From a virus: 64,000 bases of DNA. Shown piece by piece: positions 1-64,000 of the stretch (the stretch's first letter is position 1; each line of letters begins with the position of its first letter). The DNA lies in the IMG/VR virus record IMGVR_UViG_3300044712_001160, positions 3,169-67,168 of that record; one strand, 5' to 3'. Position numbers and translations under genes: made by a program. Under the pieces are notes generated by a model that was given only the letters and a program-made list of their open reading frames with translations, made no database searches and was not told the DNA's origin.

Positions 1-324
1 GTAGACCTTGCTTAGGTCAATGCCGGCTTTGATCAGCTCTTCGCGGATCATCGTGCCCATTCGACCCACGAAAGGTTCACCCGCTTCATCCTCCGTGGCG
101 CCCGGCGCTTCGCCTATGACCATCACGTCACATGGGATAGTGCCCCGACCTGGCAAGCAAACGGTTTTGCAGCCCATTTCGTGAAGTCGGCACCGGGTAC
201 AACCGCTGTCCGATAATGCTAAGGTTAGCTTATCGAAGAAGTCAGTTTGCTTCGAGGACTTCTTGGGTTCTTTCGTTGACGAGGTACCCTGAGGGCGAGA
301 GCCGGAAAACTTCAATTTGGGCAT
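1..324 (-). CDS. Family-4 uracil-DNA glycosylase-like domain, probably the N-terminus of an SPO1-type DNA polymerase (runs off the window edge)
   Basis: Own translation, absent from the ORF track: MPKLKF...GCTRCRLHEMGCKTVCLPGRG...VMVIGEAPGATEDEAGEPFVGRMG. CxxCxL, GEAPG and ED..G.PFVG are family-4 UDG motifs. Confidence 0.8.
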   Translation of the reverse strand, partial: MPKLKFSGSRPQGTSSTKEPKKSSKQTDFFDKLTLALSDSGCTRCRLHEMGCKTVCLPGRGTIPCDVMVIGEAPGATEDEAGEPFVGRMGTMIREELIKAGIDLSKVY

Positions 325-715
325 CGAGAAGCACGCCAATCCCTGTTTTTATTCTGTAAGGAGATTGATAGTATACACGCTGAATGAGTCCCGAGTCAAC
401 GATGGCATTGGCACAATCCGGACATGGATTGCTCGTAACATACAGGTCAAATGGCCCCTGACCCACTCGAAGTTCCATTCGGTCGAGAGCATTGATTTCC
501 GCATGGACCGAACGAACACAACCACCTGTGGGTCCCAACGAACAGCCGTTGCCTTGGCAGTGGGGTTCACCCGAAGGTGGGCCATTGTAGCCGATAGAAA
601 CTGGGTCTCGGTTGTTGCTGATGATGACCGCGCCGACGTTGCCTCGAAAGCAAGTTGATCTTCTAGCAGCCAACTCAGCAATCCCCATCCACAGTTGTGC
701 TCGAGATATCCTCAT
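242..715 (-). CDS. dCMP deaminase
   Basis: RSTC..VGAVI, GYNG, HAEINA and PCPDC zinc-binding deaminase motifs. Confidence 0.92.
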   Translation of the reverse strand: MRISRAQLWMGIAELAARRSTCFRGNVGAVIISNNRDPVSIGYNGPPSGEPHCQGNGCSLGPTGGCVRSVHAEINALDRMELRVGQGPFDLYVTSNPCPDCANAIVDSGLIQRVYYQSPYRIKTGIGVLLDAQIEVFRLSPSGYLVNERTQEVLEAN

Positions 716-767
716 TTGGGCAGTACCTTTCTCCAGGCGAGTATCGCTTCTTTCAGCTCTTGTTCAG

Positions 768-1253
768 TCATGCCATCCCCGGTGATCTGATGCCCCAGTG
801 AAGCAAGCCCTGACGTGTTGCTCGCTTGTAGTCCACGTCTTCATTGTCGCCTATTTCACGAAGCTTTCGCTGTTTGAACTTGACCCAACGACTGATCTGC
901 CGATCATCGTCGGCGTGGCGTCGACCCATGTCATAGCGGCAGTACCACTGAAACCAACCTCGCGGATCGTCGTCGTGCATCCAGCCACGTTGCTGCCAGT
1001 CATGTCGACTCAGCGATGCAAGAACACCGAAATAATTGTCGTCGGGGTTTTCGGCTTCGTTGATGACGTGTCGTAGGTGTGGGAATTCACGGCCAAACTT
1101 CGGATAGCCGCGAAAGTATGCGCCGCCGAAAATGCCCATTCGTAGACATTGCGCGGGCGTGAAGTCAGGCTTGAAATCTGGATCATACTCGCGATTAGGC
1201 GAGACGTGATATTCATAGCCGGGCTGCAACGGGTCAAGGGATTGGATTTTCAT
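768..1253 (-). CDS. Conserved hypothetical protein (FGGAYF / DPRGWFQWYCRY / RQI.RW family)
   Basis: 161-aa ORF with its own promoter. The motif set resembles an uncharacterised family, function unknown. Confidence 0.7.
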   Translation of the reverse strand: MKIQSLDPLQPGYEYHVSPNREYDPDFKPDFTPAQCLRMGIFGGAYFRGYPKFGREFPHLRHVINEAENPDDNYFGVLASLSRHDWQQRGWMHDDDPRGWFQWYCRYDMGRRHADDDRQISRWVKFKQRKLREIGDNEDVDYKRATRQGLLHWGIRSPGMA

Positions 1254-1259
1254 GTCGTC

Positions 1260-1296
1260 ATTCTATGATAACGCGATCTTGACGACAACGCCAATG
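1260..1296 (-). promoter_or_regulatory. Sigma70-like promoter giving a leaderless mRNA for 768..1253
   Basis: Minus strand ATTGGCG-TTGTCG-N17-TAGAAT-gacgac-ATG. The ATG is 6 nt after the -10 and there is no SD. Confidence 0.6.
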
Positions 1297-1303
1297 TTGC
1301 CTA

Positions 1304-1340
1304 AAAGTTGGCGGGAGACACCGCGAAATGTCTCCCGCCG
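1304..1340 (-). terminator. Intrinsic terminator
   Basis: GGCGGGAGACA/TGTCTCCCGCC 11-bp stem followed by aACTTTT on the minus strand. Confidence 0.6.
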
Positions 1341-1389
1341 AAAGATGATGACCAACCTTGGGGTGGGTGGGGCGTCTGCTAGTCGATCA

Positions 1390-1506
1390 TCACCTTTTCC
1401 GATATTTCCAACCACGTGTCGCATGATAATAGCGTTCTCGATCACCCTTGACAATAGTCCGGATGACCCTGCCATATGGCTGGCCTTTGGTGATCCTTTT
1501 CTTCAT
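1390..1506 (-). CDS. Small basic protein (38 aa, YHATRGW motif)
   Basis: Own translation MKKRITKGQPYGRVIRTIVKGDRERYYHATRGWKYRKR. ATGA overlap with the upstream TS-like gene. Confidence 0.55.
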   Translation of the reverse strand: MKKRITKGQPYGRVIRTIVKGDRERYYHATRGWKYRKR

Positions 1507-2360
1507 CGACGGGGTCCTTTCCATTCAATGCCCATTGGGCGGGTGTCATTGATGAACATGTGGAGGCTGGTGATGTGCATGATGAAGAAGCCTGGTCGAA
1601 CCCAGTCCCAGACCTTGGGCCGACGCTTCCGCAGCTGATGCATAATCCACAGGTGAAGCCTGATCGTGAGGTAGCAGTCATCCGCCCAGTGTCGGTAGAA
1701 GTCACACGACCTCATGTAGTAGGTGCAGTGGAAGTATCCGTGGCGGAGGATGAAGTGATAGCCGAGCGTGCAGGGCTTTCGGCCTTGAACGGTAACGTCC
1801 TCCGGGTAGTAGATCGGCAGATATGCTTGGCGAGTGTCGGGCTCTTCGGCCAGCGTGTTGACCAAGTCATTCAGGTCGCCATACTCTGCACGAATGCCCT
1901 GGTGAGCGATGGGCGTAAAGTCGCCCTCAATCTCTTGAGCATACTCTTCGGCCGTTTCCGTTGCGCGTTCAACCACTCCGGCAAACTTCGGCCAATACCT
2001 CTCCATGTAGTTATGGTTGAACCGTTCACCATAAAGGTCCAGGTGGTCGGCGGCGCTATGACCCCAAGGCCACTTCTTCCACTGAACGCCCGGGTTGATC
2101 GGGTATCCACAGACGCGCTCCTCAAAATGGTCGTCAGCCCAAGGCAGGTTGGGCTTGATGTCCTCCCGCCAATGCTCGAGGTCTTCGCTGACCATCATGA
2201 CCCGGAATGACTCGTGAAGCAGTTCGATCATCTTCGCTTCGGGTCGCTGCGAGATATCGACGCCCTGCCACTTCTGACCATGAATGGCTGGGGCCGTGAT
2301 GAACTGCCGGGAAAGCGCCTCCCGGGCATGTTGGAAGTTATTGTAGATCATGAGGCTCAT
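1503..2360 (-). CDS. Thymidylate-synthase-fold enzyme, dCMP hydroxymethylase/methylase-like
   Basis: PDTRQA, catalytic PC (KPCTLG), MRSCDFYRHWADD with Asp at the E. coli ThyA Asn177-equivalent position, and HITSLH. Confidence 0.85.
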   Translation of the reverse strand: MSLMIYNNFQHAREALSRQFITAPAIHGQKWQGVDISQRPEAKMIELLHESFRVMMVSEDLEHWREDIKPNLPWADDHFEERVCGYPINPGVQWKKWPWGHSAADHLDLYGERFNHNYMERYWPKFAGVVERATETAEEYAQEIEGDFTPIAHQGIRAEYGDLNDLVNTLAEEPDTRQAYLPIYYPEDVTVQGRKPCTLGYHFILRHGYFHCTYYMRSCDFYRHWADDCYLTIRLHLWIMHQLRKRRPKVWDWVRPGFFIMHITSLHMFINDTRPMGIEWKGPRR

Positions 2361-3106
2361 TCATCCGTGATGGCGTTGAGGATTAGATCACGTCGATCCT
2401 GTGGATACTTGTCCACAAACTTTTGAACTCGTGCAGCGGTTTGATAGGACTTATACCCTCCCTCCAGATGAATCTTTGTCCATCTGACAACCTGGTGATG
2501 AAACTTTGGGTTTTCCTTCTCCAGTCTTCGAAGGAGTCGTAATGGCTTAGAATGCTCAAGTAGCAGCATGATGTAGAACATCGGGTGAATGGTAGCATTA
2601 ACGAAGCTAAAGGTAATGAAATCGGGAGGGGCTGTTTGGAGATCGAACTGTGGTAGGATGACGTCTCGCAGGAAAATGAGATCGGCTCTGTACCGGAATA
2701 TGAGCTCGACCGTTCGGTATCGGATGAAGATGGACGTGTGCCCCTTGGGCGGGTAATACGCAATGACTCCGGCGGTAAGGCAATAATCTTGCTTAGTAGT
2801 CTTTTTTTCCACTCCTCGGAAATCCCAAACACCCGAGCCATACTTTCGATCTCGGAGTCGGTCATCCAGGTCACGCTTTGCACGAGCTATCGTCTCCGGA
2901 TTTTCGTAGTGAGTCTTGAGCATCCGTATCTTCGTCGGCGTGAAACCGATAGACTCCGGGGTCATCTCCGTGTCGTTGAGCAACAGTGACGCGGGTATCT
3001 GCCAAGTCAAGTCCTGATAGATCGACTGACTTCCGGCGATAATGTATGGCGGAACTCGGGACTGCTCGCCGACCCAATTACACCACTCCTTAGACAGTGT
3101 TGTCAC
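2357..3106 (-). CDS. Divergent second thymidylate-synthase-fold protein
   Basis: DYCLTAG Cys followed by YRTVELIFRYRADL, which aligns to RSxD-x7-N/D with identical spacing. ATGA overlap with the first TS gene. Confidence 0.55.
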   Translation of the reverse strand: MTTLSKEWCNWVGEQSRVPPYIIAGSQSIYQDLTWQIPASLLLNDTEMTPESIGFTPTKIRMLKTHYENPETIARAKRDLDDRLRDRKYGSGVWDFRGVEKKTTKQDYCLTAGVIAYYPPKGHTSIFIRYRTVELIFRYRADLIFLRDVILPQFDLQTAPPDFITFSFVNATIHPMFYIMLLLEHSKPLRLLRRLEKENPKFHHQVVRWTKIHLEGGYKSYQTAARVQKFVDKYPQDRRDLILNAITDE

Positions 3107-3611
3107 GAAGACTCTCCCGATGGATGTGATCCTCGACCAGGTCAGTGTGCGACGGCGGCTCCCAGCCCTTGGGCTTCACCACGTCATAGGTGGAACCACG
3201 TTTGGACTCGTCGGCGGATTGAGCTCGAACCTTAGCCATGTTGGCTCGGTGAACTCGAGACCAGGCTTCATTGAAATCGAATCCGTGAAGGTGGGCGGTT
3301 CCAAGGGCGACGTATACCAGATCCACCAGAGCATCAAGCTGTAGCTCAAGAAGGTGAGTAACCTCGGCATCGTCCTCAAGGCCTCGAGCGAGAGATGCAT
3401 GTAGTCGATTGGCCGCAGTCTCGTACTCATTCAGCTCCTCTCTCAGGAATTGAAGCCGGAACATCAGGATATCTTCGGGAAGCTGGCGGGGCTTTCCCTG
3501 ATACAGCAGGTCGAACTTCGCATGGAAGCTCCAGATATCACCAACCATGTCTTCACTGTCGCCCGGATCAACGTGGCGAAATGGCTCGTCGTAAGTCATA
3601 CTCTTCTCCAT
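3090..3611 (-). CDS. MazG-like/all-alpha NTP pyrophosphohydrolase (dCTPase/dUTPase-like)
   Basis: LREELNE, LDALVDLVYVALG, VHRANMAK and VVKPKGW motifs. Confidence 0.85.
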   Translation of the reverse strand: MEKSMTYDEPFRHVDPGDSEDMVGDIWSFHAKFDLLYQGKPRQLPEDILMFRLQFLREELNEYETAANRLHASLARGLEDDAEVTHLLELQLDALVDLVYVALGTAHLHGFDFNEAWSRVHRANMAKVRAQSADESKRGSTYDVVKPKGWEPPSHTDLVEDHIHRESLRDNTV

Positions 3612-4087
3612 GCTCGAATTAGGTCTTCGATCACCCGCACATTGTCACCAATGCGGTAGATATGATGCGCGTTCCACACGGCCCAGCGATCATACCAGGT
3701 CATCAGCTTCTCGAAGCCGGCGTCAACCTTGGCCAGATACTCGGGCGTATCCCATTCCCCCGTGGCGGTGTGCGTAACCTTAGCCGGATCGGGGCGGCAG
3801 TAGATCAGCAGCGGCTTCATTCGATAGAAGTCGTTGACGAGCTCGACGTTGGGCTCTGTTTGGCTGTGGATCTGTCGGTATGCGATCTGAGACACGCAGG
3901 GGTGTCGGTCGAAGATCACGTCCTTTCGGTTGGTGTATTCGCGCGCATACCTTAGAATACGCGCGTCAATCTCACCGGGGAATTTCTCGGGGCCTTCGCT
4001 GAGACGAAGTTCATACCCAAGCGTTTGAGCCAGAAGCTGACCGAGCGTCGTCTTTCCACCGCCGTCAGGACCTTCGAGAACTACCAT
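3596..4087 (-). CDS. dNMP (thymidylate-like) kinase
   Basis: MVVLEGPDGGGKTT P-loop and IFDRHP motif. The likely start is ATG 4087 rather than 4441. Confidence 0.85.
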   Translation of the reverse strand: MVVLEGPDGGGKTTLGQLLAQTLGYELRLSEGPEKFPGEIDARILRYAREYTNRKDVIFDRHPCVSQIAYRQIHSQTEPNVELVNDFYRMKPLLIYCRPDPAKVTHTATGEWDTPEYLAKVDAGFEKLMTWYDRWAVWNAHHIYRIGDNVRVIEDLIRAWRRV

Positions 4088-4168
4088 TCGGATACCATCG
4101 CTTTCAGTTGATTTAATCGAATTACCCTTGTAATTTGAAAAACTCACGGAGTCAACAAAGGTGTGACC

Positions 4169-4384
4169 ATGACGATGGTGGTGAACCTGGCGGATTATGT
4201 CACGACCACCGAAGCAGCTAGGCTGTTGGGTATCAACTACCCTGCACTGTGGGCGCGTATCGACCGCGGCCACGTGTCTACACTTCGCGTGGGTCGTTCC
4301 CACATGATCTCCAGAGAAGAAATCAAAAGACTGAGAGAAAACAGCAATGATCCTAATGAGGGTCTGGGCCAAGCAGCCCGGTAA
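4169..4384 (+). CDS. Excisionase-family HTH DNA-binding protein
   Basis: YVTTTEAARLLGI...RIDRGHV...RVGRSHMI pattern. Confidence 0.75.
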   Translation: MTMVVNLADYVTTTEAARLLGINYPALWARIDRGHVSTLRVGRSHMISREEIKRLRENSNDPNEGLGQAAR

Positions 4385-6359
4385 ATACTTCTTCATCTCA
4401 TCGAAAGACCCGGAGGGAAACTGGCACGACGAAGCTTTCACTCGGAAGCAGTTCAGAACAATACCAGCTTACATCAATGAGCTGAAGACTCAAAATATGG
4501 ATGTCTATTGGTGTCCGCATGGGTTCAGTAAGCCACGACGTCTTCGCCGATACGCCCTTATGCCATACCTGTTGTGGGCAGACCTTGATGAAGTAAGTCC
4601 ACTAAGTGTTCCACTACGCCCAACAGTCGCTTGGGAATCCTCTCCGCATCGCTATGCGGCCCTGTGGTACCTCGATGAAATCCTTACTGATGAGCAGCTT
4701 AACCGTAGTTGGACTCACCTGATCGGCGCTGACAAGGGCGGCTGGGATCTTACGCAAGTTCTTCGCGTACCCGGTACCCACAATCACAAGTACCCGTCAA
4801 AGCCACTTGTCAAGCTGATGTGGGATGACCCCGGTATCGTCTATAAAGAAGCCGACATTGCTGCGAAGCTACCCAATCAGGTCAAAAAGAAATCCCCCGA
4901 TCAAGACGTTAAGTCGCTATTCTTCAAGTACAAGAAATACCTATCGCCTTGGGCGCGTCGGGAACTGTTGAACGGTCGGCCACAGAAGGGCAAGCGTTCT
5001 GAGGTTTTCTGGAAGCTCACCAATGAACTCATCGAGGCCGGAGCTGATGAGGACGAAGCATTCCGCATTCTGTGGATGTCCCCCTGGAACAAGTTCTATG
5101 ATCGGCGTGACGGTGAAGATCAGCTTCGCCGGGAGATCAACAAGGTCTTTGAGAATAAACTCGACGGCCCCGATCCAGTAAGCGACTTCAAGAAAGAGTC
5201 GTCCATTGAGCGTGAGGAGGCGGTTGAGCGATCATCCGATATCCGAAATACGCTCATGGGTGCGGTCGAGAATGAAGTTGTCGACTGGATTCAGTACCCC
5301 TACTTCGCGCGCGGTCATATCACGACAATCGAGGGTCAGCCGGAAGTTGGTAAGTCCTGGTTATGTATGGCTGCCGGTGCCGCTATCTCTGAAGGGAAAA
5401 CTGAGTTTCCACAAGATGGTTGGGTTGAAAAAACTCAGAAGGGATTGGTGTTCTACTTCGACGCCGAGAACATGTCGGGCAACGTAGCACTTCGAATGCA
5501 GGACAGCGGCATGCTCACGAAGGTTACTAACCCCGATGACTCAGCACCCTTCTTCCATATTCCACCTGAAGTGTTCTCCCCATCGCTGGGTGATCCGCTC
5601 TGTCTCGAGGAGTTCATTACCTTTGTGGATGAGGTTCGAGAGGTATGGAAGAACAACAAGGGTTACCGTGATGACATAGCCATGATCGTCTTTGATACCC
5701 TTATCAACTACTCAGGCGTTACAGATACGAACAAGCAGGGCGATGTGATCCAGGTGATGAACAACCTGAAAGAGCTTGCCGTCCACTTCAACTGTTCCGT
5801 CGTAGCGATCCGTCACCATTCAAAAGCAAGCCGTGACAAGGACCCGATGCATCGTGGTATTGGCTCAGCTCAGTTCGGCAACTCTGCTCGTATCGTCATC
5901 GGCGTCTACAAACACCCGGACGACGACTACACTAGGATCGCTACACTTGGGAAGAACTCGCTCGCTCATACGGCTAGCATTCGAGCGCTGTCGTATTCGC
6001 TGGAGCGCGTGTTCCCGGGCAGCACTGACATTGCTAAGCGTGACCGAACCCGGATGGTGTGGAATGGCTACGTCGATATCACCGACGCCGACCTCACACT
6101 AAGCTTTAAGGAACGTGAGGAACGTCAGTCTGAGGTGAAGAAGGACAAGGAGATCCTCGCCGATATGATGAACGAGCTAGAGGATCGCTTCCGCACTAAC
6201 GGTCACCCCGCGAAAATACCGCTGAGTGAGATCCGTATCAAAGCTAATCAGACTAATATACCCGAGGTGAGCAACTGGTCAAGGGCCCTCGCTCCTCTCG
6301 GGTATGTATGTGAAGGACGTGGTAAAAACGTCTACTACACTCGTGTCACTCCACGATGA
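4347..6359 (+). CDS. Primase-helicase (RepB-like primase plus AAA_25/RecA-like helicase)
   Basis: LWADLD, WESSPHRYAALW and LRVPGTHNHKY primase motifs, Walker A GQPEVGKS, Walker B IVFDTL, and HHSK. Confidence 0.88.
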   Translation: MILMRVWAKQPGKYFFISSKDPEGNWHDEAFTRKQFRTIPAYINELKTQNMDVYWCPHGFSKPRRLRRYALMPYLLWADLDEVSPLSVPLRPTVAWESSPHRYAALWYLDEILTDEQLNRSWTHLIGADKGGWDLTQVLRVPGTHNHKYPSKPLVKLMWDDPGIVYKEADIAAKLPNQVKKKSPDQDVKSLFFKYKKYLSPWARRELLNGRPQKGKRSEVFWKLTNELIEAGADEDEAFRILWMSPWNKFYDRRDGEDQLRREINKVFENKLDGPDPVSDFKKESSIEREEAVERSSDIRNTLMGAVENEVVDWIQYPYFARGHITTIEGQPEVGKSWLCMAAGAAISEGKTEFPQDGWVEKTQKGLVFYFDAENMSGNVALRMQDSGMLTKVTNPDDSAPFFHIPPEVFSPSLGDPLCLEEFITFVDEVREVWKNNKGYRDDIAMIVFDTLINYSGVTDTNKQGDVIQVMNNLKELAVHFNCSVVAIRHHSKASRDKDPMHRGIGSAQFGNSARIVIGVYKHPDDDYTRIATLGKNSLAHTASIRALSYSLERVFPGSTDIAKRDRTRMVWNGYVDITDADLTLSFKEREERQSEVKKDKEILADMMNELEDRFRTNGHPAKIPLSEIRIKANQTNIPEVSNWSRALAPLGYVCEGRGKNVYYTRVTPR

Positions 6360-7038
6360 TAGCATCACCGCGTGAGAGATGACGACGCAACATCCGACGT
6401 GTATAGCCATGACGTTGCATGTCGGAAAATTGAACCGCGTCGGGCGGATCACCGAACACCTTGAAAACTTTCTCGTAAACGACAGCTCGACTCGAACCCT
6501 TGTTCGCATCGCGTCGTATGTCATGAACGAACAGAATCCTGGGATCGTTTGAGAGCGCCAAGGATTCGCGCCGCGGAATCGTTGCGTTATGTATCACATA
6601 CAATCCCAGGACGCGACGACGGGCGCCGCGTTTTCGAGCGTTCACGTCAAGCGGGATGCCTCGATTTGACGCCAACACATGACCGTTGACGCGGATCAAG
6701 CAGACGTCGTTCTTCGTCACGGATAACGCCTGCTGCAACGTCATTGCGGTACGCATGTCATCAGTGTTGAAGGTCGGCTTGTATTGCGTGAGATCGGGCT
6801 TCGTATACTTTACGCGAAGGATCCGCATCGCTTCTTCGATGTGGTGAGGGAACATGCCCATATCGTCGCGGAAGCCTGCTGCGTAGCATGCCTCGATTAT
6901 TTCGCCTTCATCACGATCCGGAAGAATTTGTCGGAACGCAACGAGACCGCAGTTATTTGGTATTTCGTCAATCGTCACAGCTGCTCCCCTTGTTTTTGGT
7001 GACGTTTCATTGTATCGCGTGGGTAATTTGCTAAGCAA
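6346..7038 (-). CDS. Hypothetical protein
   Basis: 230-aa ORF convergent with the primase. Contains NNCG and GHVLA motifs. Confidence 0.6.
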   Translation of the reverse strand: MLSKLPTRYNETSPKTRGAAVTIDEIPNNCGLVAFRQILPDRDEGEIIEACYAAGFRDDMGMFPHHIEEAMRILRVKYTKPDLTQYKPTFNTDDMRTAMTLQQALSVTKNDVCLIRVNGHVLASNRGIPLDVNARKRGARRRVLGLYVIHNATIPRRESLALSNDPRILFVHDIRRDANKGSSRAVVYEKVFKVFGDPPDAVQFSDMQRHGYTRRMLRRHLSRGDAIIVE

Positions 7039-7053
7039 TATCTGAAATGACCC

Positions 7054-7080
7054 AAAAAAAGGCGAGCCACAAGGGCTCGC
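7054..7080 (-). terminator. Intrinsic terminator
   Basis: GCGAGCC-cttgt-GGCTCGC followed by CTTTTTTT on the minus strand. Confidence 0.75.
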
Positions 7081-7106
7081 AGAGTTGAACGACCGACTAT
7101 GTTATG

Positions 7107-7376
7107 TTATCGTCTCGGGTTCTGTGTGTCAACGATAACAAAAGGCGGAGCCCATGCACCGTCGATGGTGGTTCCGTAGGGCATGTAGGCGATCACTCGA
7201 CCGCCCCGACGGATGAACAACTGCTCACACACCGAGCATCTTGACCATACGCCGACGCTTAGTTCCTGGGTTGTCCGACACCTCGGGCATCTTACGCCAC
7301 CAGGCGTCAAGTTCCCATCGGGCAGGTGGTAGCGCAACAAAGAGTACGTTCTTGGTGATCTCGAATACCGGATCAT
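7107..7376 (-). CDS. Hypothetical Zn-ribbon protein
   Basis: CPRC...CSVC pair. Overlaps 7225..7650 in another frame. Confidence 0.45.
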   Translation of the reverse strand: MIRYSRSPRTYSLLRYHLPDGNLTPGGVRCPRCRTTQELSVGVWSRCSVCEQLFIRRGGRVIAYMPYGTTIDGAWAPPFVIVDTQNPRR

Positions 7377-7568
7377 GACGAGAATCCCGAACCGCCTTGT
7401 GGGAAGCTATCCGAAAGGTGCAGACCAACGGATTAACATCCACCTTGTACTCACCTTCAAGGTCGAACTTGATGCCGATCCAACCCAAGTGATGACCCCG
7501 CCCGACCAATAGGAAGTATCGGTCGAACGGGACAAGGTTTCTGCTAACCCGAAGTTCAAGGGGTCGGT

Positions 7569-8159
7569 TCAGCCTGGTTCGCCACTGGACGATTGGCGGA
7601 CGTTTTCCGGGGACCTCCCTTGAGAGAAGGCCTCGTCGATTGTAGAACATAGATGAATTACCTCCCGTGCTTGATGCACCGCATCCTCGATGGCGCTGTG
7701 GGGCATCAGGTTCTTCACCGGCGTTTCCACATGGGGGCCGGCGATCAGCTTCAGCGTCCGAAGGTCATGGATATTTCTGAAACCCCACGGCTCCGGAAAG
7801 AGCTTCCTGAGGATCGGCAGGTCGAAATGGGTGCCTTTCGCCCACACCAACGTGTTCTCCGTCGCGAGGCCGTTCCAGCAGTCGGACATGTGCTTGACTA
7901 CCTCGACCACTGACTTGCGTTCGGCCAGCTGCTGACGCTCATACGCCTCGGGTTGGGACAGCCACCACTGAAGAGTATCGGCTTCAACGCTGAATCCCAT
8001 TTCAGCCTGTTCATTCAGGTCGGGAAACCATGACCAAGACCAGATGGTGCGCCAGCGATCCTTGCGGTCGAAGAAGCACCAGCCAATCTCAAGGATCGAC
8101 GCATTAGCCGTAGTGCCAAGCGTCTCCAGGTCGATCATCAGGTCGGTGTAGTTCTTCAT
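7569..8159 (-). CDS. DEDDh 3'-5' exonuclease (ExoVIII/DUF5051-like)
   Basis: MIDLETLG, WAKGTHFDLPIL, DLRT and HSAIEDA motifs. Confidence 0.85.
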   Translation of the reverse strand: MKNYTDLMIDLETLGTTANASILEIGWCFFDRKDRWRTIWSWSWFPDLNEQAEMGFSVEADTLQWWLSQPEAYERQQLAERKSVVEVVKHMSDCWNGLATENTLVWAKGTHFDLPILRKLFPEPWGFRNIHDLRTLKLIAGPHVETPVKNLMPHSAIEDAVHQAREVIHLCSTIDEAFSQGRSPENVRQSSSGEPG

Positions 8160-10057
8160 CCCTTGTACCCCAAGCTATTCTTGATAACCTTGGAGAGGGT
8201 CAGGCCGGTCGAAACCTCGTAGAGTACTCGGATAACAATCCGAGCCTCATGCAAGTCTTGATCCGACAGTTCTCTCACCGAGTGGTGGTGACCCGTGTCA
8301 TCCACGACGATGAAGACTTCTTCCATCTTGACGCTCATCCTTGTGCTCCTTGAATATACCACGCCCTCGGGCGCTCGTAGGGTTTCAGTCCGAAGTTTTC
8401 CATAAGCCACCTGGCGCGTTTCCGATCCTCTGGTGTCGTCAGGTGCTTGCCCTTCTTCGCCGCCGGCGGTTTGCGACGTCCCGCCTTCGCTGCGGTTGAA
8501 CTCCGCGGGCCAGAGCTTTTCGTTGCGGGTTTTCCCATACTTCTCCTTACACTCCTTGCAAGTTTCCCAATCATAGACGCCGTGTTCGCACGGCGCCATC
8601 CCTCGAACCCAGCTCTCACGCTGAGCCTGTAACTCCTCCTCCGTCATTTGACGAAGTGCCGCTTGCCTCAGTAGTTCCGCCAGTGTGGACATTGACGTAG
8701 CTCTCCACCAAGATCCGCATGATATCGTCAAACGGGTGACGCCCCTGAGTCTCCGACTCATGAAGCCAAAAACCCCTCAGCCCGAACAGCGGAATGAAGT
8801 AGTAGTGACTCGACTCCATCGACTTGCCAATGCCGATGACCTTCGGCGTGACACGAACCTCAGGTCTGAAGTTTTCGAGGAAACTTCCCGCCGCGGGGCC
8901 GCCCAGTGCTATTCCCCCGTACTTCGGCATAGACATCGCCATGTTCCTTTCTTACCTGTTCCAGAACTTCTTCGCTGTAGACCTTCATCGAGTTGGGCAC
9001 CGTTGGGTCTTGGGTTCGCTTTCGATGATAGCTAACCAAGTTTCGAAGACCCCAACGTGTAGCATTCGGATTGATGATTACCATGTTCTTCCCCTTCATC
9101 ATACGTCAAGCGCGAAACCGCTGCAATGCCGCTTCGAGTTCTTGTTTAATGGCCAGCTGCCGCATCAGTTCTTCACCAGAGTAGGCACCCATACGGCTCA
9201 GCAGGTCCATGGCGTTGGTCAGATGCTGGCGCATGTCATGAGATATCTGGCGCCAATGCATGGCCGCCTCATGCTCAGTCATGTCCAGTGTGCATGGCTT
9301 GTAGATATCATCGCCACGCTCGCAGGGCTCACTACCCCGTGGATACCTCCGCGCATCCCACCAACGCCCACAGAACAAGCAGGATCGCTTAGGCTCGGCC
9401 GGCACCAGTCGAATGACGAAGGGGCTTTCTACAGGTTCAACGAACCCCGGGTATTCGATGATGAGCCTTGGCTTGTTCGGCTCTCGACTGTCCAACCACA
9501 TTCGCTTCATTTGATGCTCCTGAGCCTCGTTGCAAGTTCATGTAGCCGCCGATAGTTCTTGGCGTCTATGTCGACTGACTGAAGCCCGGCTTGTATAACC
9601 TCGCCGAGCTCCTTCGCTTCTTCTTTGGCTTGAAGGTCGATCTGAACCTGGTGGCCCTTCAGCGTGGCGAACATTTACACTTGTCCCAATCGGGTCGCCA
9701 CTGCTTGCACTGTGGGCATAGCCTGAGCTTCTTGCCAAAGTACCACTCGAGAGCTTCCTCTTTATTTTGCCTCGAGAGGACTACCTCCGCTTCCTGCATC
9801 GCTGTTTCCAGCTTCTGTGGATCCTGCAGCTTTACCGCTTGATGCAGCTTCGCCAAGACTGAGCGCAATCCAGATACTCCCCGTTTTATCCAGGTGGATC
9901 AGCTTTCTCTCAGCCAGGCGATCCACCAAAGCCTTGGCATGACCCGGAATACCGATACGGCCGGTGTCGTTCACGGCGTCGAGCCACTCCTGCATCTCCG
10001 GCGTCATGCCGTAGATCAAGCGGAGCTGATACAGCGGCAGCCCGACGTGCTCGTCCT

Positions 10058-10723
10058 TCACCTTCGTGATGAAGCGGTATTGGCTATCCTTGTGCTGGAT
10101 TGGGTATTCGTCGCTCGACTTCGCCGCCCAGGCTCCTGCAAAGTTCTTTTCTTCATAGTAGTGCATACGACTCTCCATTGCACGGGGTTCAAGAAGTGCT
10201 CATGAACGTCACAGCTGAAGATCATGGGCATGTCAGTGATATTGGCCTCATCGAGCCAGAACGGCGGAGGTCTACGTGTCCACACGGGTTGCTTGGTATC
10301 GAACATCATCCGACAGCGGAGATAGTAACGATACGCAAGGTGAGTGTCTTCGATGAAAGTGAAGTCGATCCGTCGGCCGTCGTCCGTTGTTCGGGTGGTA
10401 CGGGCGCCATTACGGAAGAACTTCGGCTTCGCGGGACCGTGACTACGCATCGCTTGACCGACGTCCACGAAGGATTTGTGGATCTTTCCGAAGCGGTAGA
10501 AGTACTCGGCAGCGAGGGCATGATGAAACTCCACGAGCCAATTCAGGTTCTGCTTACACCAAGCAGTTGTCGGGTTGTTCTGGTGAACCGGCCGGTATGT
10601 GGGCGTGCCAGTGATCGTGCAATAGAGCTGCGCCGTTTCAAGGGTCATCTTGTTGACCCGCTTGTCATCCATAGCTACAGCGCTGAGCCACGGATCAGGG
10701 TGAGTGCACTGAATGTTGACCAT
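10058..10723 (-). CDS. Pyrimidine-dimer DNA glycosylase / endonuclease V family
   Basis: MVNIQ...DDKRVNKMTLETAQL...YRPVHQNNP...EYFYRFGKIHKS...AYRYY...WTRRPPP.W, typical of the Pyr_excise family. Confidence 0.75.
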   Translation of the reverse strand: MVNIQCTHPDPWLSAVAMDDKRVNKMTLETAQLYCTITGTPTYRPVHQNNPTTAWCKQNLNWLVEFHHALAAEYFYRFGKIHKSFVDVGQAMRSHGPAKPKFFRNGARTTRTTDDGRRIDFTFIEDTHLAYRYYLRCRMMFDTKQPVWTRRPPPFWLDEANITDMPMIFSCDVHEHFLNPVQWRVVCTTMKKRTLQEPGRRSRATNTQSSTRIANTASSRR

Positions 10724-10920
10724 TACTTCTGGTTCACCTTCACCTTTTCGGGTTTCGGAATCTCGATGGTGTAACCGATGATGTAGTCGCACGGCTTGCA
10801 CTTACGCCGCCGCCAAATTGTTGGCCAGCCGTCGTATCGCGTGGTACCCGTGTCGATCACGCTTGATTTCTTGCCACAAATCGGGCAGGTGATCATGTCT
10901 CTTATCTGGTCAGCCATAGA
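10723..10920 (-). CDS. NrdR-like zinc-ribbon protein
   Basis: CPICG.KSSVIDT...IWRRRKCKPC...TIE resembles the NrdR N-terminus. Confidence 0.6.
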   Translation of the reverse strand, partial: SMADQIRDMITCPICGKKSSVIDTGTTRYDGWPTIWRRRKCKPCDYIIGYTIEIPKPEKVKVNQK

Positions 10921-12841
10921 ATCCCCAATGCTACAGCGCCGCCGAGCCAAGTGGAGCCGATGATGTACCGGTCACGGGTCGCCGCCGACACGATCATCAA
11001 GCTGACTATCCCCAGTGTCACCACTTCGTTCACGGTCGAGTACTCCATGTAGTTCCTCCACTCGTCGTGTGAGTTGTTGGATCGCTGCATCATACGACGC
11101 AATGGCAGCAGCTGTAAACACCGGACATGGCGGCGCAGTTTTCTTAGCCTGCTTCCAATGCTGCATCGCAGTTGTTATGGTCTGTAATGCCAGGTCTGTC
11201 ATGTGATGCTCAGTGTCTCGCCGGCTGTCATGTAGCCGGGGTTACAGACTGCGCTCAGTGACAGCTCACCCACAATGCGGCCGTCTTCTAGCATCACGAT
11301 CCAGAATGCCAGGCCGCTGCCGGTGAGTGTAACTGGGTCAATGACGAGCTGGCCTTTTTCGTTCAGCTCCCAGTGGGCATCCACCGGCGTACTAGTGCTG
11401 CCGTCGCTGTACTTCAAAGCTACCTGTTTCATCAGAGAAACCAATCCAAGATCCAGAACGCCCAGCCGCCGGCGACGAATGCCGTGCCGACTACAGCAAT
11501 GATGCCGTTGGGTATTGCATCTTCAGCTGAGCTTAGATAAGCCCTAAGCCAGAGAAGAAAGGCGACGAAGGTAGCGATGAGAAGAAGTATGGTCATGTGT
11601 GATCCTCTATGAACTGATGGACGTTGCCGATGTAGGTCTGCATTTTCCAGCGCCACTTCCGTGTGCCCGGCCAGTACTGCAGCATACTGCCGTGAAGTAA
11701 GTATCCCCATGCCCATGGAGTATACTGATGCCAGGGCGGCGGGGGCTTGAATAGCTGGCACCTGATTTTTCTTTCAAACTCTTCGCCTTGTTCCCTGCCG
11801 GTTCTTAGCTTTCGATGGTTGACGTTGAGCTGTCGTGCTGCCTCTGCGATGCTCTTGTGCCCGTATGTTGGCACCGGCTTGCGGTGGTGAGCCAGCTGTA
11901 GCGTGAAGCTGCTGCCGTACCTCTTGTAGTGCCGGGTGATGACGCCCACACATACACCCAATGCTTTGGCTGCTGCGCCGCGGCTTGGGTAATGGACGCC
12001 ATCAACCGTCACGCTGATGGTGTCAGGGTGTGTTGAGCGCCGCGTCAATGACCGCCTCATCCGCCGGCGTGAACCCCTTGGTGGTGATATCGTTGATCAC
12101 CTCTTCGCTGGCTTTCTCGAGCAGCGCCTCTCGGTCGACTTCGCCCACCAGCTTGCGCAGGATGTAGGCACGGACCATGTCTCTAAGCTTTTGCATTGAT
12201 TCTCTCCATAAAGGCTCGCTTCTGATCTTCGTTCTTGTACTCGGTCAACTCGTACTTCACACGGTCTGGCGTGCGGTTCTCCTTGAGCTGGAGGAACAGT
12301 ACGTCAGTCACATCGAGGAACGGCGCCGGATCGAACGGCGGTGAATTGTCGCCGAGGCTCTTGTAGATCTTCCTCAGCATGATCTGCTCCTTGAGGAGCT
12401 CACGCTTTATCTGCGTCGGAGTCGATAACTCGCCAACCGTCAGGTAGACGTTTACCTTTTCCCCCTGTTTTGGGATTGTCTTTGTGAAGCACGCCAAGAT
12501 CATGGAGTATCTCCTCATACTCTTGGATGATGTTCAGTAGGTAGTCCGTCGTCACGCCATAGCTCTTGCACCAGGGGCAGTAGTAAGTGTGGAGCTCTCG
12601 GGATTTGCTCGGCTGCCAGCGATGGCCGAATATAGTGCAGAGAATGCTCATAGTTTGCCTCTTACTATGATCCGGTATTTGACGCTTTTTGTCGTGCGTC
12701 GACCATGGTGCCTGCTTTTCGGCCAGCCTTTACGGCTACCCACATAGATGAGGCTGGGCCTGTTGTCGCTGAGCATGTTGAACACCAAACAATGGCCTGC
12801 TCTGACGAAATCTGCCAGGCTGCCTTTATTTATCAGAGTCT

Positions 12842-13132
12842 TCATTCCGCTTCTCCCACAAGAGCTCTTGTTGCTACTGCCCAGTCGCGGTACGTCTTTG
12901 ACGTGCCCGACGTAGCTATCTGGTCCAATTCACTGATGAGCTCTTGGATGATCGTGTCAGTGTGACGCCTTGTACTCGCCCAGTCGGGGTGCTGCTGAGC
13001 GATGCTCCAAGTGCTGGCTGAGATATGCGCCAGCGCCGCCGCCTCATTGCTGGTGTAGAACATCCGGATCAGCTCAAGACGGCTTGGCGTTCTACGGCTT
13101 TTTCTTTTGCGTTTGGCTTCAACTTTCGCCAT
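12842..13132 (-). CDS. Hypothetical HTH-like protein (paralog of 13298..13570)
   Basis: PSRLELIRMFYTSNEAAALAHISASTW. Confidence 0.5.
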   Translation of the reverse strand: MAKVEAKRKRKSRRTPSRLELIRMFYTSNEAAALAHISASTWSIAQQHPDWASTRRHTDTIIQELISELDQIATSGTSKTYRDWAVATRALVGEAE

Positions 13133-13297
13133 CTTTCTGCCCTTCTGTCGCATGGTTCGTCACCGCTGATGTACTTGGGCGTGTCCGTGCCATAGAACCC
13201 TTCGAGAACTAGGGGACTGTTGCCGCAAAACCCGCAGTTGTATTCCATCTGTATGTATTCGCCCACGGCTGGTTGCGCGTGATGAATTCTTATCCAC

Positions 13298-13570
13298 TCA
13301 CCCCACATCGGTGTGCCTCGTTGGTAATGTGTCCAAAGCCTGAGCCATTGATAGCAGCAGTAGTTTAACGTCGTCGCGCTGCGCCTCGTTGTGGAGATGC
13401 ATCAGTTCCCGCTGTGCCTGGAATGCAGCTCTCCGAATGACTGCTTCGCCACCACGGACGTGGCCAGAGTTGCGCCACGCAGGCGTTGAGACTCTCGCCA
13501 TGACGGCTAGCTCTTGCGTGGAATACAGCAGCTCGAGCAAATCTTTTTTCGTGGGGGCACTGCCGATCAT
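13298..13570 (-). CDS. Hypothetical HTH-like protein
   Basis: PTKKDLLELLYSTQELAVMARVSTPAW. First gene after a leftward promoter. Confidence 0.55.
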   Translation of the reverse strand: MIGSAPTKKDLLELLYSTQELAVMARVSTPAWRNSGHVRGGEAVIRRAAFQAQRELMHLHNEAQRDDVKLLLLSMAQALDTLPTRHTDVG

Positions 13571-13607
13571 TTTGGGCTTTACCTATTAGAGCTGTAGGGA
13601 TATTCCT

Positions 13608-13637
13608 AACGTATCACGTCTTATGCGGGTATGTCAA
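13608..13637 (-). promoter_or_regulatory. Leftward sigma70-like promoter
   Basis: TTGACA-N18-TACGTT on the minus strand. Confidence 0.6.
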
Positions 13638-13639
13638 AT

Positions 13640-14050
13640 ACTTTTTGTGTCCAGACGGTGGCTCTATGTCTATAGGCGAAAACTGTATAGCGCTAGCATT
13701 TCACTCCTGTTTGGTATCTGGACGATTAGCGTTTGATTTCAAGTACTTATGCGAAATCGAGGGAGAAATTTCGGCAAAAATTACCTTGTATAGCAATGCA
13801 AATTTGCTATGAAATGGAGGGTGTTGGATTGTAAGTGCTTGATTTCATTGAGGGCATGCCATTACTAGCATCGCGTGATTACATGTATGAATATTTACAG
13901 GTTTTGAAGCGTTGATAGATTCAAAAAAGTCAAACGCCCTAGGTTTAGGCGAATGCTGTCGAAAAAGAATGAATAGTATCATGTAGTTATTACTATAACG
14001 CCATTCAAAACTGTAAAAAAGTGTGTAATACGCGCGAGGAAACTTTTGTA
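13640..14050. other. AT-rich non-coding tract, putative origin or packaging-control region, with an IHF site
   Basis: No ORF. Minus-strand AATCAAGCACTTA (13832-13844) matches the IHF consensus WATCAANNNNTTR, with a near match at about 13737. Confidence 0.45.
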
Positions 14051-14437
14051 GCTGAGTGGAATGGCTCTGACCCCTAGGGTGGAACGGCTCCTATAGGTGG
14101 CCTCAAGTCTCTGGAATGGCCCGGCCCAGGCTCTGGTAGGGGACTGTACTCCCCACTACACTGGACCACTCTGGAACCGTAACTTTCCTACAACTAGACC
14201 CCAGAGGCCTCCGGCTGGTGGCCAGAAGCAAAAACTAGTTGCTAGAAAGATAGCTCTAGTAGCCAGCAAGCAAAAAGTAGTTGCTATCTTCTTGCCTACC
14301 TGTCTGCTCTATCTTACCCATCTATCTACTCCGTCTTGCCTACTAAGATGGACTAGTAGTTGCCCAGATAGAGGTTAAGAGACTAGTAGTTGCCAGTCTT
14401 TAGGGCAAGAGAAAGGGCGCCGGAGCGCCCAATCCCG

Positions 14438-14695
14438 TTAGCCTTTGAGGAAGTCGGTGACCGCCTTGCGGTTGGCCGCGTTGTCGGGCCATTCGTACCG
14501 CGTGTTCTTGCGGCCGGGCGCCTTCACCGGGTCGGGAAGCTTCGTCGGCTTCTCCTTCGCCGCGTTCGCGCGGAACTTGCGACGGGCGAGTTTCGGGTCG
14601 GTCTTCAGCTCCCGGGCAAGCTGGGCGAGCGTGAAGGTTTTGGCCTTCGTCGATTTTTCGACGGGCGCTTCGGGGGTTTTGGGTTCGGTCGTCAT
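14438..14695 (-). CDS. Small winged-HTH DNA-binding protein (paralog family, copy 1)
   Basis: TFTLAQLARELKTDPKLARRKFR...YEW. Has its own promoter (about 14770), SD GGAG and terminator (14407-14430). Confidence 0.75.
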   Translation of the reverse strand: MTTEPKTPEAPVEKSTKAKTFTLAQLARELKTDPKLARRKFRANAAKEKPTKLPDPVKAPGRKNTRYEWPDNAANRKAVTDFLKG

Positions 14696-14885
14696 CGTTT
14701 GTTGCTCCGTTCGGGTTAGTCACGTCGTCGTGACACATTCAGCCTATCACGTTTCTTGCTCACTCTCAACGCCATTCTAACCAGGGACGGCAAGAAAAGT
14801 AGCCAGGGGTTACCTGTGGGGGCTGGGGAAAGGAGACTAGAGGTTGCCAGCAAAAGCCTTGGGCAATTTCCTAGCGAGATCGGCA

Positions 14886-14914
14886 TTGCACTGTGGATAC
14901 TTAGACGATATTAT
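14886..14914 (+). promoter_or_regulatory. Cassette promoter 1
   Basis: TTGCAC-N17-TATTAT followed by the leader AAACGAATGGAGG. Confidence 0.7.
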
Positions 14915-14943
14915 GATCTTACGCTAAACGAATGGAGGTTAGC

Positions 14944-15171
14944 ATGACGACTGAACCACCGAAGATGCTCAATGGCTACCCGGTCATCGAGCGTCAGCGA
15001 CTTGACGATGAGACATGGGTGATCTGCTGCTGGCGCGAAGGCCACAGCGTGCACCCATACGTTGTGGCCAAGTGGTCCATCCACTCACCCACCGAATGGC
15101 TGCAAGGCTTCTACTACAGCCACCTTGTTGCCGCGGGCCGTAGCTTCTCAGATATGGTGGGTTCAGCATGA
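14944..15171 (+). CDS. Hypothetical early protein
   Basis: SD GGAGG upstream, 75 aa. Confidence 0.7.
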   Translation: MTTEPPKMLNGYPVIERQRLDDETWVICCWREGHSVHPYVVAKWSIHSPTEWLQGFYYSHLVAAGRSFSDMVGSA

Positions 15172-15323
15172 GGCCTGAGCAGCGGGTGAAGATGAGGAAG
15201 TACGAAGGAGACGATCAGTACTCCTGGGCTGTCTTTGTGGATGGCTGGCCGAAGTGGACCGGCATGAGCAGAGACGAAGCCACGTGGCGCCGCAAGAAAG
15301 AGATTGAAGCACTCAAAGCTTGA
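15168..15323 (+). CDS. Hypothetical early protein (51 aa)
   Basis: Own translation MRPEQRVKMRKYEGDDQYSWAVFVDGWPKWTGMSRDEATWRRKKEIEALKA. ATGA overlap with the upstream gene. Confidence 0.6.
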   Translation: MRPEQRVKMRKYEGDDQYSWAVFVDGWPKWTGMSRDEATWRRKKEIEALKA

Positions 15324-15493
15324 ACTGGAACGGCCCCTAGACTGGAACGGCCCCCTGGACTGGTGACTTACCTCCCACTACTGGTTGCCAGCCTGGTCTG
15401 GAATCGGGCTACCAGTGGTTGCCTTGCTGTGGGCCAGTAGCTTGGCCACCAGTAGTTGCCAGCCTCTCCGGTTAGGAGTAAGCAAGATTCCGG

Positions 15494-15522
15494 TTGATTG
15501 ATGGCTGCCCATGTGCGATTGT
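15494..15522 (+). promoter_or_regulatory. Cassette promoter 2
   Basis: TTGATT-N17(..CCCATGTGC)-GATTGT, leader AAACGAATGGAGG. Confidence 0.65.
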
Positions 15523-15551
15523 GTTCTTGCATCAAACGAATGGAGGTGCTG

Positions 15552-15833
15552 ATGCCTACGATGAAAACTGCCCGCCCGGCTTCGAGCGCACCGAAGCACG
15601 GCGTCACTCTTGACTTCGACCGCCTGCGCGAGATGGGCCTCACCGTCGAGCTTGACCCCGACGCCCGCTGGCTGAACATCAGCGGTGGCTCGATCCTCGA
15701 CCGCGAAGCCGTCGAACACGCCGAAGCCTTCGGCGAAGCGCTGCGCCTGAACCCGGGCGAGATCGACCAGCTGATCGAAACCGGGATCACCATGTCCCTG
15801 TGGGCTCACATCCGCCGCGTGACTATGCCCTGA
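15552..15833 (+). CDS. Hypothetical early protein
   Basis: SD, strong GC3 codon bias, followed by a terminator. Confidence 0.7.
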   Translation: MPTMKTARPASSAPKHGVTLDFDRLREMGLTVELDPDARWLNISGGSILDREAVEHAEAFGEALRLNPGEIDQLIETGITMSLWAHIRRVTMP

Positions 15834-15839
15834 CTGATT

Positions 15840-15860
15840 GAAGCCCTTCGGGGCTTCTTT
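15840..15860 (+). terminator. Intrinsic terminator
   Basis: GAAGCCC-TTCG-GGGCTTC-TTT. Confidence 0.85.
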
Positions 15861-15908
15861 CAGGGTAACATTTTGGCTACCAGTAGTTGCCCGCAAGCAA
15901 GATTGGCG

Positions 15909-15937
15909 TTGATTGCTGGTAGCCAATATGCGATGAT
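15909..15937 (+). promoter_or_regulatory. Cassette promoter 3
   Basis: ATTGGCG-TTGATT-N17-GATGAT, leader GCAACGAATGGAG. Confidence 0.65.
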
Positions 15938-15964
15938 ATGCTATCGCAACGAATGGAGATACTC

Positions 15965-16171
15965 ATGCCTGATCCTCGACCCATGACCACTGAAGTCGCC
16001 TTGCTTCGCGCAGTCACCGCATTGCGTGAACGCTTTACCCGTCATGCCGACCAGCGTGATGCCGAAGCCATCGACAATATCCAGCGCATCATCGACCAGC
16101 GCGGGATGGATGAGCACGAACCCGGCTGTGACTATCTCACCACGGCCATCGACGTCTGGGTATATGGGTGA
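15965..16171 (+). CDS. Hypothetical early protein
   Basis: SD GGAG, 68 aa. Confidence 0.65.
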   Translation: MPDPRPMTTEVALLRAVTALRERFTRHADQRDAEAIDNIQRIIDQRGMDEHEPGCDYLTTAIDVWVYG

Positions 16172-16174
16172 CTC

Positions 16175-16420
16175 ATGCTGACACTGTTCGCCAATGATCG
16201 TGACCTGCCCTTGCCGCAGACGATCGACCCCGACACCTACGTTCTGCCTCCAGAACTCGAGGTTAACTATATCCTCGAATACTTCACCGACGAGGCCCAC
16301 GTGTATGCCCGTGAGCACTACGATGCATATCTGGCTTTGATCGACAATGAGGATGCTGACCCCGATGAGGTTGCCCGCATCACCGACCTCGCAATCGTTG
16401 CTGCGTATGAAGCCACATAG
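16175..16420 (+). CDS. Hypothetical acidic early protein
   Basis: 81 aa, D/E-rich, followed by a hairpin and T-tract. Confidence 0.65.
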   Translation: MLTLFANDRDLPLPQTIDPDTYVLPPELEVNYILEYFTDEAHVYAREHYDAYLALIDNEDADPDEVARITDLAIVAAYEAT

Positions 16421-16510
16421 GGGCTGGGGGCTAGCAACCCCCTTTTAGGTTTCAGGATACCAGCGGTTGCCAGATGCCTAGCGCCCTTGCCACGTCTGGT
16501 TAATTGGATA

Positions 16511-16539
16511 TTGTGCATGGGTTGCCCATGTGCGAATAT
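16511..16539 (+). promoter_or_regulatory. Cassette promoter 4
   Basis: TTGTGC-N17(..CCCATGTGC)-GAATAT, leader GCAAACGAAAGG. Confidence 0.55.
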
Positions 16540-16574
16540 ATGCCTGCAACGACGCAAACGAAAGGCTTAGACCC

Positions 16575-16820
16575 ATGACCACCATCGACATGACCAACCC
16601 GCACGCTCGCGAGTACTTGCAGGTCTGCACTGTCAAGGCTCACCTGAAACTCGTGAAAGCCGGGCTGACTCCACCTCGCGGCGTGACACGCGCCCGACTG
16701 ATGGAGCTCGCGCGTAAGCTGACCGGCCGACATGATCTTCGGCCTCGTGACTACGACGAAGCTATCAAGGCGCTCGAGATCCGCCGCGATGTGCTGCTCG
16801 TCTACCGCAACACCGACTGA
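16575..16820 (+). CDS. Hypothetical early protein
   Basis: 81-aa ORF after the conserved leader. Confidence 0.65.
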   Translation: MTTIDMTNPHAREYLQVCTVKAHLKLVKAGLTPPRGVTRARLMELARKLTGRHDLRPRDYDEAIKALEIRRDVLLVYRNTD

Positions 16821-17092
16821 GGTTTCTACCATTCGTTTACTCAGTCGGCGAGCCGGGTCCTGTTGCGGCTGCGGTTGACTCTCTACTGCCTGGGGAGTTG
16901 ATCGCGGTATGGACCCGGCTCACTAAACTCAAGAACGAACCCCTAGGCTGGAACGGCCTCTCTGGCGTGGCCTCGAGTTCCCTACCAGTAGTTGCCAGCT
17001 GGTCTGGATCTGAGCTACCAGTAGTTGCCCGCGTCCCCTCCGGTAAGTCTGGTCTGGCTACCTCTCCTGCAAGGTGGGAGGTCACATTGGCG

Positions 17093-17122
17093 TTGACAAC
17101 CGGAAAACCCACATGTGATGAT
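17093..17122 (+). promoter_or_regulatory. Cassette promoter 5
   Basis: ATTGGCG-TTGACA-N18-GATGAT, leader CAAACGAATGAGG. Confidence 0.7.
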
Positions 17123-17152
17123 GTCTCGCAACCAAACGAATGAGGCACTCCG

Positions 17153-17521
17153 ATGACCGACGATGAACTGATCCGCGCCTACCTCGCGACCAACACCGTC
17201 ACCCGTGTGGAACCCGGCGCCCGCACGATGACTTCGTCCCAAATGCGCCGCGCACTTGGCTGGGAGCCCGACGTAGTCATGAAGAAACCCCTGATCCACT
17301 TCCACGCCGTCATGCTCGACGAATGTGGCGATGAGTTTGGCGCCGGCGTCGATGCGCCTGACCGCGAAACCGCACGGCGGATGCTCCGTGAGGAGTACCC
17401 CGAATCCCGCGGGATCGTGCAGATCGAGTCGCCCGACGACACGCGCGAGCGTGAGCAGCGCATGTATGCCCGCATCGAGGCCGAGATGAACGGTGAGTTC
17501 TACCCGGAGGATGAGTACTGA
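17153..17521 (+). CDS. Hypothetical early protein
   Basis: 122 aa, strong codon bias. Confidence 0.7.
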   Translation: MTDDELIRAYLATNTVTRVEPGARTMTSSQMRRALGWEPDVVMKKPLIHFHAVMLDECGDEFGAGVDAPDRETARRMLREEYPESRGIVQIESPDDTREREQRMYARIEAEMNGEFYPEDEY

Positions 17522-17589
17522 TGGAGCTTCTCGTTTCCGTCCTGCTGTTCCTAGCGCTGTTCTACTGCGTGGTGAGGTTGCTCGAATGA
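17521..17589 (+). CDS. 22-aa single-TM peptide
   Basis: Own translation MELLVSVLLFLALFYCVVRLLE. TGATG overlap upstream with SD GGAGG, ATGA overlap downstream. Confidence 0.5.
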   Translation: MELLVSVLLFLALFYCVVRLLE

Positions 17590-17726
17590 CCCTGTTCCTG
17601 TGGATTATCGCGCTTGCGTTCGCCCTCGTCCACCCGGGCATGCTCGTCTTCATGACGCCGGGAATCTGCATCACTATGGTAGGCCTTCGGGCCTACTTTA
17701 GTAGATCGGCAACTGCTGGTAGCTGA
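17586..17726 (+). CDS. 46-aa hydrophobic membrane peptide
   Basis: MTLFLWIIALAFALVHPGMLVFMTPGICITMVGLRAYF, SD GAGG. Confidence 0.5.
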   Translation: MTLFLWIIALAFALVHPGMLVFMTPGICITMVGLRAYFSRSATAGS

Positions 17727-17778
17727 GGATCAAGCCTGTCTCGGCAACTACTCCTCCGTAGACCTGGTCAAATTGCGG

Positions 17779-17808
17779 TTGAGCGGTGGGACGCCCACGT
17801 GCGATGAT
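17779..17808 (+). promoter_or_regulatory. Cassette promoter 6
   Basis: TTGAGC-N18(..CCCACGTGC)-GATGAT, leader GCAACGCAATCGAATGGAG. Confidence 0.65.
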
Positions 17809-17839
17809 GTTCAGGCAACGCAATCGAATGGAGACTACC

Positions 17840-18238
17840 ATGAATTACCCGATCCAGACCTACTTCTGCGACACGCCTTCCTGCGGCACTTTCCGGGCTG
17901 ACCAGGCCGAGTTCGAGGACGGCCGCGTCTACTGCCCGTACTGCGGCAACGACGAGGGCGTGACCGACAAGGGCCTGCGCGAGGCCGAATGGGCCACCGT
18001 CGCCGCCTACGAAACCGACCGCGTCTACGGCGGGCCCGAGGAGGGTGGTTGGTATTACACCGCGGGCGAACCGATGCGCGGGACCGCGCGTGAATTCCAC
18101 GCCTGCGACTTCCCCGCGGCCAAGCAGTATGAGGAGCACCTGCGGATGCGCTACGCCGATCACCGCGACGTGATGGTGCGCGTGACGCCCGAACAAGTCG
18201 CCCGCGTGTTTCCGCGCCATCGACCCTCCTATCGCTAA
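17840..18238 (+). CDS. Hypothetical early protein with Zn ribbon (YGGPEEGGWYY motif)
   Basis: CDTPSC...CPYC, and DRVYGGPEEGGWYY, a motif I recall from small phage early proteins. Confidence 0.7.
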   Translation: MNYPIQTYFCDTPSCGTFRADQAEFEDGRVYCPYCGNDEGVTDKGLREAEWATVAAYETDRVYGGPEEGGWYYTAGEPMRGTAREFHACDFPAAKQYEEHLRMRYADHRDVMVRVTPEQVARVFPRHRPSYR

Positions 18239-18361
18239 GGCGAGGCCTTCAGGCCTCCTCTATAGGTTCAGCTACCAGTAGTTGCCAGGGGCCAGGGGCT
18301 GGCATTAGGGAAATGGGTTTCGGGGTTGCCCCTGGTTCCTAAATGCCTGGCGAGATTGGCG

Positions 18362-18390
18362 TTGATCTGTGGATGCCCATGTGCGATGAT
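18362..18390 (+). promoter_or_regulatory. Cassette promoter 7
   Basis: ATTGGCG-TTGATC-N17(..CCCATGTGC)-GATGAT, leader GCAACGCAAACGAAAGG. Confidence 0.65.
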
Positions 18391-18420
18391 ATGCTGCAAC
18401 GCAAACGAAAGGTACTCACT

Positions 18421-18705
18421 ATGCTCGACCTCACCTTCAACACCTCGCGCATGTATGCCCGCGACGGCCAAGTCATCCGGGCGACCTACGATCCCGCTAC
18501 GCTCGAGCTTCGCTTCGATGACTTCAGCCGCATGATCTCCGGCGTGTTCCGCGACGTGTCGACCTCGCCCGATCAGCTCGCCCGCTGGGAGCGCTTCCCG
18601 GAGATCTTCGCCCGCGCGGTTATGCATCGCTACGACGCCGGCGGCTATGATTGGGCCCCGTCGCGTATGGCCGTCGACTTCGAACCGCGCGTCTTCCGCC
18701 TCTGA
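18421..18705 (+). CDS. Hypothetical early protein
   Basis: MLDLTFNTSRMYARDGQVIRA..., strong codon bias. Confidence 0.7.
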   Translation: MLDLTFNTSRMYARDGQVIRATYDPATLELRFDDFSRMISGVFRDVSTSPDQLARWERFPEIFARAVMHRYDAGGYDWAPSRMAVDFEPRVFRL

Positions 18706-18717
18706 CACTGCCCAACT

Positions 18718-18744
18718 GAGCGCCTCACGTAGGCGCTCTTTTTT
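18718..18744 (+). terminator. Intrinsic terminator
   Basis: GAGCGCCT-cacgt-AGGCGCTC-TTTTTT. Confidence 0.85.
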
Positions 18745-19528
18745 CGGCCTCAGCAGGACGGACCAGTAGTTGCCTTCCTGTGGGAACCCTGGCAAGAACG
18801 AACTCACTCAAACCCCTAGAGTGGAACGGCGCCTTATGGCTGGCCTCTAGTGGCCCACCGCTGGTCGCCCCGACCCCCCTCCACCTGTTGCCCGTCCGCA
18901 ACACCCCCCTGTGTCCTTCCGGTCACTGTGACCCGCGGAGCACACCTCCGGTTGCCAGCCCCCGTTGCCGAAAGGTCACAGTTGCCCATCCGCAACAGGC
19001 CGTGTCCCGGCCGCAACACCCGTCCGTTCTCGTTTTGTCGGGCGGCCTGATCTCGCCCCGTATGCTAGCTACACGGTTTCCGACCCGCCGTGTAGCCTGC
19101 CCTACAAGGCGTCAGCCGACGCCCGATGTTCTCATTATGTCCAGCGGGCTACAGAGGTTTTGCACATCCCCCTCGCATGGATACCTGCGGAGCTCCCAAC
19201 CCGCCGTGTAGCCCCGGTCCACGGGCGTCCAATCCGTCAACCCCCTTTTTTGACGCCCCCTGGTCAGCAGCCAGCGGTTGCCAGCCTCCCCTTCGAGGGC
19301 GGGGCGACCTCTCCCCCTCCCGTCGAGGACGAGGTCGAACCCCTTGCGAGGTCGACGCGCACCCCCTTGCGAGGAGGAGGCAAAATAATTTCGTGTTCTC
19401 GTTTTGGACGGATTGAATGTCGTCTCGCCCATCCTTACATTGTATGCATGACGACGACGCAACACACCCCGCCCGCCTCACGCGCCCCCGTCGTCACGCG
19501 CGCCCGGGCACAAACGAAGGATACGATC

Positions 19529-19786
19529 ATGACCTACGATATCGACGCCCTCCTCGCCTCCCTCAAAACGGCGAACGACAAAACGTTCACCGTCGCTGCC
19601 CTCGCCCGCGCGATGAAGGTGAACGAAAAAATCGCGCGTCGTCGTATGCGCGCGAACGCAGCGCGCGCGTCGAAGGATCAGCAGAAGGTTGCGAAGCGCG
19701 TTGACGCGACCTCGCGCGCGAACGTGAAATACGAATACGCGCTCACGAAGGCGAACCTCGAAATGATCGTTGCGATCATCAAATGA
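19529..19786 (+). CDS. Small winged-HTH protein (paralog family, copy 2); an in-frame leaderless start at 19448 is possible
   Basis: KTFTVAALARAMKVNEKIARRRMRANAA...YEY. Promoter TTGAAT-N17-TACATT at 19413-19441, SD GAAGGA. Confidence 0.75.
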   Translation: MTYDIDALLASLKTANDKTFTVAALARAMKVNEKIARRRMRANAARASKDQQKVAKRVDATSRANVKYEYALTKANLEMIVAIIK

Positions 19787-20058
19787 CGCGACACGCGCGC
19801 CCCCTCCCTCGGGGGCGCGCATCACCCAACGTCCCGGGCGAGGGTTGAAAAACTCTCGCCCTTTCTTTGCCTCATCGCGTCGGCTGGGCACTGCAGAGAT
19901 ACGCAGACTCTCCCCAACAAGGGCATGGCTTGGGCCTTATTAAATTCCCACCATACCCCATAGAGGACAAATAATTTTCGCTACATGGCCCAGCCAGTGT
20001 TGACGCGCATAATGCCCACGTGATATCGTAGATTATCGCCATAACAAGGAGAAGAGCG

Positions 20059-22250
20059 ATGAAGTACACTTTAGTAGCGTCAGACCACCGCGGTAACTAT
20101 AGCCGCAAGTTCAAATCACACCACCACATCTCAGTAGGCGATCACGTTATCCTGCCCTTCTCGGGTAACGCCTACGAAGTCCTCGAGAAATCCGTCGAGG
20201 GCGACGATTGCTACCTCAAAGTCAACCCACCCGGCAGCGAAAGCGCCCACATGGATGGGTGGAATGAGCCCAGGTGATCGGGTCATCATCAAGCCGCACC
20301 TAGCACAACAGGTGCACCCCCGTGTCCCGCCGGAAAGGCGGGGCACTATCACCGCAATCACCCGAGCGAAGCAAGCGATGGTCCTGTGGGATGGTAGACG
20401 AGACCCCGAAGCCTATCACAAGTCACTTCTCACCGTGGTCACTAGCGATGGTTGACCCCGAAGAGCTCCAAGCGGTATTCGAGGCCGCCAAGGAATGGAA
20501 ACGAAAGCTCGAAGCAAACAACCTCACCCGAGCTAAAGCAACATGCCCGGTGTGCAAGACCAAGAACAGTGTCAAGATCCTGAAATCCGGCACCCACATG
20601 AAGGCATCCTGCATCATGTGCTCTCTCACCTACAAGGAATAGCATGGGACTCTATCTCAACTTCCCGAACATCCCCAAGGAAACTTGGCTGATGCATAAC
20701 GCCACGCCAATCGGCTATACGCCGACCAGCTACAAGAACGACGACGGTGAACTCGTCGCAGTGTGGGTGAACAACGGCGCATTCACTGCAGTGGCGCTCG
20801 CCTACTGCCAAGAAGAGCTCGAGGTGTTCACCAATCCGAACGACACGAGACAAAAGGCCTACTTTTGGATACGGCCCGAGCACAAGGAGCTGTTCAAGTG
20901 AAGGTCTGGGTACTCACCTGTGAGCACAACAGCCACGACGACTTCGGCCAGATCTTCTTGGCGGTCTTTAAGGATTTACCCGATCCCGAAGCTCTGGCTG
21001 ACTTCATCATGCCGCCGCCCGGCGCTACGCTGAACAGCCTTCTGAAGCTTATCCTCCACGTTCAGAAAGGTGGCGGCCGTATCGCTGACGAGGACACGTG
21101 GTATTATCTCAAGCAAGTGGAGCTGAAATGAGACTCGTCCGACTCATCACCTACCAGACCCGCATCCCGCTCTACATCAACCCAGACCAGGTGACGATGG
21201 TGTTCCCCAGCATCAGCGGCGAAAACACCTTTGTCTACACCACTGACGGTAAGGAGTCGACAGTTGTGGGTGAAGTCACTCAGGTTGTTCAACAGCTAGC
21301 TCAGGAGAGAACATGAACCTCGAGAACATGAAGAAGGTGCGTGACGCCATCGCAGCTTCTGATCACTTCGACATGAGCAACTGGTGCGGTACTTCTTGCT
21401 GCATCGCTGGTCATGCCACCATACTTGCCACAGGCAAGGATACGGAGTTCATGAGCTCCAGCCAGGTTTCATCTATTGCTCAGGAGTTTCTCGACCTCAG
21501 CAGCAAAGAAGCCAGCACACTATTCATCCACGGGTGGGGCAGTTTCAGATCACTCGATCAGGTGTCGAAGGCCGAGGTGCTTCCCAAACTCGACGGGCTC
21601 ATCAATGGTACACTCAAGCTTCCCGCCAAGGACGACAGGGATATCCGCCGTGAGGTGCTGAACAGCAACGAGCGTATAAGCTACGAGGAAGCGGTCGACA
21701 AAGCCGTCGAGCTGATGGAGGCTGACAACTGGGGTAGCTGGTACCACAAGGAAACTCTTTACGAACGGGCTCGGTACCTTCTCTCGGGGTTGCTGCCATG
21801 ACCAAGGATCAGTATACGGCGCTCTTCTGCGTCCAGCTTCAGGGCATCATGGCTGAGGGTCTGATCATAGCGAACCGGGGCGAAGCTGAGACACGATCCA
21901 AGATGGCATGGATCCAGAATGCCCCCAATCTTAGCCTACGCCAGATCGCCGACTACTTCTTTGAGCTCGACATGGAGGTACCCCGATTTGAATTCCGATC
22001 TACAAAGACTGCGGGACGACCGGTTAATAACCCAGAAGCAGTACCAGCGAGCAGCCCTGGGAACCAACCCGCGGGTGACTAGCGACAAGAACCTGTGGGT
22101 AACGCTCACCAACAACCGGCGGGTCTTGATTGATCCGTCGGGCAAGGTCATTTTCGATGGAAAGCAGATCGTGCGATGATCAAGTGGGCGTGGGACGAGA
22201 ACCTATACCAGTGGCGCCGCTACACTATCGAGGGCAATCACATCACCAGC
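20059..22250 (+). other. Operon of short hypothetical genes (20059..20277, 20264..20455, 20448..20642, 20644..20901, 20898..21131, 21128..21316, 21313..21801, 21798..22082)
   Basis: Promoter TTGACG-N18-TATCGT at about 20000, SD AAGGAG, chained ATGA overlaps. Confidence 0.6.
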
Positions 22251-22390
22251 ATCCATTACCTGCCTGTGGTCGAGGGCAAGACGAACATCCCGGCCGTGAG
22301 GCGAGATAATCGCTCACGTGGGTAACATTGGAATTGTCCCGTGGCAATATCCACGATAAAGTGAATCCATCGAAACGGATGGAGTTCACC

Positions 22391-22750
22391 ATGCAATCCA
22401 ACACCTACGTCATCGAACACCTTCCACAGGATGACCCCCTGTGGCGTCTCGTCACGTTCGAGTACACCCATCCCGACATGCCCAGCGTGAGGTCGGTTCA
22501 CTCGCTTCTCGAATTTGATGGCTTCGATGAGCTTGCCAAGCACGTCGAGGACTTTACCCGCGTCGAGGGCTGGAATTGCACCGCGGATGACGTGCCGATC
22601 AGCCACCGTCATTTCATGAAGCTTCATACGCTTCAGCTCCATGCCCAATACGTCCGCGATTGTATCCGTGCAGTCGCCGACGCTGAAGCTGATCTCCAAG
22701 CGAGACGTGATGAGCTCGCTCAAGCACTCGAGGATTTGGCCAATGTCTGA
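22391..22750 (+). CDS. Hypothetical protein
   Basis: SD GGAG and a cassette-like leader AAACGGATGGAG. Confidence 0.6.
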   Translation: MQSNTYVIEHLPQDDPLWRLVTFEYTHPDMPSVRSVHSLLEFDGFDELAKHVEDFTRVEGWNCTADDVPISHRHFMKLHTLQLHAQYVRDCIRAVADAEADLQARRDELAQALEDLANV

Positions 22751-23393
22751 CATCCACGAAAAGATTATCAACCTTCTGGCGCTCGCAACCAACAACCCGA
22801 GCGAGGAGGAAGCGGCAACAGCTGCGGCCATGGCGCGCAAGCTGATGCTCAAGCACAACATCGACGAGCGCGACCTGGGCGTGAAGTCCAGCGTCGAGTA
22901 CTCGGGCGGTGGTAAGCTCGACCGCGATTACTGGCAGCTGTTGATGGGCGGTATTCAGGTGCTGATCCCCGTAAAGGGTCTGCTCTACGGAACCGAGGCA
23001 TTCCGATGGGTCGGCACCAAGCTCAACGCGCAGGTCGCTGATCAACTGCTCGAGTTCTGGGCCAAGCAGGTTGAGCATCAGTACAAGGTGCACCTGCCGC
23101 CCGGCATGTCGAAAGCCGAGCGCGCACAGTACCGCCGCGACTTCAAGCGTAGCTGCGCGCTGAGGATCATTCACCGCGCGCGTGAGCTCAAAGCCACACA
23201 GGACGCGGACAAATCGACCGGCACGGCGCTCGTCGTGATCCAGTCTCAGCTCGAGCGTGAGATCGAGGAATTTCTCGCCGACAAGAACATCACTCGGCGC
23301 AAGCCGCTGACTGTCAAAACCACTACCCGCGGCGGGCGTGACGGCTACGCAGCGGGCAACAACGTCCACATCAACACGGGGATTAGCAAATGA
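22743..23393 (+). CDS. DUF2786-family protein
   Basis: EKIINLLALA.NNPSEEEAATAAAMARKLMLKHNI N-terminal motif, C-terminal GYAAG. Confidence 0.75.
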   Translation: MSDIHEKIINLLALATNNPSEEEAATAAAMARKLMLKHNIDERDLGVKSSVEYSGGGKLDRDYWQLLMGGIQVLIPVKGLLYGTEAFRWVGTKLNAQVADQLLEFWAKQVEHQYKVHLPPGMSKAERAQYRRDFKRSCALRIIHRARELKATQDADKSTGTALVVIQSQLEREIEEFLADKNITRRKPLTVKTTTRGGRDGYAAGNNVHINTGISK

Positions 23394-23978
23394 CACTTAC
23401 GGCCGACCAAAAAGCCGCGCTCCAGCATGTCTATTCTCAGATAGCGCCGGACATTCCTGAGGACTACGAGCCTGAGGAGATCGCTGAGCTGATCATCGAC
23501 GCGAACCGGCTCACCCTCTACGGCTACCCAGCTGTGGATGAGCAGATGCGCGAGTTCACCCGCAAGGACTATGGTGAGACGCTCGCCATGATCGTGCGGG
23601 AGCTTCATCTGTGAGGCTCACGATCAAGATAGAGGGTAAGTATCACCTTCTTAATGACGTCCACGTCACGCGGCCTGGGGACGGTCGCGTGTACCTTCGT
23701 GGAGTAACCGACGTATCGGGTTCTAGGCGAAAGCCTCGACCCGTGGTCATCAGCATGACATACGACATAGCGGAGTTGCTGAATGCTAATGCGAAGATTG
23801 ATCGGCCGTGAGGGCTTTCTCGATCACCCGGCCTGGAAGCGTGGCGCAGAGATCAGTGTCGTAGAGATCTATCACTACAACGGGAATTGGATGGCCACCG
23901 ACTCTCAGGGGTTCCGACACTTTCTTCACCAGCTCGAGCCGGTCAACAAGACCGACACGATCATTCCTGAGGTGGGCG

Positions 23979-24923
23979 ATGCCCGCGCCGCTGTATAGCC
24001 GTTGGCGGCGAAACTTCGAAAAGGTATTCAAGAAGGCGGGCTTATCACCCGCCGGATACCTTCACCTGAAAAACAAGCTGACCGTTTACAGCCTTAGCGA
24101 AGACGTGACGCGAGAGCTCGGAAAGCAATCGCTCGAGATCGGTCGTATCAACTGGCTCGAGGTAGCGAAGCAGCGGCTGCCCCATAAGGCCTACTTTGTG
24201 GAAATGCCCTGGAGGGCGTTCATGACTAACCTCATGACCGTTGATGACGAGAATACCCGACCGTCAAGGTGTGCCTTTATCTTTCTTCAGGACCCGGGTG
24301 GCTGGGGTATGATGTACCTGCTGAACTACCCCAACGGCGGATTTTATCTGCTGCCCTTCTTGACGGTGTTTCGATATGAGCCCAGAGATCAAGCGCTCAC
24401 CTCTGTAGTTATGGGCATCCATTACCCACCTGATCCCGTACTTCAGCATATGTACTTGGATGGGCCCGACATTCCACACGAAAAGATACAGGGGATCATC
24501 GTGGAGATGGCTGGCTGGGTTCGTATGGGTCTTACAATGCTTCATGCCACGCAAGTCGTCACGCGCCCGCGATACCAGCCTAACCTCGACGCCGAGCCAC
24601 AGCAGAAGCGAGCCGACCGGGAAGTGATCGACGTGGACGAAGTCGACATGTTCCTGACGCCGCGGACCTACTACGGCGACAAGCGCTACGAGCCGAACGA
24701 AACGCCGCGACACGTCAGCCGGCATAATGTTCGTGGACATTGGATGTATCGCCGCGACCGGGATGATCCATACAGCTGCGACATACCCAGCGGACAACAC
24801 GACTGGGAAGGTGATGATCAACGCCAAACCTGCATCAACTGCGGACAGCGTCGTTGGTTCCGTGAAGAGTGTACCCGGGGTAGCGGAGACGAAAAGGTCA
24901 AGATACGCAATGTGAGGCTATGA
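23979..24923 (+). CDS. Hypothetical protein (RHNVRGHW motif, C-terminal Zn ribbon)
   Basis: 314-aa ORF with an H.VRGHW motif and CINCG. Confidence 0.65.
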   Translation: MPAPLYSRWRRNFEKVFKKAGLSPAGYLHLKNKLTVYSLSEDVTRELGKQSLEIGRINWLEVAKQRLPHKAYFVEMPWRAFMTNLMTVDDENTRPSRCAFIFLQDPGGWGMMYLLNYPNGGFYLLPFLTVFRYEPRDQALTSVVMGIHYPPDPVLQHMYLDGPDIPHEKIQGIIVEMAGWVRMGLTMLHATQVVTRPRYQPNLDAEPQQKRADREVIDVDEVDMFLTPRTYYGDKRYEPNETPRHVSRHNVRGHWMYRRDRDDPYSCDIPSGQHDWEGDDQRQTCINCGQRRWFREECTRGSGDEKVKIRNVRL

Positions 24924-24944
24924 GCAATCGAGTGCCATTGATCG

Positions 24945-24973
24945 TTGACAGGTAGTGCCATTGTTGATACGAT
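24945..24973 (+). promoter_or_regulatory. Sigma70-like promoter
   Basis: TTGACA-N17-TACGAT. Confidence 0.7.
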
Positions 24974-25007
24974 CAACTGGTCAAGTCTGAACGGGGAACA
25001 ATAATCC

Positions 25008-25376
25008 ATGAAGCTGAATCGTGCCGACACGAGGGTCGTATTGCAGGGGGACGACTTCCAAGTTCTACATAACACTTGGAACGAGTACTCCAACGACCAA
25101 CCCTTGCCAACTGATGACAAGGAACAACTGATCGACCGAATACTTGACCTGATGGAACAAGCCGGCGATCTACTCCACGAAAATCGCGAGACGTTCAAGC
25201 TCTCAGAGCTAGCCCGCGACCTCGGCGTTGATCCGAAGGTTGCGCGCGACAAGTTCCGTCGTGCAGCGCTCAAAGCGAAGGTCCCCGAAAGTTTAAAGCC
25301 GACCGGGTGGATTTTCCATCTCCGCGACCGCGAGGCTGTGCAGGAAATCATTCGACCCAAGAGGGCGCGTTCATGA
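25008..25376 (+). CDS. Winged-HTH protein (paralog family, copy 3)
   Basis: ETFKLSELARDLGVDPKVARDKFRRA...GWIF. Confidence 0.7.
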   Translation: MKLNRADTRVVLQGDDFQVLHNTWNEYSNDQPLPTDDKEQLIDRILDLMEQAGDLLHENRETFKLSELARDLGVDPKVARDKFRRAALKAKVPESLKPTGWIFHLRDREAVQEIIRPKRARS

Positions 25377-25789
25377 AGAGCTATAAATCCGTTGCTATCG
25401 AGGGTTGCCCCTCGAGTCTTGTTGACGACGCGGTCAGCGAAATCCAAGACCTCGTGCAAGAGATCACCGACTGGAAATCGGGCATGGAAGGTACCAATCT
25501 CGAGAACAGCGAGAAGTACCAGTTGCTCGACAACGCCGAGAGCGAACTCTCCTCTGTGGAGAACGACATTGACGAGTGGCCGAACGACGAAGTTCGGATC
25601 ACCTGCTATATCACCATGCCCAAGCGGGTAAAGCGTTCGCCGAGTCGCGCGGTTCGTCTGGAGAACGCCAACGCCAAGATAGGCGCTGTCAAGGACTTCT
25701 ATGAAAGCCTCGATGGTGACTATTCGGAGATCATCGACAAGCTCGATGGTATGATCAAGGAAGTGGAATTTCCGAGGATGTATGGATGA
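25373..25789 (+). CDS. Hypothetical protein
   Basis: MKSYKSVAIEG...EVEFPRMYG, ATGA overlaps on both sides. Confidence 0.6.
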   Translation: MKSYKSVAIEGCPSSLVDDAVSEIQDLVQEITDWKSGMEGTNLENSEKYQLLDNAESELSSVENDIDEWPNDEVRITCYITMPKRVKRSPSRAVRLENANAKIGAVKDFYESLDGDYSEIIDKLDGMIKEVEFPRMYG

Positions 25790-25986
25790 ACTACAGGCAC
25801 CTGAAGTCTGGCGGTGAATACGAACTGCTGCTAGTCGGTCATGACGAGGCCACGCTTAACCCGATGGTCATCTACCGTTCGCTAGATGATGAGGAGATCT
25901 GGTGTCGGCCGGCAAAGGAATTCTTCGACGGCCGGTTTGTACCCATCAATGAGAGACTTGAACCCAGGAGCGACTATGAGAACTGA
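25786..25986 (+). CDS. DUF1653-family protein
   Basis: YRHLKSGGEY...E.T..PMVIYRSL...WCRP..EF.DGRF. Confidence 0.8.
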   Translation: MNYRHLKSGGEYELLLVGHDEATLNPMVIYRSLDDEEIWCRPAKEFFDGRFVPINERLEPRSDYEN

Positions 25987-26797
25987 AATCGGAAATCACG
26001 GCGTGGTGAAGCTCATTGACTTCATGGGCAGGGACGATGATATCGTCCACGCGGCGAGAGTCAGCTATGACCCGGCGAGCACCACGATCAAGCGCGACGG
26101 CCGTGGGCTCATTCGGTACCTGTACCGGAACAAGCACACTACGCCCTTCGAAATGTGTGAGCTGAAGTTCTATATCAAGATGCCCATCTTTGTAGCTCGC
26201 CAGTGGATCCGTCACCGGACGGCCAACATCAATGAGTACTCCGGCCGGTACTCCGTGATGAAGAACGAGTTCTACATTCCCAATGAGGTGAGAGTTCAGT
26301 CCAAGTCGAACAAGCAGGGCAGCGATGGTCGTATGACCCTGGACGAAATGATGAAGTTCGCTTGGGACGATACAGCAGCCGACGCATTCGAGATCTACAA
26401 CACCCTCGTGAGCGAAGAGGTTGGCGTAGCTCGTGAGCTGGCGAGGATTCACCTGCCGCTCAGCACCTACACCGAGGTTTACTGGAAGATCGACCTGCAC
26501 AACCTGCTTCATTTCCTGAAGCTTCGGACGGACCCCCACGCCCAGCTAGAAATTCGGCAGTATGCCGACGCCATGGAACAAATGGTGTCTGTGTTGTATC
26601 CGCTCGCGTATGAGGCCTGGGTCGACTATTCCAAGGAGGCCTACAATATGAGCCGGATGGAGCTGGTGCTTCTGCGGTCTCTGGCTAGCTCGCGCGATCC
26701 GTCGATTCTTCGGGGTCATCTTGAACCTCATGCCAAAGAGCTGGGCATGACGGATCGAGAAATCGCCGACTTCCTCAAGGTACTTGGGGTCGAATAG
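25976..26797 (+). CDS. thyX: Flavin-dependent thymidylate synthase
   Basis: AARVSY, HTTPFE, ARQWIRHRTANINEYSGRY (RHRx7S signature), RELAR and AQLEIR. Confidence 0.95.
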   Translation: MRTEIGNHGVVKLIDFMGRDDDIVHAARVSYDPASTTIKRDGRGLIRYLYRNKHTTPFEMCELKFYIKMPIFVARQWIRHRTANINEYSGRYSVMKNEFYIPNEVRVQSKSNKQGSDGRMTLDEMMKFAWDDTAADAFEIYNTLVSEEVGVARELARIHLPLSTYTEVYWKIDLHNLLHFLKLRTDPHAQLEIRQYADAMEQMVSVLYPLAYEAWVDYSKEAYNMSRMELVLLRSLASSRDPSILRGHLEPHAKELGMTDREIADFLKVLGVE

Positions 26798-26859
26798 TTG
26801 TTGCGGGGTGGGTCATTTCCATCGTAAGATGTCTTGCGACACACGAATGGAAATGGCCC

Positions 26860-28128
26860 ATGACAATCGTCTACATCAACCCGCCCAAGACGTGTAACCT
26901 TTGCTCACGTCCCATCTCCGATAAGTTCTATGACGCCCGCACATCATCCGGTGTGTGGGCGAACATGTGCTTCACCTGCTTTCATTCTCACACGGATGGG
27001 CAGCTGGGCACCGGTCGGGGTCAGAAGTACAAGCGTAATGATCATGGCCACTTTGAAAAGGTAAAAGGATGATGAGCTTCGAACAGCGAATAGCCAATAT
27101 CAAGGCTCTTCCACTACGCGACCGCCCGCGCGAGCAGATCGAGCATGCTGTGCGTGTACTCGACAGCATCAGCTACCATAACGCCAGCGAAATGACCGGC
27201 GAATGGGCATTGAGCAATCGACTACTCACCGAGCTTTGCGAATGGTTCGTCAAGAACCGTTGGAAGTACGGTGAGGTCTACTACCTGCTCGATCAGGGCG
27301 GGCCGTTTCTCTGTGATCGTTACTCAGTTTTCCACAGGTTTGTGGCAACCCTATATAAGGCTATACCCGATGACCGCAACAGCTAACGTCATTCAACTCT
27401 CGGCCAATGGCGACATTGACGAAGATTCCCGTGCGGAGATCATGCAAACCGTGCGCGATGAGCTCTACAGCTATGATAAAGACGGGCTCGAAAGCATCGC
27501 CCTGTGGATCGGCAAATCAACGTCGACTCTCTACGCGATACGAAGCGGCCGCACATTGTGGCCCCGTCACTCGACACTCTTTCCCCTCCTTCGCCGACTT
27601 GGGTTTCGGCTTGTTCTCACGAGGACCACGCGATGACACTTGACCAACTCATTGAAGACTTGAGCAACCTTTCTGCGGCCGGTCACGGTGAAGCGCAGAT
27701 ACGACTTGCTCATCAGCCGAGTTACCCGCATGAATACAACTTCGGTGGTATGAAGCTTGTGAACCCCAACGAAAGGGAGATGAGCGAAATTACCGAGTTT
27801 CTCAACGGCGGTGAGGGTAACGCTGAGGAACGGTACGAGGCACAGACGAAACTCGAGGAGCTGACTGAGCTCAACGAGCACATCATCTACTTCCTTGAGG
27901 GCTCCTACATCGGCTACGCTAGCAAGGACTTGTGGGATGAGGACAACTGAACGAGTAGCCTTTCGGCTGTTCGACATGCCCTGTTGCGGCATGCTGCTAT
28001 GTTGGCCTAATCACCGATACCCGTCGTACTGCCCTAACTGCGGTAAGTACGTCTTCGACCGTATCAAGGGGTGCGTTCTCGTCGCGGATGAGGACGCCCG
28101 CTTGGTTTATGATGACGGTCAAAAATAA
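26860..28128 (+). other. Short hypothetical genes (26860..27072 Cys-rich; 27069..27386; 27633..27950; 27937..28128 Zn-ribbon)
   Basis: Chained overlaps after a cassette-like leader ACGAATGGAAA. Confidence 0.55.
27370..27636 (+). CDS. Cro/XRE-like HTH protein
   Basis: LESIALWIGKSTSTLYAIRSGRTLWPRHSTL. Confidence 0.65.
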   Translation: MTATANVIQLSANGDIDEDSRAEIMQTVRDELYSYDKDGLESIALWIGKSTSTLYAIRSGRTLWPRHSTLFPLLRRLGFRLVLTRTTR

Positions 28129-28269
28129 CGATGCCTGGGCGTCGTCTTCATTTCAACGTATCATGACGCATGGGAAACGCCAGTCACGATGCCTGGGCGC
28201 CTACGTGACGTCCGTGGATATGCGGGCGTCATGTCGCGTCGAAAGGGCGCGATTTTTCGATGCCTGGGC
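28129..28269 (+). repeat. Three direct copies of CGATGCCTGGGC at a convergent junction
   Basis: 28129-28140, 28187-28198 and 28258-28269. Confidence 0.75.
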
Positions 28270-28386
28270 ATTGTTCCGGGTTTTGATGCGTCATGATGCG
28301 TCGAAACGCGAAGGCGCGTGTCCCGGGCGCCAATTTTACGCCCTTTTCACGCCTCTTGTTGCATGTCGTGCAACGATGCGCGAGCG

Positions 28387-29182
28387 TCACCGATAATTGG
28401 TGCACCCGTAGCTATATCGGACAACATCATCCGACACGTCGCGGATATACGCGCGATCCCATCCGCAGTTGGTGGGTAGACCGCTCGGTTGAACGGTCGT
28501 ATCCACGTGGTATTGGGGATCTAGTCGAAAGTCGACTGGCTCGGCATAGTATTGACCGCAGCCGAATAGAAACCCACATAATGCAAGAAGCCGTAGATTG
28601 CGAACGCCCACACCGAGATGGTGAAGACGATCAGCACTATCCAGGTTAGACATTCAAATAACCCCATCCTCGATGAGTTGAACGGTGATCTCATGTAGTC
28701 CTCGTGTAAGAGCTTCTTTTGCCTTGTCACTTTGCTTGAACTCCTCAGTCTTGATCATGGCTCGTATGGTGTGGACAATGCTAACCGTCAAAAAGCCCAT
28801 GTAGTTGTTCGGTATGCCGATCAGCTCAAGAGCTTGGCTGTTTCGAGCGGCGGCCTCGGTTACTTCTCGGGACGTTTTTCTTACGAGGTCTTCGACTGCG
28901 TCTTTTGCGTACTCGGGCTGAGGATTTGACGACATTGGCTAGATGCTCCAGTGATTTCTGTTGGTCGACTCGGTTTTCGAAGAGAAAGATGCGCTTGCCG
29001 ATTTCCCACAGCGGTATCAATTCAACAAGGCCCTGTAGCGGCGGTAAATCCGACAACTCATAAAGTGAGCCGTCGGGGTACCGAAGCTCGAACTTCATTG
29101 TGGACTTCGCATGGAAGTAGAGCAGCATCTTGCGCTCGAAGGCAGTTTGACCGTGCCTGCATATGTCTGGAAGTGGTCTCAT
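28387..29182 (-). other. Short minus-strand hypothetical genes (28521..28653 membrane peptide; 28654..28935; 28826..29182)
   Basis: ORF track, co-oriented with 29179..29781. Confidence 0.45.
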
Positions 29183-29781
29183 GCTTTCAGGATCTTCTTG
29201 ATTGCTTCAGCTTCCTTGGGAGTCCACGCCCAGCCGGCGTCGGGTTTTTCAACCTTGTTCCGAAGTATCTTGCGCGCGTCACGCGGGTTCATGCCGAGCT
29301 CGTCACAGATATCGCCGATGCTCACGAGACCATCGCGCGATACGGGCGCGCGTGTCTTCGTTCGAGTTCGGTTCCTTTCACGAACCTCGTTGTCAAGCGG
29401 CTTGTGTGGCGTGTCGGGTGTTTTCACGAGGCCCGCCGCTTGGCGAAGCTGAGAAAGCATCGGCTCGGGCGGAACCCAATCGCGCCGCGGTTGTTCTTCG
29501 AGCAGATCCTCAACATCGCCCATCAGCCGAAAGCGAAGCAGCTCGTCCTCGGTTTCATACCAACCCATGTCCTTGTCAACAAGCTTATACTCACGGTCGT
29601 TGATGGCGATGAGTAGCGCTTCATACGTGGCCCATCGAGTGCAGAATCCATGGATCTGCATTCGATCAAGACCCTCGCCGAACTTGAGCCATATGTTGGC
29701 TATCGGCGGACGTGAAGGCGACGACGGGATGGGGTCATCGCCATTAATCCCCCGGGAACGCTTGGTGTTCGTTTTGGCCAT
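29179..29781 (-). CDS. Protein with C-terminal winged-HTH (paralog family, copy 4)
   Basis: LVSIGDICDELGMNPRDARKILRN...GWAWT. Promoter TTGCAC-N17-TATCAT upstream. Confidence 0.7.
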   Translation of the reverse strand: MAKTNTKRSRGINGDDPIPSSPSRPPIANIWLKFGEGLDRMQIHGFCTRWATYEALLIAINDREYKLVDKDMGWYETEDELLRFRLMGDVEDLLEEQPRRDWVPPEPMLSQLRQAAGLVKTPDTPHKPLDNEVRERNRTRTKTRAPVSRDGLVSIGDICDELGMNPRDARKILRNKVEKPDAGWAWTPKEAEAIKKILKA

Positions 29782-29924
29782 TTCACATCCTCGCTGTGGT
29801 AGATAGATAATGATATCAATGAGTTATTGCCAGTGCAACGTCTACATTGCCCCTGAACAATGGTCGAAACTACCCCTTTCGATACCGGGTTGACTTCAAA
29901 CGAAATTTTAGCCATATTTCTGGC

Positions 29925-30329
29925 ATGGCAAAACACGCGAAAAAACGAGTACCGATCTCCGAGCTGAAGAAGCTCATGCAGCTGCATCCTTCCCATGAGG
30001 AAATCGCGGCTTACTTCGGTATTTCTGTGGAGTCCTGGAAGCGTCTGCTAAAGAAGGACCCCGCCGTTGCTGCCGCATATGAAGCCGGTCAGGGGCTTGG
30101 CAAGATCGGACTTCGCCGCAAGCAATTCGCGTTGGCAAGCTACAGCGCGCCGATGGCAATCCACCTCGGCAAGATTTATCTCGGTCAGGAGGATCGCTCG
30201 AAGCTCGAACTCAGCGGACCCGACGGGAACCCCATTCAGAACGAGACGGTCTTCGACTTTAGCAAGCTGAACGATGCCGAGAGAAATACCCTCCGAGCTA
30301 CGCTTGAGAAAGCGGTCGGCCGAAGCTGA
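29925..30329 (+). CDS. terS: Terminase small subunit
   Basis: N-terminal HTH, LRRKQ...MAIHLGK.YLGQ and ELSGPDGNPIQ, directly upstream of TerL. TTGACT-N16-CATATT lies 6 nt before the ATG (leaderless). Confidence 0.8.
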   Translation: MAKHAKKRVPISELKKLMQLHPSHEEIAAYFGISVESWKRLLKKDPAVAAAYEAGQGLGKIGLRRKQFALASYSAPMAIHLGKIYLGQEDRSKLELSGPDGNPIQNETVFDFSKLNDAERNTLRATLEKAVGRS

Positions 30330-31821
30330 TCCTTTCAAGACGCTAGCTGAGTTAGACCGATACGAGTCGGAGGGTTCACTCAAGGGTTTCATCAACGCCG
30401 CCTGGCACGTTGTGGAACCAGGCCGAAAGTTTAGCAGTGGCTGGCACATCGACGCTATCTGCGATCACCTTGAGGCAGTAACGGATGGTCACATCAACCG
30501 ACTGCTCATCAATGTTCCGCCCGGCTTCATGAAATCGCTGACTACCAACGTCTTCTGGCCAGCGTGGGAGTGGGGACCGAAGAACCGACCAGGTCATCGC
30601 TATGTGTCTGGTGCCTACTCGGAAACCCTGACCGTTCGTGACAACCGCCGCGCGCGAAGCCTCATTCGGGATCGGTGGTATCAGGAACTGTGGGGTGATC
30701 GCTTCAAGATCGTTTCCGATCAGGACTCGAAGATCAAGTTCGAGAATGATAAGAAGGGTTTCAAGCTTGCTACGTCCGTTCGTGGTGTTGGTACCGGTGA
30801 ACGAGGCGACCGGATCATCGTTGACGACCCGCATAACGTGAAGGACGGTGAGTCCGATGCCTACCGGGAAGAGGCGGTTTCGTGGTTTACGGAAGTGCTT
30901 CCCACTCGTATGAGCGACCCTGAAAAGTCGGCCATCGTCGTCATCATGCAGCGAGTTCACCAGGACGATGTGTCCGGCCATATCATCGCCAATGATCTTG
31001 GCTATGAGCACCTGATTCTACCGATGGAGTTTGAACCTGAGCGTCGGTGCTACACTAGCATTGGCTTCAAGGACCCCAGAACCGAAGACGGAGAGCTGCT
31101 GTGGCCGGAGCGATTTACACCTGCAGTGCTCGAACGAGACAAGAAAGTTATGGGCGCTTACGCAACGGCTGGTCAATTCCAGCAGCGTCCTACGCCTCGC
31201 GGCGGTGGTATGTTCCATCGAGACTGGTTCCAGAAGGTTGATCGTGCACCCATCGGCGGTAAGATCGTTCGTGCATGGGACCTTGCAGCAACTGAAGCAG
31301 CGAAGGCTCGATCCGGTACTGCCTACACCGCTGGGCTGCTGATGAAGATGGTTAATGAGCAGTACTACATCATGGACGTTCGCCGCGGCAGGTGGAGTGA
31401 ACTCCAGGTTGACGAAGAACTTTTGGGCTGTGCGCAGGAAGACGGATACGGTGTTCGTATATCGCTACCTCAAGACCCCGGTCAAGCGGGCAAGGTTCAA
31501 GTTAAGCGGTTTGTCAAGCTCCTTAAAGGCTATGACGTCCGGTACTCAGTTGAATCCGGAAACAAAGAAGTTCGCGCAACGGGCCTCAGTGCCCAAGCCG
31601 AAGCGGGGAACGTCTTCATCGTGAGAGGCCAGTGGAACTCAGCGTTCCTTGATGAGATCTCGAACTTCCCTATGGCATCAATCAAAGACCAGGTCGATGC
31701 GGCCTCCCGTGCATTCGGTGAGCTGATCGGAATGGAAAACCGTCAACAGGAGTCTGCTCCGCCGCAGGCTGTGGACCCAGAGGAGCTAGTTGATGACTTC
31801 GACCTTGCCCAAGCTTACTGA
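30274..31821 (+). CDS. terL: Terminase large subunit
   Basis: INVPPGFMKS Walker A, IIVDDPH Walker B, MQRVHQDD, RAWDLA and DQVDA nuclease motifs. Confidence 0.95.
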   Translation: MPREIPSELRLRKRSAEADPFKTLAELDRYESEGSLKGFINAAWHVVEPGRKFSSGWHIDAICDHLEAVTDGHINRLLINVPPGFMKSLTTNVFWPAWEWGPKNRPGHRYVSGAYSETLTVRDNRRARSLIRDRWYQELWGDRFKIVSDQDSKIKFENDKKGFKLATSVRGVGTGERGDRIIVDDPHNVKDGESDAYREEAVSWFTEVLPTRMSDPEKSAIVVIMQRVHQDDVSGHIIANDLGYEHLILPMEFEPERRCYTSIGFKDPRTEDGELLWPERFTPAVLERDKKVMGAYATAGQFQQRPTPRGGGMFHRDWFQKVDRAPIGGKIVRAWDLAATEAAKARSGTAYTAGLLMKMVNEQYYIMDVRRGRWSELQVDEELLGCAQEDGYGVRISLPQDPGQAGKVQVKRFVKLLKGYDVRYSVESGNKEVRATGLSAQAEAGNVFIVRGQWNSAFLDEISNFPMASIKDQVDAASRAFGELIGMENRQQESAPPQAVDPEELVDDFDLAQAY

Positions 31822-33289
31822 GGAAATCCCCGAAGCGGGCTCCGTAATCGAGATTGGCGTCGCCGGTACTAAGCATACCGGCGGCTATTTGGTTGAGGAA
31901 GAGAAAGACTCCTCACTAGTAGGTTCCGAGAAGTATCGCACCTTCTCCAACCTGCTGCTCAACACGTCCGTCGTTGCGGCTTCGGTTCGATATTATCTAA
32001 ACCTTGTCACCAAGGCCGGTTGGAGATTTACTCCCGCTGAGGATGACAAGGACAGCTTCTATGCCGACCTCGTGAATGAGATCATGAACGACATGATGAC
32101 CCCCTTCCACAGGGTTGTTCGTCGTGCAGCGATGTTCCGCTTCTACGGCTACAGCATCCACGAGTGGACGGCGAAGCAGCGTGAGGACGGGAACTACGGC
32201 TTCTTCGATATCGCTGTCCGCCCTCAACGCACCATCGAGAAGTGGGAGATTGACGACAAGGGTCGGATGGTTGGTGCATACCAAACCGATCCAAACACCG
32301 GCGTCGAGACCTACATTCCTCGTTGGAAGCTACTCTATGTCGTGGACGACAGCTTGAACGACAACCCCGAAGGTGTTGGTCTGTTCCGTCATCTGGTTTA
32401 CCCGGCTCGTCGGCTTGAGCGTTATGAGCAGCTCGAGGGCTACGGCTTTGAGTCTGACCTTCGGGGTGTACCCATTGGTCGTGCACCACTGGCCGAGATG
32501 AACCGGAAACTCGAGAACGGCGATATCGACCAGGCCACCTACGACCGGTACCTGGCGCCGGTCATGCGTTTCCTCAAGGCACATGTGAAATCGCCTAGGC
32601 TGGGTATGCTGCTCGACAGCGCCACCTACTCAGCAAAGGATGACGCCGCCACACCCTCGCCGAACCTTCAGTGGAATATCGAACTGCTTCGTGGTTCACC
32701 TACGTCGCTGATGGAGAACGCCGCGGCCATTGAGCGCATCAACCTCGAGATGGCTCGGATGATGGGTACCGAACACCTGCTGATCGGCGGTGACGGTAAA
32801 GGCTCCATGGCGCTGTCTACGGACAAGTCGCACAACTTCGCGCTCATCGTCGAGAGCTCGCTGAAGGAAATCGCGGAATCCGTTCAGAAGGACATCCTGC
32901 CCGTCCTGTGGGTACTGAACGGCTGGCCGATTGAGATGATGCCCATTACGGAGCCTGAGCCCATTCGGTTCCGTAACCCCGAGCAGATTACCTCGGCTAT
33001 TCTCGACATGGCTCGCGCCGGTGCCGTCATCACTCCCGAGGACCCGGTCGTCAACGCGATCCGTGACGTGCTTAACCTGCCCCGTACTACACCCGAAACG
33101 CTGCCCGATGATCAGGTACTCGGCGGTGGTAAGCCGATGCTTGACGAAAACGGTGACCCTATCCTTGATGAGAATGGCCAGCCCGTTCTTGAACAGGGTG
33201 GGTCCTTTGGTGAAGAGGATGGCCAACCCGACAGCGATACCATCGAGGGCGCTGTGGCCAACATCAACGAAGACCTCGAGGATAAATAG
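31790..33289 (+). CDS. Portal protein
   Basis: Position after TerL, YGYSIHE, NPEGVGLFR, acidic C-tail. Confidence 0.85.
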   Translation: MMTSTLPKLTEEIPEAGSVIEIGVAGTKHTGGYLVEEEKDSSLVGSEKYRTFSNLLLNTSVVAASVRYYLNLVTKAGWRFTPAEDDKDSFYADLVNEIMNDMMTPFHRVVRRAAMFRFYGYSIHEWTAKQREDGNYGFFDIAVRPQRTIEKWEIDDKGRMVGAYQTDPNTGVETYIPRWKLLYVVDDSLNDNPEGVGLFRHLVYPARRLERYEQLEGYGFESDLRGVPIGRAPLAEMNRKLENGDIDQATYDRYLAPVMRFLKAHVKSPRLGMLLDSATYSAKDDAATPSPNLQWNIELLRGSPTSLMENAAAIERINLEMARMMGTEHLLIGGDGKGSMALSTDKSHNFALIVESSLKEIAESVQKDILPVLWVLNGWPIEMMPITEPEPIRFRNPEQITSAILDMARAGAVITPEDPVVNAIRDVLNLPRTTPETLPDDQVLGGGKPMLDENGDPILDENGQPVLEQGGSFGEEDGQPDSDTIEGAVANINEDLEDK

Positions 33290-33301
33290 AAAGGAAGTAA
33301 C

Positions 33302-33703
33302 GTGGCACTTCAATACTCCACCGTTGTGAACAACGCGCGGCTGGATGCCATCGAAACTGCGATTGGCACAGCGGCTATTCTTCGTATCCGAACTGGTGCA
33401 CCGCCGGCTAACTGTGCTGCGGCTGACTCGGGTACAATTCTTGCTGAACTGACGCTGCCGTCCGACTGGATGGCCGCTGCTTCTGGCGGGAGCAAAGCTA
33501 AGTCCGGTACTTGGCAAGACTTGACGGCCAACAACTCGGGTACTGCAGCTCACTGGCGTATCTACGATAGCACCGGTGCTATCTGCCACATGCAGGGTAC
33601 CTATGGTACGTCGGGTGCTGACATGATTGGCGACAGCACGAACTTCACCGCTGGCCAGGCCTTCACGGTCAACACCTTCACTATCACTGCAGCCAACACG
33701 TAA
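33302..33703 (+). CDS. Virion structural protein (possible head appendage)
   Basis: Ala/Gly/Thr-rich beta protein with SD AAGGAAG. Confidence 0.6.
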   Translation: MALQYSTVVNNARLDAIETAIGTAAILRIRTGAPPANCAAADSGTILAELTLPSDWMAAASGGSKAKSGTWQDLTANNSGTAAHWRIYDSTGAICHMQGTYGTSGADMIGDSTNFTAGQAFTVNTFTITAANT

Positions 33704-33714
33704 AGGAAACACGA

Positions 33715-34140
33715 ATGGCTATTCAGTCACAAGGCGCAAGAACTTCCGGCGTCACCGTCGCCAACGCCAACTTCGGCATCTATACTCCGGCTACCGTTCG
33801 TGCCGCGCTGCTCGAGTTTGGCCTGATCCAAGTCACTGGTACTGCCCAGTCGATCGGCCTTGGACGTCCCGCCACCGCGGGTACTCCCACTGGTCCGGTG
33901 TTGTTCCAGCAGGATGACCCAGCGGATGCACCGGCGGTGGTCAACGGCCACATTACCTGGTCTGCGCAACCCACTGCCCCCACTGTCTTCCACCGTCGCT
34001 GGAACTCGGCGGCCACAATTGGCGTCGGCGTGATCTGGACCTTCCCGCGTGGCTTCATCATTCCGGTTTCGAGTTCCCTCGTTTCGTGGAACATCACCAC
34101 CGCAGTCGCCATGGATATCAACGCAGTCTTGGATGCCTAA
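33715..34140 (+). CDS. Virion structural protein, putative
   Basis: Beta-rich 141 aa, SD AAGGA. Confidence 0.55.
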   Translation: MAIQSQGARTSGVTVANANFGIYTPATVRAALLEFGLIQVTGTAQSIGLGRPATAGTPTGPVLFQQDDPADAPAVVNGHITWSAQPTAPTVFHRRWNSAATIGVGVIWTFPRGFIIPVSSSLVSWNITTAVAMDINAVLDA

Positions 34141-34142
34141 TC

Positions 34143-34400
34143 ATGAGTGTAGACGAGGATCGTTTCCTGAAGATGCAGCGGGACGCGGAGAATGCGCCCC
34201 GCTACTTCGCCACAGTCAAGATTGTGGTCAACTTCGACGGGACCATGGGCATGGACGGCCCGTTTGGCGACAAGGAACTGTTTCTGAAAATCCTTGAACA
34301 GGCAACTGACTGCGTCAAGGCGAACGCCAAGGACCGTGGGACACTGCTCGTGCCCGCGGAGTACGGCGACGCCAAGGCGCGACCGGAGGGGTACTTCTGA
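34143..34400 (+). CDS. Hypothetical protein
   Basis: 85-aa ORF in the late operon. Confidence 0.55.
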   Translation: MSVDEDRFLKMQRDAENAPRYFATVKIVVNFDGTMGMDGPFGDKELFLKILEQATDCVKANAKDRGTLLVPAEYGDAKARPEGYF

Positions 34401-34894
34401 TGAGCCAGCTTGTCGGGGGTGCACTGCCGCAGTTCATTCTTCAGCGAAAGGATCGTCGGCTAGTTCCCACCTACGGCGTGATCCGGCGTGAGCGCGACCG
34501 GATCGTAGATCGGGATTTGCCCACGGCTTACCCAGGTGGATACTCCACTGCCTTCTGGCCAGGTGGCCGCGGGTTCATCGGTGATCAAGGTGCGGATGTT
34601 GGTCTTCAAGAGGCGGTGTATAGCCGCCCGATGGCTCGACTAGCTTGGGGTAATGCCTCCCGTGTGGGCTTCGTGGGTACCACTCGAGATGCCTATGGTA
34701 CGCCCATCGGTGGTGTTACGTGCTCGCTGTTCCGGACTGCTGACAGACTGTTCATCATGGACATAGTTTCCGACGCTAATGGGGACTTTCTTCTTCAGTC
34801 CTGGTACTCGCCGGATACCCACTTCATCGTGTTCTACAAAGCTGGAGCTCCCAGCATCTATGGTACAACCGACCAGACTTTGATCGGGGCATAG
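34400..34894 (+). CDS. Hypothetical protein with Ig/transthyretin-like C-terminal domain
   Basis: GTTRDAYGTPIGGVTCSLFRT...SDANGDF. Confidence 0.55.
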   Translation: MSQLVGGALPQFILQRKDRRLVPTYGVIRRERDRIVDRDLPTAYPGGYSTAFWPGGRGFIGDQGADVGLQEAVYSRPMARLAWGNASRVGFVGTTRDAYGTPIGGVTCSLFRTADRLFIMDIVSDANGDFLLQSWYSPDTHFIVFYKAGAPSIYGTTDQTLIGA

Positions 34895-34897
34895 TTC

Positions 34898-36103
34898 ATG
34901 TCCATCCTGGGCACTCTCAGACCAGCTAACCCCAACGAGTACTACCTCGTTACTGAGAGACCCCAGGAGAATATCGAAGCTTGGCTTCTTGGCGGCGATG
35001 GCTATCACCTTCGTGGAAAAGGGCCAATCGCCGCTCCGGCTTTGGAGCCTGGTGCGCCAGTTGTAGCTGATGGCGCCGCCGTTGAAGAGCCTGACACTCT
35101 TGAAAGCCAATCGGCGTTGGGTCTTCCGATCCTCGCCGATCTGTCAGTAACTGAAGACAGCGACTCTATATTCGCCGACGCAACCCTGACAATCCTCTCA
35201 TCCGCTGCGATGACAGAAGCTGCGGATACGATTGTCACCTCAGCTACTCTTGACCTTCGAGCTTCCGCTTCAATATCGGAAGCTGCGGATACGCTCTCGA
35301 GTTCCGCTGCCGTTGCTATAGTATCTTCTCTCGCCATCACCGAGGGCAGCGACAGCATCTCTGCTTCGGCCACACTAAGTATTCTTGCAAGCGCTACCCT
35401 AACGGAAACCGCCGATACACTAACCTCGGCTGTATCGTTGGCGATCATCGCCACACTGGGCGGCGTTGAGCAGCCAGACGTCGTTTCGTCCACAGCTTCG
35501 CTGAGCGCTTCCCCGATAGCTGCTGACGCCGCCCTTACGGAAGGCGCCGATAGCTTTGCCTCGACTGCCACACTAGCCGTAACGGCCAACGTTGGCCTAA
35601 CCGAAGCTGCCGACAGTATTACCTCGACCGCCTCCGTTTCGATCTCCGCTTCGACCACCATTACTGAAGCCGCCGACGTAATCTCCACCGATGCTCGACT
35701 GGCCGTCAACGCTTCGCTCTCCATTGTGGAATTGGGCGACGTTGTTCAAGCTGAAGCGCGCGTAGAGATCAACGTAGATGCCCTCCTGCTAGAGGCCGGC
35801 GACACAGTTATTGCCATCGGCGAGTTTGCTCTTGGGGCTTCCGTTGTAGTTACAGAAGGCAATGATAGTCTACTTGCTTTCGGCCGCATTATCTTCCTGC
35901 CTACGCCTGACGTGCTTGAGGGCGACGGTGAAGCGGCTACGGTAATCGGTCGACTAGGTACCTTGCCCGTTACAGTTCAAGGTTCAGCTAAAAATGCCAC
36001 GCTCTCGGGTCGACTTTCCGGCATTCCTGTAGTATACGGTGCTAACAATGCCCCGCCAGCGCTTATCGGACGTGCATCCAACAACACCCTAATCGGGCTC
36101 TAA
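34898..36103 (+). CDS. Tandem-repeat (about 25-aa, TEAADT) filamentous structural protein
   Basis: About 12 imperfect E.AD.(I/L).S.A.L repeats. Confidence 0.65.
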   Translation: MSILGTLRPANPNEYYLVTERPQENIEAWLLGGDGYHLRGKGPIAAPALEPGAPVVADGAAVEEPDTLESQSALGLPILADLSVTEDSDSIFADATLTILSSAAMTEAADTIVTSATLDLRASASISEAADTLSSSAAVAIVSSLAITEGSDSISASATLSILASATLTETADTLTSAVSLAIIATLGGVEQPDVVSSTASLSASPIAADAALTEGADSFASTATLAVTANVGLTEAADSITSTASVSISASTTITEAADVISTDARLAVNASLSIVELGDVVQAEARVEINVDALLLEAGDTVIAIGEFALGASVVVTEGNDSLLAFGRIIFLPTPDVLEGDGEAATVIGRLGTLPVTVQGSAKNATLSGRLSGIPVVYGANNAPPALIGRASNNTLIGL

Positions 36104-36116
36104 CGAGGGTCACCAA

Positions 36117-36467
36117 ATGGAAGACCAAGACCTGATAACCAACTTCTTCAAAGGTGAGTCCATCGAGCTCACGGTGTTGGCGAAGAACAATGACGGTACT
36201 ACGCTCACTGATCCAGCTGACTACAGCCTTCTCCTTACTGTGGGCGTGAATGCCGGTGCAGTGCCGTTCGTCGAGTTCAACTCCCACTATACTCTGATCG
36301 ACCCGCCAACCGCCACCTTCAATATCACCGTGCCCAACGCAGAGTTAACAGACCTTCTCGAGGGCAAGACGTACTACTATAATATCTGGTCTCAAGGGCT
36401 TTCCGGTGACCCCCGACTTCAGTGTAAGGGGAAGATTGTGCTCAACAAGTCCATCGCTCCAACCTGA
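36117..36467 (+). CDS. Ig-like/BppU-like adaptor, putative
   Basis: FKGESIELTV...GKTYYYNIW...GKIVL pattern. Confidence 0.5.
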   Translation: MEDQDLITNFFKGESIELTVLAKNNDGTTLTDPADYSLLLTVGVNAGAVPFVEFNSHYTLIDPPTATFNITVPNAELTDLLEGKTYYYNIWSQGLSGDPRLQCKGKIVLNKSIAPT

Positions 36468-36478
36468 GGTACTGACCA

Positions 36479-37033
36479 ATGGCTACAGTTAGCGTCAACG
36501 GATTGGACTTCAACGTTCTTGCCAGCGTGGATGACGCACTCATCTACATCACTGGTTCCACGTCCGAGTCCGCTACTACCTGGCTTGCTTCAGACGAGGA
36601 CTTTCAGGGTCGAACGCTGGTGAGCGCCAACCGTATCATGAACCGGCTACGATGGATCGGTGAAGTAGCGGTACCCAATCAGCCGAATGCCTGGCCGAGA
36701 ATTGGCGAAGGCATTACACCGACGCCGCCGCTCGACAGCCCCATCGCCATCTACAATGGATTCTACGAACTGGCACTGCTCCTTGTGGAAAACCCCGAGC
36801 TGGCCAATTCGCCTTCGTCCGGCTCGAACGTTCAGCGAGCTAAGGGTGGTGATGCTGAGGTGTGGTTCTTCCGGTCGACGCTCGATGGTGCACCCCCGTT
36901 GCCCACAGCTGCCTACGCCTGGTTCAAGCCCTACCTTCTGAGCGGCGTGGGTATCCTTTCGCAGGACTCAGGTACTTTCCAAGGCGAGTTCACTTCGGTG
37001 TTTGACAATGATCCTGAAGGTGAGGTCTACTGA
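36479..37033 (+). CDS. Head-tail adaptor (DnaT-like family)
   Basis: ASVDDA..Y, W.G..QP.AWPR, YELAL. Confidence 0.7.
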   Translation: MATVSVNGLDFNVLASVDDALIYITGSTSESATTWLASDEDFQGRTLVSANRIMNRLRWIGEVAVPNQPNAWPRIGEGITPTPPLDSPIAIYNGFYELALLLVENPELANSPSSGSNVQRAKGGDAEVWFFRSTLDGAPPLPTAAYAWFKPYLLSGVGILSQDSGTFQGEFTSVFDNDPEGEVY

Positions 37034-37413
37034 TGCCCAAACTCTTCGGCCTCGCAATCGACCAGATCATTCACCGGGAACTCTCTCCCGGTCTTCTCAA
37101 GGGAACCCTTTATCGGGATATTAATGGAGTAAGAAATGCAAACGACCCAACCGCTGGCCCTGTTGGTGGTTCAACGACTGCCCATTCCTTCAAGGGCATC
37201 ATCCAGTACTACCGGGACAACGAAGTAGACAACGAGCTTGTCCTGAAGGAGGATCGAAAGATCCTCATCATCGCCAAATCCATCAAGCCGGCAATCGTGC
37301 CCGAAATAGGCATGAGGGTTCAGATGAGCGACAACCCCGGAAACACCTTCCAGGTTGTTCGCGTCAATCGAGACCCAGCCAGCGCCACCTATCTCTGTCA
37401 AGGTCGACTCTGA
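37033..37413 (+). CDS. Head closure/stopper protein
   Basis: Position, EDRKILI...P..G...DPASATY.CQGR. Confidence 0.65.
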   Translation: MPKLFGLAIDQIIHRELSPGLLKGTLYRDINGVRNANDPTAGPVGGSTTAHSFKGIIQYYRDNEVDNELVLKEDRKILIIAKSIKPAIVPEIGMRVQMSDNPGNTFQVVRVNRDPASATYLCQGRL

Positions 37414-38153
37414 TGACACCCGAACGGACAGAGAAACTACTTCGCCGCTTCCGTCGTGCAATACGACAGCAATGGCTTCGTGCTGTTTCCGCTGTTGATG
37501 CTTCTCAAGACGCGCGGGTTGCGGCGGAGCGTTTCGCAGACTTGGTGATACGGCAGGCTATTCTGGCGGGGTATGCCGAAGCCAATCACCTTAAAGGCGT
37601 CTTCGACCCAACGTCTTCTGCGGAACGCTTTCGCGTCGAGAGAGCTGGAATCGTGTCACGGTTTCTCGCTGACGCTCAGAGGGGACGAGGCGGGTTCTCC
37701 TCTGGGCTTAGCGCACGTCAGCTGAGAGACCTCCGCGCATATGCCGCAACACTGGAGGCCGCTACTCTCGACGCGATTGACTTCAATGCTCGACCGACCT
37801 TCACGACCCTCGAGTCTCGTCGGATGCTACGTCGAGTTGAGCAGGCTATGGTTCGTCAGCGAGCCGAGGTGATCTCGCGCACTCAGGCCATGACTGCGCT
37901 TCATCTTGGCCTCGATGTTGCGGTCGAACAGACCCAGACTGTGGAAGGCAAGCGTATCGCCCGTAAGTGGGTGACCGCTCAGGATGAGAAAGTTCGTTCG
38001 TCCCACGCTTCCCTTAACGGTCAGGTCAAGTTCTTCAACGAGCCGTTTGTCTCGGGCAACGGCAATTGGCTTATGAGACCCGGGGACCCATCAGCACCTG
38101 CATCCGAAACCGTCAACTGCCGGTGCATGCTAATCACGGAGCAAGTCGAATGA
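37413..38153 (+). CDS. Head morphogenesis protein (SPP1 gp7/Mu F family)
   Basis: KWVTAQDEKVRSSH..LNG...PF...PGDP...NCRC. Confidence 0.85.
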   Translation: MTPERTEKLLRRFRRAIRQQWLRAVSAVDASQDARVAAERFADLVIRQAILAGYAEANHLKGVFDPTSSAERFRVERAGIVSRFLADAQRGRGGFSSGLSARQLRDLRAYAATLEAATLDAIDFNARPTFTTLESRRMLRRVEQAMVRQRAEVISRTQAMTALHLGLDVAVEQTQTVEGKRIARKWVTAQDEKVRSSHASLNGQVKFFNEPFVSGNGNWLMRPGDPSAPASETVNCRCMLITEQVE

Positions 38154-39037
38154 GCGATTTCTCTTCTCTCTACGCTTACCGCCATCTCGAATGGGAAGAC
38201 GCCCAAGCCATCATCGCTTGGGCTCATGAGCAAGGCATCGAGACAACGATCCCCGCCTACGACCTTCACGTCACCGTCATGTACTCCGAGGCGGCCTTCG
38301 GATGGTCGCATGACGACGCCGACCGCGAGAATCTGATGATCCGTGGCGGCGAAAGGCGGATCAGTAAATTTGGTGAGGATGGCAATGTACTTGTCCTTGA
38401 GCTGGAATCCGATTACCTTCAAAGACGCCATCAAGAGTTGATCAACCGGGGTGCAATGCCATCTCACACGCCCTATCGCCCTCATATCACGATCACCTAC
38501 AACGGCGAAGGGGTTGACGAAAGCCAGATAACGCCATATAGTGGCGACATTCGTCTTAGTGGCGAGTGGATGCAGCCGGTCACCGGCAACCCCTACGGAA
38601 AGAGCTTCAAGCTGATGTCTGGCTTCCAATCTTTCGGCAAAGCGCAAGTGCTTAAGGTTCATTCGAAGCTTGGGTTGGTGGTCGGCTACGCCATCGTGTC
38701 GAAGATCAACGGTGAAGATTACTTCGACCACCACGGCGATCATATCCCCGAGGACTCGATGCTCGAGGCTACTGTGGATTTTATGAAGTCGAGCCGTATC
38801 TCGACTGACATGCATACGTGGAAGAATGGAGAACCCACGCCTGATGGTGAAGTGGTTTTCGCTTTCCCGATGACCACGGATATTGCCAAGAGCCTGAACA
38901 TCCAGGTCGAGAAAACTGGCCTGCTTGTGGGCATCATGCCGTCGAAAGACGTGCTGGCTAAGTTTGAAAGCGGCGAGTACACCGGCTTCTCAATCGGTGG
39001 TCGTCGGATTGAAGATGAGGAGGTGACGGATGCCTAA
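38150..39037 (+). CDS. Fusion of an Acb1/gp57B-like 2H phosphoesterase and an XkdF-like prohead protease
   Basis: N-half LHVTVMYS and YRPHITI (two HxT motifs). C-half DHHGD, DMH and GEYTGFSIGG. Confidence 0.8.
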   Translation: MSDFSSLYAYRHLEWEDAQAIIAWAHEQGIETTIPAYDLHVTVMYSEAAFGWSHDDADRENLMIRGGERRISKFGEDGNVLVLELESDYLQRRHQELINRGAMPSHTPYRPHITITYNGEGVDESQITPYSGDIRLSGEWMQPVTGNPYGKSFKLMSGFQSFGKAQVLKVHSKLGLVVGYAIVSKINGEDYFDHHGDHIPEDSMLEATVDFMKSSRISTDMHTWKNGEPTPDGEVVFAFPMTTDIAKSLNIQVEKTGLLVGIMPSKDVLAKFESGEYTGFSIGGRRIEDEEVTDA

Positions 39038-39920
39038 CGGACGTCGCATCATGCGGAGGTTTTCCATGGCCGAGATTGCGGCTGTGGACGAACCCGCTCA
39101 GGCCGGTGCACTCATGTCTATCATGAAGGCTCGAGGCCCTGGCGGAAAAGAGCCGGAGAGCCCGGCAACGGTCAAAGCAAAGGAGGACTGTATGTCCAAG
39201 ACCGCAGAAGAGCTGCAGGCCGAGCTCACGAAATCGGCTGATGAGCTGGCGAAGGCGAATGCCCGAGCCGAGCGTGCGGAAAAGCTCGGTGAACTCACCG
39301 ATGCCGAGCGCTCGCACTACAAGTCGCTCAAGGGCAAAGCTCAGGATGAGTTCCTGGCGAAGTCCGCCGACGAGCGCAAGGCCATTGTGGATGAGGCCAT
39401 CGCGAAGTCCCGTGAAGCTGACCCCGTGATCTACAAGTCGAAGGTCACCGGCGCCGAGTACCGGAAGTCGGACGATCCCCGCCTGATCGACATGGCGAAG
39501 CGTGACGACGAGCGCGAAGAGGACCTTCGCAAGATGCGCGAAGAAGCCGCCAACGCTGTCTTCGAGAAGCGTGCTTCCACAGAGTTCGCCAAGTTCAAGG
39601 GTGACCTGACCGCGAAGACCACCCTCGTGAAGGCCGTCGCCGGCATCAAGGACGACGCGCTCCGCGCTGGTGTAGAGGAAATGCTGAAGGCCGCTCACGG
39701 CGCCGTCCAGCTGACCCTCAAGGAAGTCGGCAGCAAGAAGGACGACTTCACCGCCGACGACATGAACGACGACACCAAGAAGTCGGCTGAAGCGAAACTC
39801 GATCAACTGGCGAAAGCCCGTTCGGCCGAGAAGAACGAGCCCTACATCAAGGCGTACCAGGCCGTTCTGAACAGCGACGAAGGCAAGGCTCTCTACGCCA
39901 AGTCTGTCGGCGCCGCGTAA
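39030..39920 (+). CDS. Scaffold protein
   Basis: EIAAVDEPAQ N-terminus, highly charged helical, between protease and capsid genes. Confidence 0.7.
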   Translation: MPNGRRIMRRFSMAEIAAVDEPAQAGALMSIMKARGPGGKEPESPATVKAKEDCMSKTAEELQAELTKSADELAKANARAERAEKLGELTDAERSHYKSLKGKAQDEFLAKSADERKAIVDEAIAKSREADPVIYKSKVTGAEYRKSDDPRLIDMAKRDDEREEDLRKMREEAANAVFEKRASTEFAKFKGDLTAKTTLVKAVAGIKDDALRAGVEEMLKAAHGAVQLTLKEVGSKKDDFTADDMNDDTKKSAEAKLDQLAKARSAEKNEPYIKAYQAVLNSDEGKALYAKSVGAA

Positions 39921-39945
39921 CCCACAGCCAGAAGGAGACACTCTC

Positions 39946-40320
39946 ATGGCAACCATGGAAGCAGTCACCGTTCAGTCCTTCGAGGCTGGCGGTGATCTTT
40001 CGGCGCACCAGTTCAAGTTCGTGCTGGTCGCCGCTGATGGGCAAGTCGACCTGAATACCACGGCCAACGACCGTGTGACGGGCGTTCTGCTCAATGACCC
40101 TGCCGCTGCCGGGCGCGCCGCTGAAGTAGCGGTTGCCGGTCGCGTCAAGGTTATCACCGGCGCCGGTGGTCTTACCGCTGGTCAGCTGGTGGCTTCGACC
40201 AACGCCGGTCTTGCGGTTCTTGCCGCTGGTGCTGGTACCGACATCCTCGGTCGTGCCCTCACGACTGCGGCTGCCGGCGAGCTTGTCGAGATCCAACTCG
40301 GGTACCTCGGCATCATCTAA
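39946..40320 (+). CDS. Capsid decoration/cement protein (DUF2190-like)
   Basis: Ala/Gly-rich, G.L.N.P...G.A...G...GRAL..A.AGE pattern, immediately before the MCP. Confidence 0.75.
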   Translation: MATMEAVTVQSFEAGGDLSAHQFKFVLVAADGQVDLNTTANDRVTGVLLNDPAAAGRAAEVAVAGRVKVITGAGGLTAGQLVASTNAGLAVLAAGAGTDILGRALTTAAAGELVEIQLGYLGII

Positions 40321-40366
40321 CGCTGGGCATCACCCAGCTGAACGCTGAGAAGAAAGGAGAACTTCA

Positions 40367-41359
40367 ATGTCTCAGCCCACTGCAGGTGATGTTCACGTCA
40401 ACCGGCCGTTGACCAACATCGCCATCGCGTACTTCCAGGATGCGTCCAACTTCATCGCTGGAAGCGTGTTCCCCAACATCCCCGTGTCCAAACAGTCCGA
40501 CGCTTACTGGACGATTCCGCGGGATTCCTTCAACCGGGACGAGATGAAAATCCGCGCCCCCGGTACTGAGTCCGCCGGTGGCGGCTACACGGTGAACCCG
40601 GACAACACCTACTACTGCCACGTCCGGGCTTACCACCACGACATCCCCGACCAGGTCCGTGCCAACACGGATAGCCCGCTGGACGCCGACAATCAGGCTT
40701 CCACGCTGGTTACCCACAAGGCGCTGATCAACCGCGAGAAGAACTTCGCCTCGAAGTACTTCACGACAGGTGTGTGGGGTACCGACGTTGCCGGTGTGGC
40801 CGCTGGCCCCACGGGTAGCCAGGTGCTTCGCTGGTCCGACGCCGCGTCCAACCCCATCGAGGACATCCGCCGTTACAAGCGGACCATGATGGAAGCGACC
40901 GGCTTCGAACCCAACACGCTTCTGCTCGGTCAGGATGTGCTCGACGCTCTCTACGACCACCCGGATATCATCGACCGTGTCAAGTACGGTCAGACCCCCG
41001 GGCGGCCGGCGGATATCGACGTGTCCGATCTGGCCCAGCTGTTCAAGATTCCGCGTATCCTCGTCGGTCGCGGTATCGAGAACACGGCGAAGGAGGGTGC
41101 CACCGAAGTCTCGCGCTTCATCATGAAGAACGGTGCGCTTCTCTGCCACTCGGCTCCGAACCCGGGTATCATGGTTCCGTCTGCGGGTTATACCTTCAGC
41201 TGGACTGGCTTCCTGGCTGCGGGCCCGATGGGCATCCGTCTCAAGCGGTTCCGCATGGAACACCTGGAGTCGGATCGTGTGGAGATCCAGTCGGCCTACG
41301 ACCAGAAAGTCGTCGCCGCCGACCTCGGCATCTTCTTCTCGACCATCGTGTCGGCGTAA
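40367..41359 (+). CDS. Major capsid protein
   Basis: PLTNIAIAY.Q...FIA..VFP..PV.KQSD, W.D..SNPI.DI, strong codon bias. Confidence 0.9.
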   Translation: MSQPTAGDVHVNRPLTNIAIAYFQDASNFIAGSVFPNIPVSKQSDAYWTIPRDSFNRDEMKIRAPGTESAGGGYTVNPDNTYYCHVRAYHHDIPDQVRANTDSPLDADNQASTLVTHKALINREKNFASKYFTTGVWGTDVAGVAAGPTGSQVLRWSDAASNPIEDIRRYKRTMMEATGFEPNTLLLGQDVLDALYDHPDIIDRVKYGQTPGRPADIDVSDLAQLFKIPRILVGRGIENTAKEGATEVSRFIMKNGALLCHSAPNPGIMVPSAGYTFSWTGFLAAGPMGIRLKRFRMEHLESDRVEIQSAYDQKVVAADLGIFFSTIVSA

Positions 41360-41375
41360 CCTGGAGGGCAGCTAA

Positions 41376-41981
41376 ATGGCTAAATCAGCTGAACGGCTGC
41401 CCTTCAGTCATCGGGGCCCATTCGTGGTGTCTCGCCGGTTCTCATGGACCGGTAAGATCTACGAACCGGGCTCCGTCTTCCCGCATCGCCACCTTGCTGT
41501 GGACCATCGCAAGCTTCGGCTGCTTTGGGATGCGAAGAAGATTGACATGGAGGGAACACCCGAAGAACCCGAAGTGATGCTTCTTGGCTCCAATGTTCAG
41601 CCCAATGAGGTGATGATCGGCGGGGAGCTCAAGCTCCTCGGCTTTGCTGTGGAAGCAGCCTTCACCGATAGCGGACTGACCGCTGAGGAGTGGAACGAAC
41701 TACCCGATGACGACCGCGAGGCACGGATTGCCGCAGTCATTGACCTGGTGGCTGGTGACGGCGAGTTCGTGTTCGATCCCGAGAAGCACAACATCGAGCG
41801 TGAAGGTAAAGAGTACTGGATCGCCGATGACGAGAACTTGCTTGTTCGGGTGAAGGCCAAGGCCGGCAAGAACCTCGACGTGGCTACAGCGAAGACGCTT
41901 GTGACCGCTGAGGAGATCCTGGCTTGGGCTGAAGACGACAATGCGTCCGACGTTCCGGACGATACCGAGGAGTCGGAGTAA
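41376..41981 (+). CDS. Hypothetical head-associated protein
   Basis: Follows the MCP, SGLTAEEWNELPDDDRE motif. Confidence 0.55.
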   Translation: MAKSAERLPFSHRGPFVVSRRFSWTGKIYEPGSVFPHRHLAVDHRKLRLLWDAKKIDMEGTPEEPEVMLLGSNVQPNEVMIGGELKLLGFAVEAAFTDSGLTAEEWNELPDDDREARIAAVIDLVAGDGEFVFDPEKHNIEREGKEYWIADDENLLVRVKAKAGKNLDVATAKTLVTAEEILAWAEDDNASDVPDDTEESE

Positions 41982-42367
41982 TGGGACGGGCCATCGACGT
42001 GGTAAATGAACTCGAAAGGTTCACGAGCCGGTCGGTGGCCGTTCTCACTCGGCGGATGGTTCGTAACCTTGTCGCTGTAACTCCGAAGAAAACTGGCTGG
42101 GCCGCATCGAATTGGCTGCCGTCTCTAGGTGGTACTCTTCGCGGCCCAGTCGGTTCTAAACAAGCTGTAACGTTCGGTCCCCAAATAGCGGGCATGGCTG
42201 AGGTCGGTGAATACCGCATCACCCGAACGTACCCGCCCATCATCGTGAATGACGTTCCCTACATCGAGATACTTAACTACGGTAGCTCCATTCAAGCCCC
42301 GCCCATGTTCATCGAGAATGCGGTGGCTCTGTCTATCCAAGAGTCTCGAGGGGTTACCGCACGATGA
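41981..42367 (+). CDS. Neck/tail completion protein (HK97 gp10-like)
   Basis: TPKKTGWAASNW and NDVPYIEILNYGSSIQAP. Confidence 0.75.
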   Translation: MGRAIDVVNELERFTSRSVAVLTRRMVRNLVAVTPKKTGWAASNWLPSLGGTLRGPVGSKQAVTFGPQIAGMAEVGEYRITRTYPPIIVNDVPYIEILNYGSSIQAPPMFIENAVALSIQESRGVTAR

Positions 42368-42795
42368 CCCGAAATGAGTTTCGAGATTTGGTCTACAAAA
42401 CCTTCATCGCTGGATGGGGGTCTGAGACTATTTATACCTTCGAGAATGAGCAGTTCGTTCCGCCTGAGCCCGCTACACCCGGGTCACCCCGCGCTGGCAC
42501 ACCTTGGGTTCGGCTTAGCGTTCGTCACAGCGAATCTCGACAAAAGACACTCGGCCCTGTGGGTCGTAGGAAATTCGAGCACAAGGTGAGGCTGGTTCTC
42601 CAAATCTTCACCGTGCCGAATACCGGGCTTAAGCGCTCGGATCAACTGGCCCAAAAGTTCTTTGAGATCTTCGATGAGGACCTGGGTCGCGCAACTGTTT
42701 TCGGTGGCGAGACCGCCTACCGCGAACGTGGAACCGCTGAGGGCTGGCAAATGTCCGAAGCTTGGGTTGATTATACCTACGATGAGACCCGATAA
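42364..42795 (+). CDS. Tail terminator protein
   Basis: FENEQF.P...PWVR...LG...QIF.P.TG, directly before the tube gene. Confidence 0.7.
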   Translation: MTRNEFRDLVYKTFIAGWGSETIYTFENEQFVPPEPATPGSPRAGTPWVRLSVRHSESRQKTLGPVGRRKFEHKVRLVLQIFTVPNTGLKRSDQLAQKFFEIFDEDLGRATVFGGETAYRERGTAEGWQMSEAWVDYTYDETR

Positions 42796-42810
42796 AGGAG
42801 GACATGTCCC

Positions 42811-44316
42811 ATGGGTCAGACTAAAACCAACAACTTCAGCATTGCATACGCTGAGGAGACAAGCCCGGGTGTTCTTGGCGGTTCGCCCGTCTGGAAGACA
42901 CTCGAGCCGAACAACATCACTGAGTGGGGCGGCGAATACGAGACTGTAGCTCGCACGCCCATCTCGAAGCGTCGTCAACGCCGCAAGGGGAAAACGACTG
43001 ACAAGTCATCGGCTGTGGGCATCGAGCATGACACCACGATGGACCCGATGGACGACTTCCTGTCGGCTTTCGTAGTTGCTCGCTGGCAGGGCACCCCGGC
43101 TCAGCGTGTTCTTTCCTGCGACACCAACAGCTTCACCGTTGCGGACGTGAACGTTCTCTTCCCCGTCAACACCTTCGTCCACGTTCGTGGCATGGTTAAT
43201 GCGGTGAACAACGGCGTCCACCTGGTCAACGGTACGCCCAGTGACACGGATATTCCCGTAAGCACTGTGCTAGTTGCTGAGGGCGCTCCTCCGGCGAACG
43301 CAGTAGTCGAACGTGCCGGCGTCCGGGGCGCTGCTGGCGACCTCAGGATTGACGCTGCCGGCGACCTGATCTCGACGGTACTCAACTTCACGACGCTGCC
43401 CCTTTACCCGGGTCAGACTATCTGGATCGGTGGCGCCGTTGCCGCTAACCAGTTCTTCCAGCAGGCCAACGCCGACACTAACTACGGCTTCGCTCGTATC
43501 GTGTCTGTGGCAGCCAACAAGCTGACGCTTGACAAGACGACTTCGCCGTTCGTTCTCGACGATGGTACCAGCACCGGCGCCGGCGGCACTGCTCGGCAGA
43601 TCGACCTCTTCTTCGGTCGCTTCCTTCGGAACGTGGACGTAGACAACGTCGACTATATCGAACGCACCTACCACTTCGAAGGCGCCTTCGACAACCTGTG
43701 GACCGCTGGTGCTACTGCCTACGAGTACGCCATCGGTAACTACGCCAACGAACTGTCGCTGTCGCTTCCGGAAACGGACAAGTCCACAGTGACGTTCGGC
43801 TTCATCGGCATCGACACCGAGGAGATTACCAACGTCCGCAAAGCCGGCGCTTCCACGGCTCTCGAGCCGGTTCGCACCGACAGCTTCAGCACTTCCACCG
43901 ACATTGCTCGGCTTCGAGTGCAGAAGGTTGACGAGAGTGGTCTGACGACCTGCTTCAAGAGCTTGACGCTCACACTGCAGAACAACGTGGAACCCGAGAA
44001 GTGCCTCGGCACCCTGGGCTCTCCGTTCATCAACCTCGGCAACTTCTTCGTGAACATGGAAACGACCGTCCTGTTCACGGACGCGGGTGTGATCAACGCC
44101 ATCCGCAACAACGAGACTATCGGACTGGACTTCGTCATCGACAACGACGACGGTGCTCTTGCCTTCGATATTCCCGCAATGACTTTGGGTGGCGGTACTC
44201 GCGAACTTCCGCAGAACCAGTCCATCCGAGTGAGCTTGACCGGCGAAGCGTTTGGGGATCCGACCTACAGTGCGTCACTTCTCGTGTCGCACTTCCCCTT
44301 CATTCCGGCGGTCTAA
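42811..44316 (+). CDS. Major tail tube protein with an inserted surface domain
   Basis: YAEE.SPG N-terminus, R..RKG..TD, C-terminal FDIP..TLGGG. Confidence 0.85.
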   Translation: MGQTKTNNFSIAYAEETSPGVLGGSPVWKTLEPNNITEWGGEYETVARTPISKRRQRRKGKTTDKSSAVGIEHDTTMDPMDDFLSAFVVARWQGTPAQRVLSCDTNSFTVADVNVLFPVNTFVHVRGMVNAVNNGVHLVNGTPSDTDIPVSTVLVAEGAPPANAVVERAGVRGAAGDLRIDAAGDLISTVLNFTTLPLYPGQTIWIGGAVAANQFFQQANADTNYGFARIVSVAANKLTLDKTTSPFVLDDGTSTGAGGTARQIDLFFGRFLRNVDVDNVDYIERTYHFEGAFDNLWTAGATAYEYAIGNYANELSLSLPETDKSTVTFGFIGIDTEEITNVRKAGASTALEPVRTDSFSTSTDIARLRVQKVDESGLTTCFKSLTLTLQNNVEPEKCLGTLGSPFINLGNFFVNMETTVLFTDAGVINAIRNNETIGLDFVIDNDDGALAFDIPAMTLGGGTRELPQNQSIRVSLTGEAFGDPTYSASLLVSHFPFIPAV

Positions 44317-44335
44317 CGAGCGGTCGCGCGGCCGA

Positions 44336-44391
44336 GGGGGCGGTGTAGTTATCGGGTTCTGCATCGCCCCCACCCAACCCGATTAACCCGA
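44336..44391 (+). promoter_or_regulatory. Predicted H-type RNA pseudoknot in the chaperone leader
   Basis: Stem 44336-44348/44359-44371. Loop ATCGGGTT pairs with AACCCGAT (44376-44383). Confidence 0.55.
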
Positions 44392-44404
44392 AGGAGCTAA
44401 CCCA

Positions 44405-44839
44405 ATGTCCAAGTTCAGTAACCTTCAGAAGTATGAGATCGCCGCTGACAAGGCGGTGAAGTATGATCTGGTCGACATCCAGATGAACGGCAAGACGCCG
44501 TTCGTCATGGTGAAGCCGGCCACCGAGGCCAACAAGCCCTTCGCCAAGGCTCAACTGGCTCGAAGCAACAAGCGCATCAAAGCCGCTTCTGCCCGCGGCG
44601 TTTCTCTCGAGACGCTCGAAGCTAGCCGAGATGATGATCGTGACCTTTACCCGAAGCACATCATCACCGGCTGGGGCAACGTCTTCGACAACGATGGCGG
44701 CGAAGTCGCTTTTTCTGTGGAGAACTGCAAGGAGTTTCTTGACGCCCTTCCTGGGTGGATCTTCGACGCTCTGCGCGTGTTCTGCACTACACCCTCGAAC
44801 TTTGCTGGTGTCGTTGATGGAGAAGAGCTGGGAAACTAA
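44405..44839 (+). CDS. Tail assembly chaperone (G)
   Basis: Position before the TMP, ends CTG GGA AAC TAA. Confidence 0.8.
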   Translation: MSKFSNLQKYEIAADKAVKYDLVDIQMNGKTPFVMVKPATEANKPFAKAQLARSNKRIKAASARGVSLETLEASRDDDRDLYPKHIITGWGNVFDNDGGEVAFSVENCKEFLDALPGWIFDALRVFCTTPSNFAGVVDGEELGN

Positions 44840-45183
44840 TCCTTGCCCGGTTTCAGTGGGAGCTTCGCTTTTCCACAGAGGGGTTTGCGGTCAACGCAAT
44901 GCTCGAACGGAAACGCGAAGCCCCCGACTGGTTCTACGACCGGCCAGAATTGTTTCCTGGGCAAGAGTTCTACATCGACGCCTTCGACCAACTCACGACC
45001 TGCCGGCTAGTCACCGGCGGGTCAGTCGGCAGAATACCCTGGACAGCAGTTCATCAGTATGCCGAAGTGATGGAGATGGACTACTACGAGTTTCTTGTGT
45101 TCCAACAAGTTATCGCCAAGCTCGATAGCTTCTACGTTTCGTGGGTCTATGACCAGATGAAGAGGGAAGCCCCTGATGCCTGA
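44830..45183 (+). CDS. Tail chaperone GT extension by -1 frameshift
   Basis: Slippery G GGA AAC at 44830-44836. The -1 frame is open (KLILARFQWELRF...MLERKRE...) to 45183. Confidence 0.75.
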   Translation, partial: GKLILARFQWELRFSTEGFAVNAMLERKREAPDWFYDRPELFPGQEFYIDAFDQLTTCRLVTGGSVGRIPWTAVHQYAEVMEMDYYEFLVFQQVIAKLDSFYVSWVYDQMKREAPDA

Positions 45184-48007
45184 TTTTGACATTACACTAG
45201 TCATCAAGGATGGCCAAGCGATTGGCAAGATCAGGCAAGTCCGAAGCGAGCTCGACAACGTTGAGCGATCTGCTACTCGGGTAAGTGGGGTATTCCGAAA
45301 CCTATTTGCGGGGATTGGTGTGGGGTTCGCAGTTCGGGAGTTTATCAACCTCTCGAACGCTTCTGTGGGTATCGAAAACCGACTGAAGTTGGTAAGCGAT
45401 ACCATTGGTGACACGGAGGTAGCCTTTCAACGGTTGAGGGACATTTCCCGGGCTACACGGTCGCCACTCGAAGAAAACGTTGCCCTGTTCCAAAGGGCAG
45501 CTCAAGCACAGAGAGAACTAGGAGCAACAAATGAAGACCTCTACAAGTTCGTTCAGGCAACGGGTACTGCTCTCGCAATTCAGGGTGGTTCTACAAACAC
45601 AGCACGCGGTGCGCTTATCCAGCTGTCACAATCAATTGGAGCTACGATTGTTCGAGCAGAAGAATTCAACTCGATCTTGGAAGGGGCTTTACCTCTGGCT
45701 CAAGCTGCTGCTCGGGGTATCGACGAGGCCGGAGGTTCAGTCTCTCGGCTGAGACAACTAGTGTTGGCAGGTGAAATCTCCTCGAAAGAATTCTTCCAGG
45801 CCATCGTCGAGCAGCAAGCATTTCTTGAGGAGGCCTTCGCGAAAACTACACCCACCATCGCGCAGGCCTTTCAAGTTCTGAAGAACGAAGCCATCGCGAC
45901 GTTCCGCTCGTTTGACGAGGGTACCGGCATCACGCTGATCCTGTCCAATGCGATGCTGTTCCTGGCGGACAATCTAGATACCATTGCCCGAGTTCTGGCT
46001 GCCGGTGCGATTGTCGCCGGTATCTATGCGATCTACCAGGGCCTGATGCTTATTCCCGTGGCTATCAAGGCGATTACGCTAGCCATGGCAACGAACCCCA
46101 TTGGCCTATTCCTTATCGCTGTCACTACGGGTATCTCGCTTCTCATCACCTTCGCTGACAAGATGAAGCTCTTTGGCGAAGGTGCGGCAACTGTTGCCGA
46201 TCTGCTGGGAGTAGTCTTCAATCGTTCTGTGGAGGCTATCAAGGCCCTGTTCGCTGGGCTATTTGCCTTCATTCCAGACGGCTGGGCGAAGATGATACCG
46301 AAGATCAGCTTTGCGGATGCGCTATTCTTCATCGCTCGCCAGCTTGACAAGCTTGTTGCGATTTGGAATGGTATCATCGCCGCGATCAGCGCTGCTTGGG
46401 ACGCCGGCTGGCGTGGGCTTGTCCAGATCGTTATCAAGTATATCGGCTTCATCATCGACCAGTTCGACAACATGGTGAACCTGATCATCAAGGGGCTTAA
46501 CGCTCTCGGCGGTAACATCGCAGCTATCGACCTCAGCGGATCATTCGACAAGTCCTTCGGTGCAGCCGCTGGTACCGAGGTTGGCGATGCCTTCAGCGCT
46601 GCCTACAACGGCTCCCTTGAACGCGGCGCTGCAACAGCAGCTGTGGAGTCCTCGCTTGTTGAGGCGGCGAACAACGCCCGTATTCGAGAAACGGCCGACG
46701 CCCTTGGAGAAGTACCACCTGCTGCTGATGCTGCAGCTGCTAGCCTTGGTAATGCTGGCGGTGCTGCAGGTGGCGCATCGAAGAGCTTCGCTGATCTGTA
46801 TGCTGAGCTTGAGCTTCAGGCTGAAGCACTCACGAAGCTCGGTCAAGAGCAAGATATCTACAATGAGCAGATGCGAATTGCTGAAGCTATCGGCCGTAAC
46901 CTCAGCGCCGCTGAAGCCGAAGCTGTTGCACAGATGGTCAAGAAAATCGAGGTGCTGCAAACGGCATCCGATATCTACGACGAGATCAACGGCCGAGTTC
47001 GAGACTACATCAACACCCAGGGTGCTCTTCAGTCTCTGCTCGACAGCGGCGCCATCAGTCAGGTTGAAGCTGACTTTGCTTTGGCTCAATCCAGCCTCGT
47101 TCAGGACCTGAGATCCACAGATGAGTCGCTAGGTTTCCAGTTCGGTTTTCAAGCGCAAATAGACGCTATCCGGGAGTACGTCAACGAACGCACGATAATC
47201 CTCCAGCAGGCCCGAGACGTCGACCTCATCAACGAAGAACAATACCAAGCGCGCCTTCGCGCGTTGACGCTCGCGAGCCAGCGTGAGATCCTCGACGCTG
47301 AACTCGGTCGATGGGACCTGGCCATCAGCTCAGCACAGGAGAGTGTCGATGTTCTGCTTAAGACGGCGGAAGATTATGCGGGTAAGCAAAGCGGCATCTA
47401 CAAGGGTATCTTCGTTGCTCAGAAAGCGCTCGCCATCGCAGAAGCTACGGTTAACACCTTCCGTGCCATCTCGAATGCATTGGCTGCGCCTTTCCCGCCA
47501 CCGATCCCGCAGACATTGGCTGCTGCAGCCGCTGTTGCTGGCGGTGCACAAGTAGCCGCCATTGTGGCTTCAACTATCACCGGTCTTGCGAATGGCGGTC
47601 GAGTCACCGGCCCGGGCGGTCCGCGTGATGATGCAGCTGGCCTGTTCGCTTTGTCCAACGGCGAGTTCGTCGTCAATGCAGAAGCCACGAAAGCAAACTT
47701 GCCGTTGCTTGAGGCGATGAATAATGGTATAAAAATCGGGCGCATGAGAGACGGCGGCCGAGTGACCAATTCTGTGGGCTCTCTCCAAAACGCCGGCAGA
47801 GCAGAGGTTGCAAATGCCCAACGATCCGCACCCAGCAAGCTGCCCGATCTCAAGACCGACGTTCAAGTTCCGGTCAATGTCATCACTGTTCGAAGCCAAG
47901 ACGAAGCCCTGGCTGCACTCGGCTCTCGCGAAGGCAAGAACATTCTCATCCAGACTGTGGAACAGGACCGCCGAGTGTTCCGCAGCATCCTAGGCTTGGA
48001 GAACTAA
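45176..48007 (+). CDS. Tape measure protein
   Basis: N-terminal tape-measure domain (ALIQLSQ...RAEEFNSILE), C-terminal GGRVTGPGG...LSNGEFVVNA. Confidence 0.9.
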   Translation: MPDFDITLVIKDGQAIGKIRQVRSELDNVERSATRVSGVFRNLFAGIGVGFAVREFINLSNASVGIENRLKLVSDTIGDTEVAFQRLRDISRATRSPLEENVALFQRAAQAQRELGATNEDLYKFVQATGTALAIQGGSTNTARGALIQLSQSIGATIVRAEEFNSILEGALPLAQAAARGIDEAGGSVSRLRQLVLAGEISSKEFFQAIVEQQAFLEEAFAKTTPTIAQAFQVLKNEAIATFRSFDEGTGITLILSNAMLFLADNLDTIARVLAAGAIVAGIYAIYQGLMLIPVAIKAITLAMATNPIGLFLIAVTTGISLLITFADKMKLFGEGAATVADLLGVVFNRSVEAIKALFAGLFAFIPDGWAKMIPKISFADALFFIARQLDKLVAIWNGIIAAISAAWDAGWRGLVQIVIKYIGFIIDQFDNMVNLIIKGLNALGGNIAAIDLSGSFDKSFGAAAGTEVGDAFSAAYNGSLERGAATAAVESSLVEAANNARIRETADALGEVPPAADAAAASLGNAGGAAGGASKSFADLYAELELQAEALTKLGQEQDIYNEQMRIAEAIGRNLSAAEAEAVAQMVKKIEVLQTASDIYDEINGRVRDYINTQGALQSLLDSGAISQVEADFALAQSSLVQDLRSTDESLGFQFGFQAQIDAIREYVNERTIILQQARDVDLINEEQYQARLRALTLASQREILDAELGRWDLAISSAQESVDVLLKTAEDYAGKQSGIYKGIFVAQKALAIAEATVNTFRAISNALAAPFPPPIPQTLAAAAAVAGGAQVAAIVASTITGLANGGRVTGPGGPRDDAAGLFALSNGEFVVNAEATKANLPLLEAMNNGIKIGRMRDGGRVTNSVGSLQNAGRAEVANAQRSAPSKLPDLKTDVQVPVNVITVRSQDEALAALGSREGKNILIQTVEQDRRVFRSILGLEN

Positions 48008-48008
48008 C

Positions 48009-49469
48009 ATGCCTTTCACCTCAGGTAGCGTCAAGACACTTAATCAGGTCTTCAGCGCTATGACCACCTTCGCCGCAGCGAACGGCTGGACGATCCTCGA
48101 CGGCGCTCAGCATAATGGTGCGGTCAACACCTTTCCGCTGAACTACCGTTACTATCGACTTGTTCTTCGAAATCCGTTGAGCGGTAGCATACTTCAAATC
48201 TCGAAGCTTAAACTTAGGGCTACAGCCGGGGGCTCCAACCTGACGCTAACCCCCGCCATGCTCACCTTTACGCCGGATGACCTACTTACGGATCTTCCCG
48301 CCAACCTTCTCGATGATAGTTTTCTCACCCAAGTTGACCTCGAGCCTGACGACGCCGGCCCAATCAACGTGACCTTTGGCGCTAACCAGCTTCTTCGCCA
48401 AATCGTGATCGGAGTCACCACTGCAACCTACGGGCCTACCTCTGTGGAGGTTTATGCCTCACATGATGGGACGGCCAACAGCTGGATGCTTGCCCATATC
48501 TTTACTGGTCTCGTGTGGTCGGCGAACGAAGAAAAGCTGCTGACGCTTCCAGCCGACGGCAACTACTTCGCGTCGTCAACGCCCACAGGTGGCCCTCGTT
48601 TTCCCTGTGAGTATCGACTTCGTGGCCCCGGTTACGACGCGGCTCGTCGGGTGTATGTGAACTTTCGTCTGTGGCTTGATCTTACCTCAGGTAACTCCGG
48701 CTGCTACATGAACGGTGCTACGGACTACAATGCACTTATCCCCGAGATGCATCTACAGCAACAGGCATTGATCGTCACCAAGGAACCGGTTTTCGTTGTG
48801 GAGGCCGAGAGCGATGACATGGACTATTGGGTCTACGTCAATAGCTTACGTATTATCCTTGTGGTTCGATCAGCGACCGGTGACTACGCCTCTATGTATG
48901 CTGGCTTCGTGTCGGCCTTCGCAAACCCAGATCAGCACCCCAGCCCCCTGTATCTCGCGGGGACCTCGCCTAACACTTTCTATAACTGGGATGTGGCTAA
49001 CGCTTCCAACTCCTCATTCTTCGACCCGGGTACAGCTGGTGGTCAGATTCTTGAATGGGACGGACTTTGGAATGACGTAAGTAATAACCAGGTTGTTTCC
49101 CTTGCCGGTCACCAGCCCGCCTCTGAACCCCTTTACTGGGTCTATCCGTGGCACTTGGGCCTTGCGTTAAGTAGCTCCGCCTCTGCGCCACTCGGATTTC
49201 CCATGTCTGGCTGGTCCAACCAAGCCAACGGCTTTCACTGGCTGAAGAACTTTGTCGCCACACTTCAGGATGAGCTACCGGTACTCGATGCCATCATCTA
49301 CGGCCGGGAGTATGGCGCTGTTGGTAAGCTCCAGGGCGTTGTAGCCATACCCGGTAGCGCAAGCCTTGTGCCCGAACAAGTTTTGGTCATAGGCGGTCAG
49401 AACTACCGAGTCTTCCCCAAACGAGTCATCAGAGAGGACAGCCAGTGGTTTGCTGTCCAGGAGCTGTAA
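48009..49469 (+). CDS. Minor tail/virion protein with a discoidin (F5/8)-like insertion
   Basis: YuA/Chi-like post-TMP protein, YRYYRL...P....YASHDG..W insertion. Confidence 0.65.
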   Translation: MPFTSGSVKTLNQVFSAMTTFAAANGWTILDGAQHNGAVNTFPLNYRYYRLVLRNPLSGSILQISKLKLRATAGGSNLTLTPAMLTFTPDDLLTDLPANLLDDSFLTQVDLEPDDAGPINVTFGANQLLRQIVIGVTTATYGPTSVEVYASHDGTANSWMLAHIFTGLVWSANEEKLLTLPADGNYFASSTPTGGPRFPCEYRLRGPGYDAARRVYVNFRLWLDLTSGNSGCYMNGATDYNALIPEMHLQQQALIVTKEPVFVVEAESDDMDYWVYVNSLRIILVVRSATGDYASMYAGFVSAFANPDQHPSPLYLAGTSPNTFYNWDVANASNSSFFDPGTAGGQILEWDGLWNDVSNNQVVSLAGHQPASEPLYWVYPWHLGLALSSSASAPLGFPMSGWSNQANGFHWLKNFVATLQDELPVLDAIIYGREYGAVGKLQGVVAIPGSASLVPEQVLVIGGQNYRVFPKRVIREDSQWFAVQEL

Positions 49470-49472
49470 GAA

Positions 49473-50948
49473 ATGGCATACTCAACTGGCACCGGTACCC
49501 TTTCCGCAATGGTCGCCGCACTTGGCACCTTTGCTTTAGCAAATGGCTGGTCCCCGCCTACACCCGGTGCTCACCGCTGGTGGAGAATCTGCACTAACAG
49601 TACAGACTTTTCCTCCACGGGTAGCTACCAGCTTACCCTTGAATGGGTAGACTTCAAGAATAACGCCGGAGTTAGTGTTGGTACTCCCGGTACAATCATC
49701 GTTAGCGGTGCCCCCAGTACCGCAGCTAACGCCTTCGTCAATGACAACACCACCTGGACCCCCACTGTTGCCACCAGTGGCGAGGAAAACTATTTTATCG
49801 GCGGTGATTGGGGTTCACCTGTGGACGTTCGTCGTGTCACTATCCGAGCACCATTTGACCAAGCTGCACCCCGTTTAGTCTCCCTAGAATTCTCCGACGA
49901 CGGCATCAACTGGTCGCCCCTTCACTGCTTTCACCACGTGATCTACCCAGTGGATACAGATCAGACCTACACCTGGTCGAGTCTTACCTGGCCACTTTCC
50001 CCTGATGGTGAGCACTACTACGGAATGGGTGGGGACTACTCACCCACAACAAACTGGGTTTCATACTCGGATTACATCGCAGCCAATACAGCTTCATCCA
50101 TTCGAGCCTGTAATTTTCAGATCACCATGGGCAAGAGTGGTTTGGGCTTTGCAGGTACTGCCCTTGATACTCTTCTCTACCCCGTGGGTGATACGGATAT
50201 TGCGGAGTGGCACTTTTTTGCCGACACTACAGTAAGTAAGTACATCAATGTGGCCTTCAAGTATCAGTACAAGGGCGAGCCGCGTTGGTCCCACTGGATG
50301 ATGGGCGAAATTGACAAGAAGGGTCTTGGCCACAATGGTGTGTGTCACCTCAATGTGGACAACATGTACTTTTTCCCCAACAGCGATAGCAGTACCTCCA
50401 ACCTGAGTGTTCACTTTAAGTGGAGATGCCCCTTTATCCCCTACAATGTCTATAGTGCAGCAAGTGACAGGGTGGGCTCCTGGCGATTTAAGTCGGGGGG
50501 CGCCTACCCCGTTCCAAATGACGGTGCCTGGCCCAATAGAACAGATGTCCACAATAACTCCAGGATTGCCCCTACCCTTCTCATAACGCCAGGTGCTAAC
50601 GTATGGAATTCTGCCCTTCAATGGGGCGGGGCCTCCAATGGCAATACCTCATGGCCTGGTGCAAACGGATGGGGCAGTGAAGTTAACCCGGTCTCGGGGT
50701 TTGTAACGCTGGGCACCATACCATTCATCGTGAACGCCGGTAACGACTACGATGATCTCTTCTCCTACCTTGGTGAGTTTGCTGACGTTCGGTCGGTGAA
50801 CATCCGCTCGATGGCCGAGGGTGAGGAGATCACTGTGGGCACTGACACCTGGAAGTGTTTCCCAAGGCTTCGTCGCCTTACCTCTTATGTAACTCAATTC
50901 CAACCTGGTAGCGGATGGGCCGGCTGGGCGTATAGAAAGGTTGTCTGA
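49473..50948 (+). CDS. Minor tail/virion protein with a discoidin-like insertion
   Basis: MAYSTGT...FA.ANGW, HRWWRI...EFSDDGINW, C-terminal W..FP...GWAYRKV. Confidence 0.65.
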   Translation: MAYSTGTGTLSAMVAALGTFALANGWSPPTPGAHRWWRICTNSTDFSSTGSYQLTLEWVDFKNNAGVSVGTPGTIIVSGAPSTAANAFVNDNTTWTPTVATSGEENYFIGGDWGSPVDVRRVTIRAPFDQAAPRLVSLEFSDDGINWSPLHCFHHVIYPVDTDQTYTWSSLTWPLSPDGEHYYGMGGDYSPTTNWVSYSDYIAANTASSIRACNFQITMGKSGLGFAGTALDTLLYPVGDTDIAEWHFFADTTVSKYINVAFKYQYKGEPRWSHWMMGEIDKKGLGHNGVCHLNVDNMYFFPNSDSSTSNLSVHFKWRCPFIPYNVYSAASDRVGSWRFKSGGAYPVPNDGAWPNRTDVHNNSRIAPTLLITPGANVWNSALQWGGASNGNTSWPGANGWGSEVNPVSGFVTLGTIPFIVNAGNDYDDLFSYLGEFADVRSVNIRSMAEGEEITVGTDTWKCFPRLRRLTSYVTQFQPGSGWAGWAYRKVV

Positions 50949-52636
50949 TGCCGACATTCTTCAACACCCTCGAGGAAGTCATAGCCGGCTATCACGACCA
51001 TGGCACTAACTTTGATGCCTTGATGACCTGGCATGAGTACGCCACCGACGGTGCTCTTGATGCTGGTCGTAAGGTTATCTATACTTCACCCGGTTCAAAC
51101 CCCGACCTTGTGCCTATCCGAACCCACTTTATGCGGATTGACGACAGTAACCCGCACCGGGAATTCCACTATCGGTTCATTCCAGTCCCTGATCCGCTGC
51201 TTCTCAATAACCCGCCCTTCAACACCAATATCCCATGGCGTCTGTGGAATACCTTCCCAGAGGGTGACACCTCTACAGTCGCCACCCTTACAGGCATTGG
51301 TGCTGGGTTCGTGATCGCCGACTATGCTGTATCTCAACTAATTCGTGATTTTGAGTGGAAGCTCTACAACATTCAGGTGTTCCCGGGCATCAACACCATT
51401 GACGTTGATCTCTTCGGCGACTACACCCAGGGCGACTTCACTCTGGACATTATCGGCCGCATTGTTCTTGATATTGCTCTCTTTCCCGAAGATGACACCG
51501 TTGAAGAGAAGTGGAAGTGGGGCACTCGGGTGATGGTCGCTTGGGATTCCACAGAACAACGGGTTCGATATGCACCGGCTCCTCACCGTAAGGTATCTAT
51601 GGAGTACGTGCTCGACGAGCCCGAGGTAGTTGATCAGCTTTACCGGCTGTATCAATCCATCACCAGTGCGGTGACCGTGCCGTTCTTCCAGCACATGACC
51701 TACATAACGGCTGAGTCGCTAGCACTTACGGATCGGGTTTACTTCGACCCAACCCGAACTAATCTTCGAGCCGGTGATCAGATTTACATTGTGGATGAGC
51801 TGTTCAATTTCAACGCCATCATCCTGACCATTCTTCAGATGGAAATTGATGGCTGCACCACGGATACCCTGCTAGCTCAGCCCATTCAACCAGGGTGGAT
51901 CATCTGTCCGTCCAACGCAATTTACCTTGACCGGCCTCAGGTTGAGATTGACAAGGTCACCGGCGCCCTTCGTGTAACTGGCGAGGTGATCAACCGTAAT
52001 CGAGTGGTGAGCCGCGAGAGTGCCGGCATCACGCTGCCGACCTTTAACTCGCTTCTGGTACTAGATCGTAAGGTGCGGGCTGGTATCACTCGAGCTCAAG
52101 AAGTTATCTTTGAAGAGCAGTCCACTGAGTTCGGCCCTCGTGATCGTGCTCCGATCTGGGCTCAACCCAAACTTCTTCAATCCGCTAGCTTTACAGCTCG
52201 GCTTCAGGGTGACATGTCCGAGTACGATTGGGCTACCACCTTCTTTGATGCAGTGGCTGGTCAGCTTAAAGCTTTCTACATGGCCTCGAAGACAAACGAC
52301 CTGGCCCTTTACGTTCCACCCACTGATGGCTCTTCGGCCATCAACGTTCGTGGTACTGACTACGTAATCTACATTCAGGACGAGATTTACAAGCAACTCG
52401 AAATCGAGTATGCTGATGGTACATACACCTGGCACAACACGAACACCGCAACACCGCAACCCGATGGCACCACCATTATCTCGTTGCTTGAACCCCTGCC
52501 ACTCGACGTTACCTCAAGGCCCATCGTTCGAGTTAGCTATCTATACCGAGTTCGGCTAGCCACCGATGAGGTAACAGTTAAGTATCGGAACAACCGCGCT
52601 GTCTTCTCGTTCTCAGTACTAGGAACCCGTCAATGA
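50948..52636 (+). CDS. Distal tail protein, putative
   Basis: E...W.T.V......EQR and G....F motifs typical of Chi/YuA-type Dit. Confidence 0.65.
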   Translation: MPTFFNTLEEVIAGYHDHGTNFDALMTWHEYATDGALDAGRKVIYTSPGSNPDLVPIRTHFMRIDDSNPHREFHYRFIPVPDPLLLNNPPFNTNIPWRLWNTFPEGDTSTVATLTGIGAGFVIADYAVSQLIRDFEWKLYNIQVFPGINTIDVDLFGDYTQGDFTLDIIGRIVLDIALFPEDDTVEEKWKWGTRVMVAWDSTEQRVRYAPAPHRKVSMEYVLDEPEVVDQLYRLYQSITSAVTVPFFQHMTYITAESLALTDRVYFDPTRTNLRAGDQIYIVDELFNFNAIILTILQMEIDGCTTDTLLAQPIQPGWIICPSNAIYLDRPQVEIDKVTGALRVTGEVINRNRVVSRESAGITLPTFNSLLVLDRKVRAGITRAQEVIFEEQSTEFGPRDRAPIWAQPKLLQSASFTARLQGDMSEYDWATTFFDAVAGQLKAFYMASKTNDLALYVPPTDGSSAINVRGTDYVIYIQDEIYKQLEIEYADGTYTWHNTNTATPQPDGTTIISLLEPLPLDVTSRPIVRVSYLYRVRLATDEVTVKYRNNRAVFSFSVLGTRQ

Positions 52637-53451
52637 CCTATGAGACTTTCGAAGAATCCGACGACGACGGCTTTGCAGTTGAGCTGTATCTCTTTGAAGG
52701 TAGCTTTGAGGACTTTGCGCTTACAAGCTACCCGACGTCCTACCCGTATCTTCTTCGGACCTACGTGCCGACGCCTGGCCTAAAACGCCGGAACATCAAG
52801 ATCGACGCTGCCGGCGGCTCATCATCGGGCGCCCTTGAAGTGGAGATCCCATACGATCACCCACTTGCCAGCGCCTATGCCTTTACGAACACCCCACCGG
52901 ACCTCACGTTGACGCTTTACCGCGGTCACGCCAGTGACCCCGACGGCGAGTTTCGTGTCCTGTGGACAGGGCCCGTCACCAGCTGGGCAGTTCAAGGTCG
53001 AGTGGCTAAGCTCCGGATACCCAGCTCCTTTGACGAAGCGCTTGAACGTCCAATTCCGGGTATCCGTTGGCAAGGTCCCTGTAACCATCTTCTGTATGAC
53101 TCACGCTGTGGTGTAAGCCGGCTGCTTCATCAGCATACGGCAGTCATAGTGGCGGTGTCGGGTGTCAACGTCACTCTCGCTAGCTTACCGTGGACCGGTA
53201 CTGATGGAGATGGTGGTGAGATGGTGAACAGCGTCACTGGCGAACGTCGCACCATCGTGAGCCATGCCGGCGCTGTCGTGACGCTGAAGCTGCCCTTCTC
53301 CCGAGCTGAAGACGGTGACCTTGTAACTGTCTATAAAGGTTGCGACCACACCTTCGCCACCTGCCAATCCAAGTTCAGCAACGGCAATAACTTCCTCGGC
53401 TTTCCGCTCGTGCCGGGGATCAACCCGTTCTCCACAGGTAGAATCCGATGA
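52633..53451 (+). CDS. Baseplate hub (DUF2163/BR0599 family)
   Basis: C.H.LYD.RCGV and GCDHTFATC.SKFSN..NF.GFP..P. Confidence 0.88.
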   Translation: MTYETFEESDDDGFAVELYLFEGSFEDFALTSYPTSYPYLLRTYVPTPGLKRRNIKIDAAGGSSSGALEVEIPYDHPLASAYAFTNTPPDLTLTLYRGHASDPDGEFRVLWTGPVTSWAVQGRVAKLRIPSSFDEALERPIPGIRWQGPCNHLLYDSRCGVSRLLHQHTAVIVAVSGVNVTLASLPWTGTDGDGGEMVNSVTGERRTIVSHAGAVVTLKLPFSRAEDGDLVTVYKGCDHTFATCQSKFSNGNNFLGFPLVPGINPFSTGRIR

Positions 53452-56177
53452 TCCTTCCCTACATATTCCTCTTCATCGCTTCCGCGATCATCTTCAGCTT
53501 GCTGATCCCCAAGCCCAAGATCGAGGACGCGAAGGCGCAGGAGTTTGACGAGAACGGCTTTCCCAAGGCCACCGAGAATTCGCCGATTCCGTACCTCATA
53601 GGTAAGACTAGGCTTGAGTCTCCGAACACCCTCTACGCCGGTGACTATCGGTTTGAGGAGGTAACTGAAAAAGTCAAGACCGGCTTGTTCAGCTCCAAGA
53701 AGGTTGTTGTCGGCTACAAGTACTATCTCACATTTGACCTGGGTCTCTGCTTGGGTGACAGCAACGGCTGCACCCTTCATGAGATCTGGATGGACGACAA
53801 GCTTATCTGGACCGGAACTGTCACGAATGACACGCCTTTCGCCGTAGGTGATCTGGAGCTGTTTGGTGGCGAGGGTAACGGCGGCGGCTTTCAAGCAACG
53901 TGTCGCTTCTTTCCAGGCAACTTCACCCAGCTGCCCGGGATCGTTGGGCACCCGGCCTATCGAGGCGTTGCTCACATCGTCTTCTACGATGCCTACCTGG
54001 GCGAACAGCCTCAGCTTCGTAAGGTCTCCTTCGTTGTGTCCCGATTCACGAACCGACTGGGTCTCTCGGGCGGTGAACAACTAATTGGAACTGAGTCAAC
54101 TAATCTTGCTGAAGCAGCTTACGAGCTGATCAACTCCCAGTGGGGCGGCATGGGCCTCCACCTTGACTACATCGACGGCCCCAACTTCATCTCTCGTGCC
54201 GGTCTTTTCTTTGATGAAGGTCAGGGTGTTGCGGGTGCCGTTCAGAATGGGACCGAGGGTCGGTCAGTTATTCAGGAGTTCATGAAGCAGGCCGACTCAA
54301 TCCTTTCTGTGGATCCAGCCACCAACAAGCTGATCATCGTTCCGCTTCGAGCTGATTATGACGTGGGTACCCTGCCGATCTACAATGAGACTAACATAGA
54401 GGGTGTTGAGAACTTCACTCAAACGATGTGGGCTGAGCTTGTGAGTCAAGTCAAGGTTGGCTTCAAGGATCCAAGTAATAACTACCAGGACTCCACCGCT
54501 ATCGCCCAGGACTTAGCGGTGGCAAACATCACCGGTAATCTCAAAACGGTGAGCATCTCGCTACCCTTCTGTAAAGACGCTAACATAGCGAACACCGTTG
54601 CCGCTCGAGAGCTTAACCAGCTTTCGCAGATTGCCACGTTCGCTAAGTTCCGAATGAACCGCAAGGGCTTCCGCCTTCGCCCGGGTTCAGTGTTCAAGTT
54701 TAGCTGGGCAGACTACAACCTTCAAGAGATGGTGATGCGAGTTCGTAGCTTCGAGGAGGGCGATGATCAGGATCCCTTCCTCGTTGTAGACTGCGCGCGT
54801 GACACCTTCGACAATCGTAATACCGCCATCTCCGCACCGTCCTCCGGTGTGTCGGCTCCACTAACCCAAGCGCCGCTGCCCATCACTGTCTATGACTACT
54901 TCGATGCCCCTCAGTTCCTTGTGGATGAAGCCGGCAGTTCAGTGTTCGGCGCTGCCACCGCTTCATTCATCATGATGCTGCCTCAGAAGGCCGACAATAT
55001 ATCGGTTAGCGTGTCAGCTACGATTGACGACTTCACAATGTTTTCCGCGGCGCCCTTCCCTGTGGTGGGCTTCGCTAACACCGTGGTCGCCATTGACGAC
55101 TATGCCGATACGATGATCATCCCGTCCTTTACCATCACGGGTCTTACGGATCTCGAGATTGATCAATTTGCTAATGCCACCGTTACTCAGGTTCGCCAGG
55201 GCTTCAACCTTCTGTGGATTAACGGTGAACTGCTGTCCTATCAGTCTTTTGTGGATAACCTCAACGGCTCTGTTACACTGTCCAATGTCCACAGGGCACT
55301 GCTGAATACCCGCCAGCAAGACATTGGCATCGGTGACGCGGTCTACCTTATTGATCTGTCCACACTCTCGACCATCGAGATCGACGCCGCCACCACTCCA
55401 GCATCCGTTCGCATGATGCCCTCGTCCGGTGCTGTAACCCTCAGCCCAGGCAGCGTGGCGCCGATTAACATCCCGCTTCAGAATGCTTACTATCGTCCCG
55501 ACCCGCCGGACTACACCACTGTAAATGGGCTTCGAGTTCAGACGGGTTTCATCGACGATTGGGCCACAATTAACGTTTCCTGGCGACCTCGGGATAAGTC
55601 ACTACCCAGTGTTCGACTTGCACCCGATGCCGCGGACACTGCACCCGCAGGTACTACATACGACCTTTATGCCTTCAACGTTACCGATGGTGGGCCGGCA
55701 ATTTACAGTTCGCTAGGCATCGTGGGTACTTCCCATAGCTTTGCCTTCACCGACTTCTACCCCGGGGACACCATTGAGATTAGGGTCTACGCTAAGAAGG
55801 ACGGTCTCACCAGCATCGAGTATGACCCTATCTGGTTTGAGGTTAATCCGGTAAACCCGACCCAGCGGGTAGCGGCACTCGAGCGGTTTACCCTGATCAG
55901 CCGACAGGCCGAACAGCAAGTGGCCGCACTTAGCCGCTACACCCTTATCTCAATGGGCGGTGGCGAACAGCGGGTAGCGGCACTAGATCGCTTCACCCTC
56001 ATCAAGCAACCACTTAACCTGCAGCAAGTGGCCTCACTAGAACGCTTCACCCTTATTGAGCAAGTACTCGAGTTACAGCAGGTAGCTGCCCTAAACCGCT
56101 ACACCATCGTCGAGCAACCCGTTGAAATGCAGCAGGTAGCTGCGCTAGAACGCTTCACCATCGTAAGGATGCCGTAA
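53448..56177 (+). CDS. Tail tip/host-specificity protein (Phage-tail_3-like) with six C-terminal repeats
   Basis: P.A.E..PIP...G, PAYRGVAH, N.AE..YE, and QxVAALxRFTLI x6. Confidence 0.8.
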   Translation: MILPYIFLFIASAIIFSLLIPKPKIEDAKAQEFDENGFPKATENSPIPYLIGKTRLESPNTLYAGDYRFEEVTEKVKTGLFSSKKVVVGYKYYLTFDLGLCLGDSNGCTLHEIWMDDKLIWTGTVTNDTPFAVGDLELFGGEGNGGGFQATCRFFPGNFTQLPGIVGHPAYRGVAHIVFYDAYLGEQPQLRKVSFVVSRFTNRLGLSGGEQLIGTESTNLAEAAYELINSQWGGMGLHLDYIDGPNFISRAGLFFDEGQGVAGAVQNGTEGRSVIQEFMKQADSILSVDPATNKLIIVPLRADYDVGTLPIYNETNIEGVENFTQTMWAELVSQVKVGFKDPSNNYQDSTAIAQDLAVANITGNLKTVSISLPFCKDANIANTVAARELNQLSQIATFAKFRMNRKGFRLRPGSVFKFSWADYNLQEMVMRVRSFEEGDDQDPFLVVDCARDTFDNRNTAISAPSSGVSAPLTQAPLPITVYDYFDAPQFLVDEAGSSVFGAATASFIMMLPQKADNISVSVSATIDDFTMFSAAPFPVVGFANTVVAIDDYADTMIIPSFTITGLTDLEIDQFANATVTQVRQGFNLLWINGELLSYQSFVDNLNGSVTLSNVHRALLNTRQQDIGIGDAVYLIDLSTLSTIEIDAATTPASVRMMPSSGAVTLSPGSVAPINIPLQNAYYRPDPPDYTTVNGLRVQTGFIDDWATINVSWRPRDKSLPSVRLAPDAADTAPAGTTYDLYAFNVTDGGPAIYSSLGIVGTSHSFAFTDFYPGDTIEIRVYAKKDGLTSIEYDPIWFEVNPVNPTQRVAALERFTLISRQAEQQVAALSRYTLISMGGGEQRVAALDRFTLIKQPLNLQQVASLERFTLIEQVLELQQVAALNRYTIVEQPVEMQQVAALERFTIVRMP
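55861..56165 (+). repeat. Six ~17-19-codon repeats encoding Q(R/Q)VA(A/S)L.R(F/Y)T(L/I)(I/V)
   Basis: Visible in both protein and DNA (cagcgggtagcggcact, cgcttcaccct). Confidence 0.85.
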
Positions 56178-56178
56178 A

Positions 56179-57204
56179 ATGCCCATGCCAGACTTCTTCT
56201 TTCTCTCCGACAGTGCCGGGACTGTCACCACGCCTGCTCAGGTAGGCTCATCTTCTAACACTTCCCTGGTGACCGCCGTTCTTGACTACGTTAGAAGCCA
56301 CATGGAGCTAACGGGTGGTACTACCCGACCCTCCGTATCCTTTAACATTGCCTCGGGCTCCTACAGCTCCGGATGGCTTCGATTCTCGTTCGGTGGTAAC
56401 AATACCATTCTAGTCAATAACGACCCCATTCTTATACTTAGGGGTGCCACATCAGATCTATTCCGGTTTGTGGCCAAAACCTCACCGGCTAATTCCTGGG
56501 CAGCTGAGTATTGGAACGGCTCGGCGTGGGTTCAGATTGGTGCCATTCAGTCGTCGCCGAGCTTCACTGCGGATAAGGTCTGTAACGTTCGGTGGGTTAT
56601 CGCCGACTCCGGCGGCGAGTTCCGAGTCTACATCAACGGGTCCGAAGTGATTACGCTTACGGGGGACACAAGGTTTACAGCTGACACCACCATCAATACC
56701 GTCGAGTTTAGGCCGCCATACAACACAGGCGGTAATGCCATGAGGGTCTACTATGGCGTCATAGTGGACGACGCCGACACCCGTGGTCTCTACATAGATG
56801 AGTCTCAGACACTGGCCAACGGCGCGGAAACTGGCTTCCTTAACGCAGAAGTAGACATCGACGAGTTCTTGGGTTCCTTTGTTGCCACGGACTTCATCAT
56901 CGCCAACGCCGCTAACCAGCGAGAAACTTACACCTTCAACAGCATTAACGCCGGCCTAGCGGGCGGTACTGTTGAGGCCGTGATGGTGGGTATTACCGCA
57001 CGGTCTGTCACTGATCCAGGCCTACTTCTCAAAGGTACTGCAAGGGTCGGCGGAACGAACTATGACACCGCATCGGGTACTAGACCCACCGCTGTGGACT
57101 GGGGCGACTATCGGTTCGTGTTCGAGAATAACCCGGCCACCTCCTCACCATGGACACAAGCTGAGGTAAACGCTGCTGAATTTGGCCTGAAATCGGAAGC
57201 CTGA
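56179..57204 (+). CDS. Receptor-binding/tail appendage protein with a concanavalin/LamG-like domain
   Basis: Beta-rich, GEFRVYING.EV...GDT, C-terminal NPAT..PWT.AEVNAAEFG. Confidence 0.6.
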   Translation: MPMPDFFFLSDSAGTVTTPAQVGSSSNTSLVTAVLDYVRSHMELTGGTTRPSVSFNIASGSYSSGWLRFSFGGNNTILVNNDPILILRGATSDLFRFVAKTSPANSWAAEYWNGSAWVQIGAIQSSPSFTADKVCNVRWVIADSGGEFRVYINGSEVITLTGDTRFTADTTINTVEFRPPYNTGGNAMRVYYGVIVDDADTRGLYIDESQTLANGAETGFLNAEVDIDEFLGSFVATDFIIANAANQRETYTFNSINAGLAGGTVEAVMVGITARSVTDPGLLLKGTARVGGTNYDTASGTRPTAVDWGDYRFVFENNPATSSPWTQAEVNAAEFGLKSEA

Positions 57205-57210
57205 GACGCT

Positions 57211-57258
57211 ATCCGGGTCGTGCGCGGGTACCCTACGTATCACATGCACGACCCGGAT
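57211..57258. terminator. 13-bp perfect inverted repeat at the convergent tail/lysis junction
   Basis: ATCCGGGTCGTGC...GCACGACCCGGAT, no U-tract. Confidence 0.5.
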
Positions 57259-57292
57259 TCCTGGGCGAAAATTCACGCCTCCTTGACACGCT

Positions 57293-57502
57293 TCAAGGAC
57301 GCCAGTTACACCGACGTTCACCTAACGTGTTATGGGCTAGAACGTCACCCGCAAACTGTGGCTCGTTATCAAACAACCAATCCACAGAAGAATCACTCGC
57401 CAGCCGTAGCGGCTTGGCGGCGTCGCAGAACTCGGGCTTAACGCACCCAGCGACGAAGAGCGTCCCGACGATCAGCGGGAGACATGCGGCGGATATCCTC
57501 AT
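57293..57502 (-). CDS. o-spanin (lipoprotein)
   Basis: Lipobox FVAGC then FC...HN..G.R.C.W, overlapping the i-spanin. Confidence 0.75.
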   Translation of the reverse strand: MRISAACLPLIVGTLFVAGCVKPEFCDAAKPLRLASDSSVDWLFDNEPQFAGDVLAHNTLGERRCNWRP

Positions 57503-57695
57503 CGACCTTGATCCTTTCACGAAGTGTCTCGAGCCGTTGAAGTGTTCGATCAAGCTTCTCATCCTTACGGCCCTTTCTATAGATGAGAGCCACGACCACC
57601 AGAGCGATAGCTACAAGGATCGCCAGCAATGTCAACCGGCGACCCCAAGCACTGCCCATTAGTGTTCCAGCAAGCCAAGTCATTAACGTTTCCAC
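57438..57695 (-). CDS. i-spanin
   Basis: N-terminal TM helix followed by a charged coiled coil. Confidence 0.7.
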   Translation of the reverse strand: METLMTWLAGTLMGSAWGRRLTLLAILVAIALVVVALIYRKGRKDEKLDRTLQRLETLRERIKVDEDIRRMSPADRRDALRRWVR

Positions 57696-58705
57696 AGCTT
57701 GTCATAGAGGATGTAGAGGACGAGCAGCGCCAGCGCTGTGGGCAGAATATAGTCCGGCAGCGACAGGCCGTCGAACAATCCCTCCGCAACTGTGCGAATC
57801 TCATCCGCCTGACGAACGGCCTCGCCGACCACTGCGACGGCGCCAACGCCGATGCCTGCGGTACCCACAGTGTCCTTGCGGGTGCGGGCTTTTTCCTGAG
57901 CTTTCTCGAGCAGGTCCTTGTCGAGTTCTTCCCAGGTCATAGGTCCGGCAATGCCGTCAGCGACGAGTCCGTTAGCGGTTTGATACGCCTTCAATGCCGC
58001 CTTTGTAGCCGGGCCGTTTACGCCATCGACTTTACCCGGCTCGTAGCCTAGTATCGTGAGCGATTCCTGCAGCTCGTGAATTGATCGACCGGCCGGCTGC
58101 TGGCCGTTTTCAGCAATCGCCCAATTCTGGATCAGCTTCTTGGCGTAATCATTCTCACGCCACTTCGGGCCGTTGTAGGCTAGGGCAACCTTTTCGGCTG
58201 CAGTACGATTGGGAAGATCGTTCAGGTACGGCGTCACGCCGAAGCGATCCAGGTACCGAGCAACGAGTTCGGTCTGACCGGCCACACCCGAGGATGCGGT
58301 CATCGCAACCTCTTCAGCGCTTTCATAGCCAAGCTTCTCCCAATGAAAACCCATGACCTGACCCCAGCCCCACGAGGTTGCAGCATAGGCTGCTTCACTG
58401 TGGATCTTGGTCATCCGGTCGAAGAACTGCCAGCGGCCGGCATACGACTTCGGCAGCGTCACGCCATTCCGTTTGGGGTGAGCGAGCCCCTCGTTTACCG
58501 CCTTCCGCTGGAGATCGGGAAAGGGCTTAAGGAACTCATAGAACTTATGAACTTCCGGGCGAATAGGTGGAACCCGTGCACCCTGTACCATCCAGTAGAC
58601 AGTACCGCTGCTCTCGGTAAGGCCCAGTGCGATCATGCACCGAGCTTTGATGCCGAGTTGTTCGGCAGCGCCTTCGATATCTAGGCGCTCTTGTGAGCTG
58701 AACAT
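57683..58705 (-). CDS. Endolysin: N-acetylmuramidase (DUF3380), PG-binding domain and C-terminal hydrophobic helices
   Basis: TESSG, IRPEVHKF, ATSWGWGQVMGFHW, YNGP, and PG-binding DGVNGPAT..AL..YQ..NGL.ADGIAGP.T. Confidence 0.9.
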   Translation of the reverse strand: MFSSQERLDIEGAAEQLGIKARCMIALGLTESSGTVYWMVQGARVPPIRPEVHKFYEFLKPFPDLQRKAVNEGLAHPKRNGVTLPKSYAGRWQFFDRMTKIHSEAAYAATSWGWGQVMGFHWEKLGYESAEEVAMTASSGVAGQTELVARYLDRFGVTPYLNDLPNRTAAEKVALAYNGPKWRENDYAKKLIQNWAIAENGQQPAGRSIHELQESLTILGYEPGKVDGVNGPATKAALKAYQTANGLVADGIAGPMTWEELDKDLLEKAQEKARTRKDTVGTAGIGVGAVAVVGEAVRQADEIRTVAEGLFDGLSLPDYILPTALALLVLYILYDKLWKR

Positions 58706-59151
58706 TATGTCTTCCTTCTCCACAGTGCCACGTATAGTCGATGGATTGTCCGGATCGCTAGGTTATGATTGGGGTAGAAAGCTATCGTAACCCAGTTCCA
58801 GTCTCGCTGCTCGCTCTTCGTAAGGTTCAGATATGCGGCGAACAAGTGGCAGAAAGCTGCCCATGTTAGAGCAAGTGCCAACACTAGTCCGTCGAAAAGC
58901 AGGCCGTATTGCACATACTCGAACTCAGTCTCTCGACCGTAGTTCAAAATCCGGAATCCGACCTTCCACACGAAAGCGTTGACTGCCGCCATAAGGAAGG
59001 CGATGACAACACCGTGGGCAAACCACACTTCCGGAAGCTTTCTGCTCTCCTTATCTAACACCCGCCAGCCAGTTTGCCAGTAAAGCTTGACAACCAGCAA
59101 AGCATAGAAGATGATGATCAGACCCCCGATTAGGCCTATGAAGTGGACCAT
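58705..59151 (-). CDS. Multi-TM membrane protein (holin/antiholin candidate)
   Basis: 3-4 hydrophobic segments directly upstream of the endolysin. Confidence 0.55.
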   Translation of the reverse strand: MVHFIGLIGGLIIIFYALLVVKLYWQTGWRVLDKESRKLPEVWFAHGVVIAFLMAAVNAFVWKVGFRILNYGRETEFEYVQYGLLFDGLVLALALTWAAFCHLFAAYLNLTKSEQRDWNWVTIAFYPNHNLAIRTIHRLYVALWRRKT

Positions 59152-59157
59152 TTCCCA

Positions 59158-59334
59158 TTAACCCTTCTTCGTTTTCATGTTCTCTTCGCTTGTTCGGCGA
59201 AGTAAGGCATACAGTTTTTCTTCGGCATTCTGCGCTGCCTTGGCGTTTTCTTCAACAGCTATTTTCAAACGCTCTCGGGTTTTATGGTCTTCATCATCTA
59301 GCCCCCCCAGACCCATGAGTCTCCAGATATTCAT
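59158..59334 (-). CDS. Small lysis-cassette protein
   Basis: MNIWRLMGLG..., ATGA overlap with the upstream gene. Confidence 0.5.
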   Translation of the reverse strand: MNIWRLMGLGGLDDEDHKTRERLKIAVEENAKAAQNAEEKLYALLRRTSEENMKTKKG

Positions 59335-59570
59335 TCCCGGTTCTCCAATCGCAGCTGGCTTATAAGTGCCACCTTCTCCAGGGTGGCCGTATTCTTTTCG
59401 ATAGCCTGTATACTGCTCTGGAGATCCTCGCGGGTTTGCTTGCGCCACTCTTGTTGATCCTTTCGGTAGTAGTAAAGCACGATCATCAAGAGGATGGTAC
59501 TTATGACCGGAACGGCCTGTACCCCTTGTTGGATCAATGCCTCGATGATCCGAACCATTCCGGTTTCCAC
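59331..59570 (-). CDS. Single-TM holin-like protein
   Basis: TM segment plus coiled coil, first gene of the lysis cassette. Confidence 0.55.
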   Translation of the reverse strand: METGMVRIIEALIQQGVQAVPVISTILLMIVLYYYRKDQQEWRKQTREDLQSSIQAIEKNTATLEKVALISQLRLENRE

Positions 59571-59604
59571 GTTTCAAGACTCCCCAAGTCATGATACGTC
59601 CGGC

Positions 59605-59633
59605 ATTGTATTGATTGGATTAACATTGGTCAA
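59605..59633 (-). promoter_or_regulatory. Lysis-cassette promoter
   Basis: TTGACC-N17-TACAAT. Confidence 0.7.
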
Positions 59634-59642
59634 CCTGGAGAC

Positions 59643-59710
59643 GAAAAAGCCACCGACGCCGAAACGCCGGTGGCTCAAGTCCAACAGGGAGGTGTGTCTC
59701 TGAAACACCT
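59643..59710 (-). ncRNA. Candidate ~70-nt small RNA
   Basis: Own promoter TTGACA-N16-TACAGT with extended -10 TG (59742-59715), two hairpins, terminator GAGCCACCGG..TCGGTGGCTTTTT, no ORF. Confidence 0.5.
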
Positions 59711-59746
59711 TTACACTGTATCACAAGACGCCGGACTGTCAACCCA

Positions 59747-59780
59747 AAAGAAAAGGGCCGCATGGCGAACATGCGACCCT
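59747..59780 (-). terminator. Intrinsic terminator after HTH copy 5
   Basis: AGGGTCGCATG-ttcgc-CATGCGGCCCT-TTTCTTTT. Confidence 0.8.
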
Positions 59781-59805
59781 CTTGTCCGGAAACGGCGGAA
59801 GAAAA

Positions 59806-60132
59806 TCAGGCGGCGGCTTTCGCCTTGCCCTTTTTCGCCTTCTTCGACTTGGGCGCTTCGTCCTCGTCGTCCTCGTCGTCGGCGTCGGCTTTGCCCTTCG
59901 GAGCAGCGGCGGCGTCGGCCTTGCACTGCTTCACAACCTCGTCGAGTTCCTTCTTCGTGTTCCAGCCGTAGGACCGGCCCGATTTCTCGACGCCGAGCTT
60001 ACGCAGTTTCACGCGAACGGACGCGGGTTCGATGCCGAGCGCCTCGGCCAGGTCGCTCACGCCGTACTTCGGTGCGTCGGCGGCGGCTTCCTTCGTCGTC
60101 GCTTCGGGCTTTTCCTTCGTCTTCGTAGCCAT
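59806..60132 (-). CDS. Winged-HTH protein (paralog family, copy 5) with acidic and Lys-rich tails
   Basis: YGVSDLAEALGIEPASVRVKLRK...YGW, SD AAGGAG. Confidence 0.75.
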   Translation of the reverse strand: MATKTKEKPEATTKEAAADAPKYGVSDLAEALGIEPASVRVKLRKLGVEKSGRSYGWNTKKELDEVVKQCKADAAAAPKGKADADDEDDEDEAPKSKKAKKGKAKAAA

Positions 60133-61618
60133 CGGGTTGTCTCCTTTTCAACCGGGTTTGCATCCGTCGGAGAATTGATTTCGAGACGGAACGTTTCTCT
60201 TTTAATGCAAGTTGGATGTCCTCGTCAATAGAATTTTTTACCACTATATAGTAGTATACCACCTCTTCCGTCTGACCCCGGCGATAGACTCTAGCTTTCG
60301 ACTGTTGAAAGTCAATGGAAGAATGCCCGGTAGAGTAGAAAATTGCCACATGGCTTTTGTATAGGTCGATGCCGATACCCGACCGTATCTGACAGATTAC
60401 CACGTCATACTTGCCCGCCTGGAAGTCCCGTTGCACCTGTGGGCGGATCTTCTTGAATTTCCGTCCGCCACGAATGAACGCATAGCTCAGTTTCATGCGA
60501 CGACATAGGGACGCCAATGAGCGCATTTCCGGGACATACTTGCAGAATATCACGACGGGATCGCCACGGTGTTTCTCGAGCAAACTTTCGCACCGCCTAG
60601 TCCTGAACCCGCTGATCCTGTGAACGTTGTGCTCTTCGTCGTAAATGAACCCCGACACCAGCTGTTGAAGCTTAACCGTTTTGGTCACTGGTAGCTGAGC
60701 TGCTAAGATCTGATCCTTGAGTTCAACCACAAGGTGTTCTTCCATCTGGTCGTATTTCTTACGAACGTGAGCGGGCATGTCCACAGCGATACGAACATGA
60801 CGGGGCTCCTTGAGGTCCAGTACCTCATTAGATACGACCAGCACCCATGGTTGAATCTTCTTCTCGAACTTCGCCACCTTTCGAGGATCAAACTTTCGCT
60901 TGTATCCCATATAGCCTGTGGGTAGTAGGTAGTCATTGTCGAACTCTGCCCAGCTATCCCCAAAGACTTCGGGTGCGAAGAAACGAAATTGAGCCCAGTA
61001 GTGCGTGTAGTCACCGTCGTCGGGTGTACCAGACAGCACATACTTATGGTCGGACTTATAGCGAAGCTTCCTCATCGCTCTTGACGAGCTGGTGGATCGG
61101 TTCTTAATCCGTTGTGACTCATCCACAATAATCCAGGACCAAGTCTTGCGGGCTAGCTTATCCACATGTTTGACCAGGTACTCGTAGTGGCACAGCAGCA
61201 GCTTTGGTTTCGGAAGCTTCTTATATACTTCCCAATCGCGCGTTACGTTCACCTGTGGAAATAGCTTGGTGAATTGGTCGAGCCAGGTAGTTTCAAGGTT
61301 TTGTAGTAGACCGACGATTAACCCTTCGCTTTCGGGTGTTAGTAGCTGTTCCACTATTCCGAAGCTTACCCACGTCTTTCCTGTGCCCTGCTCCATATAG
61401 AGCGCGCATGACTGCTTGTGGATTGCGAACGCGACCGCTTCCTTTTGAAACCAGTCGAGCTTCGGCCAGAGCTGCTTCCCCTTCTTTTCGAGACTTGACC
61501 ACTGTTGCGTAGCCTCTGGCGGTTTTGATTTCTTCAATGGTTTGGAGTTGGATGACGCTTGCGTCTTCTTCCTGACCACGTTTAACTTCAAGCGCGACGA
61601 AGACTCCAATGGTATCAC
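59999..61618 (-). CDS. SNF2-family helicase
   Basis: MEQGTGKT, IVDESQRIKN, LSGTP and QSKARVYRRGQ. The start is uncertain. Confidence 0.9.
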   Translation of the reverse strand: MIPLESSSRLKLNVVRKKTQASSNSKPLKKSKPPEATQQWSSLEKKGKQLWPKLDWFQKEAVAFAIHKQSCALYMEQGTGKTWVSFGIVEQLLTPESEGLIVGLLQNLETTWLDQFTKLFPQVNVTRDWEVYKKLPKPKLLLCHYEYLVKHVDKLARKTWSWIIVDESQRIKNRSTSSSRAMRKLRYKSDHKYVLSGTPDDGDYTHYWAQFRFFAPEVFGDSWAEFDNDYLLPTGYMGYKRKFDPRKVAKFEKKIQPWVLVVSNEVLDLKEPRHVRIAVDMPAHVRKKYDQMEEHLVVELKDQILAAQLPVTKTVKLQQLVSGFIYDEEHNVHRISGFRTRRCESLLEKHRGDPVVIFCKYVPEMRSLASLCRRMKLSYAFIRGGRKFKKIRPQVQRDFQAGKYDVVICQIRSGIGIDLYKSHVAIFYSTGHSSIDFQQSKARVYRRGQTEEVVYYYIVVKNSIDEDIQLALKEKRSVSKSILRRMQTRLKRRQPDGYEDEGKARSDDEGSRRRRTEVRRERPGRGARHRTRVRSRETA

Positions 61619-61772
61619 CGACCATCTCCTGAGTTATGGTGAGGGGTATGCAGCCCACGAGGTCGGGTATACCGCTGCCCGTGAACTCGTTTCCGTGAAC
61701 CTTGAACACCCAGCCTTTCATTCTTCGCCAAGCGCGTTGAATGTCACGCTGTATTGAGGATTCCTTCGTCAT
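61293..61772 (-). CDS. VRR-NUC nuclease (Holliday junction resolvase-like)
   Basis: ESSIQ..I, SGIPDLVG, ALEVKR and S..Q. Confidence 0.85.
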   Translation of the reverse strand: MTKESSIQRDIQRAWRRMKGWVFKVHGNEFTGSGIPDLVGCIPLTITQEMVGDTIGVFVALEVKRGQEEDASVIQLQTIEEIKTARGYATVVKSRKEGEAALAEARLVSKGSGRVRNPQAVMRALYGAGHRKDVGKLRNSGTATNTRKRRVNRRSTTKP

Positions 61773-61824
61773 GCTAGGGCGCCCGGGATCGTTGTTTCAT
61801 GTGTCGCGCGTGTCATGATGCGCG

Positions 61825-61854
61825 AAAAAGAGGAAGGCGCCCTAAGGCGCCTCC
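61825..61854 (-). terminator. Intrinsic terminator
   Basis: GGAGGCGCC-ttag-GGCGCCTTCC-TCTTTTT. Confidence 0.7.
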
Positions 61855-61880
61855 CATTGTCCCTCGTCGGTGACTTGCCA

Positions 61881-62729
61881 TCACTCGTCGTCTTCGTCCT
61901 CGTCGCCATCGAGCAGGCCCTTCTCCTCGAGTGCGTCGATGATGAGCCGGCGATCCTTCTTGATCTTGCCGGTGAGCTTCACCTTCAGCTTGTGCTCCTT
62001 GTTCAGAGAGGTGAGCTCGTCGGCGTCCATCTCCATGACCGACTCTTCGGTGAGGCCGTCTTCCTCGTCCTCATCCTCGTCGTCCTCATCTTCGTCCTCG
62101 TCTTCTTCACCGATGAGGCCGGCCTTCTCGAGTGCAGCGATGACGTTCGCACGATACCGGTCGATCTTCTTCAGCGGCTTAACGCCCAGGTCATGCTCTT
62201 CAACGAGCTCGCCGAGTTCTTCGGCATCCATCTCGTTGACCTGTTCCTCGGTGTACTTGCCGCCGCCGGCGCTGTCCTCGTCTTCGTCGTCCTCATCCAC
62301 CGACTCGACCTCTTCGTCGTCATCGTCAGTCTTCGCCATGAAGTTGACGACTTTGCCGCGGATCTTGCCTTCGTACTCCTCGTGTTCCACCTGGAGCACA
62401 ATCGGTTTGCCCTTGAGTTCTTCGAGGTCAAGGTCCATCGCACCGTCGGGCCGGTCGACGCCGAGGCAATCAAGCAGCGACGCCAGGACCCACAGCGATT
62501 GGGGCTGGAGCGAGGTGTTGTTGTAGAGAGCTTTGTCGTTGAACTTCGGGTCGGAATCCTGGGTCTTGAACTTCCAGGCGAGGTACGGCTTCCCGTTGTT
62601 GTCCTCGAGCTTCACCTCGTCGACCACCGCGTCATACATGCCCTCAGGCAGCAGTACGCGGACCTCGACATCCGAAAAGTCGACGGAAACTGTGTTGCCC
62701 GCGGGTTTACGGGATGTTCTTCGTGCCAT
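61881..62729 (-). CDS. DUF669-like single-stranded DNA-binding protein with an acidic, repeated C-terminus
   Basis: LPEGMYDAVV...YL.W.F...LKGK...V.HEEYEG..R.KV, D/E tracts. Confidence 0.8.
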   Translation of the reverse strand: MARRTSRKPAGNTVSVDFSDVEVRVLLPEGMYDAVVDEVKLEDNNGKPYLAWKFKTQDSDPKFNDKALYNNTSLQPQSLWVLASLLDCLGVDRPDGAMDLDLEELKGKPIVLQVEHEEYEGKIRGKVVNFMAKTDDDDEEVESVDEDDEDEDSAGGGKYTEEQVNEMDAEELGELVEEHDLGVKPLKKIDRYRANVIAALEKAGLIGEEDEDEDEDDEDEDEEDGLTEESVMEMDADELTSLNKEHKLKVKLTGKIKKDRRLIIDALEEKGLLDGDEDEDDE

Positions 62730-62733
62730 GCTG

Positions 62734-63627
62734 TTAGACTCCTTTCAGCACATTCATGATCTTCTTGTAGTCAGGGTCCACAATGACCTCGGGCAACAGA
62801 ATGCCTTTCGCCTTACGGACCTTCGTCGTGTAGATCGGGTTCGGCCCAATCCTCAAGCAGTACTCGATATGCTCCACCTCCTGTACCTTATCCTTTACTT
62901 TTGGATTCTTGCTCTTGATCACCTTTTCTTCGGTACGTGTCCGAATGAAGGTATTCCCGATGACCGACACCGAAGCGTTCAGGTGCTTCGCCACGGACGG
63001 CATCAACTGTGGACCCACTTCGGGGGCGAGCATCGCAGTTTTCGGATCGCCTTCTTCATCCACAGCTACGTTGAAAACTCGGTGCTGGGCGATGAACACC
63101 ACGTCCATGGGGAGGTCACGGAAGTTCGTGATCATCGGCTTCATCATTGCCGCCACATCACCCCACTCTCGTTGAGTCATCGTGCCCCAGTCGCCGGCGG
63201 ACGAAGCGTCCTTGCCTTTGCCCTCGAGGACATGCTCGACGGCGATGCCCTGGAGTTGGCTCATCGTGTCCCAGATTACCGTCTTGAATTTGCCTGGCTT
63301 TTTCTTGAGGTGCCAGTAAACTCGGTCAACGTCGTTCCACTCCTCAATGGGCATCACCTCAAGATCCCTGATGCCCACCACACTATCAGTACCGCGGTCC
63401 CGACAGTCGCAAAGCAGTATAGGGCCAGGAAAAGTACCAGCAAGAGTAGTTTTGCCGCTACCCGACTGACCATAGAAAACGAACGACCGGGCACCTGACA
63501 GCTCACTTGCGCTTTTTGTCGGCAGGTTTTCGTAGTCCAGGTTTCCGACCTCGGACCGGCTTGACTGCCTTTTCTTTTTGGCGGCTGCTACTTGATTGGG
63601 TTTCGGTTTCGGGAGCGGCTTCGGCAA
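62734..63627 (-). CDS. AAA_24/Sak4-like ATPase (single-strand annealing)
   Basis: YGQSGSGKTT, TVIWDT, FIAQ. Confidence 0.85.
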   Translation of the reverse strand: MPKPLPKPKPNQVAAAKKKRQSSRSEVGNLDYENLPTKSASELSGARSFVFYGQSGSGKTTLAGTFPGPILLCDCRDRGTDSVVGIRDLEVMPIEEWNDVDRVYWHLKKKPGKFKTVIWDTMSQLQGIAVEHVLEGKGKDASSAGDWGTMTQREWGDVAAMMKPMITNFRDLPMDVVFIAQHRVFNVAVDEEGDPKTAMLAPEVGPQLMPSVAKHLNASVSVIGNTFIRTRTEEKVIKSKNPKVKDKVQEVEHIEYCLRIGPNPIYTTKVRKAKGILLPEVIVDPDYKKIMNVLKGV

Positions 63628-64000
63628 CGGTGTATTCCTTCTCCATCACGTAGTCTACATCATCGCCGGTCATGCGGGCCCGGCATATGGGTTCAAAGTC
63701 ACACCAGGAGCAGTGTTTCCCAACCGTCATCCTGTGGGCAGTTTCGCCGTGCTCCAGTATCTCTCGAGCCGTGCCCACAAACTCCGTATAGAGGAACTTG
63801 CGGACATCCTCGGTGACGGGCTGGAATACACGTTGAAACCATCGGGATCGGTTTTGCTCAGCATCTGCTAGGAGTGTCGGGTAATCGTTCGGGTCTTGTC
63901 CTGCTTGCGTTATAGTGTCATAAACGACGGAGGGTAAACTGTCAATCTTTTTGACGCTGAAGGTACCATTCTGAAGCAGTTGAGGGCGGGTGGGGGTCTT
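63503..64000 (-). CDS. Cas4-like PD-(D/E)XK exonuclease, C-terminal part (starts outside the window)
   Basis: Frame open from 64000 (KTPTRPQLLQNGT...), C-terminal CSWCDFEPIC. Confidence 0.75.
   Translation of the reverse strand, partial: KTPTRPQLLQNGTFSVKKIDSLPSVVYDTITQAGQDPNDYPTLLADAEQNRSRWFQRVFQPVTEDVRKFLYTEFVGTAREILEHGETAHRMTVGKHCSWCDFEPICRARMTGDDVDYVMEKEYTVAEAAPETETQSSSSRQKEKAVKPVRGRKPGLRKPADKKRK

Follow-up and report, generated by a model that had tools for sequence, protein, structure and literature searches.

A pair of adjacent genes, ORF1 and ORF2, that recurs in many phages probably serves the replacement of DNA cytosine by a modified cytosine. The pair lies in a window (the whole stretch of DNA analysed, 64,000 nucleotides) from a complete 67-kb tailed phage, and we favor, with moderate confidence, the reading that the surrounding cassette is a pre-replicative cytosine-replacement module in which ORF2 would be a second active cytosine-C5 enzyme in the pathway of ORF1. 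That a neighbourhood composed of an Asp177 thymidylate synthase (TS) homologue, a dCMP deaminase, a PRA-PH protein and PolA marks phage DNA with modified cytosine is already published; what is new here is the ORF2 family, its tight linkage to ORF1 and its alternation with a methyltransferase. The genes concerned are the following (window coordinates, strand, description and supporting matches):

1..339, minus: N-terminal UDG domain of a UDG-fused family-A DNA polymerase (PF03167, 2.6e-07)
242..715, minus: dCMP/dCTP deaminase family protein, 157 aa (PF00383, 5.6e-18; phrog_174, 9.2e-39)
768..1253, minus: ORF161, a conserved protein, an insertion within the cassette peculiar to this phage lineage
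1503..2360, minus: ORF1, cytosine-type TS-family enzyme, 285 aa (PF00303, 29.2 bits; phrog_160, 2.2e-26)
2357..3106, minus: ORF2, divergent TS-fold protein of an unnamed family, 249 aa (AF2, Foldseek, VIA, invariant columns)
3090..3611, minus: MazG-like (PRA-PH) nucleoside-triphosphate pyrophosphohydrolase, candidate dCTPase (PF01503, 6.3e-11; phrog_671, 1.5e-22)
3596..4087, minus: P-loop dNMP (thymidylate-type) kinase (phrog_761, 3.2e-15)
25886..26797, plus: ThyX, flavin-dependent thymidylate synthase (PF02511, 1.3e-54)

The cassette genes are thus all on the minus strand, and the two coupled ORFs are where they had been predicted, with an ATGA overlap joining the ORF2 stop to the ORF1 start and a GGGAGAG stretch 5 nt upstream of the GTG start codon of ORF2. 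The flanking kinase, MazG-like pyrophosphatase and dCMP deaminase are supported by their Pfam or phrog matches, and homologues of the deaminase and of the MazG/PRA-PH protein were found in 72 and 49, respectively, of 80 related loci. The kinase is listed as a longer ORF (3596-4441), but its P-loop begins at residue 119 of that ORF and its true start is probably the ATG at 4087; it also matches TIGR00041 at 3.6e-08, under the cut-off of that model. The UDG-PolA gene extends past the window start and encodes 879-897 aa in the full genome (G000:706-3345 or longer), and seven annotated relatives carry a DNA polymerase I gene at the equivalent position. As for the separate thyX gene, its presence was confirmed, although it lies at 25886-26797 and not at 25976 as first given.

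ORF1 passes the Pfam gathering threshold for PF00303 (29.2 bits against a cut-off of 24.3, E 6.3e-07, over residues 143-221 only) and thereby belongs to the TS/dCMP hydroxymethylase family, as its phrog_160 match and its alignment with MilA, a CMP hydroxymethylase, also indicate. Its key residues are Cys197, Arg217-Ser218, Asp220, Asp228 at the position of ThyA Asn177, and Arg194 at the position of ThyA Leu143. The motifs quoted in the original prediction are present in both proteins (KPC...YMRSCDFYRHWADD in ORF1 and DYC...YRTVELIFRYRAD in ORF2), and in both an Asp stands 11 residues past the Arg. In ORF1, Pro196-Cys197 and, 20 residues on, Arg217-Ser218 align without gaps with E. faecalis TS and MilA, and Asp228 aligns with the specificity Asp of MilA. 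The Pro-Cys nucleophile and the Arg-Ser pair are invariant in sets of 34 and of 66 homologues; Asp228, Arg194 and Cys197 are unchanged in 66/66 related genes, and Asp220 is kept in at least 90% of homologues. A canonical dUMP-methylating ThyA was considered and excluded, as ORF1 has Asp228 in place of Asn177 and reaches at best 24.1 bits against NCBIfam TS models with cut-offs of 108-427.

[quoted passage not shown] When this rule is applied to ORF1, Asp228 fits, but the invariant Arg194 matches the residue of neither class, so the product cannot be predicted from it; moreover, the rule is imperfect, as the proven methylase of Xp12 aligns with a polar residue there. Judging from its sequence, ORF1 would be a dCMP C5-methylase or hydroxymethylase, and its product could be 5mC, 5hmC or another derivative.

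In the pathway that we propose, the MazG-like pyrophosphatase would convert dCTP to dCMP, ORF1 would use its base-specificity Asp in placing a one-carbon group, methyl or hydroxymethyl, onto C5 of dCMP, and the modified dCMP would be phosphorylated by the P-loop kinase and then incorporated by the phage UDG-PolA, while the deaminase and ThyX would keep up the supply of dTMP. ORF2, which appears to retain a nucleophilic Cys, a phosphate-binding Arg and a cytosine-type Asp, would act as a second cytosine-C5 enzyme beside ORF1, and it and the C5-cytosine methyltransferase found in its place in relatives may substitute for each other in function.

The T4 pathway consists of the gp42 dCMP hydroxymethylase, the gp56 dCTPase, the gp1 kinase and the cd deaminase. 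The predicted T4-like logic holds in that a pyrophosphatase, a kinase, a deaminase and a separate ThyX are all encoded here, and the two systems share dCTP destruction, dCMP modification, phosphorylation of the product, a separate thymidylate route and an Asp at the specificity position. They differ in the Leu143 position (Asp/Glu in T4, Arg in ORF1), in the glucosyltransferase, which is absent here, and in the second TS-fold gene, which is present here; furthermore, T4 gp42 matches the ORF1-family profile only at E 3.8e-4. MilA (PDB 5b6d), which hydroxymethylates CMP at C5 in the bacterial pathway to the antibiotic mildiomycin, has a ribonucleotide substrate and, according to excerpts of PMC13326640, has Asp at the Leu143 position, in contrast to Arg194 in ORF1.

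The metavirome neighbourhood described by MetaGPA (excerpts of PMC8670742 and bioRxiv 10.1101/2024.12.05.627091) resembles the ORF1 cassette in gene set, gene order, family-A polymerase and specificity residue; in those excerpts a second TS-fold gene is not mentioned, whereas this phage has ORF2. The excerpted preprint (bioRxiv 10.1101/2024.12.05.627091) reports the Asp177 TS, dCMP deaminase, PRA-PH and PolA neighbourhood on 104/149 modified versus 17/277 unmodified contigs, and five of seven tested TS homologues from such a neighbourhood made 5-methyl-dCMP, while the other two (2/7) made none. Among cultured phages, Xp12 and PaMx74, in which 5mC fully replaces C, also have a TS homologue with Asp 11 residues past the Arg, an adjoining dCMP deaminase and an upstream pyrophosphohydrolase or hydrolase, but their dCMP methyltransferase is only 25% identical to ORF1. 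In both of them DHFR adjoins the cassette, whereas no PF00186 match was found in the complete genome of our phage. Xp12 has no match to the ORF2-family profile and PaMx74, by annotation alone, has no ORF2-like gene; thus, known 5mC phages need no ORF2, which counts against the role that we propose for it.

We infer that the virion DNA of this phage is modified, but the cassette might instead merely feed the dNTP pools and leave virion cytosine ordinary, for instance by turning dCMP into 5-methyl-dCMP and then, through the deaminase, into dTMP and dTTP. The same preprint, in its excerpts, suggests that dTTP arises from 5mdCTP through 5mC-selective deaminases, plain nucleotide metabolism was the reading of the Serbin authors, and we found none of the post-replicative modifiers GT1, GT2, carbamoyltransferase or C5-MTase in the genome. 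However, dTMP is already provided by ThyX, so ORF1 would be dispensable for it; the published neighbourhood occurs on contigs selected for modified cytosine (excerpts of PMC8670742 and bioRxiv 10.1101/2024.12.05.627091); and a dCTP-removing pyrophosphatase with a dedicated kinase typifies replacement pathways. We therefore regard a role confined to the pools as quite unlikely.

ORF2 has a TS fold, according to its AF2 model (pLDDT 93.6). The Foldseek comparison suggested in the original prediction gave 138 matches in the PDB at E<=1e-3, and every match listed was a TS-family enzyme, as were the structure matches found with VIA. In contrast, neither the protein nor its family profile matched any PDB sequence, 0/78 family members matched PF00303 at E<=0.01, and HHalign gave the ORF2 and ORF1 families a probability of 1.4%, so no sequence-level homology to ORF1 or any TS is evident. 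The matching of residues between the two proteins accordingly draws on fold, motif spacing and the register of secondary structure. The family comprises 247 representative clusters, and we found neither a name nor an assay for it in the literature. Across 78 homologues with 19-56% identity to ORF2, only five columns are invariant (Cys109, Arg131, Asp142, Lys59 and Tyr67), and since three of these make up the Cys/Arg/Asp motif, its presence goes beyond chance; Glu134 is nearly invariant. In a TS-type active site, the nucleophilic Cys opens a strand, an Arg closes the following one, and the specificity residue comes 11 residues on, within the first turn of a helix. In the AF2 model, Cys109 precedes a strand (110-118), Arg131 lies in a strand (123-134) and Asp142 in a helix (138-153). 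A core-only profile alignment, not significant at E 0.13, has the register Cys109/Cys197, Arg131/Arg217, Glu134/Asp220 and Asp142/Asp228.

The nearest solved folds to ORF2 are the flavin-dependent dCMP 5-hydroxylases HY126 AfhB and RB69 gp48, which share its compact TS fold and act on dCMP, and ORF2 could by this likeness be an enzyme of that kind, making 5-hydroxy-dCMP. Their Z lead over MilA (12.1) and ordinary TS (<=11.6) nevertheless falls inside the tie range of the tool. Asn in place of Asp169 is diagnostic of 5-hydroxy-dCMP synthases (excerpts of PMC13326640). This change, the signature of RB69 gp48, DLP3 gp80 and AfhB, is missing here: ORF1 has Asp220, and ORF2, mapped by motif spacing and fold, has its nearly invariant Glu134 there. 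Nor was an arabinosyl- or glycosyltransferase that would use the 5-hydroxyl found, as PF00534 and PF00535 had no match across the whole 67-kb genome and, in line with the absence noted originally, a Pfam scan of 38 window ORFs revealed no glycosyltransferase family. We thus consider 5-hydroxylation by ORF2 highly improbable.

The ORF1-type cassette is common, with 4144 related proteins, 323 IMG/VR stretches and 126 GenBank phage records, 75 of which are Gordonia phages. An ORF2-family gene lies on the same strand in 66/80 ORF1-seeded loci, directly upstream in 39 of these and within 1.5 kb in a further 22, and conversely 61/62 ORF2-seeded loci contain an ORF1-type gene; Serratia phage Serbin, Yersinia phage P744 and Brevundimonas phage Polewnik likewise carry both genes (HH probability 99.9-100%). 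A PF00145 homologue, that is, a divergent C5-cytosine methyltransferase, was found in all nine loci that lack ORF2 although their 6 kb of upstream sequence left room for it, and in none of the ORF2-bearing loci. In one of these nine (L059), the genes run kinase-MazG-methyltransferase-TS-deaminase. On the ORF1 tree, the loci with the methyltransferase fall into two groups, with a single origin possible, and as few as one or two events may underlie the exclusion.

The tight linkage and the ATGA coupling would also suit an ORF2 that joins ORF1 as a regulatory subunit or one without catalysis, ORF1 then doing the chemistry alone; TS enzymes are obligate dimers that share active sites. ORF1 has Gln178 at the site that in ThyA holds the second cross-subunit Arg, so a partner might conceivably assist it. 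Nevertheless, invariance of Cys109, Arg131 and Asp142 would be unexpected in a purely structural partner, and the active-site residues of ORF1 are identical beside ORF2 and beside the methyltransferase, so ORF1 seems unadapted to a particular partner. A subunit without catalysis is thus unlikely, and we infer that ORF2 is a second cytosine-C5 enzyme.

A bolder possibility, which we put forward as doubtful, is that the ORF2 family represents a novel kind of cytosine-C5 enzyme, thiol-dependent and with a TS fold, that acts on something other than plain dCMP, by likeness to the C5-methyltransferases that replace it in relatives. Its substrate might be 5-hydroxymethyl-dCMP made by ORF1, through a C6-thiol/exocyclic-methylene intermediate, or cytosine already within DNA. 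There is chemical precedent in DNA C5-methyltransferases, which can couple 5hmC with thiols and add aldehydes to C (excerpts of PMC7176277). Were this the case, phages of Proteobacteria and probably of Actinobacteria would in many instances possess an undescribed derivative of cytosine or the means to make it.

Phage DNA modifications govern sensitivity to restriction and CRISPR defences and are a source of epigenetic sequencing tools. Should ORF2 prove to be a second cytosine-C5 enzyme, published assays of single TS homologues of this kind may have overlooked half of the pathway. A search of the literature returned no DNA composition data for this phage or for cultured relatives. The proposal is directly testable in cultured phages with non-pathogenic hosts, such as Pseudomonas fluorescens phage PMBT14, Brevundimonas phage Polewnik and the Gordonia phages. 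The DNA of Serbin was sequenced and closed by PCR with routine methods, which fits 5mC or 5hmC and speaks mildly against a bulky adduct.

The virus record behind the window is complete (67,168 bp, with direct terminal repeats; the window is its bases 3169-67168), and a row of minus-strand genes fills window positions 1-4441. Pfam and PHROGs were used to assign the cassette families, and they identify the kinase, MazG-like pyrophosphatase and dCMP deaminase that the original prediction had placed around two genes of the thymidylate synthase (TS) fold; the separate thyX of that prediction was likewise found. The features are as follows:

3596-4087, minus strand: kinase (listed ORF to 4441, with the P-loop from residue 119 of the listed ORF)
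3090-3611, minus strand: MazG-like pyrophosphatase (Pfam, PHROGs)
2357-3106, minus strand: ORF2, predicted divergent TS-fold protein, with a GTG start and GGGAGAG ahead of the GTG
1503-2360, minus strand: ORF1, TS-family gene (Pfam, PHROGs)
768-1253, minus strand: ORF161, between ORF1 and the deaminase
242-715, minus strand: dCMP deaminase (Pfam, PHROGs)
1-339, minus strand: UDG domain of a family-A DNA polymerase, with the rest of the gene in the genome's first 3.2 kb
25886-26797: ThyX

The stop of ORF2 and the start of ORF1 overlap in ATGA, and in the full genome the UDG-family-A polymerase protein is 879-897 aa long. A promoter and terminator scan of window positions 1-4600 gave nothing above chance level, and megablast against known phages gave zero nucleotide similarity.

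By sequence, ORF2 could be linked to no known family in Pfam, PHROGs, NCBIfam, the PDB (single-sequence and profile searches) or an HHalign comparison with the ORF1 family. Its AlphaFold2 model, built from a 22-sequence alignment, is confident (pLDDT 93.6, pTM 0.90), and a Foldseek search of this model against the PDB returned 138 matches at E<=1e-3, with TS-family enzymes throughout among the matches listed. In a viral structure library, the model comes closest to a Pseudomonas phage PMBT14 protein that is itself uncharacterised (TM 0.85), with TS and dCMP hydroxymethylases next in rank. Searching 1.84 billion representatives with a profile yielded 247 clusters at E<=1e-3; across 78 of these, which share 19-56% identity with ORF2, the invariant columns number just five (Lys59, Tyr67, Cys109, Arg131 and Asp142), and Glu134 is near-invariant. 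In the model, a strand follows Cys109, Arg131 closes the next strand and Asp142 lies where the helix after it makes its first turn, a placement that corresponds to Cys146, Arg166 and Asn177 in TS. A core-only profile alignment of ORF2 with ORF1 gives the same Cys/Arg/Asp register and is not significant (E 0.13). Thus, the predicted structure and its Foldseek matches show ORF2 to have a TS fold, as had been proposed, and a TS-like, cytosine-type active site is likely.

One public gene call puts the start of ORF2 at residue 48; the N-terminal 47 residues are kept in homologues, with Trp8 present in at least 90% of them. Prediction of an ORF1-ORF2 heterodimer, with custom alignments and without controls, scored 0.00 twice against a mark of 0.32 and is informative neither way. 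Domain fusions were sought in ten long proteins (298-418 aa) that belong to the ORF2 family or resemble it, with zero Pfam matches. The BFVD entry A0A8S5MQL3 (viral, 408 aa), whose name refers to a CMP/dCMP deaminase domain, matches the ORF2 model (E 1.4e-05) and may combine a TS fold with a deaminase.

ORF1 exceeds the Pfam TS threshold by a small margin (29.2 bits, threshold 24.3), matches phrog_160 clearly and scores 24 bits against the NCBIfam thymidylate-synthase models, far under every cut-off (108-427). Its nearest solved relatives are the CMP hydroxymethylase MilA (family profile E 7e-07) and ordinary TS, and T4 dCMP hydroxymethylase matches the ORF1 family profile at 3.8e-4. In gapless alignments (ThyA numbering for the reference), Pro196-Cys197 falls on the catalytic Pro-Cys, Arg217-Ser218 on Arg166-Ser167, Asp220 on Asp169, Arg194 on Leu143 and Asp228 on Asn177, the column in which MilA has its own Asp, which bears out the cytosine-type Asp originally read in ORF1. 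Conservation of these residues is complete or almost complete among 34 database homologues and across related loci (66 of 66 genes). The roles of positions 177, 143 and 169 are given in the accessible parts of PMC13326640 and PMC8670742, and on those rules ORF1 would be a dCMP enzyme. The same residue rules exclude a 5-hydroxylase. ORF1 may add either a methyl or a hydroxymethyl group: Arg at position 143 suits neither the methylase nor the hydroxymethylase class, and the proven methylase of Xp12, 25% identical to ORF1, has a polar residue aligned there.

Several lines of evidence connect ORF2 to ORF1 across phages. By tblastn, relatives of ORF1 occur in 126 GenBank phage records, every one below 60% identity, and relatives of ORF2 in eight, each time just upstream of the TS gene. 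Profile comparison showed that the upstream genes in Serratia phage Serbin and Yersinia phage P744, which carry no annotation, are ORF2 relatives as well, and it confirmed the one in Brevundimonas phage Polewnik (probability 99.9-100%); two records carry the automatic label "pyrimidine hmase synthase" on an ORF2 homologue. In IMG/VR, 323 of 337 pattern matches encode an ORF1 relative, and an ORF2-family gene is present, always on the same strand, in 66 of the best 80 of these 323 loci (immediately upstream in 39, no more than 1.5 kb away in 22 and at a greater distance in 5); of the 14 loci in which none was found, five have under 1 kb of sequence upstream, too little to count as lacking it. 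From the ORF2 side, the 22-sequence alignment retrieved one locus and a 25-sequence subfamily alignment retrieved 62. An ORF1-type gene accompanies ORF2 in 61 of the 62; in the sole exception, the contig stops 250 bp past ORF2 and a TS gene lies at its opposite end. The two locus sets have many contigs in common. We conclude that the ORF1-ORF2 pair is a unit.

The same order of kinase, MazG, a hypothetical protein of 290-350 aa, TS, deaminase and PolA is found in actinobacteriophages of Gordonia, Streptomyces and Microbacterium. The proteins in the ORF2 position match the ORF2 profile weakly (HH probability 41% for Vine gp52, 80% for KimJongPhill gp77 and 66% for Triscuit gp64); per-genome searches with this profile gave E-values of 9.3e-6 for KimJongPhill and 5.1e-5 for Triscuit, and zero matches in Vine. 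KimJongPhill gp77 and Triscuit gp64, which in the profile alignments have Cys, then Arg-Thr, then Asp at +11, are probable remote relatives of ORF2. In Microbacterium phage Triscuit, the adjacent gp66 (ORF1 type) and gp67 are both annotated as thymidylate synthase, so that its cassette has three candidate TS-related genes counting the weakly ORF2-like gp64.

DISPLACEMENT of ORF2 by C5-METHYLTRANSFERASE was observed in nine loci (eight distinct ORF1 sequences) that have 6 kb upstream of ORF1 and lack ORF2. In four of the nine, the gene upstream has a PF00145 match in Pfam, and phmmer with those four proteins picked out the nine loci and no others, with zero homologues in the ORF2-bearing loci among L015-L155. 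The proteins form a divergent C5-cytosine methyltransferase clade (L059, L060/L061, L065, L070, L076, L088, L090 and L094), and in L059 the methyltransferase fills the ORF2 slot exactly, in the order kinase, MazG, methyltransferase, TS, deaminase. Their motifs are in variant form, with HPEC replacing the usual Pro-Cys motif and MDDLP replacing ENV, and their C-terminal region is Cys-rich. The L094 protein has an insertion of around 290 residues, intein-like in position, straight after the catalytic Cys of HPEC, and that of L076 has an additional C-terminal domain. In a quick ORF1 tree, these loci form two groups of five and three rows, and the well-supported branches are compatible with a single origin; the mutual exclusion, though striking, may thus rest on one or two events. 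At 27 checked positions, the ORF1 residues of the two types of loci show no difference except single substitutions in L076. No cultured phage with ORF1 and the methyltransferase variant was found, and tblastn of one such methyltransferase led only to ordinary DNA C5-methyltransferases (22-30% identity, 22 records).

The Asp177 reading and the gene neighbourhood have already been published. In metaviromes selected for modified cytosine, the accessible parts of bioRxiv 10.1101/2024.12.05.627091 and PMC8670742 report that a dCMP deaminase and a TS gene lie at most 3 kb apart on 104 of 149 modified and 17 of 277 unmodified contigs, with TS, PRA-PH and DNA_pol_A as the commonest neighbours. As far as the available text of that preprint goes, expression in E. 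coli gave 5-methyl-dCMP for five of seven associated TS homologues, and deaminases of such neighbourhoods can be 5mC-selective. The cassette described here is of the same kind, from which we infer that it would replace cytosine at the nucleotide level. The modified base would probably be completed by ORF1 and ORF2 ahead of replication, because ThyX is present and no DHFR, C5-methyltransferase, GT1, GT2 or carbamoyltransferase was found in the complete 67,168-bp genome, which extends the lack of a glycosyltransferase originally remarked on. The conserved Cys/Arg/Asp, the strict linkage to ORF1 and the replacement by another Cys-dependent cytosine-C5 enzyme suggest that ORF2 is itself active, as a second cytosine-C5 enzyme of the ORF1 pathway, with ORF1's reaction on another substrate pool, action on the ORF1 product or action on DNA as candidate roles. 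The original observation is confirmed and its interpretation, a cytosine-modification pathway, partly supported.

The known 5mC phages Xp12 and PaMx74 differ from this system in that their TS belongs to another subfamily and DHFR lies beside their cassettes; furthermore, Xp12 has zero matches to the ORF2-family profile and PaMx74 has no ORF2-like gene by annotation. Full-text searches of the literature, outside which most subscription journals lie, turned up neither a second TS-fold gene in such a cassette, though supplementary figures may show one, nor a DNA analysis of cultured relatives. The ORF2 family and its exclusion with the C5-methyltransferase are a real, testable lead.

Other features of the region deserve mention. 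The polymerase (window 1-339, minus strand; 706-3399 in full-genome coordinates) is a DNA polymerase I fused N-terminally to a family-4-like UDG domain with a Cys-x2-Cys motif, and its gene shares approximately 80-100 bp with the end of the deaminase gene, as annotated in Serbin. The available part of a recent paper reports UDG-fused PolA for phages with modified thymine; here the fusion accompanies a cytosine-type cassette. ORF161 (768-1253, minus strand) had zero family matches (including Pfam) and zero fold matches and is absent from all 80 related cassettes examined; its family, large and unnamed, counts 3084 homologues, some of them from cellular contigs of megabase size, and has the conserved block DPRGWFQWYCRY..GRR..DD.RQI.RW. 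In L016, L019, L026 and L039, one ORF is matched by both the kinase and MazG queries, which suggests kinase-pyrophosphatase fusion proteins. Further along, additional genes of replication and repair encode a pyrimidine-dimer glycosylase-like protein (PF03013, 8e-05; 10058-10801, minus strand) and an Rv2179c-like 3'-5' exonuclease (7569-8159, minus strand). Divergent from the cassette, positions 4163-6359 on the plus strand hold a small ORF that appears helix-turn-helix-like by eye from the sequence, followed by a RepB-primase/AAA_25 helicase.
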